NCBI RefSeq assembly: GCF_009914755.1
Contig: NC_060927.1
Length of the DNA stretch: 64,000 nucleotides
Strand: one strand, 5' to 3'
Origin: the human T2T-CHM13v2.0 reference genome, Homo sapiens
The translations under genes were made by a program, and so were the position numbers. Below the pieces are notes generated by a model. The model searched no databases. It had not been told where the DNA came from and was given only the letters and a program-made list of their open reading frames with translations. Shown here piece by piece: positions 1 to 64,000 of this stretch (positions are counted from its first letter, which is position 1; the number at the start of each line of letters is the position of its first letter).

Positions 1-1977
1 AAAAAGATAAAAGAGATGAGAAAATCTTATTTATGATAGCGTAAGATGAATCACCTCTAAACTTCAGAAATGTCCAAAGTCTATATTAGACAACAATCAA
101 ATCTATCTGAAACACACAAAATAGTCTTGAACAAATGGAAAGAAACACCATGCACTCAAATAGACTCAATAGCATAAAGATGTCTCTTCTCCCTAAGTTA
201 ATGTATCAATTTAATGCAATCCTAATTTTTAAAATTCCATTTTTTTTTCTAGAGTTAGATGAGTTGATTTTAAATTCCCTTTGTAAGAACAGAAAGACAA
301 GAATGGCCAGGAAAGAAAAACTAAGAAAGAGTGGAGGGGAGGAGGCTGGGGAGGGGACCAGCAGCCCCGCCAGACATTAACATATTATAAAGTCTCTGTA
401 ATTAAAATAGTTTAGCGTTGGCACAAAAAAGATGAGAAAACCATGGAACAGAATAGAACATTCTATAGTAAGCTCTACTGTGTTTGGAAATTGAGTATTG
501 ATGAAGGCAGCATTTGAAACCAATAGAGGGAAGGATGGACTTTTTAATAAGTGATATTCAGACAACTAGATAGTCATAAGGAAAATAATAAAATTAGATC
601 CATTTCTTGCTGTACCCTAGGGTCAGTTCTAAATGTATCCTAGATATAAAATCAAAAATGAAACCATACAAGTAGAAAACATAGGTGAATTCCTTTATAA
701 CTTGGATGTGGGAAAAATTTTTCTTGTTACAATTCAAAATACAAAAGCAACAAAGGAAAATATTGATAAATTTGATTAAGAAAAATTTTAAAATGTTGCA
801 TTTCAAAATATCACCATAAGCAAAATTAAAAGATAAATGACAAACTAGAAAAAAAAATGCAATGTAGGATACAAAAGGTTAAAATAGACCTATTTTATAC
901 ACAGCATTTAAAATTTGAGGTTAAAAAAAGCCGATAGCACTCTTTTATTTTTAAATGTTAGAGATATGAACAGACAGTTGACACAAAAAATAGATGAAAA
1001 TGGCTCCTAATGTCTCAACTGCACTCATAATAAGAGAAATTTTTAAAATCTACCTGAGATACCACTTTTACCTATCCAATTAGCAAAACTCTAAAAGTAT
1101 GTCAAACTATTTGTTGGTGAAGCTCTAGGGAAACAGGCAAGTTTATACAGTGTTGATGGGAATAGAAAATGTTACAACCCCTATGGAGAAAAATTTGGCA
1201 ACATCTAGACAAATTATATAGGCATTTATGTATACATAATTTGACCCAGCAGTCCTGTTTCTAGGACACACTCCCAATGACACACTGGCAAAAATATGAA
1301 CAAGAAGTATGTACAAAGCTGTTCACTGCAATCCTATCTGTAATACCAAAATACTGGAAACATCCAAATACCTCCCAGGAGGGGACTCGTTGAATAAACC
1401 ATGATGCATCTGCAAAGGAACAAGAAATCGCTCTATAGCTACTATGGAGTGATGATCTCCAGGATATGTTATTGAGCTAAAAGGCAAGATGGAAAGAGTG
1501 TGTATTTCATTCTACCATCTAGCTAAGAAAAGGGAAGGATATGAATATATACATACATATGTGTTTACATTGGAAAAAATGGAATAAAACAAACCATAAG
1601 TATTTTTAAATGTTACTTATAGGAGGGTGGAGGGGAAAAAGTAGCAGGGAAAGGTAGGGCACTAGAGTTCTTCTAATTTATCTTGTTATGTGGAGATGAC
1701 TTTGGAACCATGAAAATATTTTACAGAATTGTATAACAAAAATAGATTTCAGAAAGCCAATTCTAAGAATCAAAAATAAAAAGAAACAAATGAATCCAGC
1801 TATGTACCAAGTTGATAGCATAGTCACACGAAGAAGAACTATTCCAAGTGGCTTTTTAAACCACAGGAATTTAACTGTACATTCCTAGTGGAGATGCAAA
1901 AGACAACAGAAAAAAACCCAACAATTTTTCAGTAATCACATTGGTGGTGGTAGCACTGGCACTGTTATTCTGACACT

Positions 1978-1978
<1 letters not shown>

Positions 1979-2014
<36 letters not shown>
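1979..2014. repeat. (GT)18 microsatellite
   Basis: read directly. Confidence 0.95.
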
Positions 2015-2017
<3 letters not shown>

Positions 2018-2503
2018 GTGGGACAGAGTAAGAGAGTAACTATATTTGTGTTATTGAAAACTGAGACTTGAATGTGAGTGAAAGGAGATACAGTTGTAAG
2101 ATGCATGACGTTTAGTGACAATTCTTTAGTCTTGAAATTAAATCAGAATTATCAATATAAAGTCATGATATATGTGATCATGAAAATAAATATATGCCTA
2201 TTTCCAAGTCTGACCACTGAAAAGATCTAGAAGCAATGGCCAACTTAGCGACAATGAACATTTTTAGCCTCAGATTTGGGTCTCTAACAACCATCTTTCA
2301 CTAAAAGAATGGGGGGCTCCTTGTAGAAATGGCTGAATCCAGGTTCGAGGATAGGAAATATACAAGACGAGTCTGAAACACCTTGTCATACCAGAAAGCA
2401 AGGACGCTATGAAAAACTACTACAGTCATGTCAGAAGACTTAGGAGTCAATTCAAAGAAGCTCCCACTAACCAAAGATGGTTGGGAATCAATAAGAATAT
2501 TAT

Positions 2504-2612
2504 CAGGGCTTCCAGTAAGGTGAACAAGAAGACATCCATGTGCTGGGAGGGTGGCTACCCCAACTCCATGGGGACAGAACTCCTGTGCTCAGGACTCTTC
2601 TACACCTCATGC
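2504..2612 (+). mobile_element. MER21-like LTR fragment at the 5' end of the AFF4 retrocopy
   Basis: catccatgtgctgggagggtggctaccccaactccatggggacagaactcctgtgctcagga resembles recalled MER21 consensus. Confidence 0.65.
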
Positions 2613-3871
2613 TGTGGAATCTAAAGCAACAGCAAAGCTGAGGTCCAACTGCCATAAGGATGGACACCAAGGAGGCTGCACTGGGGAGAAAAAGAAGTCA
2701 AGATAAGCAACATGAACCATAAAGCCCGGACCGTGGCGGGTATGAAAGAACAAGAAAGGCGGGATCAGGAAATTCAACAGGACGAAGTTGCCTTCCCACC
2801 TAGCTCTCTTCTCTTTGCTGAGCCATACAAAACTACTAGCAAGGAAGATAAGTTATCGAGTTGTATCCAGAGTAGGCTTGGAAACTATGGTGAAATGAAA
2901 GATTTTATAGGAGACAAATCTATACCAAGGCTTATTGCAGTTTCCAAGCCTACGGTACCACCTATAACAGATGAAAATGGACCCCAGTAGGACCTCTGCA
3001 CCCAGCATTTCTGTCCCAGAAACAGTCCTCAGGCTTACAGAGTGGACATAGTAGCCAGTAGACCGGTGCAGGTGGCAGCAGTGGCACTAACAGTCGTGGC
3101 CAGAGACATGACTGTGACTCACATAGCAGTAGTGGGAGCAGAAGACCAGAGAAAAATGTCAGCATGGATCACAGCACTCCAAGCTGCGCTCTTCCAGCCC
3201 TGGGAAACCCCAGGCTGTCTCTTCGTTAAGCTCCAGTCATTCCAGCTCTCATGGGAATGATCAGCATAGCAAGGAATATCAGCGCTCCAAATCACCTGGG
3301 GACCCTAATGCAAACGGGGATTCTCCCTCTCACGTATCTTTTCCAAGTGGGCAGCACTCAAATCAGTCTTTCCCACCTTCGTTGATGTCAAAGTTCAGTT
3401 CAATGTTACAGAAACCTATTGCCTGTGTGCAGCCCGTGGGCGGACAGGAGTCCGTGGGCGGACAGGAGTCTGTGGAACCAGAGCTGTCCTCTGAGCGCTA
3501 CAGTAGCCAATCCCATGGTGACAGCACAAATGAGCTGCAGCCCAGCAGCAAAGCACATCTCGCCAGGCTGAAAATACCTTTCTAACCGCTGGACCTAAGT
3601 CACACATTCAGAGCTTTTAATATTGTGACTATGTGAAGCAATTGAACATGAAATTCTGATTGAACTTGAACTGCCTTTTTGCCTTAATAGTAAAGAATGT
3701 AAAAGTTTAGAGATGTTTTAAAGTTTAAAGAAAGACTTGTGAGCCACTTCCAAGTGAATCCATAGAGACCTGTTAGCTCCCCTCTTGGGAAATAGACAAA
3801 ATGTCATTTACAGTTTTGAAATATTAAAGTAAGTCAGTTATAGAATAAAAGCATGATCCATCAAGTTTTAA
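2504..3871 (+). pseudogene. Processed pseudogene (retrocopy) of the 5' part of AFF4, approx. codons 1-306
   Basis: ORF 2712..2990 ([29 protein letters not shown]) and ORF 3382..3585 ([16 protein letters not shown]) match the recalled AFF4 N-terminus with no intron; frameshifts and stops; AATAAA at 3844; flanking direct repeat AAGAATATTAT at 2493-2503 and 3872-3882. Confidence 0.93.
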
Positions 3872-6732
3872 AAGAATATTATTAAGAACATTAACTGCAA
3901 TAGATTGAAATCCATCAAATATGTCAGTATAACACCGAAAAAAAAAAAAAAACTAATTAATCACCTTTGGAGCCCACTGAGGAACCAACTCATTTTTAAA
4001 ACTGGTAAATAATGAGAGAAAATAAAGCATTTTCCTGCCTTTCTTATAAGACCTATAGGTATATCCAGTAAGAAAAATAAATAAAGAGAGGAATTATCTT
4101 TTTATAGATGTATTCCAGCTAATAAAGAAAAATAATAGAATTATTAATTTTATTTATATCTATAATAAAACAATGGCTCTAGGCAATAACAATAATCAAA
4201 TGGCTATGACCTTCACAAAATGCGACCAGCAGCCGTTCTGCATCTCCTGGTGGAGTACACATCACCACCTATGAAGTAGTCTTGCAAACAAACAAAAAAC
4301 CTGAATATGATTAAGCCTCAAGATAAAACTACTAATTTACAGAAAAGAAGGGGGTCAGATGAACGGGTTAATTCTATAGTAAGCTCTACTGTGTCTGGAA
4401 ATTTAGTTTTAATAAAGGCAGCACTTGAAGCCAATAGAGGGAAGGGTGGACTTTTTAATAAGTGATATTTAGACACTAGACAGTCATAAGGAAAATAATA
4501 AAAGTATTATTATAGAGATGAAACCAGCAAAATCCAAACTCTGGGAAACTATAAGACAAAAGACCCAATTTTTTAACAAATAAAAATTGCAAGGGAAAGA
4601 AGCAAGATGGTAAGAGAAATCTATACAGTAAAAGAGACTAAATTAACATATCAGCCCATCAAAATGGGCTTTATTTGGATCACTATCCAAACAATTAAAA
4701 AATATATTAGACACGAGAAAAGATAAACACTATTTGATAATTGAGAAAGTATTACGAAAGTATTATTAATTTTTAGACGTGATCATGGTTGTGAAGTCAT
4801 GTGTTCTTTTTAAAGCATTCTTATAATTTGCCAGTACAGGCTGAAATATTTGAAGAAGAAATAATATGATGTCTGGGATTTGTTGAAAATAATCTCAGGC
4901 AGAGTGGCAAGACGTGTGGGCACAAGTAAAACAAAATAGGCCACGTGCTTATAATCAAGGAAGCTGGGTGATGCATATATGGGGGTCCACTATAACAGAT
5001 TTCTTGTGACTGACATTTGAAATTTTTGTAAAAATGCAGCTAGAAGACCTACCTCATCGGGTTGGTGCAGGAATGTAAATGAAATGATGTGTGTAAATCG
5101 CCTGGCACATAATCAATGCTTTAAGTTTGTGGAATTGAATAAACTTGAAGACATACATTAAGTGAGCAGTAACACAAACAGCTGCTTACATGAGCGCGTT
5201 GATCAACCGACATACGCTGTGGGAGTTTCCAGAAAGAGCAGGGTATTGATTAGTTCTCAGCAAGGGTGCCCCAGGAAGTGGGGACTGAATGTGGGTCCCA
5301 AGGAAGATGCCAGAAGATGGCCCTTCAGAGCGGGGCCCCGCGTGGACCAAGGTGGGAGCCGGGCATGGCGTCCTCAGGGCAGTCTGGGTGCCGGGCAGGC
5401 CTCCTACCAAGCGCCAGCTCTGCCGGGGCCACTGCTCTGTCTCCCTCCCTCTCCACTTCCAGAGCCTGGCACAGGGAGGCATACCTCGACACACAGCGGG
5501 TGTTCAAGAAACGGCCGGTGGTGAAAGGTGAATGTGGAACCAGACAGGCTCCAGGTTTCAATTCAGAACTCCAGCTCAGGGGTTCTCTGAAATTCCAGAC
5601 CAGCAGTGAGACAGGAAGCGGCTGCAATGTCTGACACAGAGAAACAACGCAGCAGAATCCTCTGCCGCTGTGAGAAGAGAACCAGGATGCTGGTTAGATA
5701 CTGACGTGGAGCTGGCGCCAGAATGTATCTGAGTAACCACGTCTGTGCTCTGCTACTATTTCTGTTTCTTAGAAAGTGGAGGGCAGACCCTCTCTGGAAG
5801 CACACATAGGGGCTGCGGACAGTGGAGGCTTCTGGTGAGAGGGCTGGGGCTGGAGACAGGGCAGGAGCAGGCTTACTTTGGGGTATATACTCTTTGACAC
5901 TGTTTGGAGGTTTTACCTTAAATAAAATATGCAGTAATAAATAAAAGTCCTGTCAGTGGCTTTTGGGGTGGGGGAAGCAGTAATTCCTATCAGGTCTTGG
6001 GGCAGGGGAAGCCTTCAGAACTCCACGGAAGCAAGAGAACCTTTCTACTGACGTGTCCCGGTGGGAGAGAAGACCCATCTCCACAGCTCCTCTCAAAACA
6101 AACCCAGCCAAATTAAACAAGCGTACAGAAGAGCAATAGGAAAGATGTTCTAAAGGGCTACACTCTCCAGAAGAGCTAAATTAAAACTAATCCAGGCAGC
6201 TGGCACAAGTGCTGAGGACAAATGTGGTGGCTTTTTACGGGGGAATTAGTGAAAGAATGGCTGAACCAAGCAGAATGTTACTCAGGGTCCCCAGCGCTCT
6301 CCCAGAGGGTTTATGCTGATCCACCGAATTTGAGGACTCAATTTAGGCAAATAAAACCTAGTTTATTGTCGTCTGGCTGGGGAAAAGCACATAAAGACTC
6401 ATTTATCTGGTTGTAAACGAGCTAGTAGAGCTGGCTGTCACAAGTGCATTATTCAGCAGAAACGAGAAGTGATTTCAGCAGTCCTCAGGAGGGAGTGAAT
6501 GCAGGGCACAGGAGTGGAAATCTCCACCACCAAACTGACCACCACTGGAAAACAACTTGTCCTTTTTAGTTACATGTTTATTGCAGGACCAACGAATAAC
6601 CATCTAAATAAGCGCTAACTAAATAACACTACAGTGTGGAAGTTAGAAAGCCCCCGCATTTCAGCAGGCTCTGGGAAAAATTATGCAGAAGACAAAGTCC
6701 CCTGCTGAATGTAACTGCCCACGCCTGCCTGG

Positions 6733-9700
6733 CCCCTGTACTCACGCCCTACTCATCCCTGTCCGCTCCCGTCTACTCACCCCTGCCCTCTCTCCCCTAC
6801 TCACCCCTCTACTCACCCCTGCCCTCTCCCCTCCACAAACCCCTCTACTCCCCCCATCCTCTCCCCTCTACTCACCCCGTCCTCTCACCTTACTCACCCC
6901 TGCCCTTTCCCCTCTACTCACCCCTGCCCTCTCTCCCCTACTCATCCCTCTACTCACCCCTGCCCTCTCCCCTCCACAAAACCCAGTACTCACCCCTGTC
7001 CTCTCCCCCCTACTCACCCCGTCCTCTCACCTTACTCACCCCTGCCCTCTCTCCCCTACTCACCCCTCTACTCACCCCTGCTCTCTCCCCTCCACAAACC
7101 CCTCTACTCACCCGTCCTCTCCCCTCTACTTACCCCTGCCGTCTCTACTCACCCCTACCCTCTCCCCTCTACTTACCCCTATACTCACCCCTGCCCTCTC
7201 CCCTCTACTCACCCCTGCCCTCTCTCCTCTACTCACCCCTGCTCTCTCCCCTCTACTCACCCCTCTACCTGCCCCTGCCCTCTCCCTTCTACTCACCCCT
7301 CTACTCACCCCTGCCCTCTCCCCTCTCCTCTCTACTCAGCCCTGTCCTCTCCCCTCTACTTATACCTGCCATCTCGTCTCTACTCACCCCTCTACTCACC
7401 GCTGTCTCACTCCCCTCTACTCACTCCTCTACTCACCCTGCCATCTCTGCTCTACTCACCACTGCCCTATCCCCTCTACTTACCCCTGCCCCCTCCCCTC
7501 TACTCACCCCTGCCATCTCCCCTCTACTCACCCCTGCCATCTCCCCTCTACTTACCCCTGCCATTTCCCCTCTACTCACCCCTATTCTCTCCCCTCTACT
7601 CACCCTGCCACCCCCCCCGCTTACCCCTCTACTCACTCCTACCACGTCTGCTCTATTCACCCCTGCCCTCTTCCATCTACTCACACCTGCCCTCTCCCCT
7701 CTACTCATCCCTGTCCTCTCCCCACTACTCACTCCTGCCCTGTCCCCTCTGCTCACCCCTCTACTCACCCTGCCATCTCCCCTCTACTCACCCCTGCCAT
7801 CTCTCCTCTACTCACCCTTGTCCTCTCTCCTCTACTCACCCCCCTACTCATCCCTGCCCTCTCCCTTCTATTCACTCCTGTCCTCTCCCCTCTACTTGCC
7901 CCAGTCCTCTCCCCTCTACTCAGCCCTGCCTCCTCTGTTCTACTTACCCCTCTACTCAACCCTGCCCTCTCCCCCGTCCTCTCCCCATCCTCTCCCCTCT
8001 ACTCAACTCTGTCCTCTCCCCTCTACTCACCTTTGCCCTCTCCCCTCACCCCTGTCCTCTCCCCTCTACTCACCCCTGCCCCCTCTGCTCTACTCACCCC
8101 TCTACTCACCCTTGCCCTCTCCCCTCTACTCGCCCCTGTCCTTTCCCCTCTACTCACCCGTGTCCTCTCCCCTCTACTCACCCCTGCCCTCTCTCCCCTA
8201 CTCACCCCTCTACTCAACCCTGCCCTCTCCCCTCCACAAACCCCTCTACTCACCCCTGTCCTCTCCCCTCTACTCAACCCTGTCCTCTCCTCTCTACTCA
8301 CTCCTGTCCTCTCCCCTCTACTCACCCCTATAGTCACCCCTGCCCTCTCCCTATTCACCCCGTCCTCTCCCCTCTACTCAGCCATGTTCTCTCCCCTCTA
8401 CTCACCCCTGCCCCCTCCGCTCTACTCACCCCTGCCCCCTCCGCTCTACTCACCCCTCTACTCATCCCTGCCCTCTCCCCTCTACTTACCCGTCATCTCC
8501 CCTCTACTCACACCTGCCATTTCCCCTCTACTCACCCCTCTACTCACCCCTGTCCTCTCCCCTCTACTCATCCCTCTATGCACCCTGCCATCTCCCCTCT
8601 ATTCATCCCTGCCATCTCCCCTCCACTTACCCTTCTACTGACTCCTACCACCTCCCCTCTATTCACCCCTGCCCTCTTCCCTCTACTCACCCCTGCCCTC
8701 TCCCCTCTACTCACCCTCGCCCTCTTCTCTACTCACGCTTGCCCTCTCCCCTCTACTCACCTCTGTACTCAGCCCTGCCATCTCCCCTCTACTCGCCTGA
8801 CCTCTCCCCTCTGCTCACCCGTCTACTCACCCCTGCCCTCTCCCTTCTATTCACCCCGTCCTCTCCCCTCTACTCACCCCTGTCCTCTCCTCTCTACTCA
8901 TCCCTCTACACACCCTGCCATCTTCCCTCTACTCACCCCTGCTATGTCCCATCTACTCACCCGTTCTCTCACTCTACTCACCCCTGCCCTCCCCCTTCAC
9001 CACTGTCCTCTCCCCTCTAGTCAGCCCTGTTCTCTCCCCTTTACTCACCCCTGCCCCCTCCGCTCTACTCACCCCTCTACTCAACCCTGCCCTCTCCCCT
9101 GTCCTCTCTCCTCTACTCACCCCTGTCCTCTGCCCTCTACTCAACTCTGTCCTCTCCTCTCTACTCACCCGTCCTCTCCCTTCTCCTCACCCCTGTCCTG
9201 TCCCCTCTACTCATGCCTGCCCTCTCCCCTCTACTCACCCCTGCCCTTTCCCCTCTACTCTCCCCTATACTCAACCCTGTCATCTCCCCTCTACTCATGC
9301 CTGCTATCTCCCATCTACTCACCACTCTACTCATCCCTGTCCTGTGTCTGCCCTCTACTGACCCCTGTTCTCTCCCCTCTACTCATCCCTCTATACACCC
9401 TGCCATCTCCCCTCTACTAACCCCTTCCATCTCCCCTATACTCACCCCTGCCATCTCCCCTCTACTCACCCCTGTCCTCTCCCTTCTACTCACCTCTGTC
9501 CTCTCCCCTCTACTCACCCTTGCCCTCTCCCCTCTACTGACCCCTCTACTCTCCCCATCCTCTCCCCTCTACTCACCCTTGCCCTCTCACCTCTACTCAC
9601 CCCTTTACTTGCCCCTACACTCTCCCTTCTACTCACCCCTGCCCTCTCCCTTCTATTCACCCCTGTCCTCTCCCCTCTACTCAGCCCTGTTCTCTCCCCT

Positions 9701-11014
9701 TTACTCACCCCGCCCCCTCTGCTCTACTCATCCCTCTACTCATCCCTGCCCTCTCCCCTCTACTCACCCGTCCTCTGCCCTCTACTCACCCCGTCCTCTC
9801 CCCTCTACTCACCCTCTATGCACCCTGCTGTCTCCCCTCTACTCACCTCTGCCCTCTCTCCTCTACTCACCCCTCTACTCCTTCCTGCCATCTCCCCTCA
9901 ACTCATCCCTGCCCTCTCCCTTCTACTCAGCCCTGCCCTCTCCCCTCTACTCACCCCTGCCTTCTCCCCTCTACTTACCCCTGCCCTCTCCCCTCTCTCA
10001 TCTCTCTACTCACCCCTGCCATCTCTCCTCTATCCACCCCTCTAGTCACCCCGCCTCTCCCCTCTACTTACCCGTGTCCTCTCCCCTCTACTTACCCGTG
10101 TCCTCTCCCCTCTACTCACCCTTGCCCTCTCCCTTCTGCTCACCCCTGTCCTCACCCCTCTACTCGGCCCTGCCATCTCCCCTCCACTCACCCCGTTCTC
10201 TCCCCTCTACTCACCCTGCCCTCTCCCCTCTACGTACCCCTGCCATCTCCCCTCTACTCACCCCACCCTCTCCCTTCTACTCACCCTCATCCTCTCCTCT
10301 CTACTCACCCCTACCCTCTCCCCTCTACTCACCCCTGCCCTCTCCCCTCTACTCATCCCTTCCCTCGCTCCCATCTCCCCTCTACTCATCCCTTCCCTCT
10401 CCCTTCTACTCTCCTCTCTACTCACCCCTGCCATCTCCCCTCTACTCACTCCTCTACTCACTCCTGCCATTTCCCGTCTACTCACCCTTGTCCTCTTCCC
10501 TCTACTCACCCCTGCCCTCTCCTCTCTACTCAACCCTGTCCTCTTCCCTCTACTCACCCCTGCCATCTCCCCTCTACTCACCCGTCCTCTCCCCTCTACT
10601 CACCTCTGTCACCTCTCCTCTATTCACCCCTCTACTAGACCCTATCCTCTCCATTTTACTCACCCCTGCCCTCTCCTCTCTACTCACCCGTCCTCTCCCC
10701 TCTACTCACCTCTGTCCTCTCCCCTCTACTCACCTCTGTCCTCTCCCCTCTACTCACCCCTGCCATCTCCCCTCTACTCACCCGTCCTCTCCCCTCTACT
10801 CACCTCTGTCATCTCCCCTCTATTCACCCCTCTACTAGACCCTATCCTCTCCATTCTACTCACCCCTGTCCTCTCCCCTCTACTCATCCCTATCCTCTCC
10901 CCTCTACTCACCCCTCTAGTCCCCCATGCCCTCTCGCCTTAACTCACCCCTGCCCTCTACCTTCTACTCACCCCTGTCCTCTCCCCTCTACTCACCCCTG
11001 TTCTCTCCCCTCTC
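6733..11014. repeat. ~4.3-kb C-rich minisatellite (VNTR); 24-nt unit CTACTCACCCCTGCCCTCTCCCCT interspersed with the 12-nt unit CTACTCACCCCT and variants
   Basis: read directly; accounts for the long low-complexity ORFs on both strands. Confidence 0.98.
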
Positions 11015-11782
11015 TTCCCACCTCCTCAGCTCCTACTGCTAGCCCTACTGCCCAGAGTACTTCCAGGTACCATTCCCAGCTTTCAACTTTACTTCATTTT
11101 CATCATCTTCATTCCCACCCCCCAGGTAACCTTTCTCCAGCTCTGAGGAGAAAGGTTAGGTGATGGAGAGATTTATTATCACTCACCCACCAGGGAAACA
11201 CGGGCCTTGTTTTGTTCATCTGCGCAATGAAGATGAAACCATTGCTCTCACATGAGGAGTAACTGGGACAAGGAGGAGAAGCCCCAGGAGGTCACGGGAG
11301 TTCACTGGGTGTGGGTACCCAGCGTCCCTGAGGAGATTGCCTGGGAAATGAGGCGCTCATGGCAGCATCCAGCCCACCCAGGCCAGGAACGTCTCCAGGG
11401 ACAGCCTTGGGTAGGCCCCTGAATTCCTGGGTGCAATTGGCCCAGATCCAGCCACCCCCCGGAATGGGCACAGGCACTCTGGGAGTTCTCTGGGTTCATC
11501 TTCTGTGAGGCATGTCCCTGCTCAATCCCACCAGCCAAAGACCACTGAGAACATACCTATGTTTTTCCTAACAAAATCATGTTCCTTCCCTAACAAAATC
11601 ATTTACTTCCGTAAGACTCATGAGGATAAAACCATCCACAGTCTTCACTGAACTGCAGGCCTCTGTTATGACCCTTGTGTTGCGTGACGTCTGCAAACGT
11701 TAACAAGAACTTTCACTCTCTGTCTTAATTTGGGCCTCTCCATAACATACGGGGCTACCTAGGAAGATGGGATTATGTGCAG

Positions 11783-12170
11783 TGTATTTGTCACCTTGGG
11801 CTGCCAGAACAAAGGCCCATGGACTGTCTTCAACAACAGAAAGGCATTTTCTCCCTATTCTGGAGGCCAGAAGTCCAAGATCAAGGTGTCAGCAGGATTG
11901 TTTCTTCTGAGGCCTCTCTCCTTGGCTCATGGAAGGGCATCTTCACCCCGTGTCCTCACACAGGCTTCCCTCTGTACATCTGTGTCCAAACTTCCTCTTC
12001 TCAGAAGGGCACCAGGCATCTTGGAGTAGGGCCCACCATCAGGACCTCATTTTAACCGAATTACCTCTTTAAAGACCCTTTCTCCAAATACAGTCACATT
12101 CTGGGGTACTGGGGCTTAGGATTTCAGCACAGGAATTTGGGGGAGGAAGGACACGATTCAGCCCGTAATA
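11783..12170 (-). mobile_element. MLT1A/B-type MaLR solo LTR
   Basis: tctggaggccagaagtccaagatcaaggtgtcagcagg ... acacgattcagcccgtaata. Confidence 0.8.
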
Positions 12171-14077
12171 CCCATTTTACAGATAAAGAAACTGAGGCCA
12201 CAGTTAGTGTTCCAGCCAGGATCAATTCAGTGTTGTTTCTACCCCTAAAATACTGTTTAAAAACTTCCTGTCACATTCATCTATAAGGCCCGAGTTAGTC
12301 CTGTCCCAGAACCCTGAAGGGTAGGCGGGCCCACAGTCTACGTAGAGTGCCCGTTTGATAAGATAGAGCTATAGTCGACACAGGCCCCACTCTGTGAGTT
12401 CAGACTTTGGGATGTGCCTCTTTTTCTGTCCTTCTCTGCCTCTTTTAATTTGGAAGAAACTGTCAGAAAGGGTGATTGATCCTTCTGCAAGCACATCTCT
12501 AACTGGAACTAACTGCTTTAACCAGGACGCATGAGGCTGGGCGGCTTCCGACCCATCAGATGGCTCAGAACTGAGACTTGCAAGTTTAATAGCTTTGCTG
12601 CTGGGGAATAGCACAGCCCTCCTCGGGATTTCTCATTGTCTTTTTCAGTGATTTTAATACTCAGAAAAATGTGCTGAGCAGTCAGCACTCAAGGCAGAAT
12701 GACTTTATCTGAGTAGAGTTCAGAGACGCCCCATGGTGTGTGGCTCCGGCTCCGCCAAACCACTCCGCCACAGGAGGTGAGCACCTGCTCGGGTGGGCGA
12801 GGCCTGGCATGAGGGATTTCCACAGACTGCTGGGACCCCTGCCCCCGACAGGGGCGATCACCTCTCACCACCACCTAGCCCAGTGGTAGGGGCCAAGATG
12901 CCAGTCTCCACGGAGTGAGGCACGGCTCTGTTAAATCCCACCAGCCAAAGACCCCTGAGCACATACTCATAGGTGGAAACAGTGTATTAGCATGCCGCAG
13001 CAACAGAAAAATGTACCAGGAGAACCCGGGACATCTCAGGAAAAGGGAGTTGGGAGGGGCTTGTTATGAGGTTTAGGCCTGTGTTAGGTTGTTGGGGAAA
13101 GGTTTAAGAAAGGCTTGTTCTGCATTTGATGCTGTCAGGAAGTAGGGGCAGTTTGATGATTGGGGATCTTAATAATCTTTACACAAGAGGTAGAAGGAAT
13201 GAAGCAGGCATAGAGCTGCTGTTAGTAAAGAAGCAGCAGTCATCACTCGAATCAGCTGGAAGAGGGGATGTTGAGTTTTTGTGGTTGCAGAGCGTCCTTG
13301 CCTCTCTGTCCAGATAGAATCACCGCGTGCCCTTGTCTCCATCTCCTTCCACCATGATCACAGAGTGAGCTGGTCTGATTATTGCTGATATTCTGTAAAC
13401 GCTCGTGCATAGGTGAGAATACTCTGGTCTAGCTGTCAGCTGCCAACGGTCAGGGCCATGGTTTTCCTTCCTTGCAGCAAGCAGGCATCCTCAGCCTCCT
13501 CCTCCACAGTAGTGGGAGGACCACGGAGTCAGAACGGAGGTGCAAGCGACCTCTCTTCTCACGTGTCCTGTGCAGCCCCTGTGAGGCTGGGGGCTGAGAG
13601 GTAATTGTTTGGGCTGTGCTGTGACTTTAGGAGCAGGGCCCACTCTGTGCCTCTCACGTGCTGAGCAGAGTGTGTCCCTGGAATCCACACTCCTACCTGT
13701 CTCACCCATCTCTCCCCCAGAGTCTATCTTGGCAGTCCTGCATCTATGCAATCAACTGAGTTAGAACATAGCAAGTCCAGCTGACTCCTTCCCACAAGAG
13801 AGGCCCTGGCCCTGTTACTAACCCCTAAGAGTCCATTTCCTTATCTATACATTAAGGGAGAATAATCCCTGTTTCATAGGATTGCTGTGGGGATGCTGGC
13901 TGGAGATAATGCATGTAAACTAGAAAGTATGCGTCGGGAAGGGAGGAACCTGTCCTCTCTGGCTCCTGCTGTTTCTCTATCACCCAGGATGGCGGCCAGC
14001 ACATAGATGCATGATAAATATTGGTTAAATCAACAAATGGAAGTGCCCCACAAAGTAATCAGTTAATAAGAGGCAGC

Positions 14078-14515
14078 TATGTTGGTTTCCCAGGGCTACC
14101 ATAACAAAGGATTACAAACTGGGTGGCTTAAAACAACAGAAAGCTATTCTCTCACAGGCCTGGAGACTAGAGGCTGGAAACCAAGATGTTAGCAGGGGCA
14201 GCTCCTTGTGAGGACTGTGAGAGAGAATTGGTCCCAGGCTGCTCTCCCAGCTCTGGTGATGGCGGGCAATCTTTGGCCTTCCTTGGCCCGTAGATGCATC
14301 ACCCCCATCTCTACCTTCATTCTTCCATATGTCTGTGTCCAAATTTTCCTCTTTTCATAAGGATGCCAGTTACATTAGATGAGAGCCTACCCTAATGACC
14401 TCAACTTGATGACATCTGTAAAGATCTTATTTCCAAAAAAAAGGTCACCTTCACAGGTACTGGGGGTCAGGACTGCAACTTATCTTTTGGATGGTACACA
14501 ATTAAATCCATAACA
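14078..14515 (-). mobile_element. MLT1C/D-type MaLR solo LTR
   Basis: gggctaccataacaaa..ggtggcttaaaacaacagaaa ... cccataaca. Confidence 0.8.
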
Positions 14516-14672
14516 CTGGCTATTGTTCTTTTCACATTATAGTCCTGATTCCCAACATTTTGTCCTGTTTTGTCAACTGTCATTTAAAAATGTTGCAGAA
14601 ATATCAGTATTTCTGCACCTAACCCATTTCATCCTCTCTTCCTTTTGTACTTGAAATTAAATTCCACATCCT

Positions 14673-14984
<312 letters not shown>

Positions 14985-16399
14985 CTATCAAACTACTTGG
15001 GCTATTGGGGCCCAGAAAGGAAAGCTGTACAGAGAGTCCAAGAGAATGCTGTTCATATAGTAGAAACACAGTAAATGCCACTAAGCTGCTGTGTGACCTT
15101 GGACAAGTTACTCCACCTCTCTCAGCCTCAGTTTTCTTAACTGTTAGATAAAGGCATTGGATCTCACTGACATCTCCCTGCACACACACAGGGAATAGGC
15201 AAGATTCCCTTTTAGAATTCTGGTAGGTAGATGAGATGGATCGTTTCCCTGGACATGCAGAAACCTGGTGCCACTGACTCCTACCTCTCTCTTCACTTCT
15301 GTGTACCCTGAGATGAAGCCCTCTCCCTCTGAGGCTCCTCATCTGTAAAATCAGAGGGTGGAATGTTCTGATCTCCCAAGCCCGCAGCCATAGAGGAGGC
15401 TGTCACTGCTCCCCATCATCTCTGAGCAGTGGATGAAGCCTATAGAAGAGAGGCAGCCTCCGATGAGCTCATTGTCCCCATTCTTTGGTTGGCTGGCTGG
15501 AAATGGGAATGTTCAGTACATTTTGGGCACCTCCTTCATTCCTGAGGCTCAGGTGGTAGCCTATGCCCCAACATTAATGAAGCAGCAGTTATATTACCCC
15601 CAGCCCAGCACCTGCCAGAATATAGCCCAGGTGTTGCCAGAATATAGCCCAGGTGTTGCCAAATGGCAGGGTAGGGAGAAACTGTCCGGACAGGGGGGTT
15701 GCCGAGAGACAGCAAAGCCAACGCCTCACCCAAGTTCACAAAAGCCCAGATTAAACCAATGAACAGCTGGAATTTCTAACTTGGACAGCCCCAGGATTGT
15801 GCCTGCCTATACCTGGTACTGAATACGTGAGCCTTCTTGCTCCTTCTTGGACACACCCTGTCATGGTTCCAGATACCCACTGCTGTGATTTTGAGCTTCT
15901 TTGTTACACTGAAAATCCTAAGAGCAGAGGTATAGTCTGATTATTTCTGAACCTAAAACCTAGCACAATGCCAGGCACAAAGAAAGAAGAGAAGGAAGTC
16001 AGGAAGGCAATAAGGAAAGTAGGAAGGATGGAAGAGGAAGGAAGAAAGGGAGGGAGGGAAAGAGGGAGACTGCAACAGAATATCACAGTGGCTAATGGTG
16101 CAAGCCGTAAAGTGCAAAAGAACTGAGTTCAAACTCTGGTTTTGCCATTGACTGGCTTTGTGACCCAAGGCAAATCGCTTAACCTCTCTGAATTCCAACG
16201 TCCTGTACTATTCACTCCACCGGGTTGTTGTGGGAATTAAATAATTCACTTAGAACACTTAGCATAGTGCTTGCCCATGGTAAGCATTCGGCAAACTGTG
16301 GTAGTAATCTGCGTCATCATTTATAGTACTTAAAACAATAATAACCGCATGGACTACACAGCCCTCTGACATCACCTGCCCAGCCAACTTTTCCGTACT

Positions 16400-17805
<1,406 letters not shown>

Positions 17806-18625
17806 TGGTTCTGATCCCTTTGAAATTTAAAGGAGAATGAAATCAGTGGGAAAAGGCTTTGTTAGTGTCACAGATAAGGCTACAACTCCTTAGCCTGTGG
17901 GTGTAACTACTGTCACGTGTAAATACAGAATCCTGGGTGACGGTGGCATGCATTGGCCCTGCCTTCTTCCTCACCAGCAGTCTCTCAGTATGACATTGTC
18001 ATGGTAGCTACTATAAGGCTGGCACAGGTTTCGGTTTTATTATGGTCATTCATGAGATTTTTAATGAGGGCTTACTATGCACCAAGCACTATGGGAGTTC
18101 AAATATCAGAGCCAAAATTCTTGGACTCTGGGACCTGGAGGTCTAGAAGGGATGAAGTGTAAACAAATCCACACACTGGTCCATCCCTGTTACATGCCAA
18201 GCACTGTGCTGGGCACGTGATGGATGTCAACCGTAGGTCAAACAGGAAGGACTCACGAAGTACAGTTACAAATGCAGCTTTGGTTTGATAGGGCCCTCTC
18301 CCAAGATCCCTTTCAACTTGCTCAGTGGGTGGTAGACATTCTTCCCAGCCCCTGGGCGAAAACATGGAGGGTCCCATGATTTTTCTGATCACTTGCAGGA
18401 AACTAAAAACGTCACACTCGTTTTAAGCCACAAAACAGTATCAACTCAGGAAATAGAATGTCCAGTTGATATATTATTCAACATATCAACCCTCACTTTC
18501 TCCCCTGCCCAGGTAGGGCCAAGCACCTAGCAAGGATGCTGAAGTCAGTTCCGTCTCTCTTTCCTGCTATTCTCCTCACTCCCACTTCCCTGTGGCTGTT
18601 TCTAGCCCAGTTGAAATCTAAGCAG

Positions 18626-19141
18626 GACAAAGGGACGGGAAAGGGAAAGGGAAAGGGAAGGGAAGGGAAGAAGGGAAGGGAAGGGAAATAAAGAAGGGAA
18701 GGGAAATAAAGAAGGGAAAGGAAGGGAAGGGAAGGGAAATAAAGAAGGGAAGGGAAGGCAAGGGAAATAAGAGAAAGGAGGGCAAGGGAAGGCTAGGGAA
18801 GGCAAGGGAAGGGAGGGGAGGGGGAAGTGGAGGGGAGGGGGAGGGGAGGGGGAGGGGGAGGGGAGGGGGAGGGGAGGGGAAGGGGAGGGGAAGGGGAGGG
18901 GAAGGGGAGGGGAAGGGGAGGGGAAGGGGAGGGGAAGGGGAGGGGAAGGGGAGGGGAGGGGGAGGGGAGGGGAAGGGGAGGGGAGGGGAAGGGGAGGGGA
19001 GGGGAAGGGGAGGGGAGGGGGAGGGGAGGGGAGGGGAAGGCAGGGCAGGGAAGGGCAGGGCAGGGCAGGGAAAGGAAGGGAAGGGAAGGAAAGGGAAAGA
19101 AAGGGAAGGAAAGGGAAGGAAAGGGAAGGGAAGGGAAAAAG
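18626..19141. repeat. ~515-bp polypurine tract, (GGGAA)n/(GGGGA)n
   Basis: read directly. Confidence 0.97.
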
Positions 19142-22100
19142 CTCTTCCTTGTCAGATATTGTTTTAAGTTAGTGTCACAGCATCTGGGTCCGGCTAACAT
19201 TAAAGTCAGATTCTTTCTCTTGGGGACACTTTTCTGGATTCCTCTTAGACTCCCCTCTTGGAGCATCTGCAGGCACAAGCCCCTTCTTCAGTTGACCGCC
19301 TGTGACCCCTCCCCCAAGTTTCTGCCTCTGCAGTATGGCCCACTGGCATCCCCTCACCCTCGCAGGCTGCCCTCCCAAATGCCCCCTGCTGACGTGCCTG
19401 TCAAGGGCTCCACACCTCCCAAAGATGGAAGCACCTGTCAGGCATTGTAAGAGGAGTGCAGTGACTTTGCAGTCATCTCAGCTCAGACAACTGAGCATCC
19501 CTTTATACATACATCTCTTTTAATCATCTTGCAATCCAGGAAAGAAAGCTCCCTTATCCCTTTTCTACAAATAGACTTTTAGAGAATTACACAATCACTA
19601 AGTGACAAAGATGAGGTTTGAGCCCTGTCTCTCCAAGTCAAATCCCACGATATTCCCATGAGTCCTTGCTGTTGGATTCCAAAAAGCAAAGGGTCCACTC
19701 TGGGGCCTGGGACAAGCCATCAAACTTCCATCTTGATTCTTCATCTTTCATGATTTCCAAGAGCTCTTCACATTCTAAAACTCTATAATAAAATTTCTGA
19801 GTTGAGGAAGCCTAGAAGCACATGGCAGAGAATTCTGCGGAGGCCTCCCTCTTCTGCGTGGGAGGAAGTCCCCACAGCTCAGCTCTTCCTAAGAGCTCTC
19901 TGCCCTGACACCCTACGTGATATGGGCATGTGCCTCCAGCAAGTACAGGGCAGAGAGAGAGAAACATCATTTAAGTGGTGCTGGCATTAAGTGGTGATGA
20001 CATAGCCTCATGTCCAGTACTGAGTGGGAGATGGAAAGCATGCATTTGCTTCCTTTCCAGACAGGCTGGCTCATTTCCCCTGTGCCTCTCATGATGAGAG
20101 GATTATGCATGCTGAGTATGATGCTGGTGATTCAAGTGAGGAAGTTTCCAGATACCATGCATGACTCCTGGTTTAAGCCAATTATCTCATCATGGTTCAA
20201 CCAAAGAAACAATAATTTATTCAAATGCTGGAGAAAACTCCCAGCCATGCTGGTTTTATTGATTCTGGGTCTCCAAGATGGTGCCCTTCTAAAGAATTTC
20301 CAAGGATCATTTTGTGCAATTGCAATGTTCTCCTTAGACCTTCGTCACCATTGGTGGGACTTCAGTGCTTAGCAGCTCAAGGAACCCAGCATGTTCTCCG
20401 TAGCTGTATCCTCTAGATCCTCACAGCCTCCCTTTAGAATAAGCAGAACAGGTGTCATTACCTCCTTTTTACAGATAAAGAAACTGAAGCTCAGCAGTGA
20501 TAAATACGATGTCTGGTGAAAAGCAGAGCCAGGACTTGAACCTTGGTTTCCCAATCCAAGCCTAACACTTTGAGTCCTATACCTTCTTTTTGCTGATGTT
20601 CACACAAGATCAAGTGAGCATTTCCCTGCCCTTCCTAATCCTCTACTTACCAGAATCCCACCTCCCTGCTCCTTAGCCAGCTTGGGGTTGGAGAATGGGG
20701 TGGCATTTCAGGCAGTGTAAGGTTGAGGATTCTTTCATGATTCTTCCAGTAGGACATCAGACACATCCATCCTGGCAATAACACACTAAACTGTCCATTA
20801 CGTCCCACTGGAATCAATTGAGGTTATGTTTCTGACAACAGAGAATAGTTTGTTCCCTTCGTTACATTAGCCTGGGCCAAGGGGTAAAGCATATCTATCC
20901 CTTTATTGCCCGTAAGTGTCCCTTAGTTCCAGTGGAGATTAAGAAAACTGGAATTTATTGAGCACATACTATATGCCAGAATTTGTTCTGAGGGTTTTGC
21001 ACATCTTAAATCATTTAACCTCACAAAAACCCTATGGGGCCATTCCTTGTATGATTCCTTTTTATAGATGAGGAAACTGATACACAGCACCAGTTAAATA
21101 ACTTTTCCAAGGTTCACAGGTTGAAGTGATAGAGACAAAACCTTTAACGTGGGTAGTTGGATTCCAGAGTCTGTATGCCCGGGTCCACTCTCGACAGACT
21201 AAAGCTCAAAACAGTTTGACCTTGAGGTTTTCCAGGAGGAAAAGCATGAGGCTGAGGAGAACACTTATGTTAGATTGGATTCCTGAGACGCAAAGCCCAA
21301 GCCTAGGGTTCTCTTGTGGGCCACGTAGTATGGAAGTGCTCCTGGAGAAACCCGCAAGAGGCAGGGAGGCAGGACACGGAGGGAGGACCAAGCAAGGGAG
21401 CCACCTCAGGGCTGCCCCACCCCCAAGCCAGGGCGCTGGGCTTTCATGCCCCCAGCTGTCAGACAGAGCCAGTAAGTCAGGCTCTGGGGCCCTAGGGCAC
21501 TGCTCCACAAATGAGCCACAGGGCCCGGCTGTGGGGAGTGAATGCACATGGAACGTGGGGACACAAAAAAATAGTTCCAAAAAAAAAAAAGAGGATGGGT
21601 CAGAGCAGTGACAGTACCTGCTGCAGCAGCCACGCCTGGGATAGGAAAGGAGCACCTGTGATCTGCCGTAAGCCTCAACAGGTCCCACGCGAATTTCTGA
21701 GGAACTTAGATTCCTCTGATGTTGGCAAGTGCCCAGGAAATATCTTGTCAGAGGAAAGTCGGGGATAACTGTCTGTGCAGGGCCACCTTCGGGTAAACAC
21801 GCAGGGCCTGTTGGAGAGCCACCTGGGTGACTGGGACTGCGTCCACATGACCTCTGCAGTCACCCCGCCCACTGTTCCCTAAGGCCACACTTGCATACCG
21901 CCTGCCCTCGCTCTGACCTGCCTTCTCCATCAAACTTGTCCCAGCCAGTCTCTCCCTGTGTCTGTCAGGGTCGCAAGATGTATCAGCCACTGTGCTAGTT
22001 TTCTTTTCCAAGTTGATTTTATTTATGCGATCGATCTCATTTTGTTCTTAATTATGAAATATTTTTAACACATAAAAAGCCACCTAATACTCAGCATTGT

Positions 22101-22341
22101 CAACTCAGTGTTATTTGTTAAAAAAACCTTTTTTTAAAACCTGAAATCAAAGATTTTAGATATAATTGAAACTCCCCTTGTACTCTGTCCTGATTGAATT
22201 CCACCCCCACCCCCCCAGAGGTCACTGCTGCCCTAAATTTGGTGCTTACCACTCCCATGAAAGTTTTACTACATATGTATAAAACCTTTCCTAGGACTAT
22301 TTTGCATTATTTTAAACTTTATGTTAAATTGTGTTATACTG

Positions 22342-22700
22342 TGTATTAGTCAGGGTTCTCCAGGGAAACATAACCATAGAATGTGTACAGAGAGAGATTT
22401 ATTTTAGGGAATTGGCTCACACAGTTATGGAGGCTAGAAGTCCAAGATCAAAGTGTCAGCAGGTTGGGAGGCCCAGGGAAGAGGTGACGCTGCAGTTCAA
22501 GGCTGAAGGCTGTCTGCTGGTGGAATCCTATTTTCTCAGGGGACCTCAGTCTTTGCTCTGTTAAATCCCGCAACTGATTGGATGAGAATACCCACATTAT
22601 GGCACGCAGGCAACCTGCTTTACTCAAAGTCCACCAATGTCAATGTTAGTCTCATCCAAAAACACCTTCACAGAAACATCTAGATTGTTTGACCATCACA
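22342..22700 (-). mobile_element. MLT2-type ERV-L solo LTR
   Basis: tgtattagtcagggttctccag..ggaattggctcacacagttatggaggct. Confidence 0.8.
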
Positions 22701-22852
22701 TATTATTTCCATCTGCAACTTACTTTCTTCACTTATTGTGTTTTTGAGATTTATCTATGTTGACAAATCTATCATTTCATTGTATATGAGGGGACTTCAA
22801 AATGTTCCTGGAAAAAAAATGGAATTAAGAGATAAAAATACAAAATGTAAAC

Positions 22853-23600
22853 TTTTTTTTTTTTATTATTATACTTTAAGTTTTAGGGTACATGTGCACA
22901 ATATGCAGGTTAGTTACATATGTATACATGTGCCATGTTGGTGTGCTGCACCCATTAACTCGTCATTTAGCATTAGGTATATCTCCTAATGCTATCCCTC
23001 CCCGCTACCCCCACCCCACAACAGTCCCCGGTGCGTGATGTTCCCCTTCCTGTGTCCATGTGTTCTCATTGTTCAATTCCCACCTATGAGTGAGAACATG
23101 CGGTGTTTGGTTTTTTGTCCTTGCGATAGTTTGCTGAGAATGATGGTTTCCAGTTTCATCCATGTCCCTACAAAGGACATGAACTCATCCTTTTTTATGG
23201 CTGCATAGTATTCCATAGTGTATATGTGCCACATTTTCTTAATCCAGTCTATCATTGTTGGACATTTGGGTTGGTTCCAAGTCTTTGCTATTGTGAATAG
23301 TGCCGTAATAAACATACGTGTGCATGTGTCTTTATAGCAGCATGATTTATAATCCTTTGGGTATATACCCAGTAACGGGATGGCTGGGTCAAATGGTATT
23401 TCTAGTTCTAGATCCCTGAGGAATCGCCACACTGACTTCCACAATGGTTGAACTAGTTTACAGTCCCACCAACAGTGTAAAAGTGTTCCTATTTCTCCAC
23501 ATCCTCTCCAGCACCTGTTGTTTCCTGACTTTTTAATGATCGCCATTCTAACTGGTGTGAGATGGTATCTCATTGTGGTTTTGATTTGCATTTCTCTGAT
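22853..23600 (-). mobile_element. 5'-truncated young L1PA (approx. PA3-PA4): ORF2 C-terminus, 3' UTR, poly(A)
   Basis: ORF 23073..23684 contains [18 protein letters not shown] and ends MFSLIGGN; poly(T) at 22853. Confidence 0.97.
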
Positions 23601-26600
23601 TTTCTTCTGCAATGCCGCTTGACCCCAATACACACTCGACAGTAGTTCCAAATAGCCAGAAAACGGCACTTTCAATTTTTCCACCCTACAAGATCTAAAT
23701 AATTCTTGTCATAAAATGGGCAAATGGTCTGAGGTGCCTGATGTCCAGGCATTCTTTTACGCATCGGTCCCTCTCTAGTCTCTGTTCCCAATGCGACTCA
23801 TCCCAAATCTTCCTTCTTTCCCTCCCGCCTGTCCCCTCAGTCCCAACCCCAAGCGTCGCTGAGTCTTTCTAATCTTCCTTTTCTACAGACCCATCTGACC
23901 TCTCCCCTCCTCACCAGGCCGAGCTAGGTCCCAATTCTTCCTCAGCCTCCGCTCCTCCACCCTGGTCCGCTCCTTTTATCACCTCCCCTCCTCACACCTG
24001 GTCCGGCTTATGGTTTCATTCCGTGACTAGCCCTCCCCCACCTGCCCAGCAATTTACTCTTAAAAAGGTGGCTGGAGCTGAAGGCATAGTCAAGGTTAAT
24101 GCTCCTTTTTCTTTACCCCAAATCAGATAGCGTTTAGGCTCTTTTTCATCAAATATAAAAAACCCAACCCAGTTCATGGCAGCAACCCTGAGACGCTTTA
24201 CAGCCCTAGACCCTAAAAGGTCAAAAGGCCGTCTTATTCTCAATATACATTTTATTACCCAATCTGCTCCTGACATTAAATAAAACTCCAAAAATTAAAT
24301 TCCGGCCCTCAAACCCCACAACAGGATTTAATTAACCTCGCCTTCCAGGTGTACAATAATAGAAAAAAGTTGCAATTCCTTGCCTCCACTCTGAGACAAA
24401 TCCCAGCCACATCTCCAGCACACAAGAACTTCCAAACACCTGAACCGCAGCAGCCAGGCGTTCCTCCAGAACCTCCTCCCCCAGAAGCTTGCTTCAAGTG
24501 CCAGAAATCTGACCACCAGGCCAAGGAATGCCTGCAGCCCAGGATTCCTCCTAAGCCGTGTCCCATCTGTGCGGGACCCCACTGGAAATCGGACTGTTCA
24601 ACTCACCTGGCAGCCACTCCCAGAGCCCCTGGAACTCTGGCCCGAGGCTCTCTGACTGACTCCTTCTTGGCTTAGCGGCTGAAGACTGATGCTGCCCGAT
24701 CACCTCAGAAGCCCCGCAGACCATCACGGACGCCGAGCTTTAGGTAACTCTCACAGTGGAGGGTAAGTCCATCCCCTTCTTATCAATACGAGGCTACCCA
24801 CTCCACATTACCTTCTTTTCAAGGGTCTATTTCCCTTGCCTCCATAACTGTTGTGGGTATTGACAGCCAGGCTTCTAAACCTCTTAAAACTCCCCAACTC
24901 TGGTGCCAACTTAGACAATACCCTTTTAAGCACTCCTTTTTAGTTATCCCCACCTGCCCCGTTCCCTTATTAGGCCGAGACACTTTAAATTATCTGCTTC
25001 CCTGACTATTCCTGGATTACAGCCGCATCTCATTGCCGCCCTTCTCCCCAACCCAAAGCCTCCTTTGCATCTTCCTCTCGTATCCCCCCACCTTAACCCA
25101 CAAGTATGGGACATCTCTACTCCTTCCCTGGCAACCGATCACATGCCCATCACCATCCCATTAAAACCTAATCACCCTTACCCCGCTCAACGCCAATGTC
25201 CCATCCCACAGCACGCTTTAAAGGGATTAAAGCCTGTTATCACTCGCCTGCTACAGCATGGGCTTCTAAAACCTATAAACTCTCCTTACAATTCCCCCAT
25301 TTTACCTGTCCAAAAACCGCACAAGTCTTACAGATTAGTTCAGGATCTGCGCCTTATCAACCAAATTGTTTTGCCTATCCGCCCTGTGGTGCCCAACCGG
25401 TACACCCTTTCGTCCTCAATACCTTCCTCCACAACTCACTATTCCGTTCTTGATCTTAAAGATGCTTTTTTCACTATTCCCCTGCACCCCTCGTCCCAGC
25501 CTCTCTCTGCTTTCACCTGGACTGACGCTGACACCCATCAGTCCCAGCAGCTTACCTGGGCTGTGCTGCCACAAGGTTTCAGGGACAGCTCTCATTACTT
25601 CAGCCAAGCTCTTTCTCATGATTTACTTTCTTTCCACCCCTCTGCTTCTCACCTTATTCAATATATTGATGATCTTCTTCTTTGTAGCCCCTCCTTTGAA
25701 TCTTCTCAACAAGACACACCTCTGCTCCTTCAGCATTTATTCTCCAAAGGATATCGAGTATCCCCCTCCAAAGCTCAAATTTCTTCTCCATCGGTTACCT
25801 ACCTCGGCATAATTCTTCATAAAAACACACGTGCTCTCCCTGCCGATCGTGTCCGACTAATCTCTCAAACCCCAGCACCTTCTACAAAACAACAACTCCT
25901 TTCCTTCCTAGGCATGGTTAGCGCGGTCAGAATTCTTACACAAGAGCCAGGACCACATCCTGCAGCCTTTCTGTCCAAACAACTTGACCTTACTGTTTTA
26001 GCCTAGCCCTCATGTCCGCGTGCAGCGGCTGCCGCTGCTTTAATACTTTTAGAGGCCCTCAAAATCACAAACTATGCTCAACTCACTCTCTACATTTCTC
26101 ATAACTTCCAAAATCGATTTTCTTCCTCATACCTGACACATATACTTTCTGCTCCCCGGCACCTTCAGCTGTACTCACTCTTTGTTAAGTCCCACAATTA
26201 CTATTGTTCCTGGCCAGGACTTCAATCTGGCCTCCCACATTATTCCTGATACCACACCTGACCCCCATGACTGTATCTCTCTGATCCACCTGACATTCAT
26301 CCCATTTCCCCATATTTGCTTCTTTCCTGTTCCTCACCCTGATCACACTTAGTTTTTTGATGGCAGTTCCACCAGGCCTAATCGCCACACACCAGCAAAG
26401 GCAGGCTATGCTATAGTACAAGCCACTAGCCTGCCTCTTAAGAACCTCTCATTTCCTTTCCATTGTGGAAATCTATCCTCAAGGAAATAACTTCTCAGTG
26501 TTCCATCTGCTGTTCTACTACTCATCAGGGATTATTCAGGCCCCCTCCCTTTCCTACACATCAAGCTCGAGGATTTGCCCCCACCCAGGACTGGCAAATT

Positions 26601-27623
26601 AGCTTTACTCAAAGCCCCGAGTCAGATAACTAAACTACCTCTTAGTCTAGGTAGACACTTTCACTGGATAGGTAGAGTCCTTTCCTACAGGGTCTGAGAA
26701 GGCCACCGCAGTCATTTCTTCCCTTCTGTCAGACATAATTCCTCAGTTTAGCCTTCCCACCTCTATACATTCTGATAACAGACCAGCCTTTATTAGTCAA
26801 ATCAGCCAAGCATTTTTTCAGGCTCTTAGTATTCAGTGACAGACTAGCGGTCTATTAAAAACACACCTCACCAAGCTCAGCCAGCAACTTAAAAAGGACT
26901 GAACAATACTTTTACCACTTTCGCTTCTCAGAATTCAGGCCTGTCCTCGGAATGCTACAAGGTACAGCCCATTTAAGCTCCCGTATAGACGCTCCTTTTT
27001 ATTAGGCCCCAGTCTCTTTCCAGACACCAGACCAACTTAGACTGTGCCCCAAAAAACTTGTCATCCCTATCTTCTGTCTAATCATACTCCTATTCACCGT
27101 TCTCAACTACTCATACATGCCCTGCTCTTGTTTACACTGCCAGTTTACACTGTTTCTCCAAGCCATCACAGCTGATATCTCTTGGTGCTATTCCCAAACC
27201 GCCACTCTAAACTCTTGAAGTAAATAAATAATTTTTGCTGGCAGGACTATGCTGAATCTCCTTAGGCACTCACTAATCAGATGTCCTAGGTCCTGCCAAT
27301 TCTTAGACCTTTTATACCTGTTTTTCTCCTTCTCTTATTCCATTTAGTTTTTCAATTCATACAAAACCGTATCCAGGCCATCACCAATAATTCTACACGA
27401 CAAATGTTTCTTCTAACATCCCCACAATATCACCCCTTACCACAAAAATCTTCCTTCAGCTTAATCTCTCCCACTCTAGGTTCCCACGCAGCCCCTAATC
27501 CCGCTCGAAGCAGCCCTGAGAAACATCGCCCATTCTCTCTCTCCATACCACCCCCCAAAAATTTTCGCCGCCCCAACACTTCAACACCATTTTATTTTTC
27601 TTATTAATATAAGAAGGCAGGAA
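23601..27623 (+). mobile_element. HERV-H internal region (partial gag, pro, pol with deletions); no 5' LTR or PBS
   Basis: Gag zinc knuckles CFKCQKSDHQAKEC and CPICAGPHWKSDC (ORF 24349); RT motifs LDLKDAFF, LPQG, YIDD (ORF 25065..26006); polypurine tract aagaaggcaggaa at 27611-27623. Confidence 0.96.
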
Positions 27624-28020
27624 TGTCAGGCCTCTGAGCCCAAGCCAAGCCATCGCAACCCCTGTGACTTGCATGTATATGCCCAGATGGCCTGAAGTAA
27701 CTGAAGAATCACAAAAGAAGTGAATATGCCCTGCCCCACCTTAACTGATGATATTCCACCACAAAACAAGTGTAAATGGCCGGTCCTTGCCTTAAGTGAT
27801 GACATTACCTTGTGAAAGTCCTTTTCCTGGCTCATCCTGGCTCAAAAAGCTACCCCACTGAGCACCTTGTGACCCCCACTCCTGCCCACCAGAGAACAAA
27901 CCCCCTTTGACTGTAATTTTCCTTTACCTGCCCAAATCTTATAAAACGGCCCCACCCCTATCTCCCTTCGCTGACTCTTTTCGGACTCAGCCCACCTGCA
28001 CCCAGGTGAAATAAACAGCT
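27624..28020 (+). mobile_element. LTR7 (HERV-H 3' LTR) truncated just after its poly(A) signal; U5 and terminal CA missing
   Basis: Starts TGTCAGGCCTCTGAGCCCAAG; has a TATAAAA box; AATAAA at 28010-28015, then directly HSMAR2 sequence. Confidence 0.95.
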
Positions 28021-29172
28021 CCATCAAGTTCAAGACACTTTTGTAAGCAATGATAGCAGCCATTTAGTTCATCCCTAAAGAACTGAGGGCCTTGGGAATT
28101 TAGCAATGTTAGTGCAGTCTTTTCACATTATTAACTGAAGAAAAATGAGTGCCCTTTAAAGATTTTTTAAGATTAGGAAACAAAAAGAAGCCAGAAGGAG
28201 CCAAATCAGGACTGTAAGGTGGACGCCTAATGATTTTCTACTGAAACTCTTGCAAAATTGCCATTATTCAATAAGAGGAATGGGCAGAAGCATTTGTCAT
28301 GATGGAGGACTCTCTAGTGAAGCTTTCTCAGGTGTTTTTCTGCTAATGCTTTAGCTAACTCTCAAAACACTCTTATAATAAGCAGATGTTGTCATTTTTT
28401 GCCCTCCAGAAAGTCAACAAGCAAAATGCCCTGAGCATCACAAACTGTTGCCATGACCTTTGCTCTTGACCTGTCTCTCTTTGCTATGACCGGACCCCTT
28501 CCATCATTTGCTAGCCATTTCTTTGATTGTGCTTTGTCTTCAGGATTGTACTGGTAAAGCTATGTTTCATCTCTTGTTACAATTCCTTGAAGAAATGCTT
28601 CAGAATCTTGGTCTCACATGTTTAAAATTTCCATTGAAAACTCTGCTCTTGTCTGCGGCTGAGCTGGGCAAAACAGTGTTGGCACCCATTAAGTGGAAAG
28701 TTCGCTTAACTTTAATTTTTCGGTCAGAATTGTGTAAGCTGAACCAATGGATATGTTTATGGTGTCAGCTATTCTTTCTGCGATCAATAATTGGTCCTCT
28801 TCAATTAGGGCATGTACAAGATGAATTTTTCCCTTGCAAATTGTCTGCTGCTATGGCCTTCGTCTTCAACATCATTTTATTCTTTCTTAAATGAATTATC
28901 CATTTGTAAACTGCTGATTTCTTTAGGGCATTGTCCCCATAAACTTTTCATAAAGCTCCCATGATTTCATTATTTTTCTACTCAAGCTTCACCACAAATT
29001 TGATGTTTTCTCTTGCTTTAATTTTTTCTGAATTCATGTTGCTATGATAGGGGCTCTTTCCAAACTGATGTCTTATACTTCTTAGTGCCTCTTATATCTG
29101 ATTCTGAACTATTCTGTTCAGATATAAGAACTTAGTATGAGTTTATTTTGGTGCAAAAAAATTTGAAATTTA

Positions 29173-29437
29173 GGCTGGGCACGATGGCTTATGTCTGTAA
29201 TCTCAGCACTTTTGGAGGCCGAGGCAGGTGGATCACTTGAGGCCATTGCTACTAAAAATACAAAAAATTAGCTGAGTGCAGTGTCGTGTGCCTGTAGTCC
29301 CAGCTACTGGGTAGACTGAGGCACAAGAATACCTTGAACCCAGGAGGTGGAGCTTGCAGTGAGCCAAGTTCTCTTTGCTGCACTCCAGCCAGGGTGACAG
29401 AGAGAGACTCTGTCTCAAAAAAAAAAAAAAAAAAAAA
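29173..29437 (+). mobile_element. Alu with an internal deletion, inside HSMAR2
   Basis: left monomer shortened after cacttgaggcca. Confidence 0.9.
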
Positions 29438-29699
29438 TCTATGTATTGTTTTTTCATAATACACATTTTTTTCCATGAATTTATTGAAGGTTCCTTGTCT
29501 ATATGATAGGTTATGACTTTTTCTGTTGATAGGCATAGGTTGCTTCCAATTTTTCTATCACAAACAAGAGAGAGCATAAGCTCTCTCTAGTGAGGAACTG
29601 CCATGGCATAATACATAACAAGTGCTTAAAAAGCATTTGGGTTTGACTTGTTTGGCTTACTATGCACCTGGTACTGTCAAGACAAAGCAGCTCAATTTT

Positions 29700-30298
29700 A
29701 TTTTTTATTATTATACTTTAAGTTCTAGGGTACCTGTGCACAACGTGCAGGTTTGTTACATATGTACACATGTGCCATGTTGGTGTGCTGCACCCATTAA
29801 CTTGTCATTTACATTAGGTATATCTCCTAATGCTATCCCTCCCCGCTTCCCCCACCCCACTACAGGCCCTGGTGTGTGATGTTCCCCATCCTGTGTCCAA
29901 GTGTCCTCATTGTTCAGTTCCCACCTATGAGTGAGAACATGTGGTGTTTGGTTTTCTGTCCTTGCAATAGTTTGCTGAGAATGATGGTTTCCAGTTTCAT
30001 CCATGTCCCTACAAAGGACATGAACTCATCCTTTTTTATGGCTGCATAGTATTCCATAGTGTATATGTGCCACATTTTCTTAATCCAGTCTATCATTGTT
30101 GGACATTTGGGTTGGTTCCAAGTCTTTGCTATTGTGAATAGTGCCACAATAAACATACGTGTGCATGTGTCTTTATAGCAGCATGATTTATAATCCTTTG
30201 GGTATATATCCAGTAATGGGATGGCTGGGTCAAATGGTATTTCTAGTTCTAGATCCTTGAGGAATTGCCACACTGTCTTCCACAATGGTTGAACTAGG
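29700..30298 (-). mobile_element. 5'-truncated L1PA (approx. PA5) with 17-bp TSD
   Basis: TSD CAAAGCAGCTCAATTTT at 29683-29699 and 30299-30315; ORF2 C-terminal peptide. Confidence 0.97.
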
Positions 30299-30333
30299 CA
30301 AAGCAGCTCAATTTTATAAGAAAAGGAACTGAG

Positions 30334-30787
<454 letters not shown>

Positions 30788-31253
30788 CTATTTAACATTA
30801 GAACCATGATTCAAACATGGGGGTAATGGAAGATGGCTGAGCATGGGTTTTACAGGCCTGCCCTGGAGAGGGAGCACCGTGAAAAATAATCAAATAGCTG
30901 GCATTATTCTGCAGGCCTGAGAATGCTCAGTGGGGAAGCAAAACAATGATTTGGCTACCCGCCCATAGCTTCTGACAGCCAGGGGCACCTACATCGTAAT
31001 TCTTAGCAGAAAGGACCTATATTTCACAGAAGCATCAGCAGAGTAGCATAGTAATTAAACTGATTTTTTGTCTTCCGTTTTGACCTTAGAAAATAAAACA
31101 TCTGAGATTATAAGAGAGAAAGTGTGAGTATGAGGAGGAAACTGTCTATAGTTGATACAAGAAATAGAGTTCTATTATTTAAAGTGATCAAAACAGCCAG
31201 TAAAGGGAAAGGGAGGTGGAGGGTGAGTAAGTTAAATATTCATTTGTCAGCTA

Positions 31254-31751
<498 letters not shown>

Positions 31752-33055
31752 TCAGGTGATAATTAAATTATCACTTGAATAATTTTAAAATTAAAATAGA
31801 AGAACTACAAAATAGAGCAAGGACTACTGAAATATTTACAGATTTTCCAAGTGATATATGCATAATAGCCTCCCAGATGGGGTGGAAGCTGGTAGGTAGA
31901 GATTGTAAAATTTAGCCATGATACTTCAATTGCTGAAGTGGAGGGATGGGGGGGTCATTATTCTAGACTCTTTCTACCTTTATATATAGTTATACATAGT
32001 TGAAATTTCCCATAGTTAAAAGGATATTTTTTAAAACAAGCACAGTCTGTGAGGTCAGACAGGTGTGAGTTAAGTTCTAGCTGAGCCACTTAGCAATGTG
32101 GGCAAGTTACTTAAACTCTCTGAGACTGAGTTTCCTCATCACATAATGGAAGTAACTGCTGTTCACCCACTTAGTGTGACCACTTACTTCAGATGTAGGG
32201 ATGAAATGAGATTATGCCTGTGAAGGGCTGACTGTGGCATAAGTGTAGTAAGTGCTTTAAAAAATATTTTGGTTTGGTCTGTTTTGTTGCTTCTATGCGG
32301 GGTTTTTATAAAGAAGGTTTGGCTGTAAAATGTGAATTCTGCTTCTCAGGCATCTTATATTTGTTCTGTACCTCTATTTTCTGCCTTATGTGTTTGCTGT
32401 TGTTTAGTGTTATATTTCTCTCCTCAGCTAGCTTGCTTAGTCTATTCTGTTAACAAACATTTATTGAGCACCTATGTGCCAGGCACTGAACTGGGTGCTA
32501 AGGAAGCAGAGATGAGAGACTGTCCCTGATCCAAGGTCACACAAATCAGTGATGGAGAAAGGCAGGAAAAGATCAGAATAACATGCAGCATAAAAACTGC
32601 AGAGATTGATATACCACAGTGAGTATGGGGAGTACTGAGGATACCTAGCACAGCCTGAGCCAGGGTTTGAAGGATGGATAGGAGTTCACCAGACAAAGGA
32701 AAGTAGGAGGCAGTCTGCCATGACATGCCGAGGTAGCAGCAGGAGTCAAGGTCTAGAAGCTAGAAAGGCCTGAGTCTGTTCAGAAAAGTAACTCAGTTCA
32801 TGGTTGGGGAGTGAGGGAAAAATAAAACTAGACTGAAGAGCAAGGTCCAAATTGTGCCCCAGGCTACAGACTTCATAGGACAAGGGGACATGGGAAGGTT
32901 CATTCCGGAGCACAGCTTCAAATAAAACATGAGTTCAAAACATGAGTTCCAATCTGCATCTGAGTAAGTTCATTCCAGTAGAAAGGGAGAGGGTGAGAGG
33001 TTAGAAAGCAGAGACAGACAGAGAGAGAGAGAGAGAAAGCAATGTCACAGAGGGA

Positions 33056-33420
33056 GTATAAGTCCATTTTCCTACTGCTATGAAGAAATACCTGAGACTG
33101 GGTAATTCATAAAGAAAAAAGGTTTAATGAACCCACAGTTCCCCACGGCTGGGGAGGCCTCACAATCATGGCAGAAGGCAAAGGAGGAGCAAAGGCACAT
33201 CTTACATGGTGGCAGGCAAGAGACCATGTGCAGGGGAACTTCCCTTTATAAAGCCATCAGATTGTGTGAGACTTACTATCTTACTATCATGAGAATAGCA
33301 CGGGAAAACCTACCCCCATGATTCAATTATCTCCCACCAGGTCCCTCCCACAACACGTGGGGATTATGGGAGCTACAATTCAAGATGAGATTTGGGTGGG
33401 GATACAACCAACCATATCAG
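33056..33420 (-). mobile_element. THE1-type MaLR solo LTR
   Basis: gagactgggtaatt..ggctggggaggcctcacaatcatggcagaagg..aaccatatca. Confidence 0.9.
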
Positions 33421-34102
33421 CAGGAGATGCTGGCTGTCTAAATAGATCCCCGTCAGAATCACTGTATCTGGATGTGCCTGGGGCTCAAAATTTGATTTTG
33501 TTGGGGCATCTGGAGAAAATTAAGCCCTAAAGGGCTGTCTCACAACAAACTCATCTGACATAAACAACCAGGACTGTGTTATAAATGGTAGGGTTTAAAC
33601 CCTATATATGGTAGGGGTTAAACCTCTTTAGTGACCAGCACTGATGCCTACTATCCAAAGCAAGCCCTCGTATTTCTGAGGTTGCTGGAGGTGGAAGTCT
33701 AGGTGGGCCCAGAATCAGAACTTGGGGGGACAGAGAGGCTTCCAGGGAAAGAGGAGCCTAAAACACTTTGTCCTCAGCATGACAGACTTCTAGGGGCCAA
33801 GGTGATCCTGTTTGCCCAACAATGGCAAATAAACCCCGGCCAGCAGTTCTAGCTTCTCACTGCATGCTCATCTGGCCCCTCTACAATGACGTTCCTTCCC
33901 AGCCACAGCATAGTCTGATGAAGTCAGGGTTTATTTACAGTACAGGCTCAGAAGTGTATTGTGGCTTCCAGAGTGAAATCCAACCTTAGCCCTCAGATGT
34001 CTCTCATTCTCCTTGGACACCCAGTGGCTGTGACTGTGCTTGTGAGTGAACTGTCTCAAGAGATGGCTAGACTTCTCCATTACTTGAAGACATTTCCCCT
34101 AA

Positions 34103-34440
<338 letters not shown>

Positions 34441-34739
34441 TCAGATGCAATCTTAACTCACTGTGCTTGGGCTTCTTAGTTTTTGTCCCCAGGTAACAAC
34501 TATCAGGTTAAACCAGAAAAGAGATGATTAGGACTTGAACCAAGCTGGATAATGGAGTGGGAATGGATTTGGGCACATCTACTTGGGGAATTGTTGGTTT
34601 TTGACTTGGGGGATGAGGAAGAGAGAGATGTTTAAGGTGATTCTCAGGTTGGAGCTAGGTAAGAACCTGGCTGTTCCCTGAGGGTAGGCACTGGGTCTTC
34701 CCTGCTTGGGTTCTCCATAAAGAGGTAGCACTACTGCTG

Positions 34740-36720
<1,981 letters not shown>

Positions 36721-38609
36721 AATTATTTCTCATTCCTTTATTGCTAGAAGCAAGTTATGCTGAACATCCATCCTAAACTTGAAAGTCAAATAAATGTGGG
36801 AAGGGTTTCCAAGGGAATCTTGCATCTTGCCACTGCACCAGCTGAGTTTAATTTCCCAGGAGCTCAGTCTTACCCACCTCCTCCCCACACCTGCAGCTCT
36901 AGCTGCCAGAATGCCAATATCTTTACTCCAAACAAACCATTCATTGTACCCTTGGGCCCAAATGATAACCTTTTTTAAAACGCTGCTTGTATTTGCCTTT
37001 CCTTTAACACAATGATGGTCAAATCTCTCATCCACCACCACCAGCTCATTTATTTTAATAACTACATCCGCAGTGAAAACAGGAGTAGTATTATAGAAAG
37101 AGATAAAGTCCTCACCATCATGGTACAAATGACTAGGACTTTTCAGATGACTATGGACAGGAAAAACAAAGGAAAAAAATATATATGTATATATATACAT
37201 ATATATATATCAAGCCACTAGATGGAAGTCTTCATTCAACTGCCTGTGCACTTCAGAAAAGTAAAGCAGGATCAGTGCCAGACTGCACAAACCCATCAAA
37301 TTCATTCGACATTCATTGAACAACTGCTTTGTACAAAGACAAATAACAATGATGATAATGGCTACCGTTCATGCAATATTTACTCTGTGCCAGGCAATCT
37401 GCTGAGTCACACATACGCTGAGTCTCACACACCTTGGCTCATTTAATTCTCCCAGGAGGAAGGGAGTATTATTATCTTCATTTTATGGGGGAGGAAACCA
37501 AATCTTAGAATTACTTACTCTAAGCAACTGACCCATGCTTGTGAATGGAGGAGCCAGTTTCCAGAATAAGAAAACACTGTCGTTGTCTACAAAGTATTTA
37601 TACTAAATGTGGTAAGAGAGGGATAATGTGCCACAGGGGTGGGCTGTGACTCAGATGCAGGAACCAGCCAATGAGGGAGGAAGAGAATCAGCAAAGGCCC
37701 CACCATGCTCTCTACAGCTCAGGATGAAACGGAGCGGTCACCCCTAATTGTTTTCCCTCACTCTCCCCATAACTACTGCACCACAAAGAACCGACTGTTC
37801 TATCCCCCAAATGCATCTTAAACTAGTCCACATTTTTCCACCTACCCTATGATCACATCGTTCGTCCAGGCCACCATCATTAATAAAATGGGCTCCCTGG
37901 ACCACCGCAAGAGCCTCCCGACTGGTTCTTTGGCATCTTCTCCTGCCTCCTCCAATCCTCTCTTCCCACAGTAGTCAGAGGGTCCACTTAGTGCACAGAT
38001 CACCTCTGTAACCTGCTCAAGCCCTTTCAAAGGCTTCCCAGTAAATCTCAACTCCTTTCCATTGTGCCCAAGGCCTTCCCTCTATGGTCTGGTCTTGTCT
38101 ACCTTTTTAACCTCATCTCCTACAGTAGCGGCTGGTTTCTCAACAAACAGGACAGAGCCTGGCATAAACAGTAATTATGTGCTGAAGAAATTAAGGCAAG
38201 AATGAATGAGTGAATAAATAGAAAAGTTTCATGGGGAAGCCGTGTTTGAAATGAGCATTATACTGGAGCAGGCTTTCTCAGACTGAGGGCTGGGAGTGGG
38301 GAGGTAGTGAAACAAGTTGCTCTCAATGGAGGCAGCAGGTGCAAAGGCACAGAGGGATTCCAGGTGCAGCAGGGAGGCAGCTAGAGCAGGCCTGGGGGCA
38401 GGGCCATGTGAAACCGGGGTTCTCAAGGTTGAGTATGCATCATAAGCCCCTGGAAAGCTTGCTGAGACACAAATTGTTGGGACCCACCTGCAGAGATTCT
38501 GATAGGTCCATCTGAAACAGGAGCTGAAAAGTGCATTTCTCACAAGTTCCCAGGTGATGCTGCTGCCACTGGTCCAGGGCCCACACTTTGAGAACCACTA
38601 GTGCAAAGT

Positions 38610-38937
38610 ACAGTCAGTCCTTCACATCCATGGGTTCCACATCCATGGATTCAACCAACTGTAGATCAAAATATTTTTTAAAAAATAGATGATTGCGTTT
38701 ATACTGAACATGTGGGCTTTTTTCTTGTCATTATTTTCTAAATAACACAATAAATAACAACTATGTACATAGCATTTCCATTGTATTGGGTATCATAAGT
38801 AATCTTGAGATGATTTAAAGTATATGGAAGGATGTGTGTGTAGGTTATATGCAAATACTACATCATTTTATATAAGAGACTTGAGCATCCGTGGGGGACT
38901 GGAACCAAGACCCCATAGATACCAAAGGACAACTGTA
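38610..38937. mobile_element. Tigger4/MER46-like DNA transposon; MER5A adjacent at about 38415-38600
   Basis: ta-cagtcagtccttcacatcc ... gataccaaaggacaactg-ta inverted ends. Confidence 0.75.
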
Positions 38938-39221
38938 CATAGGTTTTCTATAAGCTTTAATTTTGGAGGGTAGGAATTGTTACCTTAAAAGAAGGATATA
39001 AATCACTATTTTAAGCCAATATTAGTCCTTTGATACTTAAATGTGAATGAGTTGCAAGTTCTTTATCAACCAGAAGGAGAACTCCAGGCACCAGAGGTGA
39101 GAGACAGGAGTGATTAAGAACTGGGAAAGGGAGACACCCTAGTCTGCCTGCTCCCCAGTGTGCCCCAGGCCAAGCTGGAACAGAAATGATTAGCTTTGCT
39201 AGTGGGGAATTCAATGAAAAT

Positions 39222-39520
39222 GGCAGGGTTTGGTGGCTTACACCTGTAACCCCAGGACTCTGGGAGGCCAAGATGGGTGGATAATTTGAGGTCAGGAGTT
39301 CGAGACCAGCCTGGCCAACATGGTGAAACCCCATCTCTATTAAAAATACAAAAATTAGCTGGGCGCAGTGGCACATGCCTGTAATCCCAGCTACTCAGGA
39401 GGCTGAGGCACGAGAATATCTTGAATCTGGGAGGCAGAGGTTGCAGTGAGCAGATATTGTGCCACTGCACTCCAGCCTGGGCAACAAAGCAAGACTCTGT
39501 CTCAAAGAAAAAACAAAAAA
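39222..39520 (+). mobile_element. Alu (AluS)
   Basis: dimeric Alu. Confidence 0.93.
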
Positions 39521-39650
39521 AGTAATTCAATGAAATGAAACAAAATAAGACAGCCACACTGGAGCAAGGGGAAAGCAGTTATTTTCTTCTCCCATAGCTG
39601 GGATTTGGCTCCACCCTGCAGGCTCCCCCTATCAGAGCCTTCAGCTCACC

Positions 39651-39655
<5 letters not shown>

Positions 39656-39727
<72 letters not shown>
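39656..39727. repeat. (TA)36 perfect microsatellite
   Basis: read directly. Confidence 0.97.
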
Positions 39728-39730
<3 letters not shown>

Positions 39731-40403
39731 GAGTTTCTTGGGTTGAAGGGAGGACACCCCTCATTCCCTACCTGTGGGAGATCCTGAGAGGCTTGGGGAT
39801 TCAAGTTTGAAAAACCACTCCTCAAGGCTCCATGAAACCCCTAAACTATATCCACAATGTTTATGTTCACGTGTATGTTTTGGGGGAGACGAAACTCTAG
39901 AGCCACGCTGCCCAATACGGTAGCCACGGGTGGCCACCATGCTGGACAGTGCAGACAGAGCATTTCCACCGTCACAGGAAGCTCTCTCAGCACTCATCTA
40001 GAGCTTTCACCAGCCTTCCAAAGGCATCCATGACCAGAAATTTTAAGAGCTGCTAGGCAAAGCCAGTGAAACTTCATCTAAGGAGCCGGACTCTGCCCTG
40101 GAGAGATGAAAGCTTGTCACTGTGACAGAGGCTATGAACAAGTCTGCCTTTGAATAGTCTTTTTGTGCCAAAAATCCCACTCTAAAAACTCTTAGAAGAT
40201 ATCCAGATTTTATGCCTTATTATTTATATCCCCCCACCCTGACCATTGTCCAAAGAGAGGGACATCTTAATTCCACAAATATTTGCTGTAAGAAAGGTTC
40301 TCTGAGGTCCCCCAGAGCCTCTGTGCCTAACACAAGTCATGGTGGTAAGTGATCTTGACGCTCCCAGTGACCTTGTCTCCTTTGGTGTGTGTGATCGCTC
40401 TAG

Positions 40404-40486
40404 GTGGGTGAGGCAGTCTTGGAAAATGCCCGGCTCATGCTGCAGACAGAAACTATCCAGGCCGGAGCAGATGACTTTAAAGAGAG
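40404..40486 (+). CDS. BFSP2: BFSP2 coding exon 2 (VGEAVLENARLMLQTETIQAGADDFKE+AG)
   Basis: ctctag| acceptor and |gtaatg donor; 83 nt; peptide matches recalled human phakinin; ADDFK is a type I intermediate-filament coil 1B motif. Confidence 0.96.
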
Positions 40487-40699
40487 GTAATGTCTTACAG
40501 CAGAGGCGACAGTCCCTCCACATCCCTAGACTCCTAGGCAAGTGTGGATAATGCTGTTCTGGAGCCTGCATCATCCACCTTCTACCTCAGGGGAAGCTGG
40601 CAGGATAACAGAGCCATGATTATCCAGCTCACACCCCTCCTTGTAGACATAAAGTAGGCCCCAAGGGCTCAAAGATTTTGCCCACTGTCAGTTGGTTTA

Positions 40700-41070
40700 G
40701 AGCAGGGTTCTCAAACTCTGGAATGCTCAGAATCACCCAGGGGCCATATAGAAAACAGAGATTGCTGCGCCCCACCCTGTTGAATTTCTGACTCAATGGG
40801 TCTGGAGAAGGGCCCCAAATTTATATGCCTAACAAGTTCCCAGGGATGCTGATCCTGCTGGTCCTGGGACTCAAATACTTTGAGAACTACTAGCTTACAG
40901 TAATGATTCTCCAACCTGGGCATATCAGAATTACCTGGGCACTTAAAAATGTCAGTGCAGTGCACAAGCCATAGACTAATTAAATCAGAGTCCCCAGGGG
41001 TTGGGTCCAGGCTTCAGCAGTTTTAGAGCTCACCAGGTGACTTAATGTGCATCCAGGCTTGAGAACCGTG
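40700..41070. mobile_element. Two adjacent MER5-type (hAT-Charlie) elements
   Basis: cagggttctcaaact..tttgagaactacta and cagtaatgattctc..ttgagaaccgtg. Confidence 0.75.
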
Positions 41071-41575
41071 CTCAGCTACACCTCCCACTCAGTCCCTGAA
41101 GGCATCTGGGTTTGCAGCCACTCTCCTGGAGATGGACACTTTTAACATGGGTGCTTTGGAGACAGAAACCACATTTCTTATTTTGGGGTCCCCACCCTGG
41201 TGCTTAGCAGGTTGTCAGTAATGTTTGTTAAAGGATCCTTGGTTGAAAAGGAGGACAATCAGGATAGCGATGAAGATGCCGGATCCCCTAACCTGGATCT
41301 GAACTCCTGAGTTTTCCCTGGAGTTCTGTGTTGCAACACTCCCATGAGGCTGGTAGCCCGGGAAGCCAGGTTATCAGAAGTTGGCTGCAATTGCCTTCAT
41401 TTTAATAAATCAATGTGTGACAACTGCACTAACAGTGCCCTCAAATCTATTGAAACAGTGACTTTTACCATTCATTGTCTAACTATCACATAATTGGCCT
41501 GTTGGTAACATTTATAATCTGATTCTTTTTCTTTTGGGCTACTCAGTTATGCTAATTAAGTTCCTTTATCTGCAG

Positions 41576-41732
41576 ATATGAAAATGAGCAGCCATTTCGA
41601 AAGGCAGCAGAAGAGGAAATTAACTCTCTGTATAAAGTCATTGATGAGGCTAATTTGACTAAAATGGACCTGGAGAGTCAAATAGAAAGTCTGAAAGAAG
41701 AACTTGGCTCTCTATCAAGAAACTATGAAGAG
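41576..41732 (+). CDS. BFSP2: BFSP2 coding exon 3 ([52 protein letters not shown])
   Basis: tgcag| acceptor and |gtagga donor; 157 nt; phase joins exon 2 (AG+A = Arg). Confidence 0.97.
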
Positions 41733-42519
41733 GTAGGAGGGGGCTGGGGTTGCTGGGTTGGCCACAAGACCAGAAGTTCACATCTGTCTGCCTGTGCTTC
41801 ATAACAAGGCCACAGTAGCTCATTTCTGACTCTCCACATTGCGTGCCCAGGACTGCAGGGAACATACCTGTAAAATACTTTCAGATCCTTGAAGTGGGTC
41901 AGGTTACCCCAGCAGTCTCAAACTCAAATAGCTTCAGGAACCAGTGTGGTACAGAAACAGGGGAAGGCAGCCAGTCTTGGCACTAGCAAATGAGGGAACT
42001 TGTGTTAAATTAGAGGGAGCAACCCCTCCTCAATGCATTCTATGTCAGGTTTTTTTTTCAACACTGTATTATACAAACAAAACAACTCTGAGGGTAGATC
42101 CAAGCTGTGGTTGACATCTACTCATTAACAAAACTGGGTCAGATTATTGAGTGACAGAACTGAAGAGGACCTCCAACAGTTATGGGGTCTAGTTCCCTGC
42201 GAGACTTCAGCAATTCTAAACCACCTCACACATATTACTGTCTGATCCAAGATTTAGGCTGCTTCAAGTTGAAAGAGTCAAAACCCACTTAACGATGCTC
42301 ACATTGGGAAGTTCTTTCTTGAGACCAACTTAAGCTAACCAGCAACTGTAAGCCCATTTCTTCTTGTTCTTAGCTCAGTGATTTAAGACTACTCTCCAAC
42401 AGTAACCATTTAGAGATGCCAAAGTTATCTTTTAAGTCTCTTTCATCCTTGTCTGGCTTTATGCATAAATTCCCTGTGCTGTTGTTGCTTACTTTGTTTT
42501 TGTTTTTGTTTTTGTTTTA

Positions 42520-42582
42520 TTTTACTTTAAGTTTTAGGGTACATGTGCACAATGTGCAGGTTAGTTACATATGTATACATGT
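42520..42582 (-). mobile_element. Very short (~60 nt) L1PA 3' end
   Basis: tactttaagttttagggtacatgtgcacaatgtgcaggttagttacatatgtatacatgtg. Confidence 0.9.
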
Positions 42583-42675
42583 GGTTTTTTGTTTGTTTGT
42601 TTGTTTGTTTGTTTTATTTTGATTTCTGCTTTGGGCCTGGGCTTGTGGAGACCAACCTAAGAAATGCATCCTTGG

Positions 42676-43189
42676 TGCTAGGCATGGTGGTTCAAGCCTG
42701 TAATCCCAGCACTTTGAGAGGCCAAGGCAGGGGATCACTTGAGCCCAGGAGTTCAAGACCAGCCTGGGCAACATGGTGAAACCCTGTCTCCACTAAAAAT
42801 ACAAAAATTAGCTGGGCATGGTGGTGTGTGCCGTGCCTGTGCCTGTAGTCTCAGCTACTCAGGAGACTGAGGTGGGAGGACTGTTTGAGCCCAAGAGATG
42901 GAGGCTGCAATGAGCTGAGATCATGTCACTGCACTCCAGCCTGGGTGACAGAGTGAGACCCTGTCAAAAAAAAGAAGGAAGGAAGGAAGGAGAGAGAGAG
43001 AGGAAGACAGACGGAAAGAAAGAGAGAAAGAGAGAGAGAAAGAGAAAGAAGGAAAGAAGGAAAGGAAGGAAGGAAGGAAGGAAGGAAGGAAGGAAGGAAG
43101 GAAGGAGGGAGGGAGGGGGAGGGAAGGAGGGAGGAAGAAAGAAAGAGAGAGAAGGAAAGGAAGGAAGGAAGGAAGGGAGGGAGAGAGGG
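42676..43189 (+). mobile_element. AluJ with expanded (GGAA/GA)n tail
   Basis: TSD AGAAATGCATCCTTGG at 42660-42675 and 43190-43205. Confidence 0.93.
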
Positions 43190-43389
43190 AGAAATGCATC
43201 CTTGGGAAAAGAGAAATTACACTTACGCTGGGAAGAAGGTCAGGGACTTTCCCAGTCTCTGTGAAGCCTGTGTCTGGCAGTTGTGGAATGAGAAAAGAAT
43301 TGCCCACAGAGCTGGTTTTCTGCTGGCTAGAATTCTATGCCATTTATTTCCCCCCGTAACTCATCTAAGATGTATATTGTTGTTTTCAG

Positions 43390-43551
43390 GATGTGAAGCT
43401 GCTGCACAAACAGTTGGCAGGGTGTGAGCTGGAACAAATGGATGCTCCCATTGGCACTGGTCTGGACGACATCCTTGAGACGATCAGAATTCAGTGGGAG
43501 AGAGATGTTGAAAAGAACCGGGTGGAGGCAGGAGCCCTGCTCCAAGCTAAG
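43390..43551 (+). CDS. BFSP2: BFSP2 coding exon 4 ([54 protein letters not shown])
   Basis: ttttcag| acceptor and |gtgaga donor; 162 nt; overlaps ORF 43393..43608. Confidence 0.97.
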
Positions 43552-43916
43552 GTGAGAGGCAGGACCAGCATCCTCCACTCTGCCCTATGCAGAAGGAGGC
43601 CACGCTGAGCTGCAAACTAGTCAATGTGCAGACGAAGAAATAACAACGGTTTAGTAACAAGTTCAACCTCATTAGAAACAGAAGAAATGAAAATTAAAAT
43701 AATAGCTTTTTGTTTACCTATCTAAAAGTAGAAAATGTTTAAAATGGTAAAAATGCTGGCAAGTATGTGGAGAAGTAGGTTCTCTACTGTATTACTGAAG
43801 AGCATAAACTAGTGCACTGCCTTTGAATAAGAAATTTAGTAATATGCACCAAGAGTGTTAAAATGCCCCTAGCTACCAACTGAATAATCTGAATACAATC
43901 CTGAAAGAATAATTGA

Positions 43917-44256
<340 letters not shown>

Positions 44257-44449
44257 TCACTGAAGCATTATAAGAGTGAAAAAAACATACACATTTACTA
44301 GTAGAAGAAAATCTAAGCCACAACCTACCTATGTGCAGTAAAATATCAGGCAGTTATTAGAATTAATGTTTATGAAGCATTTATAAAATAGGAATGTGTT
44401 CATAATATAAGGTAAAATGAGGAGAAAATGAGAGTACAGAATGGTATAT

Positions 44450-44675
44450 GCCAGAAGCCAAAAAATATTCTCTGTAAAGGACCAAACAGTAAATATTTCA
44501 GGCTTCTTGGGCCAGATGGCCTCTGTTGTAACTCCTCAGCGCTGCCACTGCAGTGTAAAAGCAGCTGTAGCCAATAGGTAGCTAATGAGCATAGCTGTGT
44601 TCCAATAAAACTTTATTTACAAAAATAAGCGGTGAGATGGATTTGGCCTGTGGACTGCAGTTTGCCACTTCCTGG
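44450..44675. mobile_element. MER58-type element (another copy at about 50715-50940)
   Basis: tgttccaataaaactttatttacaaaa. Confidence 0.75.
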
Positions 44676-47429
44676 TATATACAGTAGGGTAAAGCATTCA
44701 AACAAAGAAACTAGGCATTGAGAAAAAATTTTAGAAAGAAAAGACTAAAATGGGATTAGCAGTCGTTGCCTTTGAGTGATGGATCAGTCTGACACTTTGA
44801 GATGTTTTTTCTTTTTTGTTTTTGAGTATTTCTCAAGTTTTTGTTAAATAGTATACATTATATTCATGGAAGAAAAACAACTTTTATTAAACCTCATAAA
44901 TAATACAGGAATTAACCAGAAAATAGGATGCATAGGGTTTGTTCTTCCCTTCTCCATCTCCCACCCATTTCTGACTTTGTAATCTTGAGACAGAGGATGA
45001 AAAGTGACAAGGAAGGAAAATGTGGAAAAGTAGAGAAAATAAGGTAGATGTCTGAGTTAAGGCAAAAGGCTGTTTCTGAGCTCTTGATTACTATTTAGTG
45101 GTTCTTGATCCTGGCTACGCAGCAGAATTATTTCAGAGCATTTTCAAAAATCGCCATCCCAGACCAACCAAATCAGACAGAGGAGAGGGACTTTGTGATT
45201 TTTAAAGCTCTCTGGATGATTCTAATATGCAGCCAGATTTGAGAACCATAAGAATTATAAAAAGCTATGAAAAGAAAAATAGGAGAGGCTTTTCTGTCCT
45301 TTCTCCCACCATACTCCCTCTATCCCCCAAGTATCAACAAGAACCTTCCCAGCAGGGTCTTCATCAATTCTGGATTCCCAAAATGTTCTCCAGCCTAGAA
45401 AACATCCTTTCACTCACCCATTTCTCCAACCCCTACCCCGTTTCAATAGCTTCCTTTCTTTCTAACCACCAATCATTGAGCCAGGTCACTACAAACACTT
45501 TTTTATGGCAAATAGAGCCTAGTTATTAAAAAAATGACTTCCCCTCGCCCCACCCAACCTGATGAGAAGTGGAGCAACACAGAGGTAAAGTGAAGCCATA
45601 GATTTGAGTTTGGTCCATTGCCTTTTTTAACAGACTCATGACAGATAACAGATAATTAATGGTCCTAGAGACCATCTGATCCCATTCCCTAATTTTAGGT
45701 GTGAGGAAACTGAGACCCAGAGAGTGCAGGTGACTTCCCACGATCACACAGCTGGTTGAGAGCTCCATAGTTCAACTCTCCTGTTCTTGGTCCAGAGACC
45801 TTTTCTCTGCATTGGGCTGCATCGTTTCTCCCCTGGCTCTGCTTCTAAAGCTAAACCTCAGAGGCCCAGCAGTTTGCAAACTTTGCTTCTGTCCCAGCCC
45901 TCCTGCGGTGTGCACCACACTGTGGTAACTGTTTCTTTGGGAAAGGACAGACTATTATAATTATCAGAAATAAATCCTTCATAGTATGAAAAAGAAAAAA
46001 AAAAGGTCATTATTATCTCCTCCTCACCCCTTGGAGAATCATCACTAGCCCAACAGTAACTCAAACATTAATTCTGAACAGATTCATTAGTGTTTTTTTA
46101 ATAGAGTAATCTGAAAGCTACATCTCAGAGAAAACAGACAGTATTTGTTTTAGCTTGGCCAATGCTGCCTGGGCCTCTTGCAGAAAGGCAGAGCTCAGAA
46201 AATATTTGCAGAATGAGTGAATTCCTCTGATCATCAACAGAGATCTGAACTGACAGCCAGAATTCCTCCAATAAATAGTTTTGTCAGTTGCAGTTGTGCC
46301 CTCAGGGGCTGACATTTGCCCATCCTGAGCATCTCTTGTCGGTTTCTTGGCGGCATAGCATAAATGTGAAATGGCTTAGCACACACAGCTTTCAAAAGCT
46401 TTTGTAAAGAAAATGCAAGCATGCATTTAATTACCTTTCGGACCACAGAGGCTGAAAATTAATTAACATGATTAATTTATATCTTAGTTTAGGTTCCTTC
46501 AGAAGCAGATCCTGAAACAAATATTGGAGTTAAGGTAGTTTACCTGGAAGTTGGGGAGTTAAAAACCAACAAAATACCAGTAGAGGAGAAGCAAAGAAGG
46601 GAACCAACAAAGAATGCCTAATCAAACCAGTTACCACTGTGGGAGACTGACGTGTAAACCAAGAAGAATTGTGAGAAACGGTATAGACTACAGGAGAGGG
46701 GAAAGGCAAGGGAGCTGAGATGTTAATACCATCTCCCAACAGTTTTCTGCCATCTGCTATCAGAGTGGCCTTCCAAAGGCTTCAGAGAAACTCTCAGGCA
46801 AAAAGATGCAGAATCTGGCAGGGGGAACAGGAGAGCACTAAACTGCGAAAGCCTAAGGGATAAAGGTGGTACCATCAGCATCTGCTAGAACTTATCTGCC
46901 AATTCTGTTTATTTTTTCAGTCATTAAAAGCTTAATAAAATAGAGACATAAAAAAATTTATTAAGAGGTTCTGGCTAAGGTCAGTGCAGTATTCATATTC
47001 TTTCCAGCTACGGTGTTACGAATGTCAGGAACCTCATGGTCCAGTTTTTGAAGCTTCTGAAGTTGTATGATTCAGTGATGACAGGATCAGATTGGTCCAG
47101 AGAATTTCTGGAGGGTCTTAAAGTCTAGTTCTTCCTTGTCTATTTGTTGTGGTTACCTAATGCAGGGTACTCAGGGATGCTTCAGGAACCTCAGACAACA
47201 TGCCACACCACACTCTAGACCTCCTAGTTAGTCAAGTAAAACAAAACAACTTTTTTTTTAAGTTGGGCACTGTGGCATGTGCCTGTAGTCCTAGCTATTC
47301 AGGAGGCTGAGGCAGGAGGATTGCTTGAGGCCAAGAGTTCAAAGGAGAAGTACACTATGATCATGCCTATGGATAGCCACTCTACTCCAGCCTGGGCAAC
47401 ATGGTGAGACCCCATCTCTTTTTTAAAAA

Positions 47430-48770
47430 ATCCTTTTTGTCCCCTATGCTCTTACAAAATGCTTCTGACACCAAATATGTAGGTTTGTTCCACACCAAGC
47501 AGATCTCCAAACACCAACTGAGTGTCCTATAATTCAATTCAATCCTGACACTACCTGCCTGAAGTAGTATCAGATCCCACAGGTTAAGGGCTCAGTCCCA
47601 TAAGACAGCCCTCACTTCAGATGACAAGTCTGGCCCTCCCATACTTCGGATGAACTGGCTATAAATTAGGGGTTCCCACAACCTCCTCTGCAGAGGGATA
47701 AGTAGATAGTTTGCTAGAACAGTGCCCAGAACTCAAGGAAACACTTTACATATTTTTGCCAGCTTATTATAAAGGATACAATTCAGGAGCAGCCAAATGG
47801 AGGAGATGCTTAAGGCAACGTATGTGAGAAGGGGCACAGAGTCCCCAACTCCAAATTTTTGACTCTATTATAATAACACTTGGCTTAAAATGCAAACACG
47901 TCATACAGCTATACAAAAATATTCTTTCTTTTATCCTTATTCTATAAGCTTGTTTTCTATTTTTAAGAGGGGTTTTTTTTAACCTTTTAAACTTTTTTTG
48001 TTAAAAACTAAGACACATACATACACATTAGCCTAGGCCTACACAGGGTCAGGATCGTCAATATCACTGTCTTCCACCTCCACATCTTGTCCCACTGAAA
48101 GGTCTTCAGGGGCAGTGACATGTGTGGAGCTTTCAGCTCCTGTAACAACAATGCCTTCTTCTGGAATTCCTCCTGAAGGACCTGCCTGAGGCTGTTTTAC
48201 CGTTAACTATTTTTCTTTTTTAATAAGTAGGAGTACGCTAATGATAAAAAGTATAGATACAGTAAATACATAAACCAGTAACATTTACTATTGTTAGCAA
48301 GTGTTATGCACTGCACATAATTGTATGTGCTAGACTTTTATATGACTGGCAGTGCAATAGGTTTGTTTACACTGCATCATCACAGGGTCTCACAAAGCTG
48401 CAATCAAGGTACCCACCAGGGCCGCATTCTCATCTTCAGAGTTTGTTCGGGTTCTTGGCATCGTTCAATTCCTTGCAGATGTAGGCTTGAGGTCCTCAAC
48501 TCCTAGAGGCCAGTCCTCCTCAGAGGCCATTTACAACATGGCTGTTTGCTCCTTCAGGGCCAACAGAAAAGCATTACCATTTTAAGCCTTTAATCTGATT
48601 AAGTCAGGCCCACTCAGATACTCCTCTTTTGATCAGCTCAGATTTAGCTGATTTGGAACCATAATTACATGTCAAAATCTCTTCATCCTTGTCATCTAAC
48701 ATAATTTAATCATTGGACATAACACCAGAGAGCAGAGATCACGGAGGCCATCTTAGAATTCTGCCTACCA
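47430..48770 (-). mobile_element. Cluster: MER21-type LTR (about 47430-47850), Tigger1 fragment (about 47855-48380), MLT1 fragment (about 48380-48770); Alu monomer at 47262-47428
   Basis: gatcccacaggttaagggctcagtccca (MER21); agcctaggcctacacagggtcaggatc (Tigger1). Confidence 0.75.
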
Positions 48771-49551
48771 GGCCCCTCAGTGTTGAGCAGAGAACTAAAA
48801 CTCTGCCCCTCCCCAAACCCCCACCATCTCACCTCCTCTGCCAGGCAAACAGCTCTGCCCTCAGCCCACCTCCTGTAGGGGAGCACGGGTCCCGTCTTTC
48901 TTGTCCAATTTCTCAGCCGGGGCACTGAGACGTCTTTGTTCCCTCACCCTAAGCCTGGTCTGAAGTCTGCCTCCTGCAATGCAAGCTCTGTTTTGCCTTC
49001 TTAGCCTTCTTCCTGAGATGCTCCTTCCATTCAATTTCCATTTGCCCAAAGCTGACTCCACACTTTCATTCCCAGAGGCCTCATTTCTCCATCCCTTGCC
49101 TGCTGCAACTGGTTGATGTATACAATACCCAAAGGCTTAATCAATCACCAGCACAAGTTGGTGGTTGCCCGGATGTGAGAGAACTCAGTCTGTCTTAAGA
49201 GTCCCCAGGGTCAGGAACAAATGGATTGCTCCCATGCTATCTTCTCTAACAGCAGGTCTGCACTTGCCTCAGGTCAGTTTGAGGCATCTGCGGTCAGGAA
49301 CTTTATCTGAGCTGTAACCATCATGCCTTCATGTCACATGTCAGGATGACAGATTGTGCAAACTATTAAGAATGAAGACAAGTGAATAGATTGAAATGAA
49401 TTGTGAGGTTTCTGGTTGTTGATAGTCTTAAGGCCAAAAGAAACATTCAAGATCATCTAAAGCCGGGCCATCTAACTGAAATATCGCAATGATGGGCATA
49501 TTCTATAATCCACGCAGCAATCCGGTATGGTAGCTACTGGCCTCAAGGGGT

Positions 49552-49879
<328 letters not shown>

Positions 49880-50429
49880 TTATGTTTAATTTTTATTTCA
49901 GCAGCTACAGATGACTAGTGACTGCTCTATTAGAGGACAGCATAGGTCTAGATTTACCCACGAGGAGAATAGAAACCTTGAATAGCATCTCTCCATGTCA
50001 TCTACACTTACAAACAATAATTTTCCCTGTAAACACAGACATTTTATACAAGCTACTCTGTCTAGACTTTTTCTATTCTTGCTTTTACCAACAAGAGTCA
50101 ATATTTTCTAAGATATATGAAGCTGAATTAAAACAGGCACTGCCACTCTGACTCTAGACTACAAGATGACCTCTTGTGCTATTGCCATGTTAACCACCTG
50201 GGAAAGTTCCTTTCCAGGGGAACAGCAAAAGCAGGACGCCTGACAGCATCTGTAATCTAGAGGCTCCTGTGTGCCAATGAGCTGGCTGGACTCCCTGAGG
50301 GCTCTTCAGTGAAATAAGCCATGGCTGTAGCCAGTGTGCTCAAGGCAAACACTGAACGGGGATCCCGAAGCATCTTCATATCTCTGAATCTCACAGAGAG
50401 CTTCACAAAAGGGCCCTGTTTGCTTTTAT

Positions 50430-51300
50430 GTCTTTTTAAATTGACTTTTATTTTATTTCAACATGTATAATAGATAATACATTCACTTAGTTCAAAATTC
50501 AAAACATACAAAAGATATAAAGTGAAAAGTGCTATCCAACCCATGTCCTAGCTACCGTTTTTTTCTATGGGGGTCAATCAATGTTATCCTTTTCTTGTAT
50601 GTCATTTCAGAAACATTTTACCCATATACAAAGAAATATATATATTTTTTTTCCTGTCTTTTTACACAAGTAGTATTCAGAACATACTGCTTTATGACTG
50701 TATGATATTATACCACAGGGGGCAGCAAACTCTGGCCCACAAGCCAAATCTGACCCATTGCCTGTTTTTACAAATAAAGTTTTATTGGAACATGACCATC
50801 ACATTCATTTACATATCATCTATGGCTGCATTTGCACTACACAAGTGGAGTTCAATAGTTGCAACAGAGACCATATGGCCTGCTAAGCCTAAAACATTTA
50901 CTATCTAGCTAGTCACAGAAAAAGTTGTCAACCTCTGTTCTAGCTAACAGATGCCCCAGAATTTGTTTAGCCTGTTCCCTACTGCTGGGCACTGAGGGTG
51001 GTTTCCAATCTTTTGCTATTAGAAGAAATTAGTCACTAACATGGTATACCTCTCATTTCCATATATAGAAATGTATCTGTTAAATGAACTTATAGACATG
51101 GAATTGTTGGCCCCAAAAGTGTGTGCACTGGTAATTTTGATAAATATTGCCAATTGCTCTCTACAAAGATTATAACAATTTACATTTCTATCAGAAATAT
51201 TTGAGAGTGTCCATTTCCCCATATCTTCACCAATACTTTGTGATCTTTGCTAATACTATGGGTTAAAATGCATTTCTTACAAATTGCTTTTGTGTGTACT
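50430..51300 (-). mobile_element. Old L1M fragment
   Basis: ttgccaattgctctc..acaatttacatt..gagagtgtccatttcccc. Confidence 0.65.
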
Positions 51301-51483
51301 AGCAGATCATATCTTTTGCCCATTTGGGTTACTGTAGTTGTATGCTATAGTAGCATATACCAGTTGGTGCGGCTGCAAAGAGAATAGGGAAAATCAAGAA
51401 TCAGAGCAGATTTTAAAAGGAAAAACCAAAAGACTGTCTCATTGAGGTAGGTACTGCCTACTCTTTGCCTCTTCTTTTCTCTA

Positions 51484-52447
<964 letters not shown>

Positions 52448-55400
52448 AAAATCTATTTTTCTCTTTAGAATTAGACTCATTGCTGAGCCTCTTCAGCTGA
52501 TTTTATCAAGAGGATGAGCTTACTTATTACAAGGGGGCAGCAAGGTCACAAAGCCATTTACTCCTCTGTGTTTTGTTTGGCAGCTCCAACGGAGGCTGGG
52601 AATTGGTCCTACACTCAAACAGCAGCTTCAATAGCTGGGCAGTTCTTGTGTAAACTCACAGAGAAACTTGTAGCCTAGCCGGGCCAGCTCCTCTGCCAGT
52701 GTTGAAGTTTCATTGAGTGAGGCGTGCACTTCTTTTTAATCCCCGCTGAGGAGAGCCCATGTTGCTAGTGCAGACTGGATGGCATCCAGCCTTCTCCCAA
52801 ATAAATCCTACATCTGGCTGAGGAAGGTCGGGAGTGTGTGCTGCCTGTCAAAAGCTATCCTTAGCTAAATAACATATGACACCACGTAACTGTAAAATGA
52901 CTTACAACTGTTATAATAACGATAGCTGATCCTCTTAATGAAAAGGAGATTTGATCTCATCCTATTCCTGGTAGATCCTCCTCTTCTTCCCTAGTCCCTA
53001 GCATGTGCCTGGCCTACATTGTAAACCTTCAGTAAATATTGTTGAGCACATTCTAGGTGTAAAAAGCTATGTTAGGTCTCCAAAAGGGGCAGAGGGGTGA
53101 GTAAGAAGTTGTTCCTATAAATAAGGAACCCACAGTCCAGTGTGGATGTTGGCTGGTGTACCTGTGGGAGGCAAGAAATGGGTAGAAAGGCTACTCTTAT
53201 ACAAGGCAGGATGAAATTTTCCACAAAAGCAGAGCCAGCCAAGCTTTTATGGAGCATCTACCAAGGGTTCTAAGCACCCGACAGGTACGTTCTCATTTAA
53301 TCTTCCCAACATGAGATAGGTATTGCGATTTTAGCATTTTATAGAGGAGGAAACTGAAGCACAAAGAGGTTAGGTAATTTGCCCAAAATTACACACTTAG
53401 AAAGTGGCAACACTAGGATTCAAATTACACATTCTGACTCCAGAATCCACACTCTTAACTGTTAGTTTGAACTGGACAGACCACATGAATGGGGGGACCT
53501 TAATTTGGTTTTTAAAAGATTTTTTTGTAGAAACAGGATTTCAGTATGTTGCCCAGGCTGGTCTTGAACTACTGGCCTCAAGCAATCTTTCTGCTTTGGC
53601 CTCCCAAAGTGCTGGGATTGCAGATGTGAGCCACCATGCCCAGCTGATTTCTTTTTTAAGAATAAATAAGTGACATCTTGTGGAATGTGAGGTTGGAGAG
53701 GCCTTTGTCCCCGGGGGGCTAAAAGTTATGCCAGACTTCTGTTGGGAGCTTTTCAAACCAAGCGTCTGTGCCCTCCTTGTGGGATTCTTCTATGACACAA
53801 GATAGGGAACCCCTGTATTCCCACGGGACCATTGTTTACCTTTCTCCATGAACAGCACGATGAGATTAGCATGATCTCATGAAATCTGAAAAGTGCTTAA
53901 GAGCCAAGGCAGGTAGCTGCATTCTGCAGTAGAACAATGCTCATATAAAGCAATTGATCACCAGTTGCAAAAACCAGAGTGCTCGAGTGACTTGCTCAAA
54001 CCTGCACAGCAACTGCTTAGTGAAAGGCAGAAGACACATGAGGCAGACAGCTCATCTGGATACATGATCTGCTGAGAATGCACTTGCAATTTCAAAGACC
54101 AGGAAGTATCAACATTCTCTCTCCTCACTCTCCCTCCTCCTGAACACTCGCCTTCCCCTCACATTGCAAAGGTAGCGTTTCTGTCAGTTCTGGGTCATTG
54201 CCAAGGGTGTTTTTAGGAATGGCCATCCTAATCAGCAAAGTGGGTCAGGCTTGGACTTGGAGATGGTTCTTTTCCTCTTTCCCAGTCCTCATTTGTATCT
54301 TCAAGAGTCAGGCTCTCAAATACTTAATTATTACTTACTTAGAACACATTGCTTTTCTCTTCTCACATCCTTCATGTGCAAAAACATGCTAATTTAATTT
54401 GAAATTTTTGAAATTTGAAAATCTTTATTATGTTTCAAAATGTCGACATGCTCTCCTGCCCCAGAAGTAATTGCACTCCTACCCTGCTGGAGTGCAAACA
54501 CGGGCGGCTCAGGTCCTGTGCAGTTTCAAAGCCTAGGGATCAACATATCTGAATTTCATCACACACCCTAACAACTGCACTGGGCAACAAAACACAGCCC
54601 CACCTTCCTATCCTCAGGGGCTAGATGACACACCTACTCTCTGGTCTATGAGAAGAAATCTGGAGGCACAGGGTTGAAATGGAAACAGAAATAGAGTTAT
54701 AATAACCAGAAAGCACAAATCTAAAAAGCCATTGGATAAAAATGTGTAATACTTTTAGGTGAATTACTTTTAGCAGTGGTTACTTTAGGTGAGTTAAAGC
54801 AATTAAGTGGGAAGTATCTCTTGTGGTGAGATGATTTGAGAAGGAACACAGTGACATTAAAACTTGTAGTGATCAAATTACATTCTTTTGCTCTTTCAAT
54901 CTTAAACTAGAAGAAAGCCTCTGTTCAGTGCTGGGAGGTCTTTAACACCTCTGTTGTACTTATTTATCTCCCCTTTCCACAAAGAGAAAGCAGGCCTCAG
55001 GACTTAGCAGCTTGGCAGTCAATGGTAGCTGGAATTTAATAACAGTGGTTGGTTATAACTTTATTAATTTTTTAGTTATCCTCTACCCACTGCAAGGGAT
55101 ACTGTTTCATTGGTTTCTGCAGCGATCTAGAATTTTGCTTCCATGGACCAGGCAGGCATCACCTGGGAGTGCAGATTTCTGAGCTGTACTCAGGATCCCC
55201 TGCATCAGAGCCCACATTTTCTCAAGATCCTAAGGTGACGCTCATGCGCATTTAACCTATAGTTTCCATTTTAAACTAACCTACAGTTTACAGATAACTA
55301 ACCTACAGTTTCTATTTTAAACACGTTTATTTGTAAAAAAAGAGTGAATTGGTTTAAATAAAAATAGCATGAATGAGTATTAAGAGAGAGTGAAAAACCA

Positions 55401-55963
55401 TGTCAGTGGTGCAAGAACATTTGAGAAACACCTAAATACAGTATTTTTGCTAATGAAACTAAGACATGGTGTTTCAGCCAAGAAACCAGTAAATATCACG
55501 GAAGCTGCTCACTGGATTGAGAGGGGACAAATCATGTGAGGGACTGTGGCTATAGCCTTGGCCAGCAGCTTTACACTAGACCTGCACACCAAGGCTTTGA
55601 AACTTGCCTCCATTCCTTCCCTGGCTTTTCCGTATGGAGTGATGGTAAATGTTTCACAACTGCTTTCTGGGTGAAATATATGTATATGTATATATGTGCC
55701 AATCACATTCACAATACTGCTTAAGGGTAATGTAACAATTCCCACTGATTTTTTTATATATAATTTTAGAAATAACACAAATTTTAAGACAAAATACTTT
55801 GCTATTTCAATTACACCTATAACTTCGGCATGACTTGCTATTTCTTGGAAAATACACCAACCATTTTTTATAATTCTATCATCAACAATAGTATCACAAA
55901 ATCAGACTACAAAAAATGCTTGATTACTAATTTCTGATTAAGCAAAAAGTCACTCACATTATT

Positions 55964-56987
<1,024 letters not shown>

Positions 56988-58041
56988 AGTTACCAGTAAC
57001 AATGTAATTTAATTTCTAATGATGGCTGTGTTTAGCAGTCAACTTACAACATTCCTGAAAATTTAAAAATCAGCTCCCGTGAGCTGTTAGGAGCAAGTTC
57101 TAGCTCACTACTGCTCCCCGCCACCCTCTGTAGCTACATTGTCTGACTCCATTTGCCTTCCAGGATGCCCCACCTCCTGCCTCCTACCTACCTACACAGC
57201 CCATCTGGCCAGGAACCCAACCCCAAAGAGGGGAGAAAAACTGGGGTATTGATCATAAGAACTTGGAAGACAAGGAGTATACTTCAGAATGATCCACCTG
57301 AGTTTGGGGAAGATACCTCCAATTTTAGGGATCTTAAATTGGTAGATTGGTGGAGATGACAACATTAAATACTAGTTGAGAGCACATCTCTGGGTCTGCT
57401 GCTGGGCTGGAATCCTCTTTCTGTCTCTCACTGGCCATATAATCTTGAGCAAATAACTCAATCTCCCTGTGCCTCAGTTTCCTATGAGGATAATAATGAC
57501 ATCTCCTTCATAGGGTTGTAAAGATTAAATTAGATACTTGATTAAAACTGTTAACAATGTGCTTGGCACAGAATAAGTGCCTAATACATATTCTTTATTA
57601 TTAGTAGTATTTAACTATTACTATTTAATTGTTACTAAATATTTGACTCTTCATAGTAGCATTTAACTATTACCACTTTGTTATTTAACTATTAAATAAC
57701 AAAAGTTATTTGTTGGCCACTATTACTTTTTACATTTGGAAAATATATACAGTCAGTGTTTTCATGCTTTTAAGATTCTAAAGGCTTCAGCATGCTTAAT
57801 CTGCTGGAAGCCTCACAGTGACCACAGGAGGGAGTCATTATATGATAATGAGTATTATTCTCCATTCATTGTGGTCTGTGTTCCATGGGCAGAAATTGAG
57901 ACTCTGAGAAGCTGAATGATGGCTTAGGGACACAAGCTGTTGGCTAACCAGTCAGAGCTGGGTCCAAGGCTTCTGTTCTCCTTCAGCGACTCCAAAGCCT
58001 TTAATGGTCATTCTTTGGGCTCTGTAAAGACCAAACAGTAA

Positions 58042-58395
<354 letters not shown>

Positions 58396-59126
58396 TGACT
58401 TGGGGTTTCTAGCCAGTCCATTAGATTGGACTGTCTTTGGACTATTCTGTAAATAAATATTCATATGTGGTAAAAATGGTAATTCCAGAAAACCGTAACC
58501 TAGGAAAGTAGAGTTTTTTCCCTCCTCCATTCTTGGCTAGGAGACGTTCCATCAGACTGCATCGAAGAAAATGGGGATGATCTCTCATTTTTCATCTTTT
58601 CCCCAGAACAGAGGAGTAACAATGACCTGTTCCCCTGAATATATGGGGAGGGATCAGACTCTGTCCATCTTGCTCTGGGGAGAAGTTAAAAACACAGAGC
58701 TTCCCTTTGTCTGGGTCACAGTTGTGACTAGACACATGGTTTTCACAAGGAAACAGGCACTATCAGATTGACAGAGATCAAGTTGGATAACTCCTTGTTT
58801 GAGGGCGGTATGGGACAACTGGCACTGTCTTACAATGCTGAAATGGATTTCAAGTTTTCCGAAGGGAAATTTGCCACTATTCACCAAAATTAAAAATATA
58901 TACCCTTTCTAATCAGCAGTTCTACTACAAGAACTACTTTCTCAAAGACATGCTCTTGTATGAAAAATAAGGGATCAAAGCTTTTTCTTTGCACCATTGT
59001 TTGTAATAGAGAAAGAAAGACTAGAAACAATCTGAGTGTCCACCAGCAGAGACTTCTAAATACATTGCAGCCCTTCCAAACAAGACAACACTGTGCAGCC
59101 GCTATAAAGAATGTACTCAATTTCTA

Positions 59127-59206
59127 TTAGGTTGGTGCAAAATTAATTGCTGTCTCTGCCATTGAAAGTAGTGGCGAAAACTGCAATCGCCTTTGCACCA
59201 ACCTAA
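59127..59206. mobile_element. MADE1 (80-bp Hsmar1-derived MITE)
   Basis: TA-ttaggttggtgcaaa...tttgcaccaacctaa-TA inverted repeats, 80 bp. Confidence 0.95.
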
Positions 59207-59484
59207 TATGTACTGATATAGAATAATTTCTAAGATACTTTAAGTACCAAAGCACGGGGGGGGCAATACATATTTATTTATAAATATATAAACTATTTCT
59301 GGAAAGAGGAATAAGAAACTAGAAACAAGAGAACTGGATAATTAAGACACAGGAGAAAATGAGACTTTATAGTCTGTAGGAAATCTTTTGAATTGTATTT
59401 CATTTGCAGGCATCGTATGTTCAAAATAAATACATTTTTGTATACAAGTTGGTGAAGGGACCTGTTTAAAAAAAAAGACATTTC

Positions 59485-59765
59485 CAGCCAGGCGTGGTGG
59501 CTCACGCCTGTAATCCTAGCACTTTGGGAGGCCAAGGTATGCGGATTACCTGAGGTCAGGAGTTCAAGACCAGCCTGACCAACATGGTGAAACCCCATCT
59601 CTACTAAAAATACAAAAAAAATTAGCCAGGCCTGGTGGCGGGTACCTGTAATCCCAGCTACTCGAGGCAGGAGAATCGCTTGAACCCAGGAGGAGGAAGT
59701 TGTGGTGAGCTGAGATCGCACCACTGCACTCCAGCCTGGGCTACAGAGCGAGACTTCATCTCAAC

Positions 59766-59794
<29 letters not shown>
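59485..59794 (+). mobile_element. Alu (AluS) ending about 130 nt upstream of exon 5
   Basis: dimeric Alu with long poly(A). Confidence 0.95.
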
Positions 59795-59796
<2 letters not shown>

Positions 59797-59924
59797 TGTT
59801 TCCACGTGACAGCTGTATTTCCTCTGGTTAGAGGCAGTGGAGTGGTGATTAGAAAGGCTGGGAAGGAAGGATGGGCTCAGATTTCTGATCATCACCGCTC
59901 ACACTGAGACCTGACTCTCCACAG

Positions 59925-60056
59925 CAACAGGCGGAGGTGGCCCACATGTCCCAGACCCAGGAGGAGAAGCTGGCAGCTGCCCTCAGGGTGGAGTTACACA
60001 ACACTTCGTGCCAAGTCCAGAGCCTCCAGGCTGAGACAGAATCCTTACGTGCCCTG
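59925..60056 (+). CDS. BFSP2: BFSP2 coding exon 5 ([44 protein letters not shown])
   Basis: ccacag| acceptor and |gtaagt donor; 132 nt, in frame with exon 4. Confidence 0.96.
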
Positions 60057-61469
60057 GTAAGTGGGCCAAGGAAAGACCTGGTGTCCTTGTGCTAATTTTA
60101 ACTCTCTACTGTCAAATTCCAGTATTATGGATCTTAGTTTCCAGGGGATTCCCATCTCACAGCATATGAGTTTTGAGGCCTGAAATGTCTTCTGACTCCC
60201 AAGGATCATCAGATACTGAATCACAGCAGGTGCAATAGACACTGTAGTGCCCCACGGAAATATCTCTTACCAGGCTGCTGCAGTAAATGTTGACTGTTAA
60301 CATCTGCAGCCGCCCCTTTTCAGCTGCCCCACTGCTCCAGAGACCTGCCCTTACCCACACTGAGGACACCTGGCCCAGAAGGTTAGGCCCTGCCCCCCAA
60401 CGCTCAGCCAGTGACTAAGAGGGGGCTTTAAAATTAAAAGCCCAGCCCTTTTGCTTCAACATGGAGCTAGCTCCATGCTATAGAGCTCTCCATAGGACCA
60501 GGCTGTAGCCAGATTCCAGAGACCACATCCTCGCTTAGTGCCTTCCTCTGCCCTGTCCTGCTTTCCTCACTCCCCCTTTTCCTGAGAGTACTCCTTAATG
60601 ATTTGCGAGTTCCAGGATCCCTAACTCAGGCTCTGCTTCTGGAGAACCCAACCTGAGACATCTAGTAAGCTCTCAGACTCACTGGGATTTGCAAGCTCGT
60701 CTCTTTCATTATTAATTATTTATTAAAATATTAAAATAATAAAATGTATTAATAATGAAGCAATCCACCCTCTGATCTCTGGAATGGATTGAAGTTCTAT
60801 TTGGGTATTAAACATCTTTTCTTAGATGTCCCCTCCAGGAGGTCATTTGCATTGTTCTAACTACAGCTTCGTTGGTGCAAATCAAAGGTTGGTCCATGTA
60901 ATCCTTGTGCAGCTGAGATGGCCTGGAGTCAATGAGGCGCATGATAGGATGTAGGTCCGTGCAAGCATGTATAAGAAAAGGATCTGAGGATCTTAGGGGA
61001 GGAAAATCAAGAGTAATAGAGTCAGAAGGGCTCAGCTCCTCCATTTATCCCTTGGGTAAAGAGGCAAATCCCTGAACCACAGTTTCCTCTTCTGCAAAAT
61101 GGGTATGATAGTCACAGTCCAGCCCACTTCTCAGTGTTTCTAGGGGGATCCAATGTGTGGATGCACATGAGCATGCTCTTCTGACTCTTAGCATTATTTT
61201 GAGAACTTGCTATGTTCCTAGAACTGTACCAAGTGCTTTGGAGACATAAAACTAATGAGATATGGTCCCTGCCTCCAAAGAGTTAATGTGGCTTCGGTGG
61301 AGGAGCTGATACAAATGTGAGGGAGGGGCAGATGGGAGAGAGCACCCCTGCTGTGGGAGTCAGGAGGTAGACTTCGTGGTGGGTGCTCTCCTCACTCACT
61401 AGCTATGTGAATGAACAGCTTTCATTTTCTCACTTGTAAAGTGAGGATCTATTTTGGCTATCATATCTA

Positions 61470-61950
61470 GTTACTGTCTTAGTAGCTTAAGACAACAGTG
61501 AATCACTTGTTCTCTCATTCTGTGATTTAGGCAGAATTCAGCAGGGATAACTCTTCTCTGTATCATGTGGCCTCTGCTGGGGCTGGAACACCCAAAAATG
61601 GCTTCTTCATTTAGCTTCTCTGGTGACTCAATTGTGCATCTCTTTTTCTCTCTCCCTGTGACCACTCCGTGTAGCTAGCTTAGACCTCCTCATATCATGA
61701 CAGCCTGACATAGTCAAACTTCTGATATAGCACCTGAGTGAGCACAGAAGCTACCAGGCCTCTTAACACCTGGGCTCGAAAGTCTCTGGACATCACTTAT
61801 ACCACATTCTAGTGGTCAAAGCAGTCACAAGACTATCCTAGATTCAACAGGGAGAGAAATAAATTCAACTTCTTGATGAGACAATGGCAAGGTCACATTG
61901 AGAAAGCGATTGTGGAGTGGAGATAATTGTTGTAGCTGCCAATGCAAGTG
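61470..61950 (-). mobile_element. Old MLT1-type LTR
   Basis: ccacattctagtggtcaaagcagtcacaag..agattcaa. Confidence 0.7.
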
Positions 61951-64000
61951 TGAGCCACTTTAGGATCGTAATAGAATTTACCTCATAACGTCATTGAGAT
62001 GATTAATTTGATAATGTATGTCAAGCCCTTAGCACAGTGCCTGGCAGTTAGTGAGCAGTCAATAAATGCCATCTATTATTAATTATCATATAAAATTGCT
62101 ATAATAGCTACTAGTACAGTAACTCCAAGTTGGCATCACCAGCCACCTGGTCACCTCACTTAAACCCAGGGTCCTAACCATTGGGGAAAAAAATGGAAAA
62201 ATAATTTACACTCTCAACCAGAAAACTTCAGAGTAGTGCCATTCTGTCTATGCCCATAGCCCAGAACAGGCTGCCTCTGTTCCCTGCTGGTTCTAGTAGA
62301 TTATCGTTCTGGTCACGGGGCCTTGCAGCCAAGGTGAGGAGCACAGATTGGGACAAAATAGGTAACAAACTCTCATACAGTTTTCAGATACAGGAAGTTC
62401 ATCCAGCCATTCCTGTTATTCTGTCAGAGCGATCTGTGCACACACAAGGCCCCCGCAGCTTATATAAGCTTCAGACAGCCAAGCTGGCGAGACTTTCGGC
62501 CCCCTTTGCCAATAAGGCACTATTTGCATTGGAAGCTAGGCACAAATAATGGTGCTTGAGACCTGCTGAACTCTGTGTCCAGTCAACTCAAATCAGGAAT
62601 GGAATTCAAGGCCAGAAGTCACAGAAGGTCACTATTTTACTTTCTGGAGGATTTTGCAATCCCAGAAAGTCCCTTCAAATCTCCAGAGACCTGCAGAATA
62701 AGTGTGCTTCTGTGATCTCAGCTTGTTTGCTGGTGCTGTCTGCGTGGCTGACTGAGCCAGTGTACTTGCCTGCAACAGTAGCCTGATCATAGTCACTCCA
62801 GCTCAAGCATCTCTGGGAGAACCAGGCATCCTCTCTTTCTGCCATAATGTCAGGGACTTAGGTGGGGAAGCTGGATTCGGACTTTAAGGGTGAGATGGAA
62901 GACACATATAACCTTTGGCTGGGGTTCCAATGAATGCCCTGTTGGCAGTGGGTCCTAAGTCACCATGGAAAAACCTCAGGCCACATGAAGAACTCACCTA
63001 GAAGATGGAGCAAAAACTATAGACAGATGATCCAACCGTGATTCTGTGAAGCGTGTTCCCAAATCACAGATGTTACAAATCCAATGTCAACAACAACTAG
63101 TCACAAGTTAAGTACTTTCATGCATAAACAAAGAGAGAAAACCCAGGGAGGTTGGAACAAATGATGCTCAAAGTCAAGGTGGCCATTTCTGCATCCTCAC
63201 TGCTATAGAAAGGTTTCCAGATTCTATTAGTTAAATAATAACCCTAGACCAGATACTGATCTAGATTTATTTTCTAGTGATCACGTTTTGCCTCTTATAA
63301 ATATGCCTCAGACAGATGAGAATCTGACTCAACATTCTCATATCCTATGGAATTAAGAAGATTTAAATAAGGTAATATGGTGATCCATGCTAACAGCAGT
63401 CATGATTCAAGATGGTGTCGTGACAGAATTTTCTGTTTCATCCACAGTGGTCATAAGGGTGTAAAAAGTCTCCTCCTGGAGGACAGGGTACAGAAACTTG
63501 TTGCATCAAAATTTAATTCAATCCAATTTAGAAAGATATTTGTTTTTTGTGTGTTATATTAAAAAGCCAGATGCTAAAGTATAGGTGAACCATAGTTAAA
63601 ACTATTGGAAAATGTTGAACACAGATACAGTTTTTTAAAGGGGTTTATTGATTAGCTCTGTAGTTTTCAGGACATGGTGCATGGGAAGATGAGAAGAAAG
63701 AAGTTTCCAGTCTAATGGGGAGACATAGATAGTGCAATAAGTGTAACCATAATACAAGTGCTATCATCCAGGGCAATCTACACATACCAAGAACCTATTC
63801 TGTGCCAGGCCCTGACTTGTGTGCTGGGACTACAGAGACTTGGTTCCTTCCAAGTCTCACCATCTGGTGGAAAAGACGTGCCCATAAGCAAGCTTAGCCC
63901 ACTGTGATAAGTTCAAGAGCATGCATGAGCTTGGGGAGCCATGGAAATACAGAGGGTCTCCTAACCCAGCTTGGTGATGGTAGCGGCAGAGGAGTTTCAA

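What the first reader, a model, noticed from the sequence alone, without database searches (positions are those of the whole stretch)
2504..3882. AFF4 retrocopy as a fossil of an LTR-initiated, intronically polyadenylated short isoform
Seen between 11-bp TSDs: a MER21-like fragment (2504-2612), about 95 nt of unassigned sequence, then caacATG and AFF4 coding homology ending at ...ccgctggac|ctaagt (about 3594), then about 270 nt of AT-rich sequence with AATAAA (3844) roughly 20 nt before the end. Recalled: AFF4 exon 2 starts at caacATG and exon 3 ends at ..KIPSQPLD. Inference: ctaagt is a decayed gtaagt donor and the tail is AFF4 intron 3, so the source mRNA ended at an intronic poly(A) site and began with non-canonical LTR-derived exons. 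That implies a germline isoform with the P-TEFb-binding region but without the ELL, ENL/AF9 and C-terminal regions.
Basis: partly seen in the sequence, partly recalled or inferred. Interest (0 to 1): 0.7.

Follow-up and report, generated by a model that had tools for sequence, protein, structure and literature searches.

The report
Fossil of a short AFF4 transcript
This is a dead, reverse-transcribed copy of a short, spliced AFF4 messenger RNA that stops inside intron 3 and likely began in a retroviral promoter since disabled in humans; the protein it would have encoded keeps the P-TEFb-binding end, lacks the other docking sites, and is predicted to act as a brake on transcription elongation.

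Summary
Confirmed in most parts. Window 2503-3871 is a processed AFF4 pseudogene inside an older repeat, bounded by a 10-11 bp target duplication. It maps to chr5 as spliced blocks: a 92-nt exon 454 nt upstream of exon 2, exon 2, exon 3, and an unspliced run into intron 3 ending about 20 nt past an AATAAA that the parent still has, with no A-run for internal priming. The parent frame gives AFF4 1-306 plus 13 intron codons: P-TEFb site kept, ELL site lost. The first 112 nt are an LTR-like repeat that starts about 24 nt after the family's TATA-like box and ends before a GT in 17 of 29 copies, joined exactly at the exon's AG: an LTR first exon. The only such element in 130 kb of AFF4 lies in sense 4.6 kb upstream, with an Alu at its TATA position and no upstream promoter part. 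It is no closer to the leader (22-37% mismatch) than random copies, so the source is likely, not shown. Present-day expression and function are untested. Known kind (retrocopy as isoform fossil; AFF1 intron-3 termination is published); this AFF4 case was not found in my searches.

The parts
2493..2503 (+). 5' copy of the target-site duplication (10 bp AAGAATATTA; the 11th base, T2503, may belong to the insert)
2503..2615 (+). LTR-like first exon (MER21-type, name recalled); starts about 24 nt after the family TATA-like box, ends before a family GT
2616..2707 (+). copy of a 92-nt non-coding AFF4 exon (C5:133457491-133457400), with an out-of-frame upstream ATG at 2660
2708..2834 (+). copy of AFF4 exon 2, start codon at 2712
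2835..3594 (+). copy of AFF4 exon 3, disabled: 55-nt deletion near 2975, first stop 2988-2990, small frameshifts, 18-nt duplication 3434-3475
3595..3869 (+). unspliced start of AFF4 intron 3; decayed donor at 3595; 13 read-through codons and stop 3634-3636, as in the parent
3844..3849 (+). AATAAA, conserved in the parent at intron 3 position +257 (C5:133453641)
3870..3893 (+). two residual A's, then two tandem copies of the target 10-mer (3872-3881, 3884-3893)
2200..2502 (.). left half of the older high-copy repeat (L1M-type 3' end, name recalled) that received the insertion; it resumes at about 3884-3932

Best explanation
The stretch is a disabled processed copy of a spliced AFF4 RNA made of an LTR-like first exon, a 92-nt non-coding exon, exons 2 and 3 and the first 280 or so bases of intron 3, likely started at the sense LTR in AFF4 intron 1, likely cut and polyadenylated at the intron-3 AATAAA, and likely inserted by LINE-1 machinery in an early primate germ line or embryo. 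SHOWN: block structure, exact splice junctions, conserved AATAAA, target duplication, loss of the frame. INFERRED: (a) transcription began about 24 nt after the LTR's TATA-like box, so the copy is full length; (b) the LTR donor was spliced to the 92-nt exon; (c) the source was the copy at C5:133462215-133461770; (d) a younger Alu later came to sit at the TATA position and the upstream promoter part was lost, so this start is probably extinct in humans while the intronic poly(A) signal survives; (e) the RNA would encode AFF4 1-306 plus 13 residues, which would bind cyclin T1 without ELL2 or ENL/AF9 and so compete with full-length AFF1/AFF4.
For: Three introns removed to the base with AG/GT in the parent, exon 1 (donor at C5:133483007) and all later exons absent. 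Homology ends about 20 nt after AATAAA; parent has 4-6 A's per 20 nt there, a T-rich stretch downstream and two TGTA upstream. GT follows the leader end in 17 of 29 copies, GC in 5. A CATAAAA-like box (at most 1 mismatch) lies within 110 nt upstream in 19 of 28 copies, in two spacing classes (39-41 nt in 5 copies, 66-69 nt in 8); the leader and the AFF4 copy have the short layout, which puts the retrocopy's first base about 24 nt after the box. One such element in 130 kb, in sense, 4.6 kb upstream of the 92-nt exon, with a GT at the matching place; by hand arithmetic on 1,921 + 5,501 copies a sense copy falls in this 25.5-kb intron by chance about 3% of the time. Alu poly(A) abuts the TATA position, no target duplication seen, no upstream remnant after masking Alus, while the same probes find each other. 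Retrocopy 0-fold divergence 11.7% against 12-15% two-lineage divergence for that Alu. AFF4 2-73 suffices for P-TEFb; ELL2 site is 301-351 with first helix 315-324; AFF4 1-300 behaves like full length at cyclin T1 and AFF1 1-308 is dominant-negative.
Against: The AFF4 intron-1 copy is a poor match: 72.5% over 80 nt, 65 of 103 columns in the multiple alignment against 75-85% for the 28 other copies, and it shares 1 of 10 leader-rare bases. Pairwise mismatch is 22-26%; P is 0.0007-0.02 if 14% is expected (the intron tail) and 0.2-0.55 if 22% is expected. In the tree it has a long branch (0.42) and is sister to the leader in 0% of 200 bootstrap trees; the AU test does not reject sisterhood (p 0.35). 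The other copies were picked for likeness to the leader, which biases the comparison. The box sits 24-26 nt upstream, a little closer than the usual 28-31 (own knowledge). DNA beyond C5:133517000 was not read. AFF4 is absent from the searched supplements of two oocyte LTR-transcript papers and two intronic-poly(A) papers. An out-of-frame ATG in the 92-nt exon overlaps the main start and may damp translation.
Confidence: 0.7

Rival explanations
1. Same LTR-initiated, cis-spliced RNA, but from another copy of the family: one since deleted from AFF4 intron 1, or one further upstream with read-through into AFF4.
For: The resident copy is no closer to the leader than random family members are to each other (24.7% downstream); long branch, not sister.
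Against: Needs a second sense copy of the same short layout to sit in the intron by chance (about 3%, hand arithmetic); no better match among the 40 scored of about 200 candidates, though the rest were not scored.
Confidence: 0.12
2. The leader came from a separate LTR RNA, joined by trans-splicing, RNA ligation or a template switch during reverse transcription.
For: The LTR hexamer after the junction (GTATCT in many copies, GAATCT in L009) resembles the first bases of the AFF4 exon (GGAATCT), so microhomology exists. Trans-splicing of prematurely ended transcripts is reported for MLL::AFF1.
Against: The junction falls exactly at both a family GT and the AFF4 AG; a template switch has no reason to. 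A sense copy lies 4.6 kb upstream.
Confidence: 0.08
3. The LTR piece was an internal exon of an RNA begun at the normal CpG-island promoter, and the copy is 5'-truncated.
For: An AG lies at the leader's 5' end in the AFF4 copy and could act as an acceptor; 5' truncation is common in retrocopies (own knowledge).
Against: The retrocopy keeps the bases before that AG and shows no exon 1 sequence; its end coincides with the expected start of LTR transcription although family homology runs 180-560 nt further upstream.
Confidence: 0.07
4. The 3' end came from priming on an A-rich patch of partly spliced pre-mRNA, not from polyadenylation.
For: Hardly any poly(A) tail remains; A-rich 10-mers occur at intron +125, +257 and +332.
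Against: None lies at the end point (about +278); AATAAA sits 20 nt upstream, T-rich sequence downstream.
Confidence: 0.03
5. On function only (compatible with the best explanation): the RNA was a minor, unregulated by-product that happened to be copied once, with no protein of consequence.
For: Single copy; upstream ATG; no AFF4 row in four supplement searches; the lower divergence of the 92-nt exon (12.0%) and tail (14.3%) against 4-fold sites (18.5%) is not significant (p 0.26, 0.30).
Against: Retrocopies come preferentially from abundant germ-line RNAs (own knowledge); the parent keeps the signal, the 13-codon extension and the stop; the paralogue AFF1 ends prematurely in its intron 3, among genes whose such RNAs reach 10-20% of full length.
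Confidence: 0.5

Closest known systems
Processed pseudogenes as fossils of transcript isoforms (Shemesh et al. 2006, PNAS; seen only as a reference line in PMC5470649; content recalled)
   Same: Intron-less copy with target duplication that records splice and end choices of an old mRNA.
   Different: Here both ends are non-canonical, and the inferred promoter looks disabled in the human parent.
AFF1 (AF4) intron-3 prematurely terminated, polyadenylated transcript (PMC10291325, passages)
   Same: Paralogue, intron with the same number, polyadenylated short RNA.
   Different: Reported in present-day cells; AFF4 is not mentioned in that paper's main text (0 hits); no LTR start. Whether the two introns are strictly homologous was not tested.
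MER21 LTR promoters: MER21A at CYP19A1 and HSD17B in placenta (PMC4419796, passages); MER21C at NAIP (PMC1781489, passages); MER21B/C-initiated oocyte transcripts (PMC6102241, supplement rows)
   Same: Sense LTR supplying a non-coding first exon to a host gene.
   Different: No AFF4 case in what I searched; the family name of this element is recalled, not tested; the human element lacks its upstream part.
Engineered AFF1 1-308 and AFF4 1-300 fragments (PMC4499153, passages)
   Same: Nearly the same protein boundaries as the predicted 306+13 product.
   Different: Laboratory constructs; dominant-negative action was stated for the AFF1 fragment, not for the AFF4 one.

Membership tests
L1-made processed pseudogene | Introns of the parent removed precisely | tested here: met
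   Two AFF4 introns and the acceptor side of a third, to the base
L1-made processed pseudogene | Target-site duplication at an endonuclease-like site | tested here: met
   10-11 bp, starts at T/AAGA; extra tandem copy at the 3' side; empty sites carry one copy
L1-made processed pseudogene | 3' poly(A) tail | tested here: inconclusive
   Two A's remain before the duplication
L1-made processed pseudogene | Disabled frame, neutral change | tested here: met
   55-nt deletion, stop after 92 codons, frameshifts; 66 of 563 0-fold sites changed
Intronic polyadenylation isoform (composite last exon) | Exon runs through its donor into the intron | tested here: met
   Contiguous match 2835-3856 to C5:133454692-133453629 across GAT|GTAAGT
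Intronic polyadenylation isoform (composite last exon) | Poly(A) signal 10-30 nt before the end, no genomic A-run | tested here: met
Intronic polyadenylation isoform (composite last exon) | 3'-end reads in present-day cells | tested here: inconclusive
   No AFF4 row in 4 files of PMC5928244 and 3 of 4 files of PMC8559711; no atlas could be queried
LTR-initiated chimeric transcript | 5' end just downstream of the LTR TATA box | tested here: met
   About 24 nt, judged from family copies, not from the source itself
LTR-initiated chimeric transcript | LTR splice donor joined to a host acceptor | tested here: met
   GT in 17 of 29 copies; AG in the parent
LTR-initiated chimeric transcript | Source LTR in cis, sense, and closest relative of the exon | tested here: inconclusive
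   In cis and sense, yes; closest relative, no; AU p 0.35
LTR-initiated chimeric transcript | Capped 5' ends or spliced reads in tissue | not testable with these tools
   No expression data; AFF4 absent from searched supplements
MER21 (ERVL LTR) | Match to the Dfam/Repbase model | not testable with these tools
   Name recalled; shown only to be high-copy (202 and 1446 candidates) with a TATA-like box; no Rfam match

The most novel reading that the evidence does not exclude
AFF4 has a natural, regulated short isoform (1-306 plus 13 residues) that sequesters P-TEFb from super elongation complexes in germ cells or early embryos; early primates drove it from an LTR that an Alu later knocked out, the intron-3 poly(A) switch is still used and is shared with AFF1, and this retrocopy is the only surviving record of the lost promoter.
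Probability: 0.25. Interest if true: 0.78.

Novelty: new member of a known kind. Interest (0 to 1): 0.55.

Why it matters
It gives exact coordinates for an AFF4 intronic poly(A) site, an extra 5' exon and a probably extinct LTR start, and it predicts a natural counterpart of fragments that laboratories use to block the super elongation complex. That is directly testable in 3'-end, long-read and proteomic data and bears on pause release, spermatogenesis, leukaemia and HIV transcription. It is also a clean example of a retrocopy dating the birth and loss of a promoter. If the RNA was noise, it is a tidy but ordinary pseudogene.

Tried and rejected
Canonical exon 1 as leader: rejected, no match. 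Independent LTR insertion into the retrocopy: rejected, the piece is an internal 112 nt without its own duplication and ends at the AFF4 acceptor. Further AFF4 retrocopies: none, 3 of 3 candidates were self or parent. Structured RNA: 0 Rfam matches in 2000-4500. Upstream LTR remnant elsewhere in the 130 kb: none after Alu masking, the remaining hits lay at Alu remnants or A-runs by my reading. Selection on the extra exon or tail: trend only. Tree test of the source: inconclusive. Literature: ten searches; listings only, except the passages cited; none showed an AFF4 pseudogene, an AFF4 intron-3 isoform or an LTR start, but subscription papers and annotation databases (GENCODE, PolyASite, RetrogeneDB) were not searchable, and I recall that GENCODE lists short non-coding AFF4 models, unchecked. 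Kowarz 2011, Shemesh 2006, Lee 2018 and Scholz 2015 were not held. One supplement file each of PMC8559711 and PMC5538554 was not searched and may list AFF4. The region upstream of C5:133517000 and other primate genomes were not read.

Full report
Observation. The sequence is as described. The peptide from ATG 2712 is AFF4 2-75 (Pfam AF-4). A genome search with 2493-3882 gave, besides self and a high-copy repeat, three collinear minus-strand blocks on contig 5: 2616-2707 to 133457491-133457400 (88%), 2706-2831 to 133456946-133456821 (87%) and 2835-3856 to 133454692-133453629 (79% with gaps). The tail alone has only that parent match. The coding part finds no other copy (3 of 3 candidates self or parent).

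Splicing. In the parent the 92-nt block has a pyrimidine-rich AG before it and AAG|GTAGAT after; exon 2 has AG and GTT|GTAAGT; exon 3 has AG and GAT|GTAAGT. The retrocopy joins these to the base, and runs through the exon 3 donor. The usual first exon (CpG island near 133483000, donor 133483007, 26 kb up) is not in the copy.

3' end. The parent has AATAAA at intron position +257, the first of five such hexamers in 2.5 kb. Homology fades about 20 nt later. There are 4-6 A's per 20 nt at that point, T-rich sequence after it and TGTA at +110 and +135. This fits cleavage and polyadenylation, not internal priming. The parent frame reads AFF4 1-306, then 13 intron codons and a stop; the retrocopy keeps the same 13-codon run and stop. 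Residues 2-73 suffice to bind P-TEFb (PMC3589825, passages); the ELL2 site is 301-351 with its first helix at 315-324 (PMC5290273, passages), encoded further down (one search places that motif 6.9 kb past exon 3). The ENL/AF9 site and C-terminal domain lie later still (recalled). The stretch I recall as the SIAH degron and CHOPS hot spot is retained.

Insertion site. The left flank is a high-copy repeat (236 candidates, 40 scored). Five empty sites that I fetched (four, one) run on from the left flank into the sequence at about 3884 with one copy of the target; the window has one copy at the left and two at the right. So the duplication is real, with a small extra repeat at the 3' junction, and poly(A) is nearly gone.

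The leader. 2503-2615 is a repeat: 202 candidates, 40 scored, 38 distinct repeat places listed, of which I fetched and used 28 (L024 duplicates L010 and was dropped). Directly after the leader's last base, 17 of 29 copies (28 plus the AFF4 copy) have GT and 5 have GC, and the AFF4 side of the junction is exactly the AG. Upstream, 19 of 28 copies have a CATAAAA-like box within 110 nt (background 0.003 per position), at 39-41 nt from the anchor in 5 copies and 66-69 nt in 8, the difference being one extra unit of about 26 nt. The leader begins like the short layout, so its first base is about 24 nt after the box, while family homology extends 180-560 nt further up. I read this as a full-length copy of an RNA begun in the LTR and spliced from a weak LTR donor. 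This is inferred from relatives, not from the source.

Which LTR? In 130 kb of the AFF4 locus only one element matches: 133462215 to about 133461770, sense, 4.6 kb above the 92-nt exon, short layout, GT at the matching place. An Alu tail abuts it where the TATA-like box would be; I saw no target duplication, and no upstream LTR remnant was found after masking Alus. That Alu differs 12-15% from its best matches in the locus (two lineages), against 11.7% at 0-fold sites for the retrocopy (mostly one lineage), so it is likely younger (its AluSp label is recalled). Against this source: 72.5% over 80 nt; 65 of 103 columns in the alignment, against 75-85% for other copies; 1 of 10 leader-rare bases shared; 22-26% mismatch pairwise, the same as between family members downstream (24.7%; AFF4 copy 25.3%; 20 of 28 copies alignable). 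The expected value for a true source is uncertain: 14% from the intron tail, 18.5% from 4-fold sites, about 22% if both lineages were fully neutral; P ranges from 0.0007 to 0.55. The tree does not join them (0% of 200 bootstrap trees) and the AU test does not reject joining them (p 0.35). Place, strand and layout favour it: by hand arithmetic on the MER21A and MER21C counts in PMC4419796 (MER21B not shown) chance is about 3% for the intron and under 1% for the nearest 5 kb. I put the resident copy as source at about 0.75.

Age and state. Divergence: 0-fold 66 of 563, 4-fold 24 of 130, extra exon 11 of 92, tail 36 of 252. On recalled primate rates this is roughly 50-80 million years. The copy is dead: 55-nt deletion, stop after 92 codons, frameshifts, an 18-nt duplication. 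It must have arisen in germ line or early embryo (established for inherited retrocopies); the cell type is unknown.

Function, inferred. AFF4 1-300 behaves like full length at cyclin T1 and accumulates more; AFF1 1-308 blocks SEC-dependent HSP70 induction (PMC4499153, passages). A 319-residue product would plausibly do the same. Against a real role: an out-of-frame ATG in the extra exon overlaps the start, the signs of constraint are not significant, and AFF4 is absent from the supplements searched: PMC5928244 (4 files), PMC8559711 (3 of 4), PMC5538554 (11 of 12), PMC6102241 (7 files). Absence from oocyte LTR lists is also what a disabled promoter predicts.

Known versus new. Retrocopies as isoform fossils (reference line only), MER21 promoters and premature polyadenylation in AFF1 intron 3 (PMC10291325, passages) are all published. 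Ten library searches (listings) showed no AFF4 pseudogene, intron-3 isoform or LTR start; the hub's RefSeq table has no row here; other annotation sets could not be checked. Verdict: new member of a known kind, interest 0.55; observation confirmed, interpretation supported, source LTR and function open.

Noticed in passing
L038:5690-6800 (C5:133462690-133463800): A decayed EEF1A1 retrocopy lies antisense in AFF4 intron 1, about 500 nt upstream of the LTR fragment (PDB match E 1e-89; frameshifts and stops).
   Followed up: partly
window 2503-3871: The retrocopy lies in sense within BFSP2 intron 1 (hub table) and carries an AATAAA, so it could act as a cryptic poly(A) site for BFSP2; untested.
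   Followed up: no
L007-L036, upstream of the match: The LTR family comes in layouts with one, two or (L013) three copies of a unit of about 23-26 nt just after the TATA-like box; L029 has a longer tandem duplication there.
   Followed up: partly
L030, L011, L016: L030 has a long A-run at the TATA-like box, suggesting that this box is a recurrent target or slippage site; L011 and L016 break off near the donor.
   Followed up: no
window 1979-2014 and 3938-3952: (GT)18 microsatellite and an A15 run flank the insertion.
   Followed up: no
PMC5928244 supplement, file 4: An AFF1 intronic poly(A) event near the 5' end of the gene (1.5% of coding region kept) is listed as lower in myeloma than in plasma cells; a different site from the intron-3 one.
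   Followed up: no

What the first reader, a model, noticed from the sequence alone, without database searches (positions are those of the whole stretch)
22853..28020. Head-to-head L1PA-HERV-H chimera: a retroviral RNA apparently inserted by L1 twin priming rather than by integrase
Seen: a 5.2-kb block interrupts one HSMAR2 copy. It consists of poly(T) plus 750 nt of L1PA 3' end on -, joined at 23600/23601 to HERV-H on + that starts inside gag (no 5' LTR or PBS) and stops 5 nt after the LTR7 AATAAA (no U5, no terminal CA). Both RNA 3' ends face outward. There is no TSD. The right junction shares AGCT between the LTR end and HSMAR2. About 13 nt of HSMAR2 (transposase end YVEK*, from recalled consensus) is lost, and the left break is a TTT/A L1-endonuclease-like site. 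Known: integrase leaves two full LTRs and a short TSD; twin priming gives an inverted 5' segment with microhomology at the outer junction. Inference: one event, either twin priming on a HERV-H transcript that read through into a downstream sense L1, or two different RNAs primed from the two nicked strands. This would be a HERV-H processed copy carried by L1.
Basis: partly seen in the sequence, partly recalled or inferred. Interest (0 to 1): 0.85.

Follow-up and report, generated by a model that had tools for sequence, protein, structure and literature searches.

The report
Inverted L1 and HERV-H composite insertion
A 5.2-kb block inside an old HSMAR2 transposon joins a young L1 tail head-to-head to a retrovirus (HERV-H) copy that lacks the ends a normal provirus has, most likely because the L1 machinery copied two RNAs at one DNA break; it is a neat fossil of a mechanism already described for other RNAs.

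Summary
The anatomy is real, with small corrections. One HSMAR2 copy (22786-29170, minus) is interrupted by poly(T) plus 748 nt of L1 3' end on minus (22853-23600). This is joined to 4.4 kb of HERV-H on plus (23601-28020). The HERV-H starts about 950 nt into the internal region, inside gag. It ends in R, 5 nt after AATAAA and about 14 nt short of the poly(A) site.

There is no U5, no poly(A) and no TSD. 13-20 nt of HSMAR2 are lost. The left break is AAACTTT/A. The outer right junction shares AGC(T). The inner junction shares only AT exactly (5 of 6 with one mismatch).

The junction is unique in T2T and no donor was found. The LTR is listed in print as a truncated LTR7up1, the subfamily transcribed in stem cells. 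Branch lengths (L1 0.010; HERV-H 0.024-0.032 at most) allow one event about 8-12 Mya but do not prove it.

Best reading (0.55): one L1 event in which the second DNA end primed on a HERV-H RNA. Two-RNA twin priming is already published for snRNA/L1 chimeras.

Rivals are a read-through RNA, an antisense chimeric RNA, captured viral DNA, and stepwise insertions plus deletions. Ape orthologues, not available here, would decide. Interest is moderate.

The parts
22786..22852 (-). HSMAR2 left arm: terminal repeat and 3' untranslated end of the transposon, up to the break after ...GTAAAC. The T at 22853-22855 may also belong to it.
   Evidence: Alignment with 19 HSMAR2 copies. Homology starts at about 22784-22787, next to a TA.
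22853..22864 (-). Poly(T), which is the L1 poly(A) tail on the minus strand. It has 12 T, and the first 3 could be target TTT of the nick site AAACTTT/ATTTC.
22865..23600 (-). 5'-truncated young L1PA 3' end. The 3' UTR is about 22865-23072. The last 175 ORF2 codons (23076-23600) are open, with the stop at 23073-23075.
   Evidence: 40 other copies at 96-98% all end at query 747-748; open frame 23073-23708 on minus; end branch 0.010.
23599..23600 (.). Inner junction. AT is shared exactly by the L1 and HERV-H readings. TCTGAT against TCTTAT gives 5 of 6.
   Evidence: 10 L1 copies, 14 HERV-H copies; the junction is unique in the genome.
23601..27623 (+). HERV-H internal region lacking the first ~950 nt (primer-binding site, leader, start of gag). 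It contains the rest of gag with the zinc knuckle, protease, reverse transcriptase, a degenerate 3' part and the polypurine tract.
   Evidence: copies at 90-96%. (zf-CCHC 3.6e-05, RVP 4.7e-04, RVT_1 2.9e-24).
27624..28020 (+). LTR7up1 U3 plus the first ~51 nt of R. It begins TGTCAGG at 27624, has the 8-bp AAAAGAAG motif at 27713-27720, TATAAAA at 27940-27946, R from about 27970 and AATAAA at 28010-28015, and ends CAGCT. The last ~14 nt of R and all of U5 are absent.
   Evidence: PMC8912925 supplementary file 2.
28017..28020 (.). Outer right junction. AGC or AGCT is shared between the LTR R region and HSMAR2.
28021..29170 (-). HSMAR2 right arm (transposase remnant and the other terminal repeat), followed by an Alu at about 29173-29437.

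Best explanation
This is one L1-mediated insertion that used two RNA templates, that is, twin priming with a foreign second template.

Inferred steps:
1. L1 endonuclease nicked the plus strand of HSMAR2 at AAACTTT/ATTTC.
2. The T-ended 3' OH primed on the poly(A) of an active-lineage L1 RNA, and 748 nt were copied.
3. The duplex broke 13-17 nt further right.
4. The 3' end of the minus strand (...GGAGC(T)) annealed by 3-4 nt to a polyadenylated LTR7up-type HERV-H RNA, about 14 nt upstream of its poly(A) site.
5. ORF2p reverse transcriptase copied 4.4 kb of that RNA, up into gag.
6. The two cDNA ends were joined at a short imperfect homology (AT, 5 of 6), and the 13 nt between the two breaks were lost instead of being duplicated.

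Shown: the anatomy, the junction sequences, the target loss, the uniqueness of the junction, the subfamily, and the existence of ordinary L1-made HERV-H retrocopies. Inferred: that there was a single event, the order of steps, and that the template was RNA.

The block is a fossil. No function is shown, although the LTR keeps its U3 promoter motifs.
For: (1) The left end is a textbook target-primed junction: a poly(T) abuts TTT/A of the target on the strand that carries the antisense L1.

(2) The HERV-H end has U3-R but no U5, which is the order in viral RNA and not in integrated DNA. It stops about 14 nt before the poly(A) site that two bona fide retrocopies use.

(3) The two HSMAR2 halves are contiguous apart from 13-20 nt (17 of 19 copies have 20 nt there). 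Everything was therefore inserted within one 20-nt interval.

(4) There is microhomology at the outer HERV-H junction (AGC or AGCT). About 95% of 5'-inverted L1 insertions have such microhomology, and about 70% have 2-5 bp (PMC2912911, passages).

(5) There is precedent. Seven inverted snRNA/L1 chimeras, with 3'-truncated snRNAs complementary to the target, were explained by twin priming on a second RNA (PMC4476161, passages).

(6) HERV-H RNA was an L1 substrate. The chr4 copy (L021 plus L067) starts at R, ends with R plus an A-rich tail and has a 10-nt TSD. A chr12 copy also ends in R plus A-tail.

(7) The LTR is listed as LTR7up1, the subfamily that is highly transcribed in pluripotent cells (33% of 7up loci). 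14 of 208 7up1 elements are found in orangutan and 178 of 208 in gorilla (PMC8912925, passages and supplementary file 2). The 8-bp 7up motif is present at 27713-27720.

(8) The ages are compatible. The L1 end branch is 0.010 (about 7 changes in 733 columns; my Poisson range is 0.4-2.0%). The HERV-H end branches of 0.024 and 0.032 are upper bounds. Regular 7up-like copies have 0.014-0.024. The CpG count of the window copy (26) lies within that of 13 relatives (21-34).
Against: There is no TSD. In the passages seen from PMC2912911, all 17 inverted L1 insertions in a HeLa assay had 10-17 bp TSDs, and target deletions went with simply truncated L1. The snRNA/L1 chimeras of PMC4476161 also had TSDs. 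The geometry here (second break to the right of the first) leaves a recessed 3' end that needs resection before it can anneal.

The L1 private branch (0.010) is 2.4-3.2 times shorter than the HERV-H branch. This is what a later L1 insertion would also give.

No donor provirus or solo LTR above 96% identity was found (39 other LTRs at 95-96%; best internal match 96% over 901 nt, at a locus that is only 92% and 87% over the two halves). Only 34-40 candidates of about 1000-3300 were scored in each search.

The inner junction shares only 2 nt exactly.

No orthologous locus of any other primate could be examined.
Confidence: 0.55

Rival explanations
1. Stepwise origin. A normal LTR7up1 provirus integrated into the 20-nt interval of HSMAR2. 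Later a 5'-truncated L1 inserted at TTT/A with a target deletion of about 1.4 kb (HSMAR2 remnant, 5' LTR, start of gag). A separate deletion of about 60-75 nt removed the end of R, U5 and the adjoining target.
For: The L1 end branch of 0.010 is shorter than the HERV-H branches of 0.024-0.032. The HERV-H copy looks like any other 7up copy in its distance to relatives and in CpG count, and needs no lost donor. Truncated L1 insertions often come with target deletions (PMC2912911, passage).
Against: It needs three independent events whose breakpoints all fall inside one 20-nt stretch of HSMAR2. One of them has to remove exactly the part of the LTR that viral RNA lacks and stop about 14 nt from the poly(A) site. 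My rough count, an inference and not a computation, puts the expected number of such coincidences genome-wide far below one.
Confidence: 0.13
2. Classical twin priming on one read-through RNA. A HERV-H transcript ran past its own poly(A) signal into a downstream sense L1 and used the L1 poly(A). The second primer annealed in R.
For: It gives the same geometry as the best explanation. HERV-H proviruses with sense L1 fragments downstream do exist (L060 has a 134-nt L1 3' end in sense about 1.2 kb after a 7up-like 3' LTR).
Against: No donor with this arrangement was found. Of the 30 HERV-H-bearing loci held (L002-L010, L012-L022 and L056-L066, with two pairs covering the same provirus), none carries 748 nt or more of L1 like the window's. 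The L1 part is closer to active-lineage L1 copies (branch 0.010) than the HERV-H part is to its relatives. That is easier to explain if the L1 RNA came from a live L1 rather than from a resident copy beside an older provirus. It also offers no reason for the second primer to sit 14 nt from the normal HERV-H RNA end.
Confidence: 0.12
3. An ordinary single-template retrocopy of a chimeric antisense RNA. In a donor provirus a 748-nt L1 had already inserted in antisense into gag. A transcript running antisense through HERV-H ended at the L1 poly(A) and was retrotransposed with 5' truncation in R.
For: It gives exactly the observed order and orientations with one priming event. 5'-truncated retrocopies commonly show microhomology and target deletions.
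Against: The inner junction occurs nowhere else in T2T (1 of 40 scored matches spans it, and that one is the window itself). It needs an extra earlier L1 insertion plus loss of the donor. The position of the outer end in R would be pure chance.
Confidence: 0.06
4. Capture of extrachromosomal HERV-H DNA. A partly degraded linear viral DNA from a then-replicating 7up lineage was ligated by end joining between the free L1 cDNA end and the other side of the break, independently of integrase.
For: 7up was still amplifying at about that time (PMC8912925). Both HERV-H ends are at non-viral positions with short microhomologies, and the target shows a small deletion, as in end-joining repair.
Against: It requires about 55 nt of erosion from one viral DNA end and 1.4 kb from the other. 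It also needs a second kind of nucleic acid at the break, whereas a reverse transcriptase and poly(A) RNAs are known to be there. No sequence feature distinguishes it from the best explanation.
Confidence: 0.07

Closest known systems
Inverted snRNA/L1 chimeras made by twin priming on a second RNA (Doucet et al. 2015, PMC4476161; passages read)
   Same: A 5'-truncated L1 with a poly(A) at an L1 endonuclease site is joined to a foreign RNA copy in the opposite orientation. That copy is truncated at its 3' end and shares a few nucleotides with the target at its outer junction.
   Different: Here the second template is a 4.4-kb polyadenylated retroviral RNA rather than a ~100-nt snRNA. The target shows a 13-20 nt loss instead of a TSD.
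[quoted passage not shown]
   Same: There are two segments with their RNA 3' ends facing outward. Microhomology occurs at the outer junction of the inverted segment and at the inversion junction.
   Different: The two segments are not parts of one L1 RNA, and there is no TSD.
HERV-W processed pseudogenes made by L1 (Grandi et al. 2016 PMC5016936, listing only; Grandi and Tramontano 2017 PMC5537654, abstract and passages)
   Same: A retroviral RNA is copied by L1 machinery. The copy has a U3-R 3' end without U5 and is 5' truncated.
   Different: There is no poly(A) tail and no TSD, and priming was internal in R on the second strand. The family is HERV-H, which the 2017 abstract does not count among L1-mobilised groups ('sole HERV group').
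L1 insertions with target-site deletion (Gilbert 2002 and Symer 2002 are recalled and were not read; mentioned in a PMC2912911 passage)
   Same: A 5'-truncated L1 at an endonuclease-type site with loss of target DNA instead of a TSD.
   Different: The loss here is only 13-20 nt, and a second retro-copied sequence fills the gap.

Membership tests
L1 twin-priming (5'-inverted) insertion | Poly(A) end at an L1 endonuclease-type target (TTTT/A) on the primer strand | tested here: met
   AAACTTT/ATTTC in HSMAR2 copies, with the poly(T) starting exactly there
L1 twin-priming (5'-inverted) insertion | Two segments in opposite orientation with their RNA 3' ends facing outward | tested here: met
   L1 on minus with its tail at the left; HERV-H on plus with R at the right
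L1 twin-priming (5'-inverted) insertion | Both segments derive from one L1 RNA | tested here: not met
   The inverted segment is HERV-H
L1 twin-priming (5'-inverted) insertion | Flanking target-site duplication of about 10-17 bp | tested here: not met
   13-20 nt of HSMAR2 are lost and nothing is duplicated
L1 twin-priming (5'-inverted) insertion | Microhomology between the target and the outer end of the inverted segment | tested here: met
   AGC or AGCT
Two-RNA twin-priming chimera (snRNA/L1 type) | The foreign RNA copy is 3'-truncated, inverted relative to L1 and complementary to the target at its junction | tested here: met
   HERV-H ends about 14 nt before its poly(A) site, with AGC(T) shared
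Two-RNA twin-priming chimera (snRNA/L1 type) | Single event, with both parts appearing together in phylogeny | not testable with these tools
   No primate genomes are held. Branch lengths are compatible but not decisive
L1-made HERV processed pseudogene (HERV-W type) | 3' end is U3-R followed by poly(A), with a TSD | tested here: not met
   U3 and partial R are present, but there is no poly(A) and no TSD. The chr4 HERV-H copy does meet this feature
Integrase-made provirus | Two complete LTRs and a short TSD | tested here: not met
   There is no 5' LTR, and the 3' LTR lacks about 55 nt including all of U5. No TSD
LTR7up1 subfamily of HERV-H | 8-bp AAAAGAAG insertion in U3, and placement among 7up LTRs | tested here: met
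   The motif is at 27713-27720. hg38 chr3:133430496-133434928, plus strand, 'truncated', LTR7up1 in PMC8912925 supplementary file 2. Equating that row with this window rests on chromosome, strand, length (4432 against 4420) and a recalled hg38 position of BFSP2

The most novel reading that the evidence does not exclude
L1 ORF2p used a pluripotency-type (LTR7up) HERV-H RNA as the second template at its own integration site in the germ line or early embryo of an African-ape ancestor. Together with the canonical HERV-H retrocopies on chr4 and chr12, this would mean two things. HERV-W is not the only HERV group moved by L1. And some of the many 'truncated, one-LTR' HERV-H loci are L1-made retrocopies rather than decayed proviruses, which would affect how HERV-H amplification and its age classes are counted.
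Probability: 0.5. Interest if true: 0.5.

Novelty: new member of a known kind. Interest (0 to 1): 0.4.

Why it matters
The locus is a clean natural record of L1 reverse transcriptase priming from both sides of one break on two different RNAs, one of them a long retroviral RNA. It extends a mechanism so far documented for small nuclear RNAs.

It also shows that HERV-H RNA, the abundant transcript of human pluripotent cells, met the L1 machinery in heritable cells. This suggests a simple genome-wide screen: look for LTR7 ends inside R, with or without an A-tail. Such a screen would separate L1-made HERV-H copies from true proviruses.

The locus has no shown function and lies in an intron of BFSP2, so its value is mechanistic and for annotation.

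Tried and rejected
Donor search. I searched with the junction, the whole HERV-H part, a 901-nt internal piece, the LTR with 64 nt of upstream sequence and the LTR alone. Nothing above 96% was found and no second copy of the junction. The best short hit (98% over 126 nt, chr3:131.58 Mb) fell to 90% over 1.6 kb. Each search scored only 34-40 of about 1000-3300 candidates, so absence is not proven.

Read-through test. The L1 part was compared with the flanks of the 30 HERV-H-bearing loci held. Only one unrelated 134-nt L1 fragment turned up.

Dating. ML trees, pairwise distances and CpG counts do not separate one event from two. The 19-row tree holds one genomic place twice (L009 and L017). The L1 tree has only 12 rows and its bootstrap had not settled.

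My first reading of a 6-nt inner microhomology, taken from BLAST ends, was wrong and was corrected.

The pattern scan for an R end plus A10 gave 6 places. 4 of them were chance matches and only 2 are LTR7.

Searches for earlier descriptions of L1-made HERV-H copies and of twin priming with retroviral RNA found none. Subscription journals are not covered, and Pavlicek 2002 and Ostertag and Kazazian 2001 were not read.

I did not name the L1PA subfamily, because no consensus library is held. The ages quoted for L1PA2 and L1PA3 are recalled.


Full report
WHAT IS THERE

The window is T2T chr3:136,152,001-136,216,000, inside an intron of BFSP2. A nearly full-length HSMAR2 fossil on the minus strand runs from about 22786 to about 29170. 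It is split by a 5,168-nt block at 22853-28020.

The block starts with 12 T followed by the reverse complement of an L1 3' end. All 40 other L1 copies scored (of 3122 candidates) align at 96-98% up to window 23599-23600 and stop there in the window, while they themselves continue into ORF2. The last 175 ORF2 codons of the fragment are still open.

From 23601 the plus strand is HERV-H. 39 other copies scored (of 972 candidates) begin to align at 23595-23600, and only the window spans the junction.

The HERV-H fragment begins about 950 nt downstream of the 5' LTR of complete copies. A gag zinc knuckle, a protease domain and a reverse-transcriptase domain follow in order. The fragment ends with 397 nt of LTR at 27624-28020.

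The LTR stops 5 nt after AATAAA. Twenty of 21 other LTR ends aligned go on for about 55 nt more: about 14 nt of R, then about 40 nt of U5, then the primer-binding site or flank.

THE JUNCTIONS

Left junction. 17 of 19 other HSMAR2 copies carry 20 nt between the window's two arms, and 2 carry 15-16 nt. The commonest letters are TTTATTTCTCAACATAAGCT. The poly(T) starts exactly at AAAC|TTT/A. The plus strand, which carries the antisense L1 (the first-strand cDNA), was therefore nicked at an L1 endonuclease-type site.

Right junction. The LTR reading ...AATAAACAGC(C/T) meets the HSMAR2 reading ...AAGCT|CCATCAAG. Of the 11 nearest 3' LTRs, 9 have CAGCC and 2 have CAGCT, so 3 or 4 nt are shared.

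Target. The net loss is 13 nt (20 if the shared letters are counted), and nothing is duplicated.

Inner junction. L1 copies read TCTGAT|GGCC (10 of 10). Thirteen of 14 HERV-H copies show a TCTTAT-type hexamer in register before TTTC (10 exactly TCTTAT; one copy is shifted by a gap). Only AT is shared exactly, or 5 of 6 with one mismatch. My earlier figure of 6 nt, taken from BLAST ends, was wrong.

WHERE HERV-H RNA ENDS, AND WHETHER L1 EVER COPIED IT

One of the copies found by chance (L021, chr4:97.40 Mb) ends ...TTGCTCACACA followed by an A-rich tail. Its 5' end (L067) starts at GCTGACTC, about 25 nt after the TATA box. The same 10 nt (AAAACATTCA) flank both ends. This is a canonical L1-type processed copy with the structure R-U5...U3-R-poly(A) plus TSD.

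A strict pattern scan for this R end plus ten A gave 6 places. Two of them are LTR7 (chr4 and chr12:78.82 Mb) and 4 are chance matches.

Two conclusions follow. HERV-H RNA was a substrate of L1, although the abstract of a 2017 review calls HERV-W the sole HERV group mobilised by L1 (PMC5537654). And the window's copy stops about 14 nt short of the RNA's natural 3' end. It has the RNA order U3-R and lacks the U5 that integrated DNA would have.

WHICH HERV-H, AND WHEN

Supplementary file 2 of Carter et al. 2022 lists hg38 chr3:133430496-133434928, plus strand, 'truncated', one LTR, LTR7up1 (PMC8912925). The length (4432 nt), the strand and the position within BFSP2 fit this element, although the hg38 gene position I used is recalled. 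The 8-bp AAAAGAAG motif that the paper ties to 7up is at 27713-27720.

According to the passages read, 14 of 208 7up1 elements are found in orangutan and 178 of 208 in gorilla. 7up is the subfamily transcribed in embryonic stem cells.

No donor was found. The best LTR matches are 95-96% (39 listed). The best internal match is 96% over 901 nt, at a locus that is only 92% and 87% over the two halves. Regular 7up-like copies are no closer to each other: 55 pairs have a median of 4.28% mismatches, against 5.35-6.2% for the window versus the 11 cluster copies. The missing donor is therefore weak evidence either way.

ML trees give these end branches:
- L1 part: 0.010 (12 rows, 733 columns; bootstrap not settled).
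- HERV-H 3' 1.9 kb: 0.024 (14 rows), with cluster copies at 0.014-0.024.
- HERV-H 5' 1.6 kb: 0.032 (19 rows, one locus entered twice; median 0.044).

About 7 changes in the L1 give a Poisson range of 0.4-2.0% by my arithmetic. The HERV-H values are upper bounds because the family is sparsely sampled. The ages overlap, but the L1 is nominally younger. The CpG counts (window 26; 13 relatives 21-34) show nothing unusual.

INTERPRETATION

Any history has to place the L1 tail, the L1/HERV-H joint and the R-truncated LTR end inside one 20-nt stretch of HSMAR2.

The simplest history is one L1 event. First-strand priming on L1 RNA occurred at TTT/A. The 3' end on the other side of the break then primed by 3-4 nt of complementarity near the 3' end of a polyadenylated LTR7up HERV-H RNA. 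The two cDNA ends were joined.

This is the two-RNA form of twin priming that Doucet et al. proposed for seven inverted snRNA/L1 chimeras (PMC4476161). The outer microhomology fits what is known for 5'-inverted L1 insertions, of which about 95% have microhomology and about 70% have 2-5 bp (PMC2912911). That the priming site lies 14 nt from the RNA's poly(A) site makes sense if the RNA was held by its tail.

Three points count against this reading. Twin-primed insertions normally carry TSDs (17 of 17 in the HeLa set quoted), whereas this one has a small deletion, which implies resection of the second end. The L1 branch is shorter than the HERV-H branch. And no orthologue was examined. I put this reading at 0.55.

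RIVALS

- Stepwise insertion plus two deletions (0.13). This fits the branch lengths but needs three independent breakpoints in 20 nt, and a deletion that happens to mimic the RNA end.
It gives the same geometry. It has no donor and offers no reason for the priming site. It is also harder to square with an L1 part that looks fresher than the HERV-H part.
- A retrocopy of an antisense HERV-H/L1 chimeric transcript (0.06). It needs an earlier L1 insertion and a lost donor, and the junction is unique in the genome.
- End-joining capture of eroded viral DNA at the L1 intermediate (0.07). It cannot be told apart by sequence.

NOVELTY AND VERDICT

The mechanism is in print for snRNAs. L1-made HERV copies are in print for HERV-W. 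This locus is itself listed in print as a truncated LTR7up1 element without comment on its origin.

What appears new is the inverted L1/HERV-H composite and, in passing, the canonical HERV-H retrocopies. Searches found no description of either, but subscription journals are not covered.

I file it as a new member of a known kind, of moderate interest (0.4). The decisive test is the orthologous locus in apes, which these tools do not hold.

Noticed in passing
L021 with L067 (G000 chr4:97,400,082-97,405,391, minus): A canonical L1-type processed copy of a full HERV-H RNA. It starts at the first bases of R (GCTGACTC), ends with R followed by an A-rich tail, and is flanked by the same 10 nt (AAAACATTCA) on both sides. 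It fixes the R boundaries and shows that L1 mobilised HERV-H RNA.
   Followed up: yes
L071 (G000 chr12:78,819,055-78,819,266, minus): A second LTR7 whose R end (...GTTGCTCACACACA) runs straight into an A-tail. Its 5' end and TSD were not examined.
   Followed up: partly
window 22384-22807 (minus) and 22808-22852: The terminal exon of BFSP2-AS1 (NR_135276.2, per the hub's annotation) begins at 22807. The AG acceptor (CT at 22808-22809 on plus) and its pyrimidine tract lie in the HSMAR2 left arm, only 45 nt from the L1 tail. The composite insertion therefore sits at the very end of that lncRNA's last intron.
   Followed up: no
window 27713-27720, 27940-27946 and about 27970: The truncated 3' LTR keeps the 7up-specific AAAAGAAG motif, the TATA box and the start of R, and points the same way as BFSP2. 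It could still act as a promoter or enhancer in pluripotent cells. No expression data were examined.
   Followed up: no
L060 (G000 chr8:133,201,704-133,205,166), positions 141-274: A 134-nt L1 3'-end fragment lies in sense about 1.2 kb downstream of a 7up-like HERV-H 3' LTR. This is the kind of arrangement a read-through donor would need, but it is too short and only 93% identical, so it is not the donor.
   Followed up: partly
window 25610-25770 (HERV-H query positions 2010-2170): Many HERV-H copies align to the window as two pieces (1-2009 and 2171-4419), skipping about 160 nt that the window and a few copies (for example L012 and L013) carry. This is an internal indel polymorphism of the family.
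   Followed up: no
window about 29173-29437: An Alu with its A-tail abuts the far end of the HSMAR2 copy. Its poly(A) produced the spurious long inverted repeats with the L1 poly(T).
   Followed up: no
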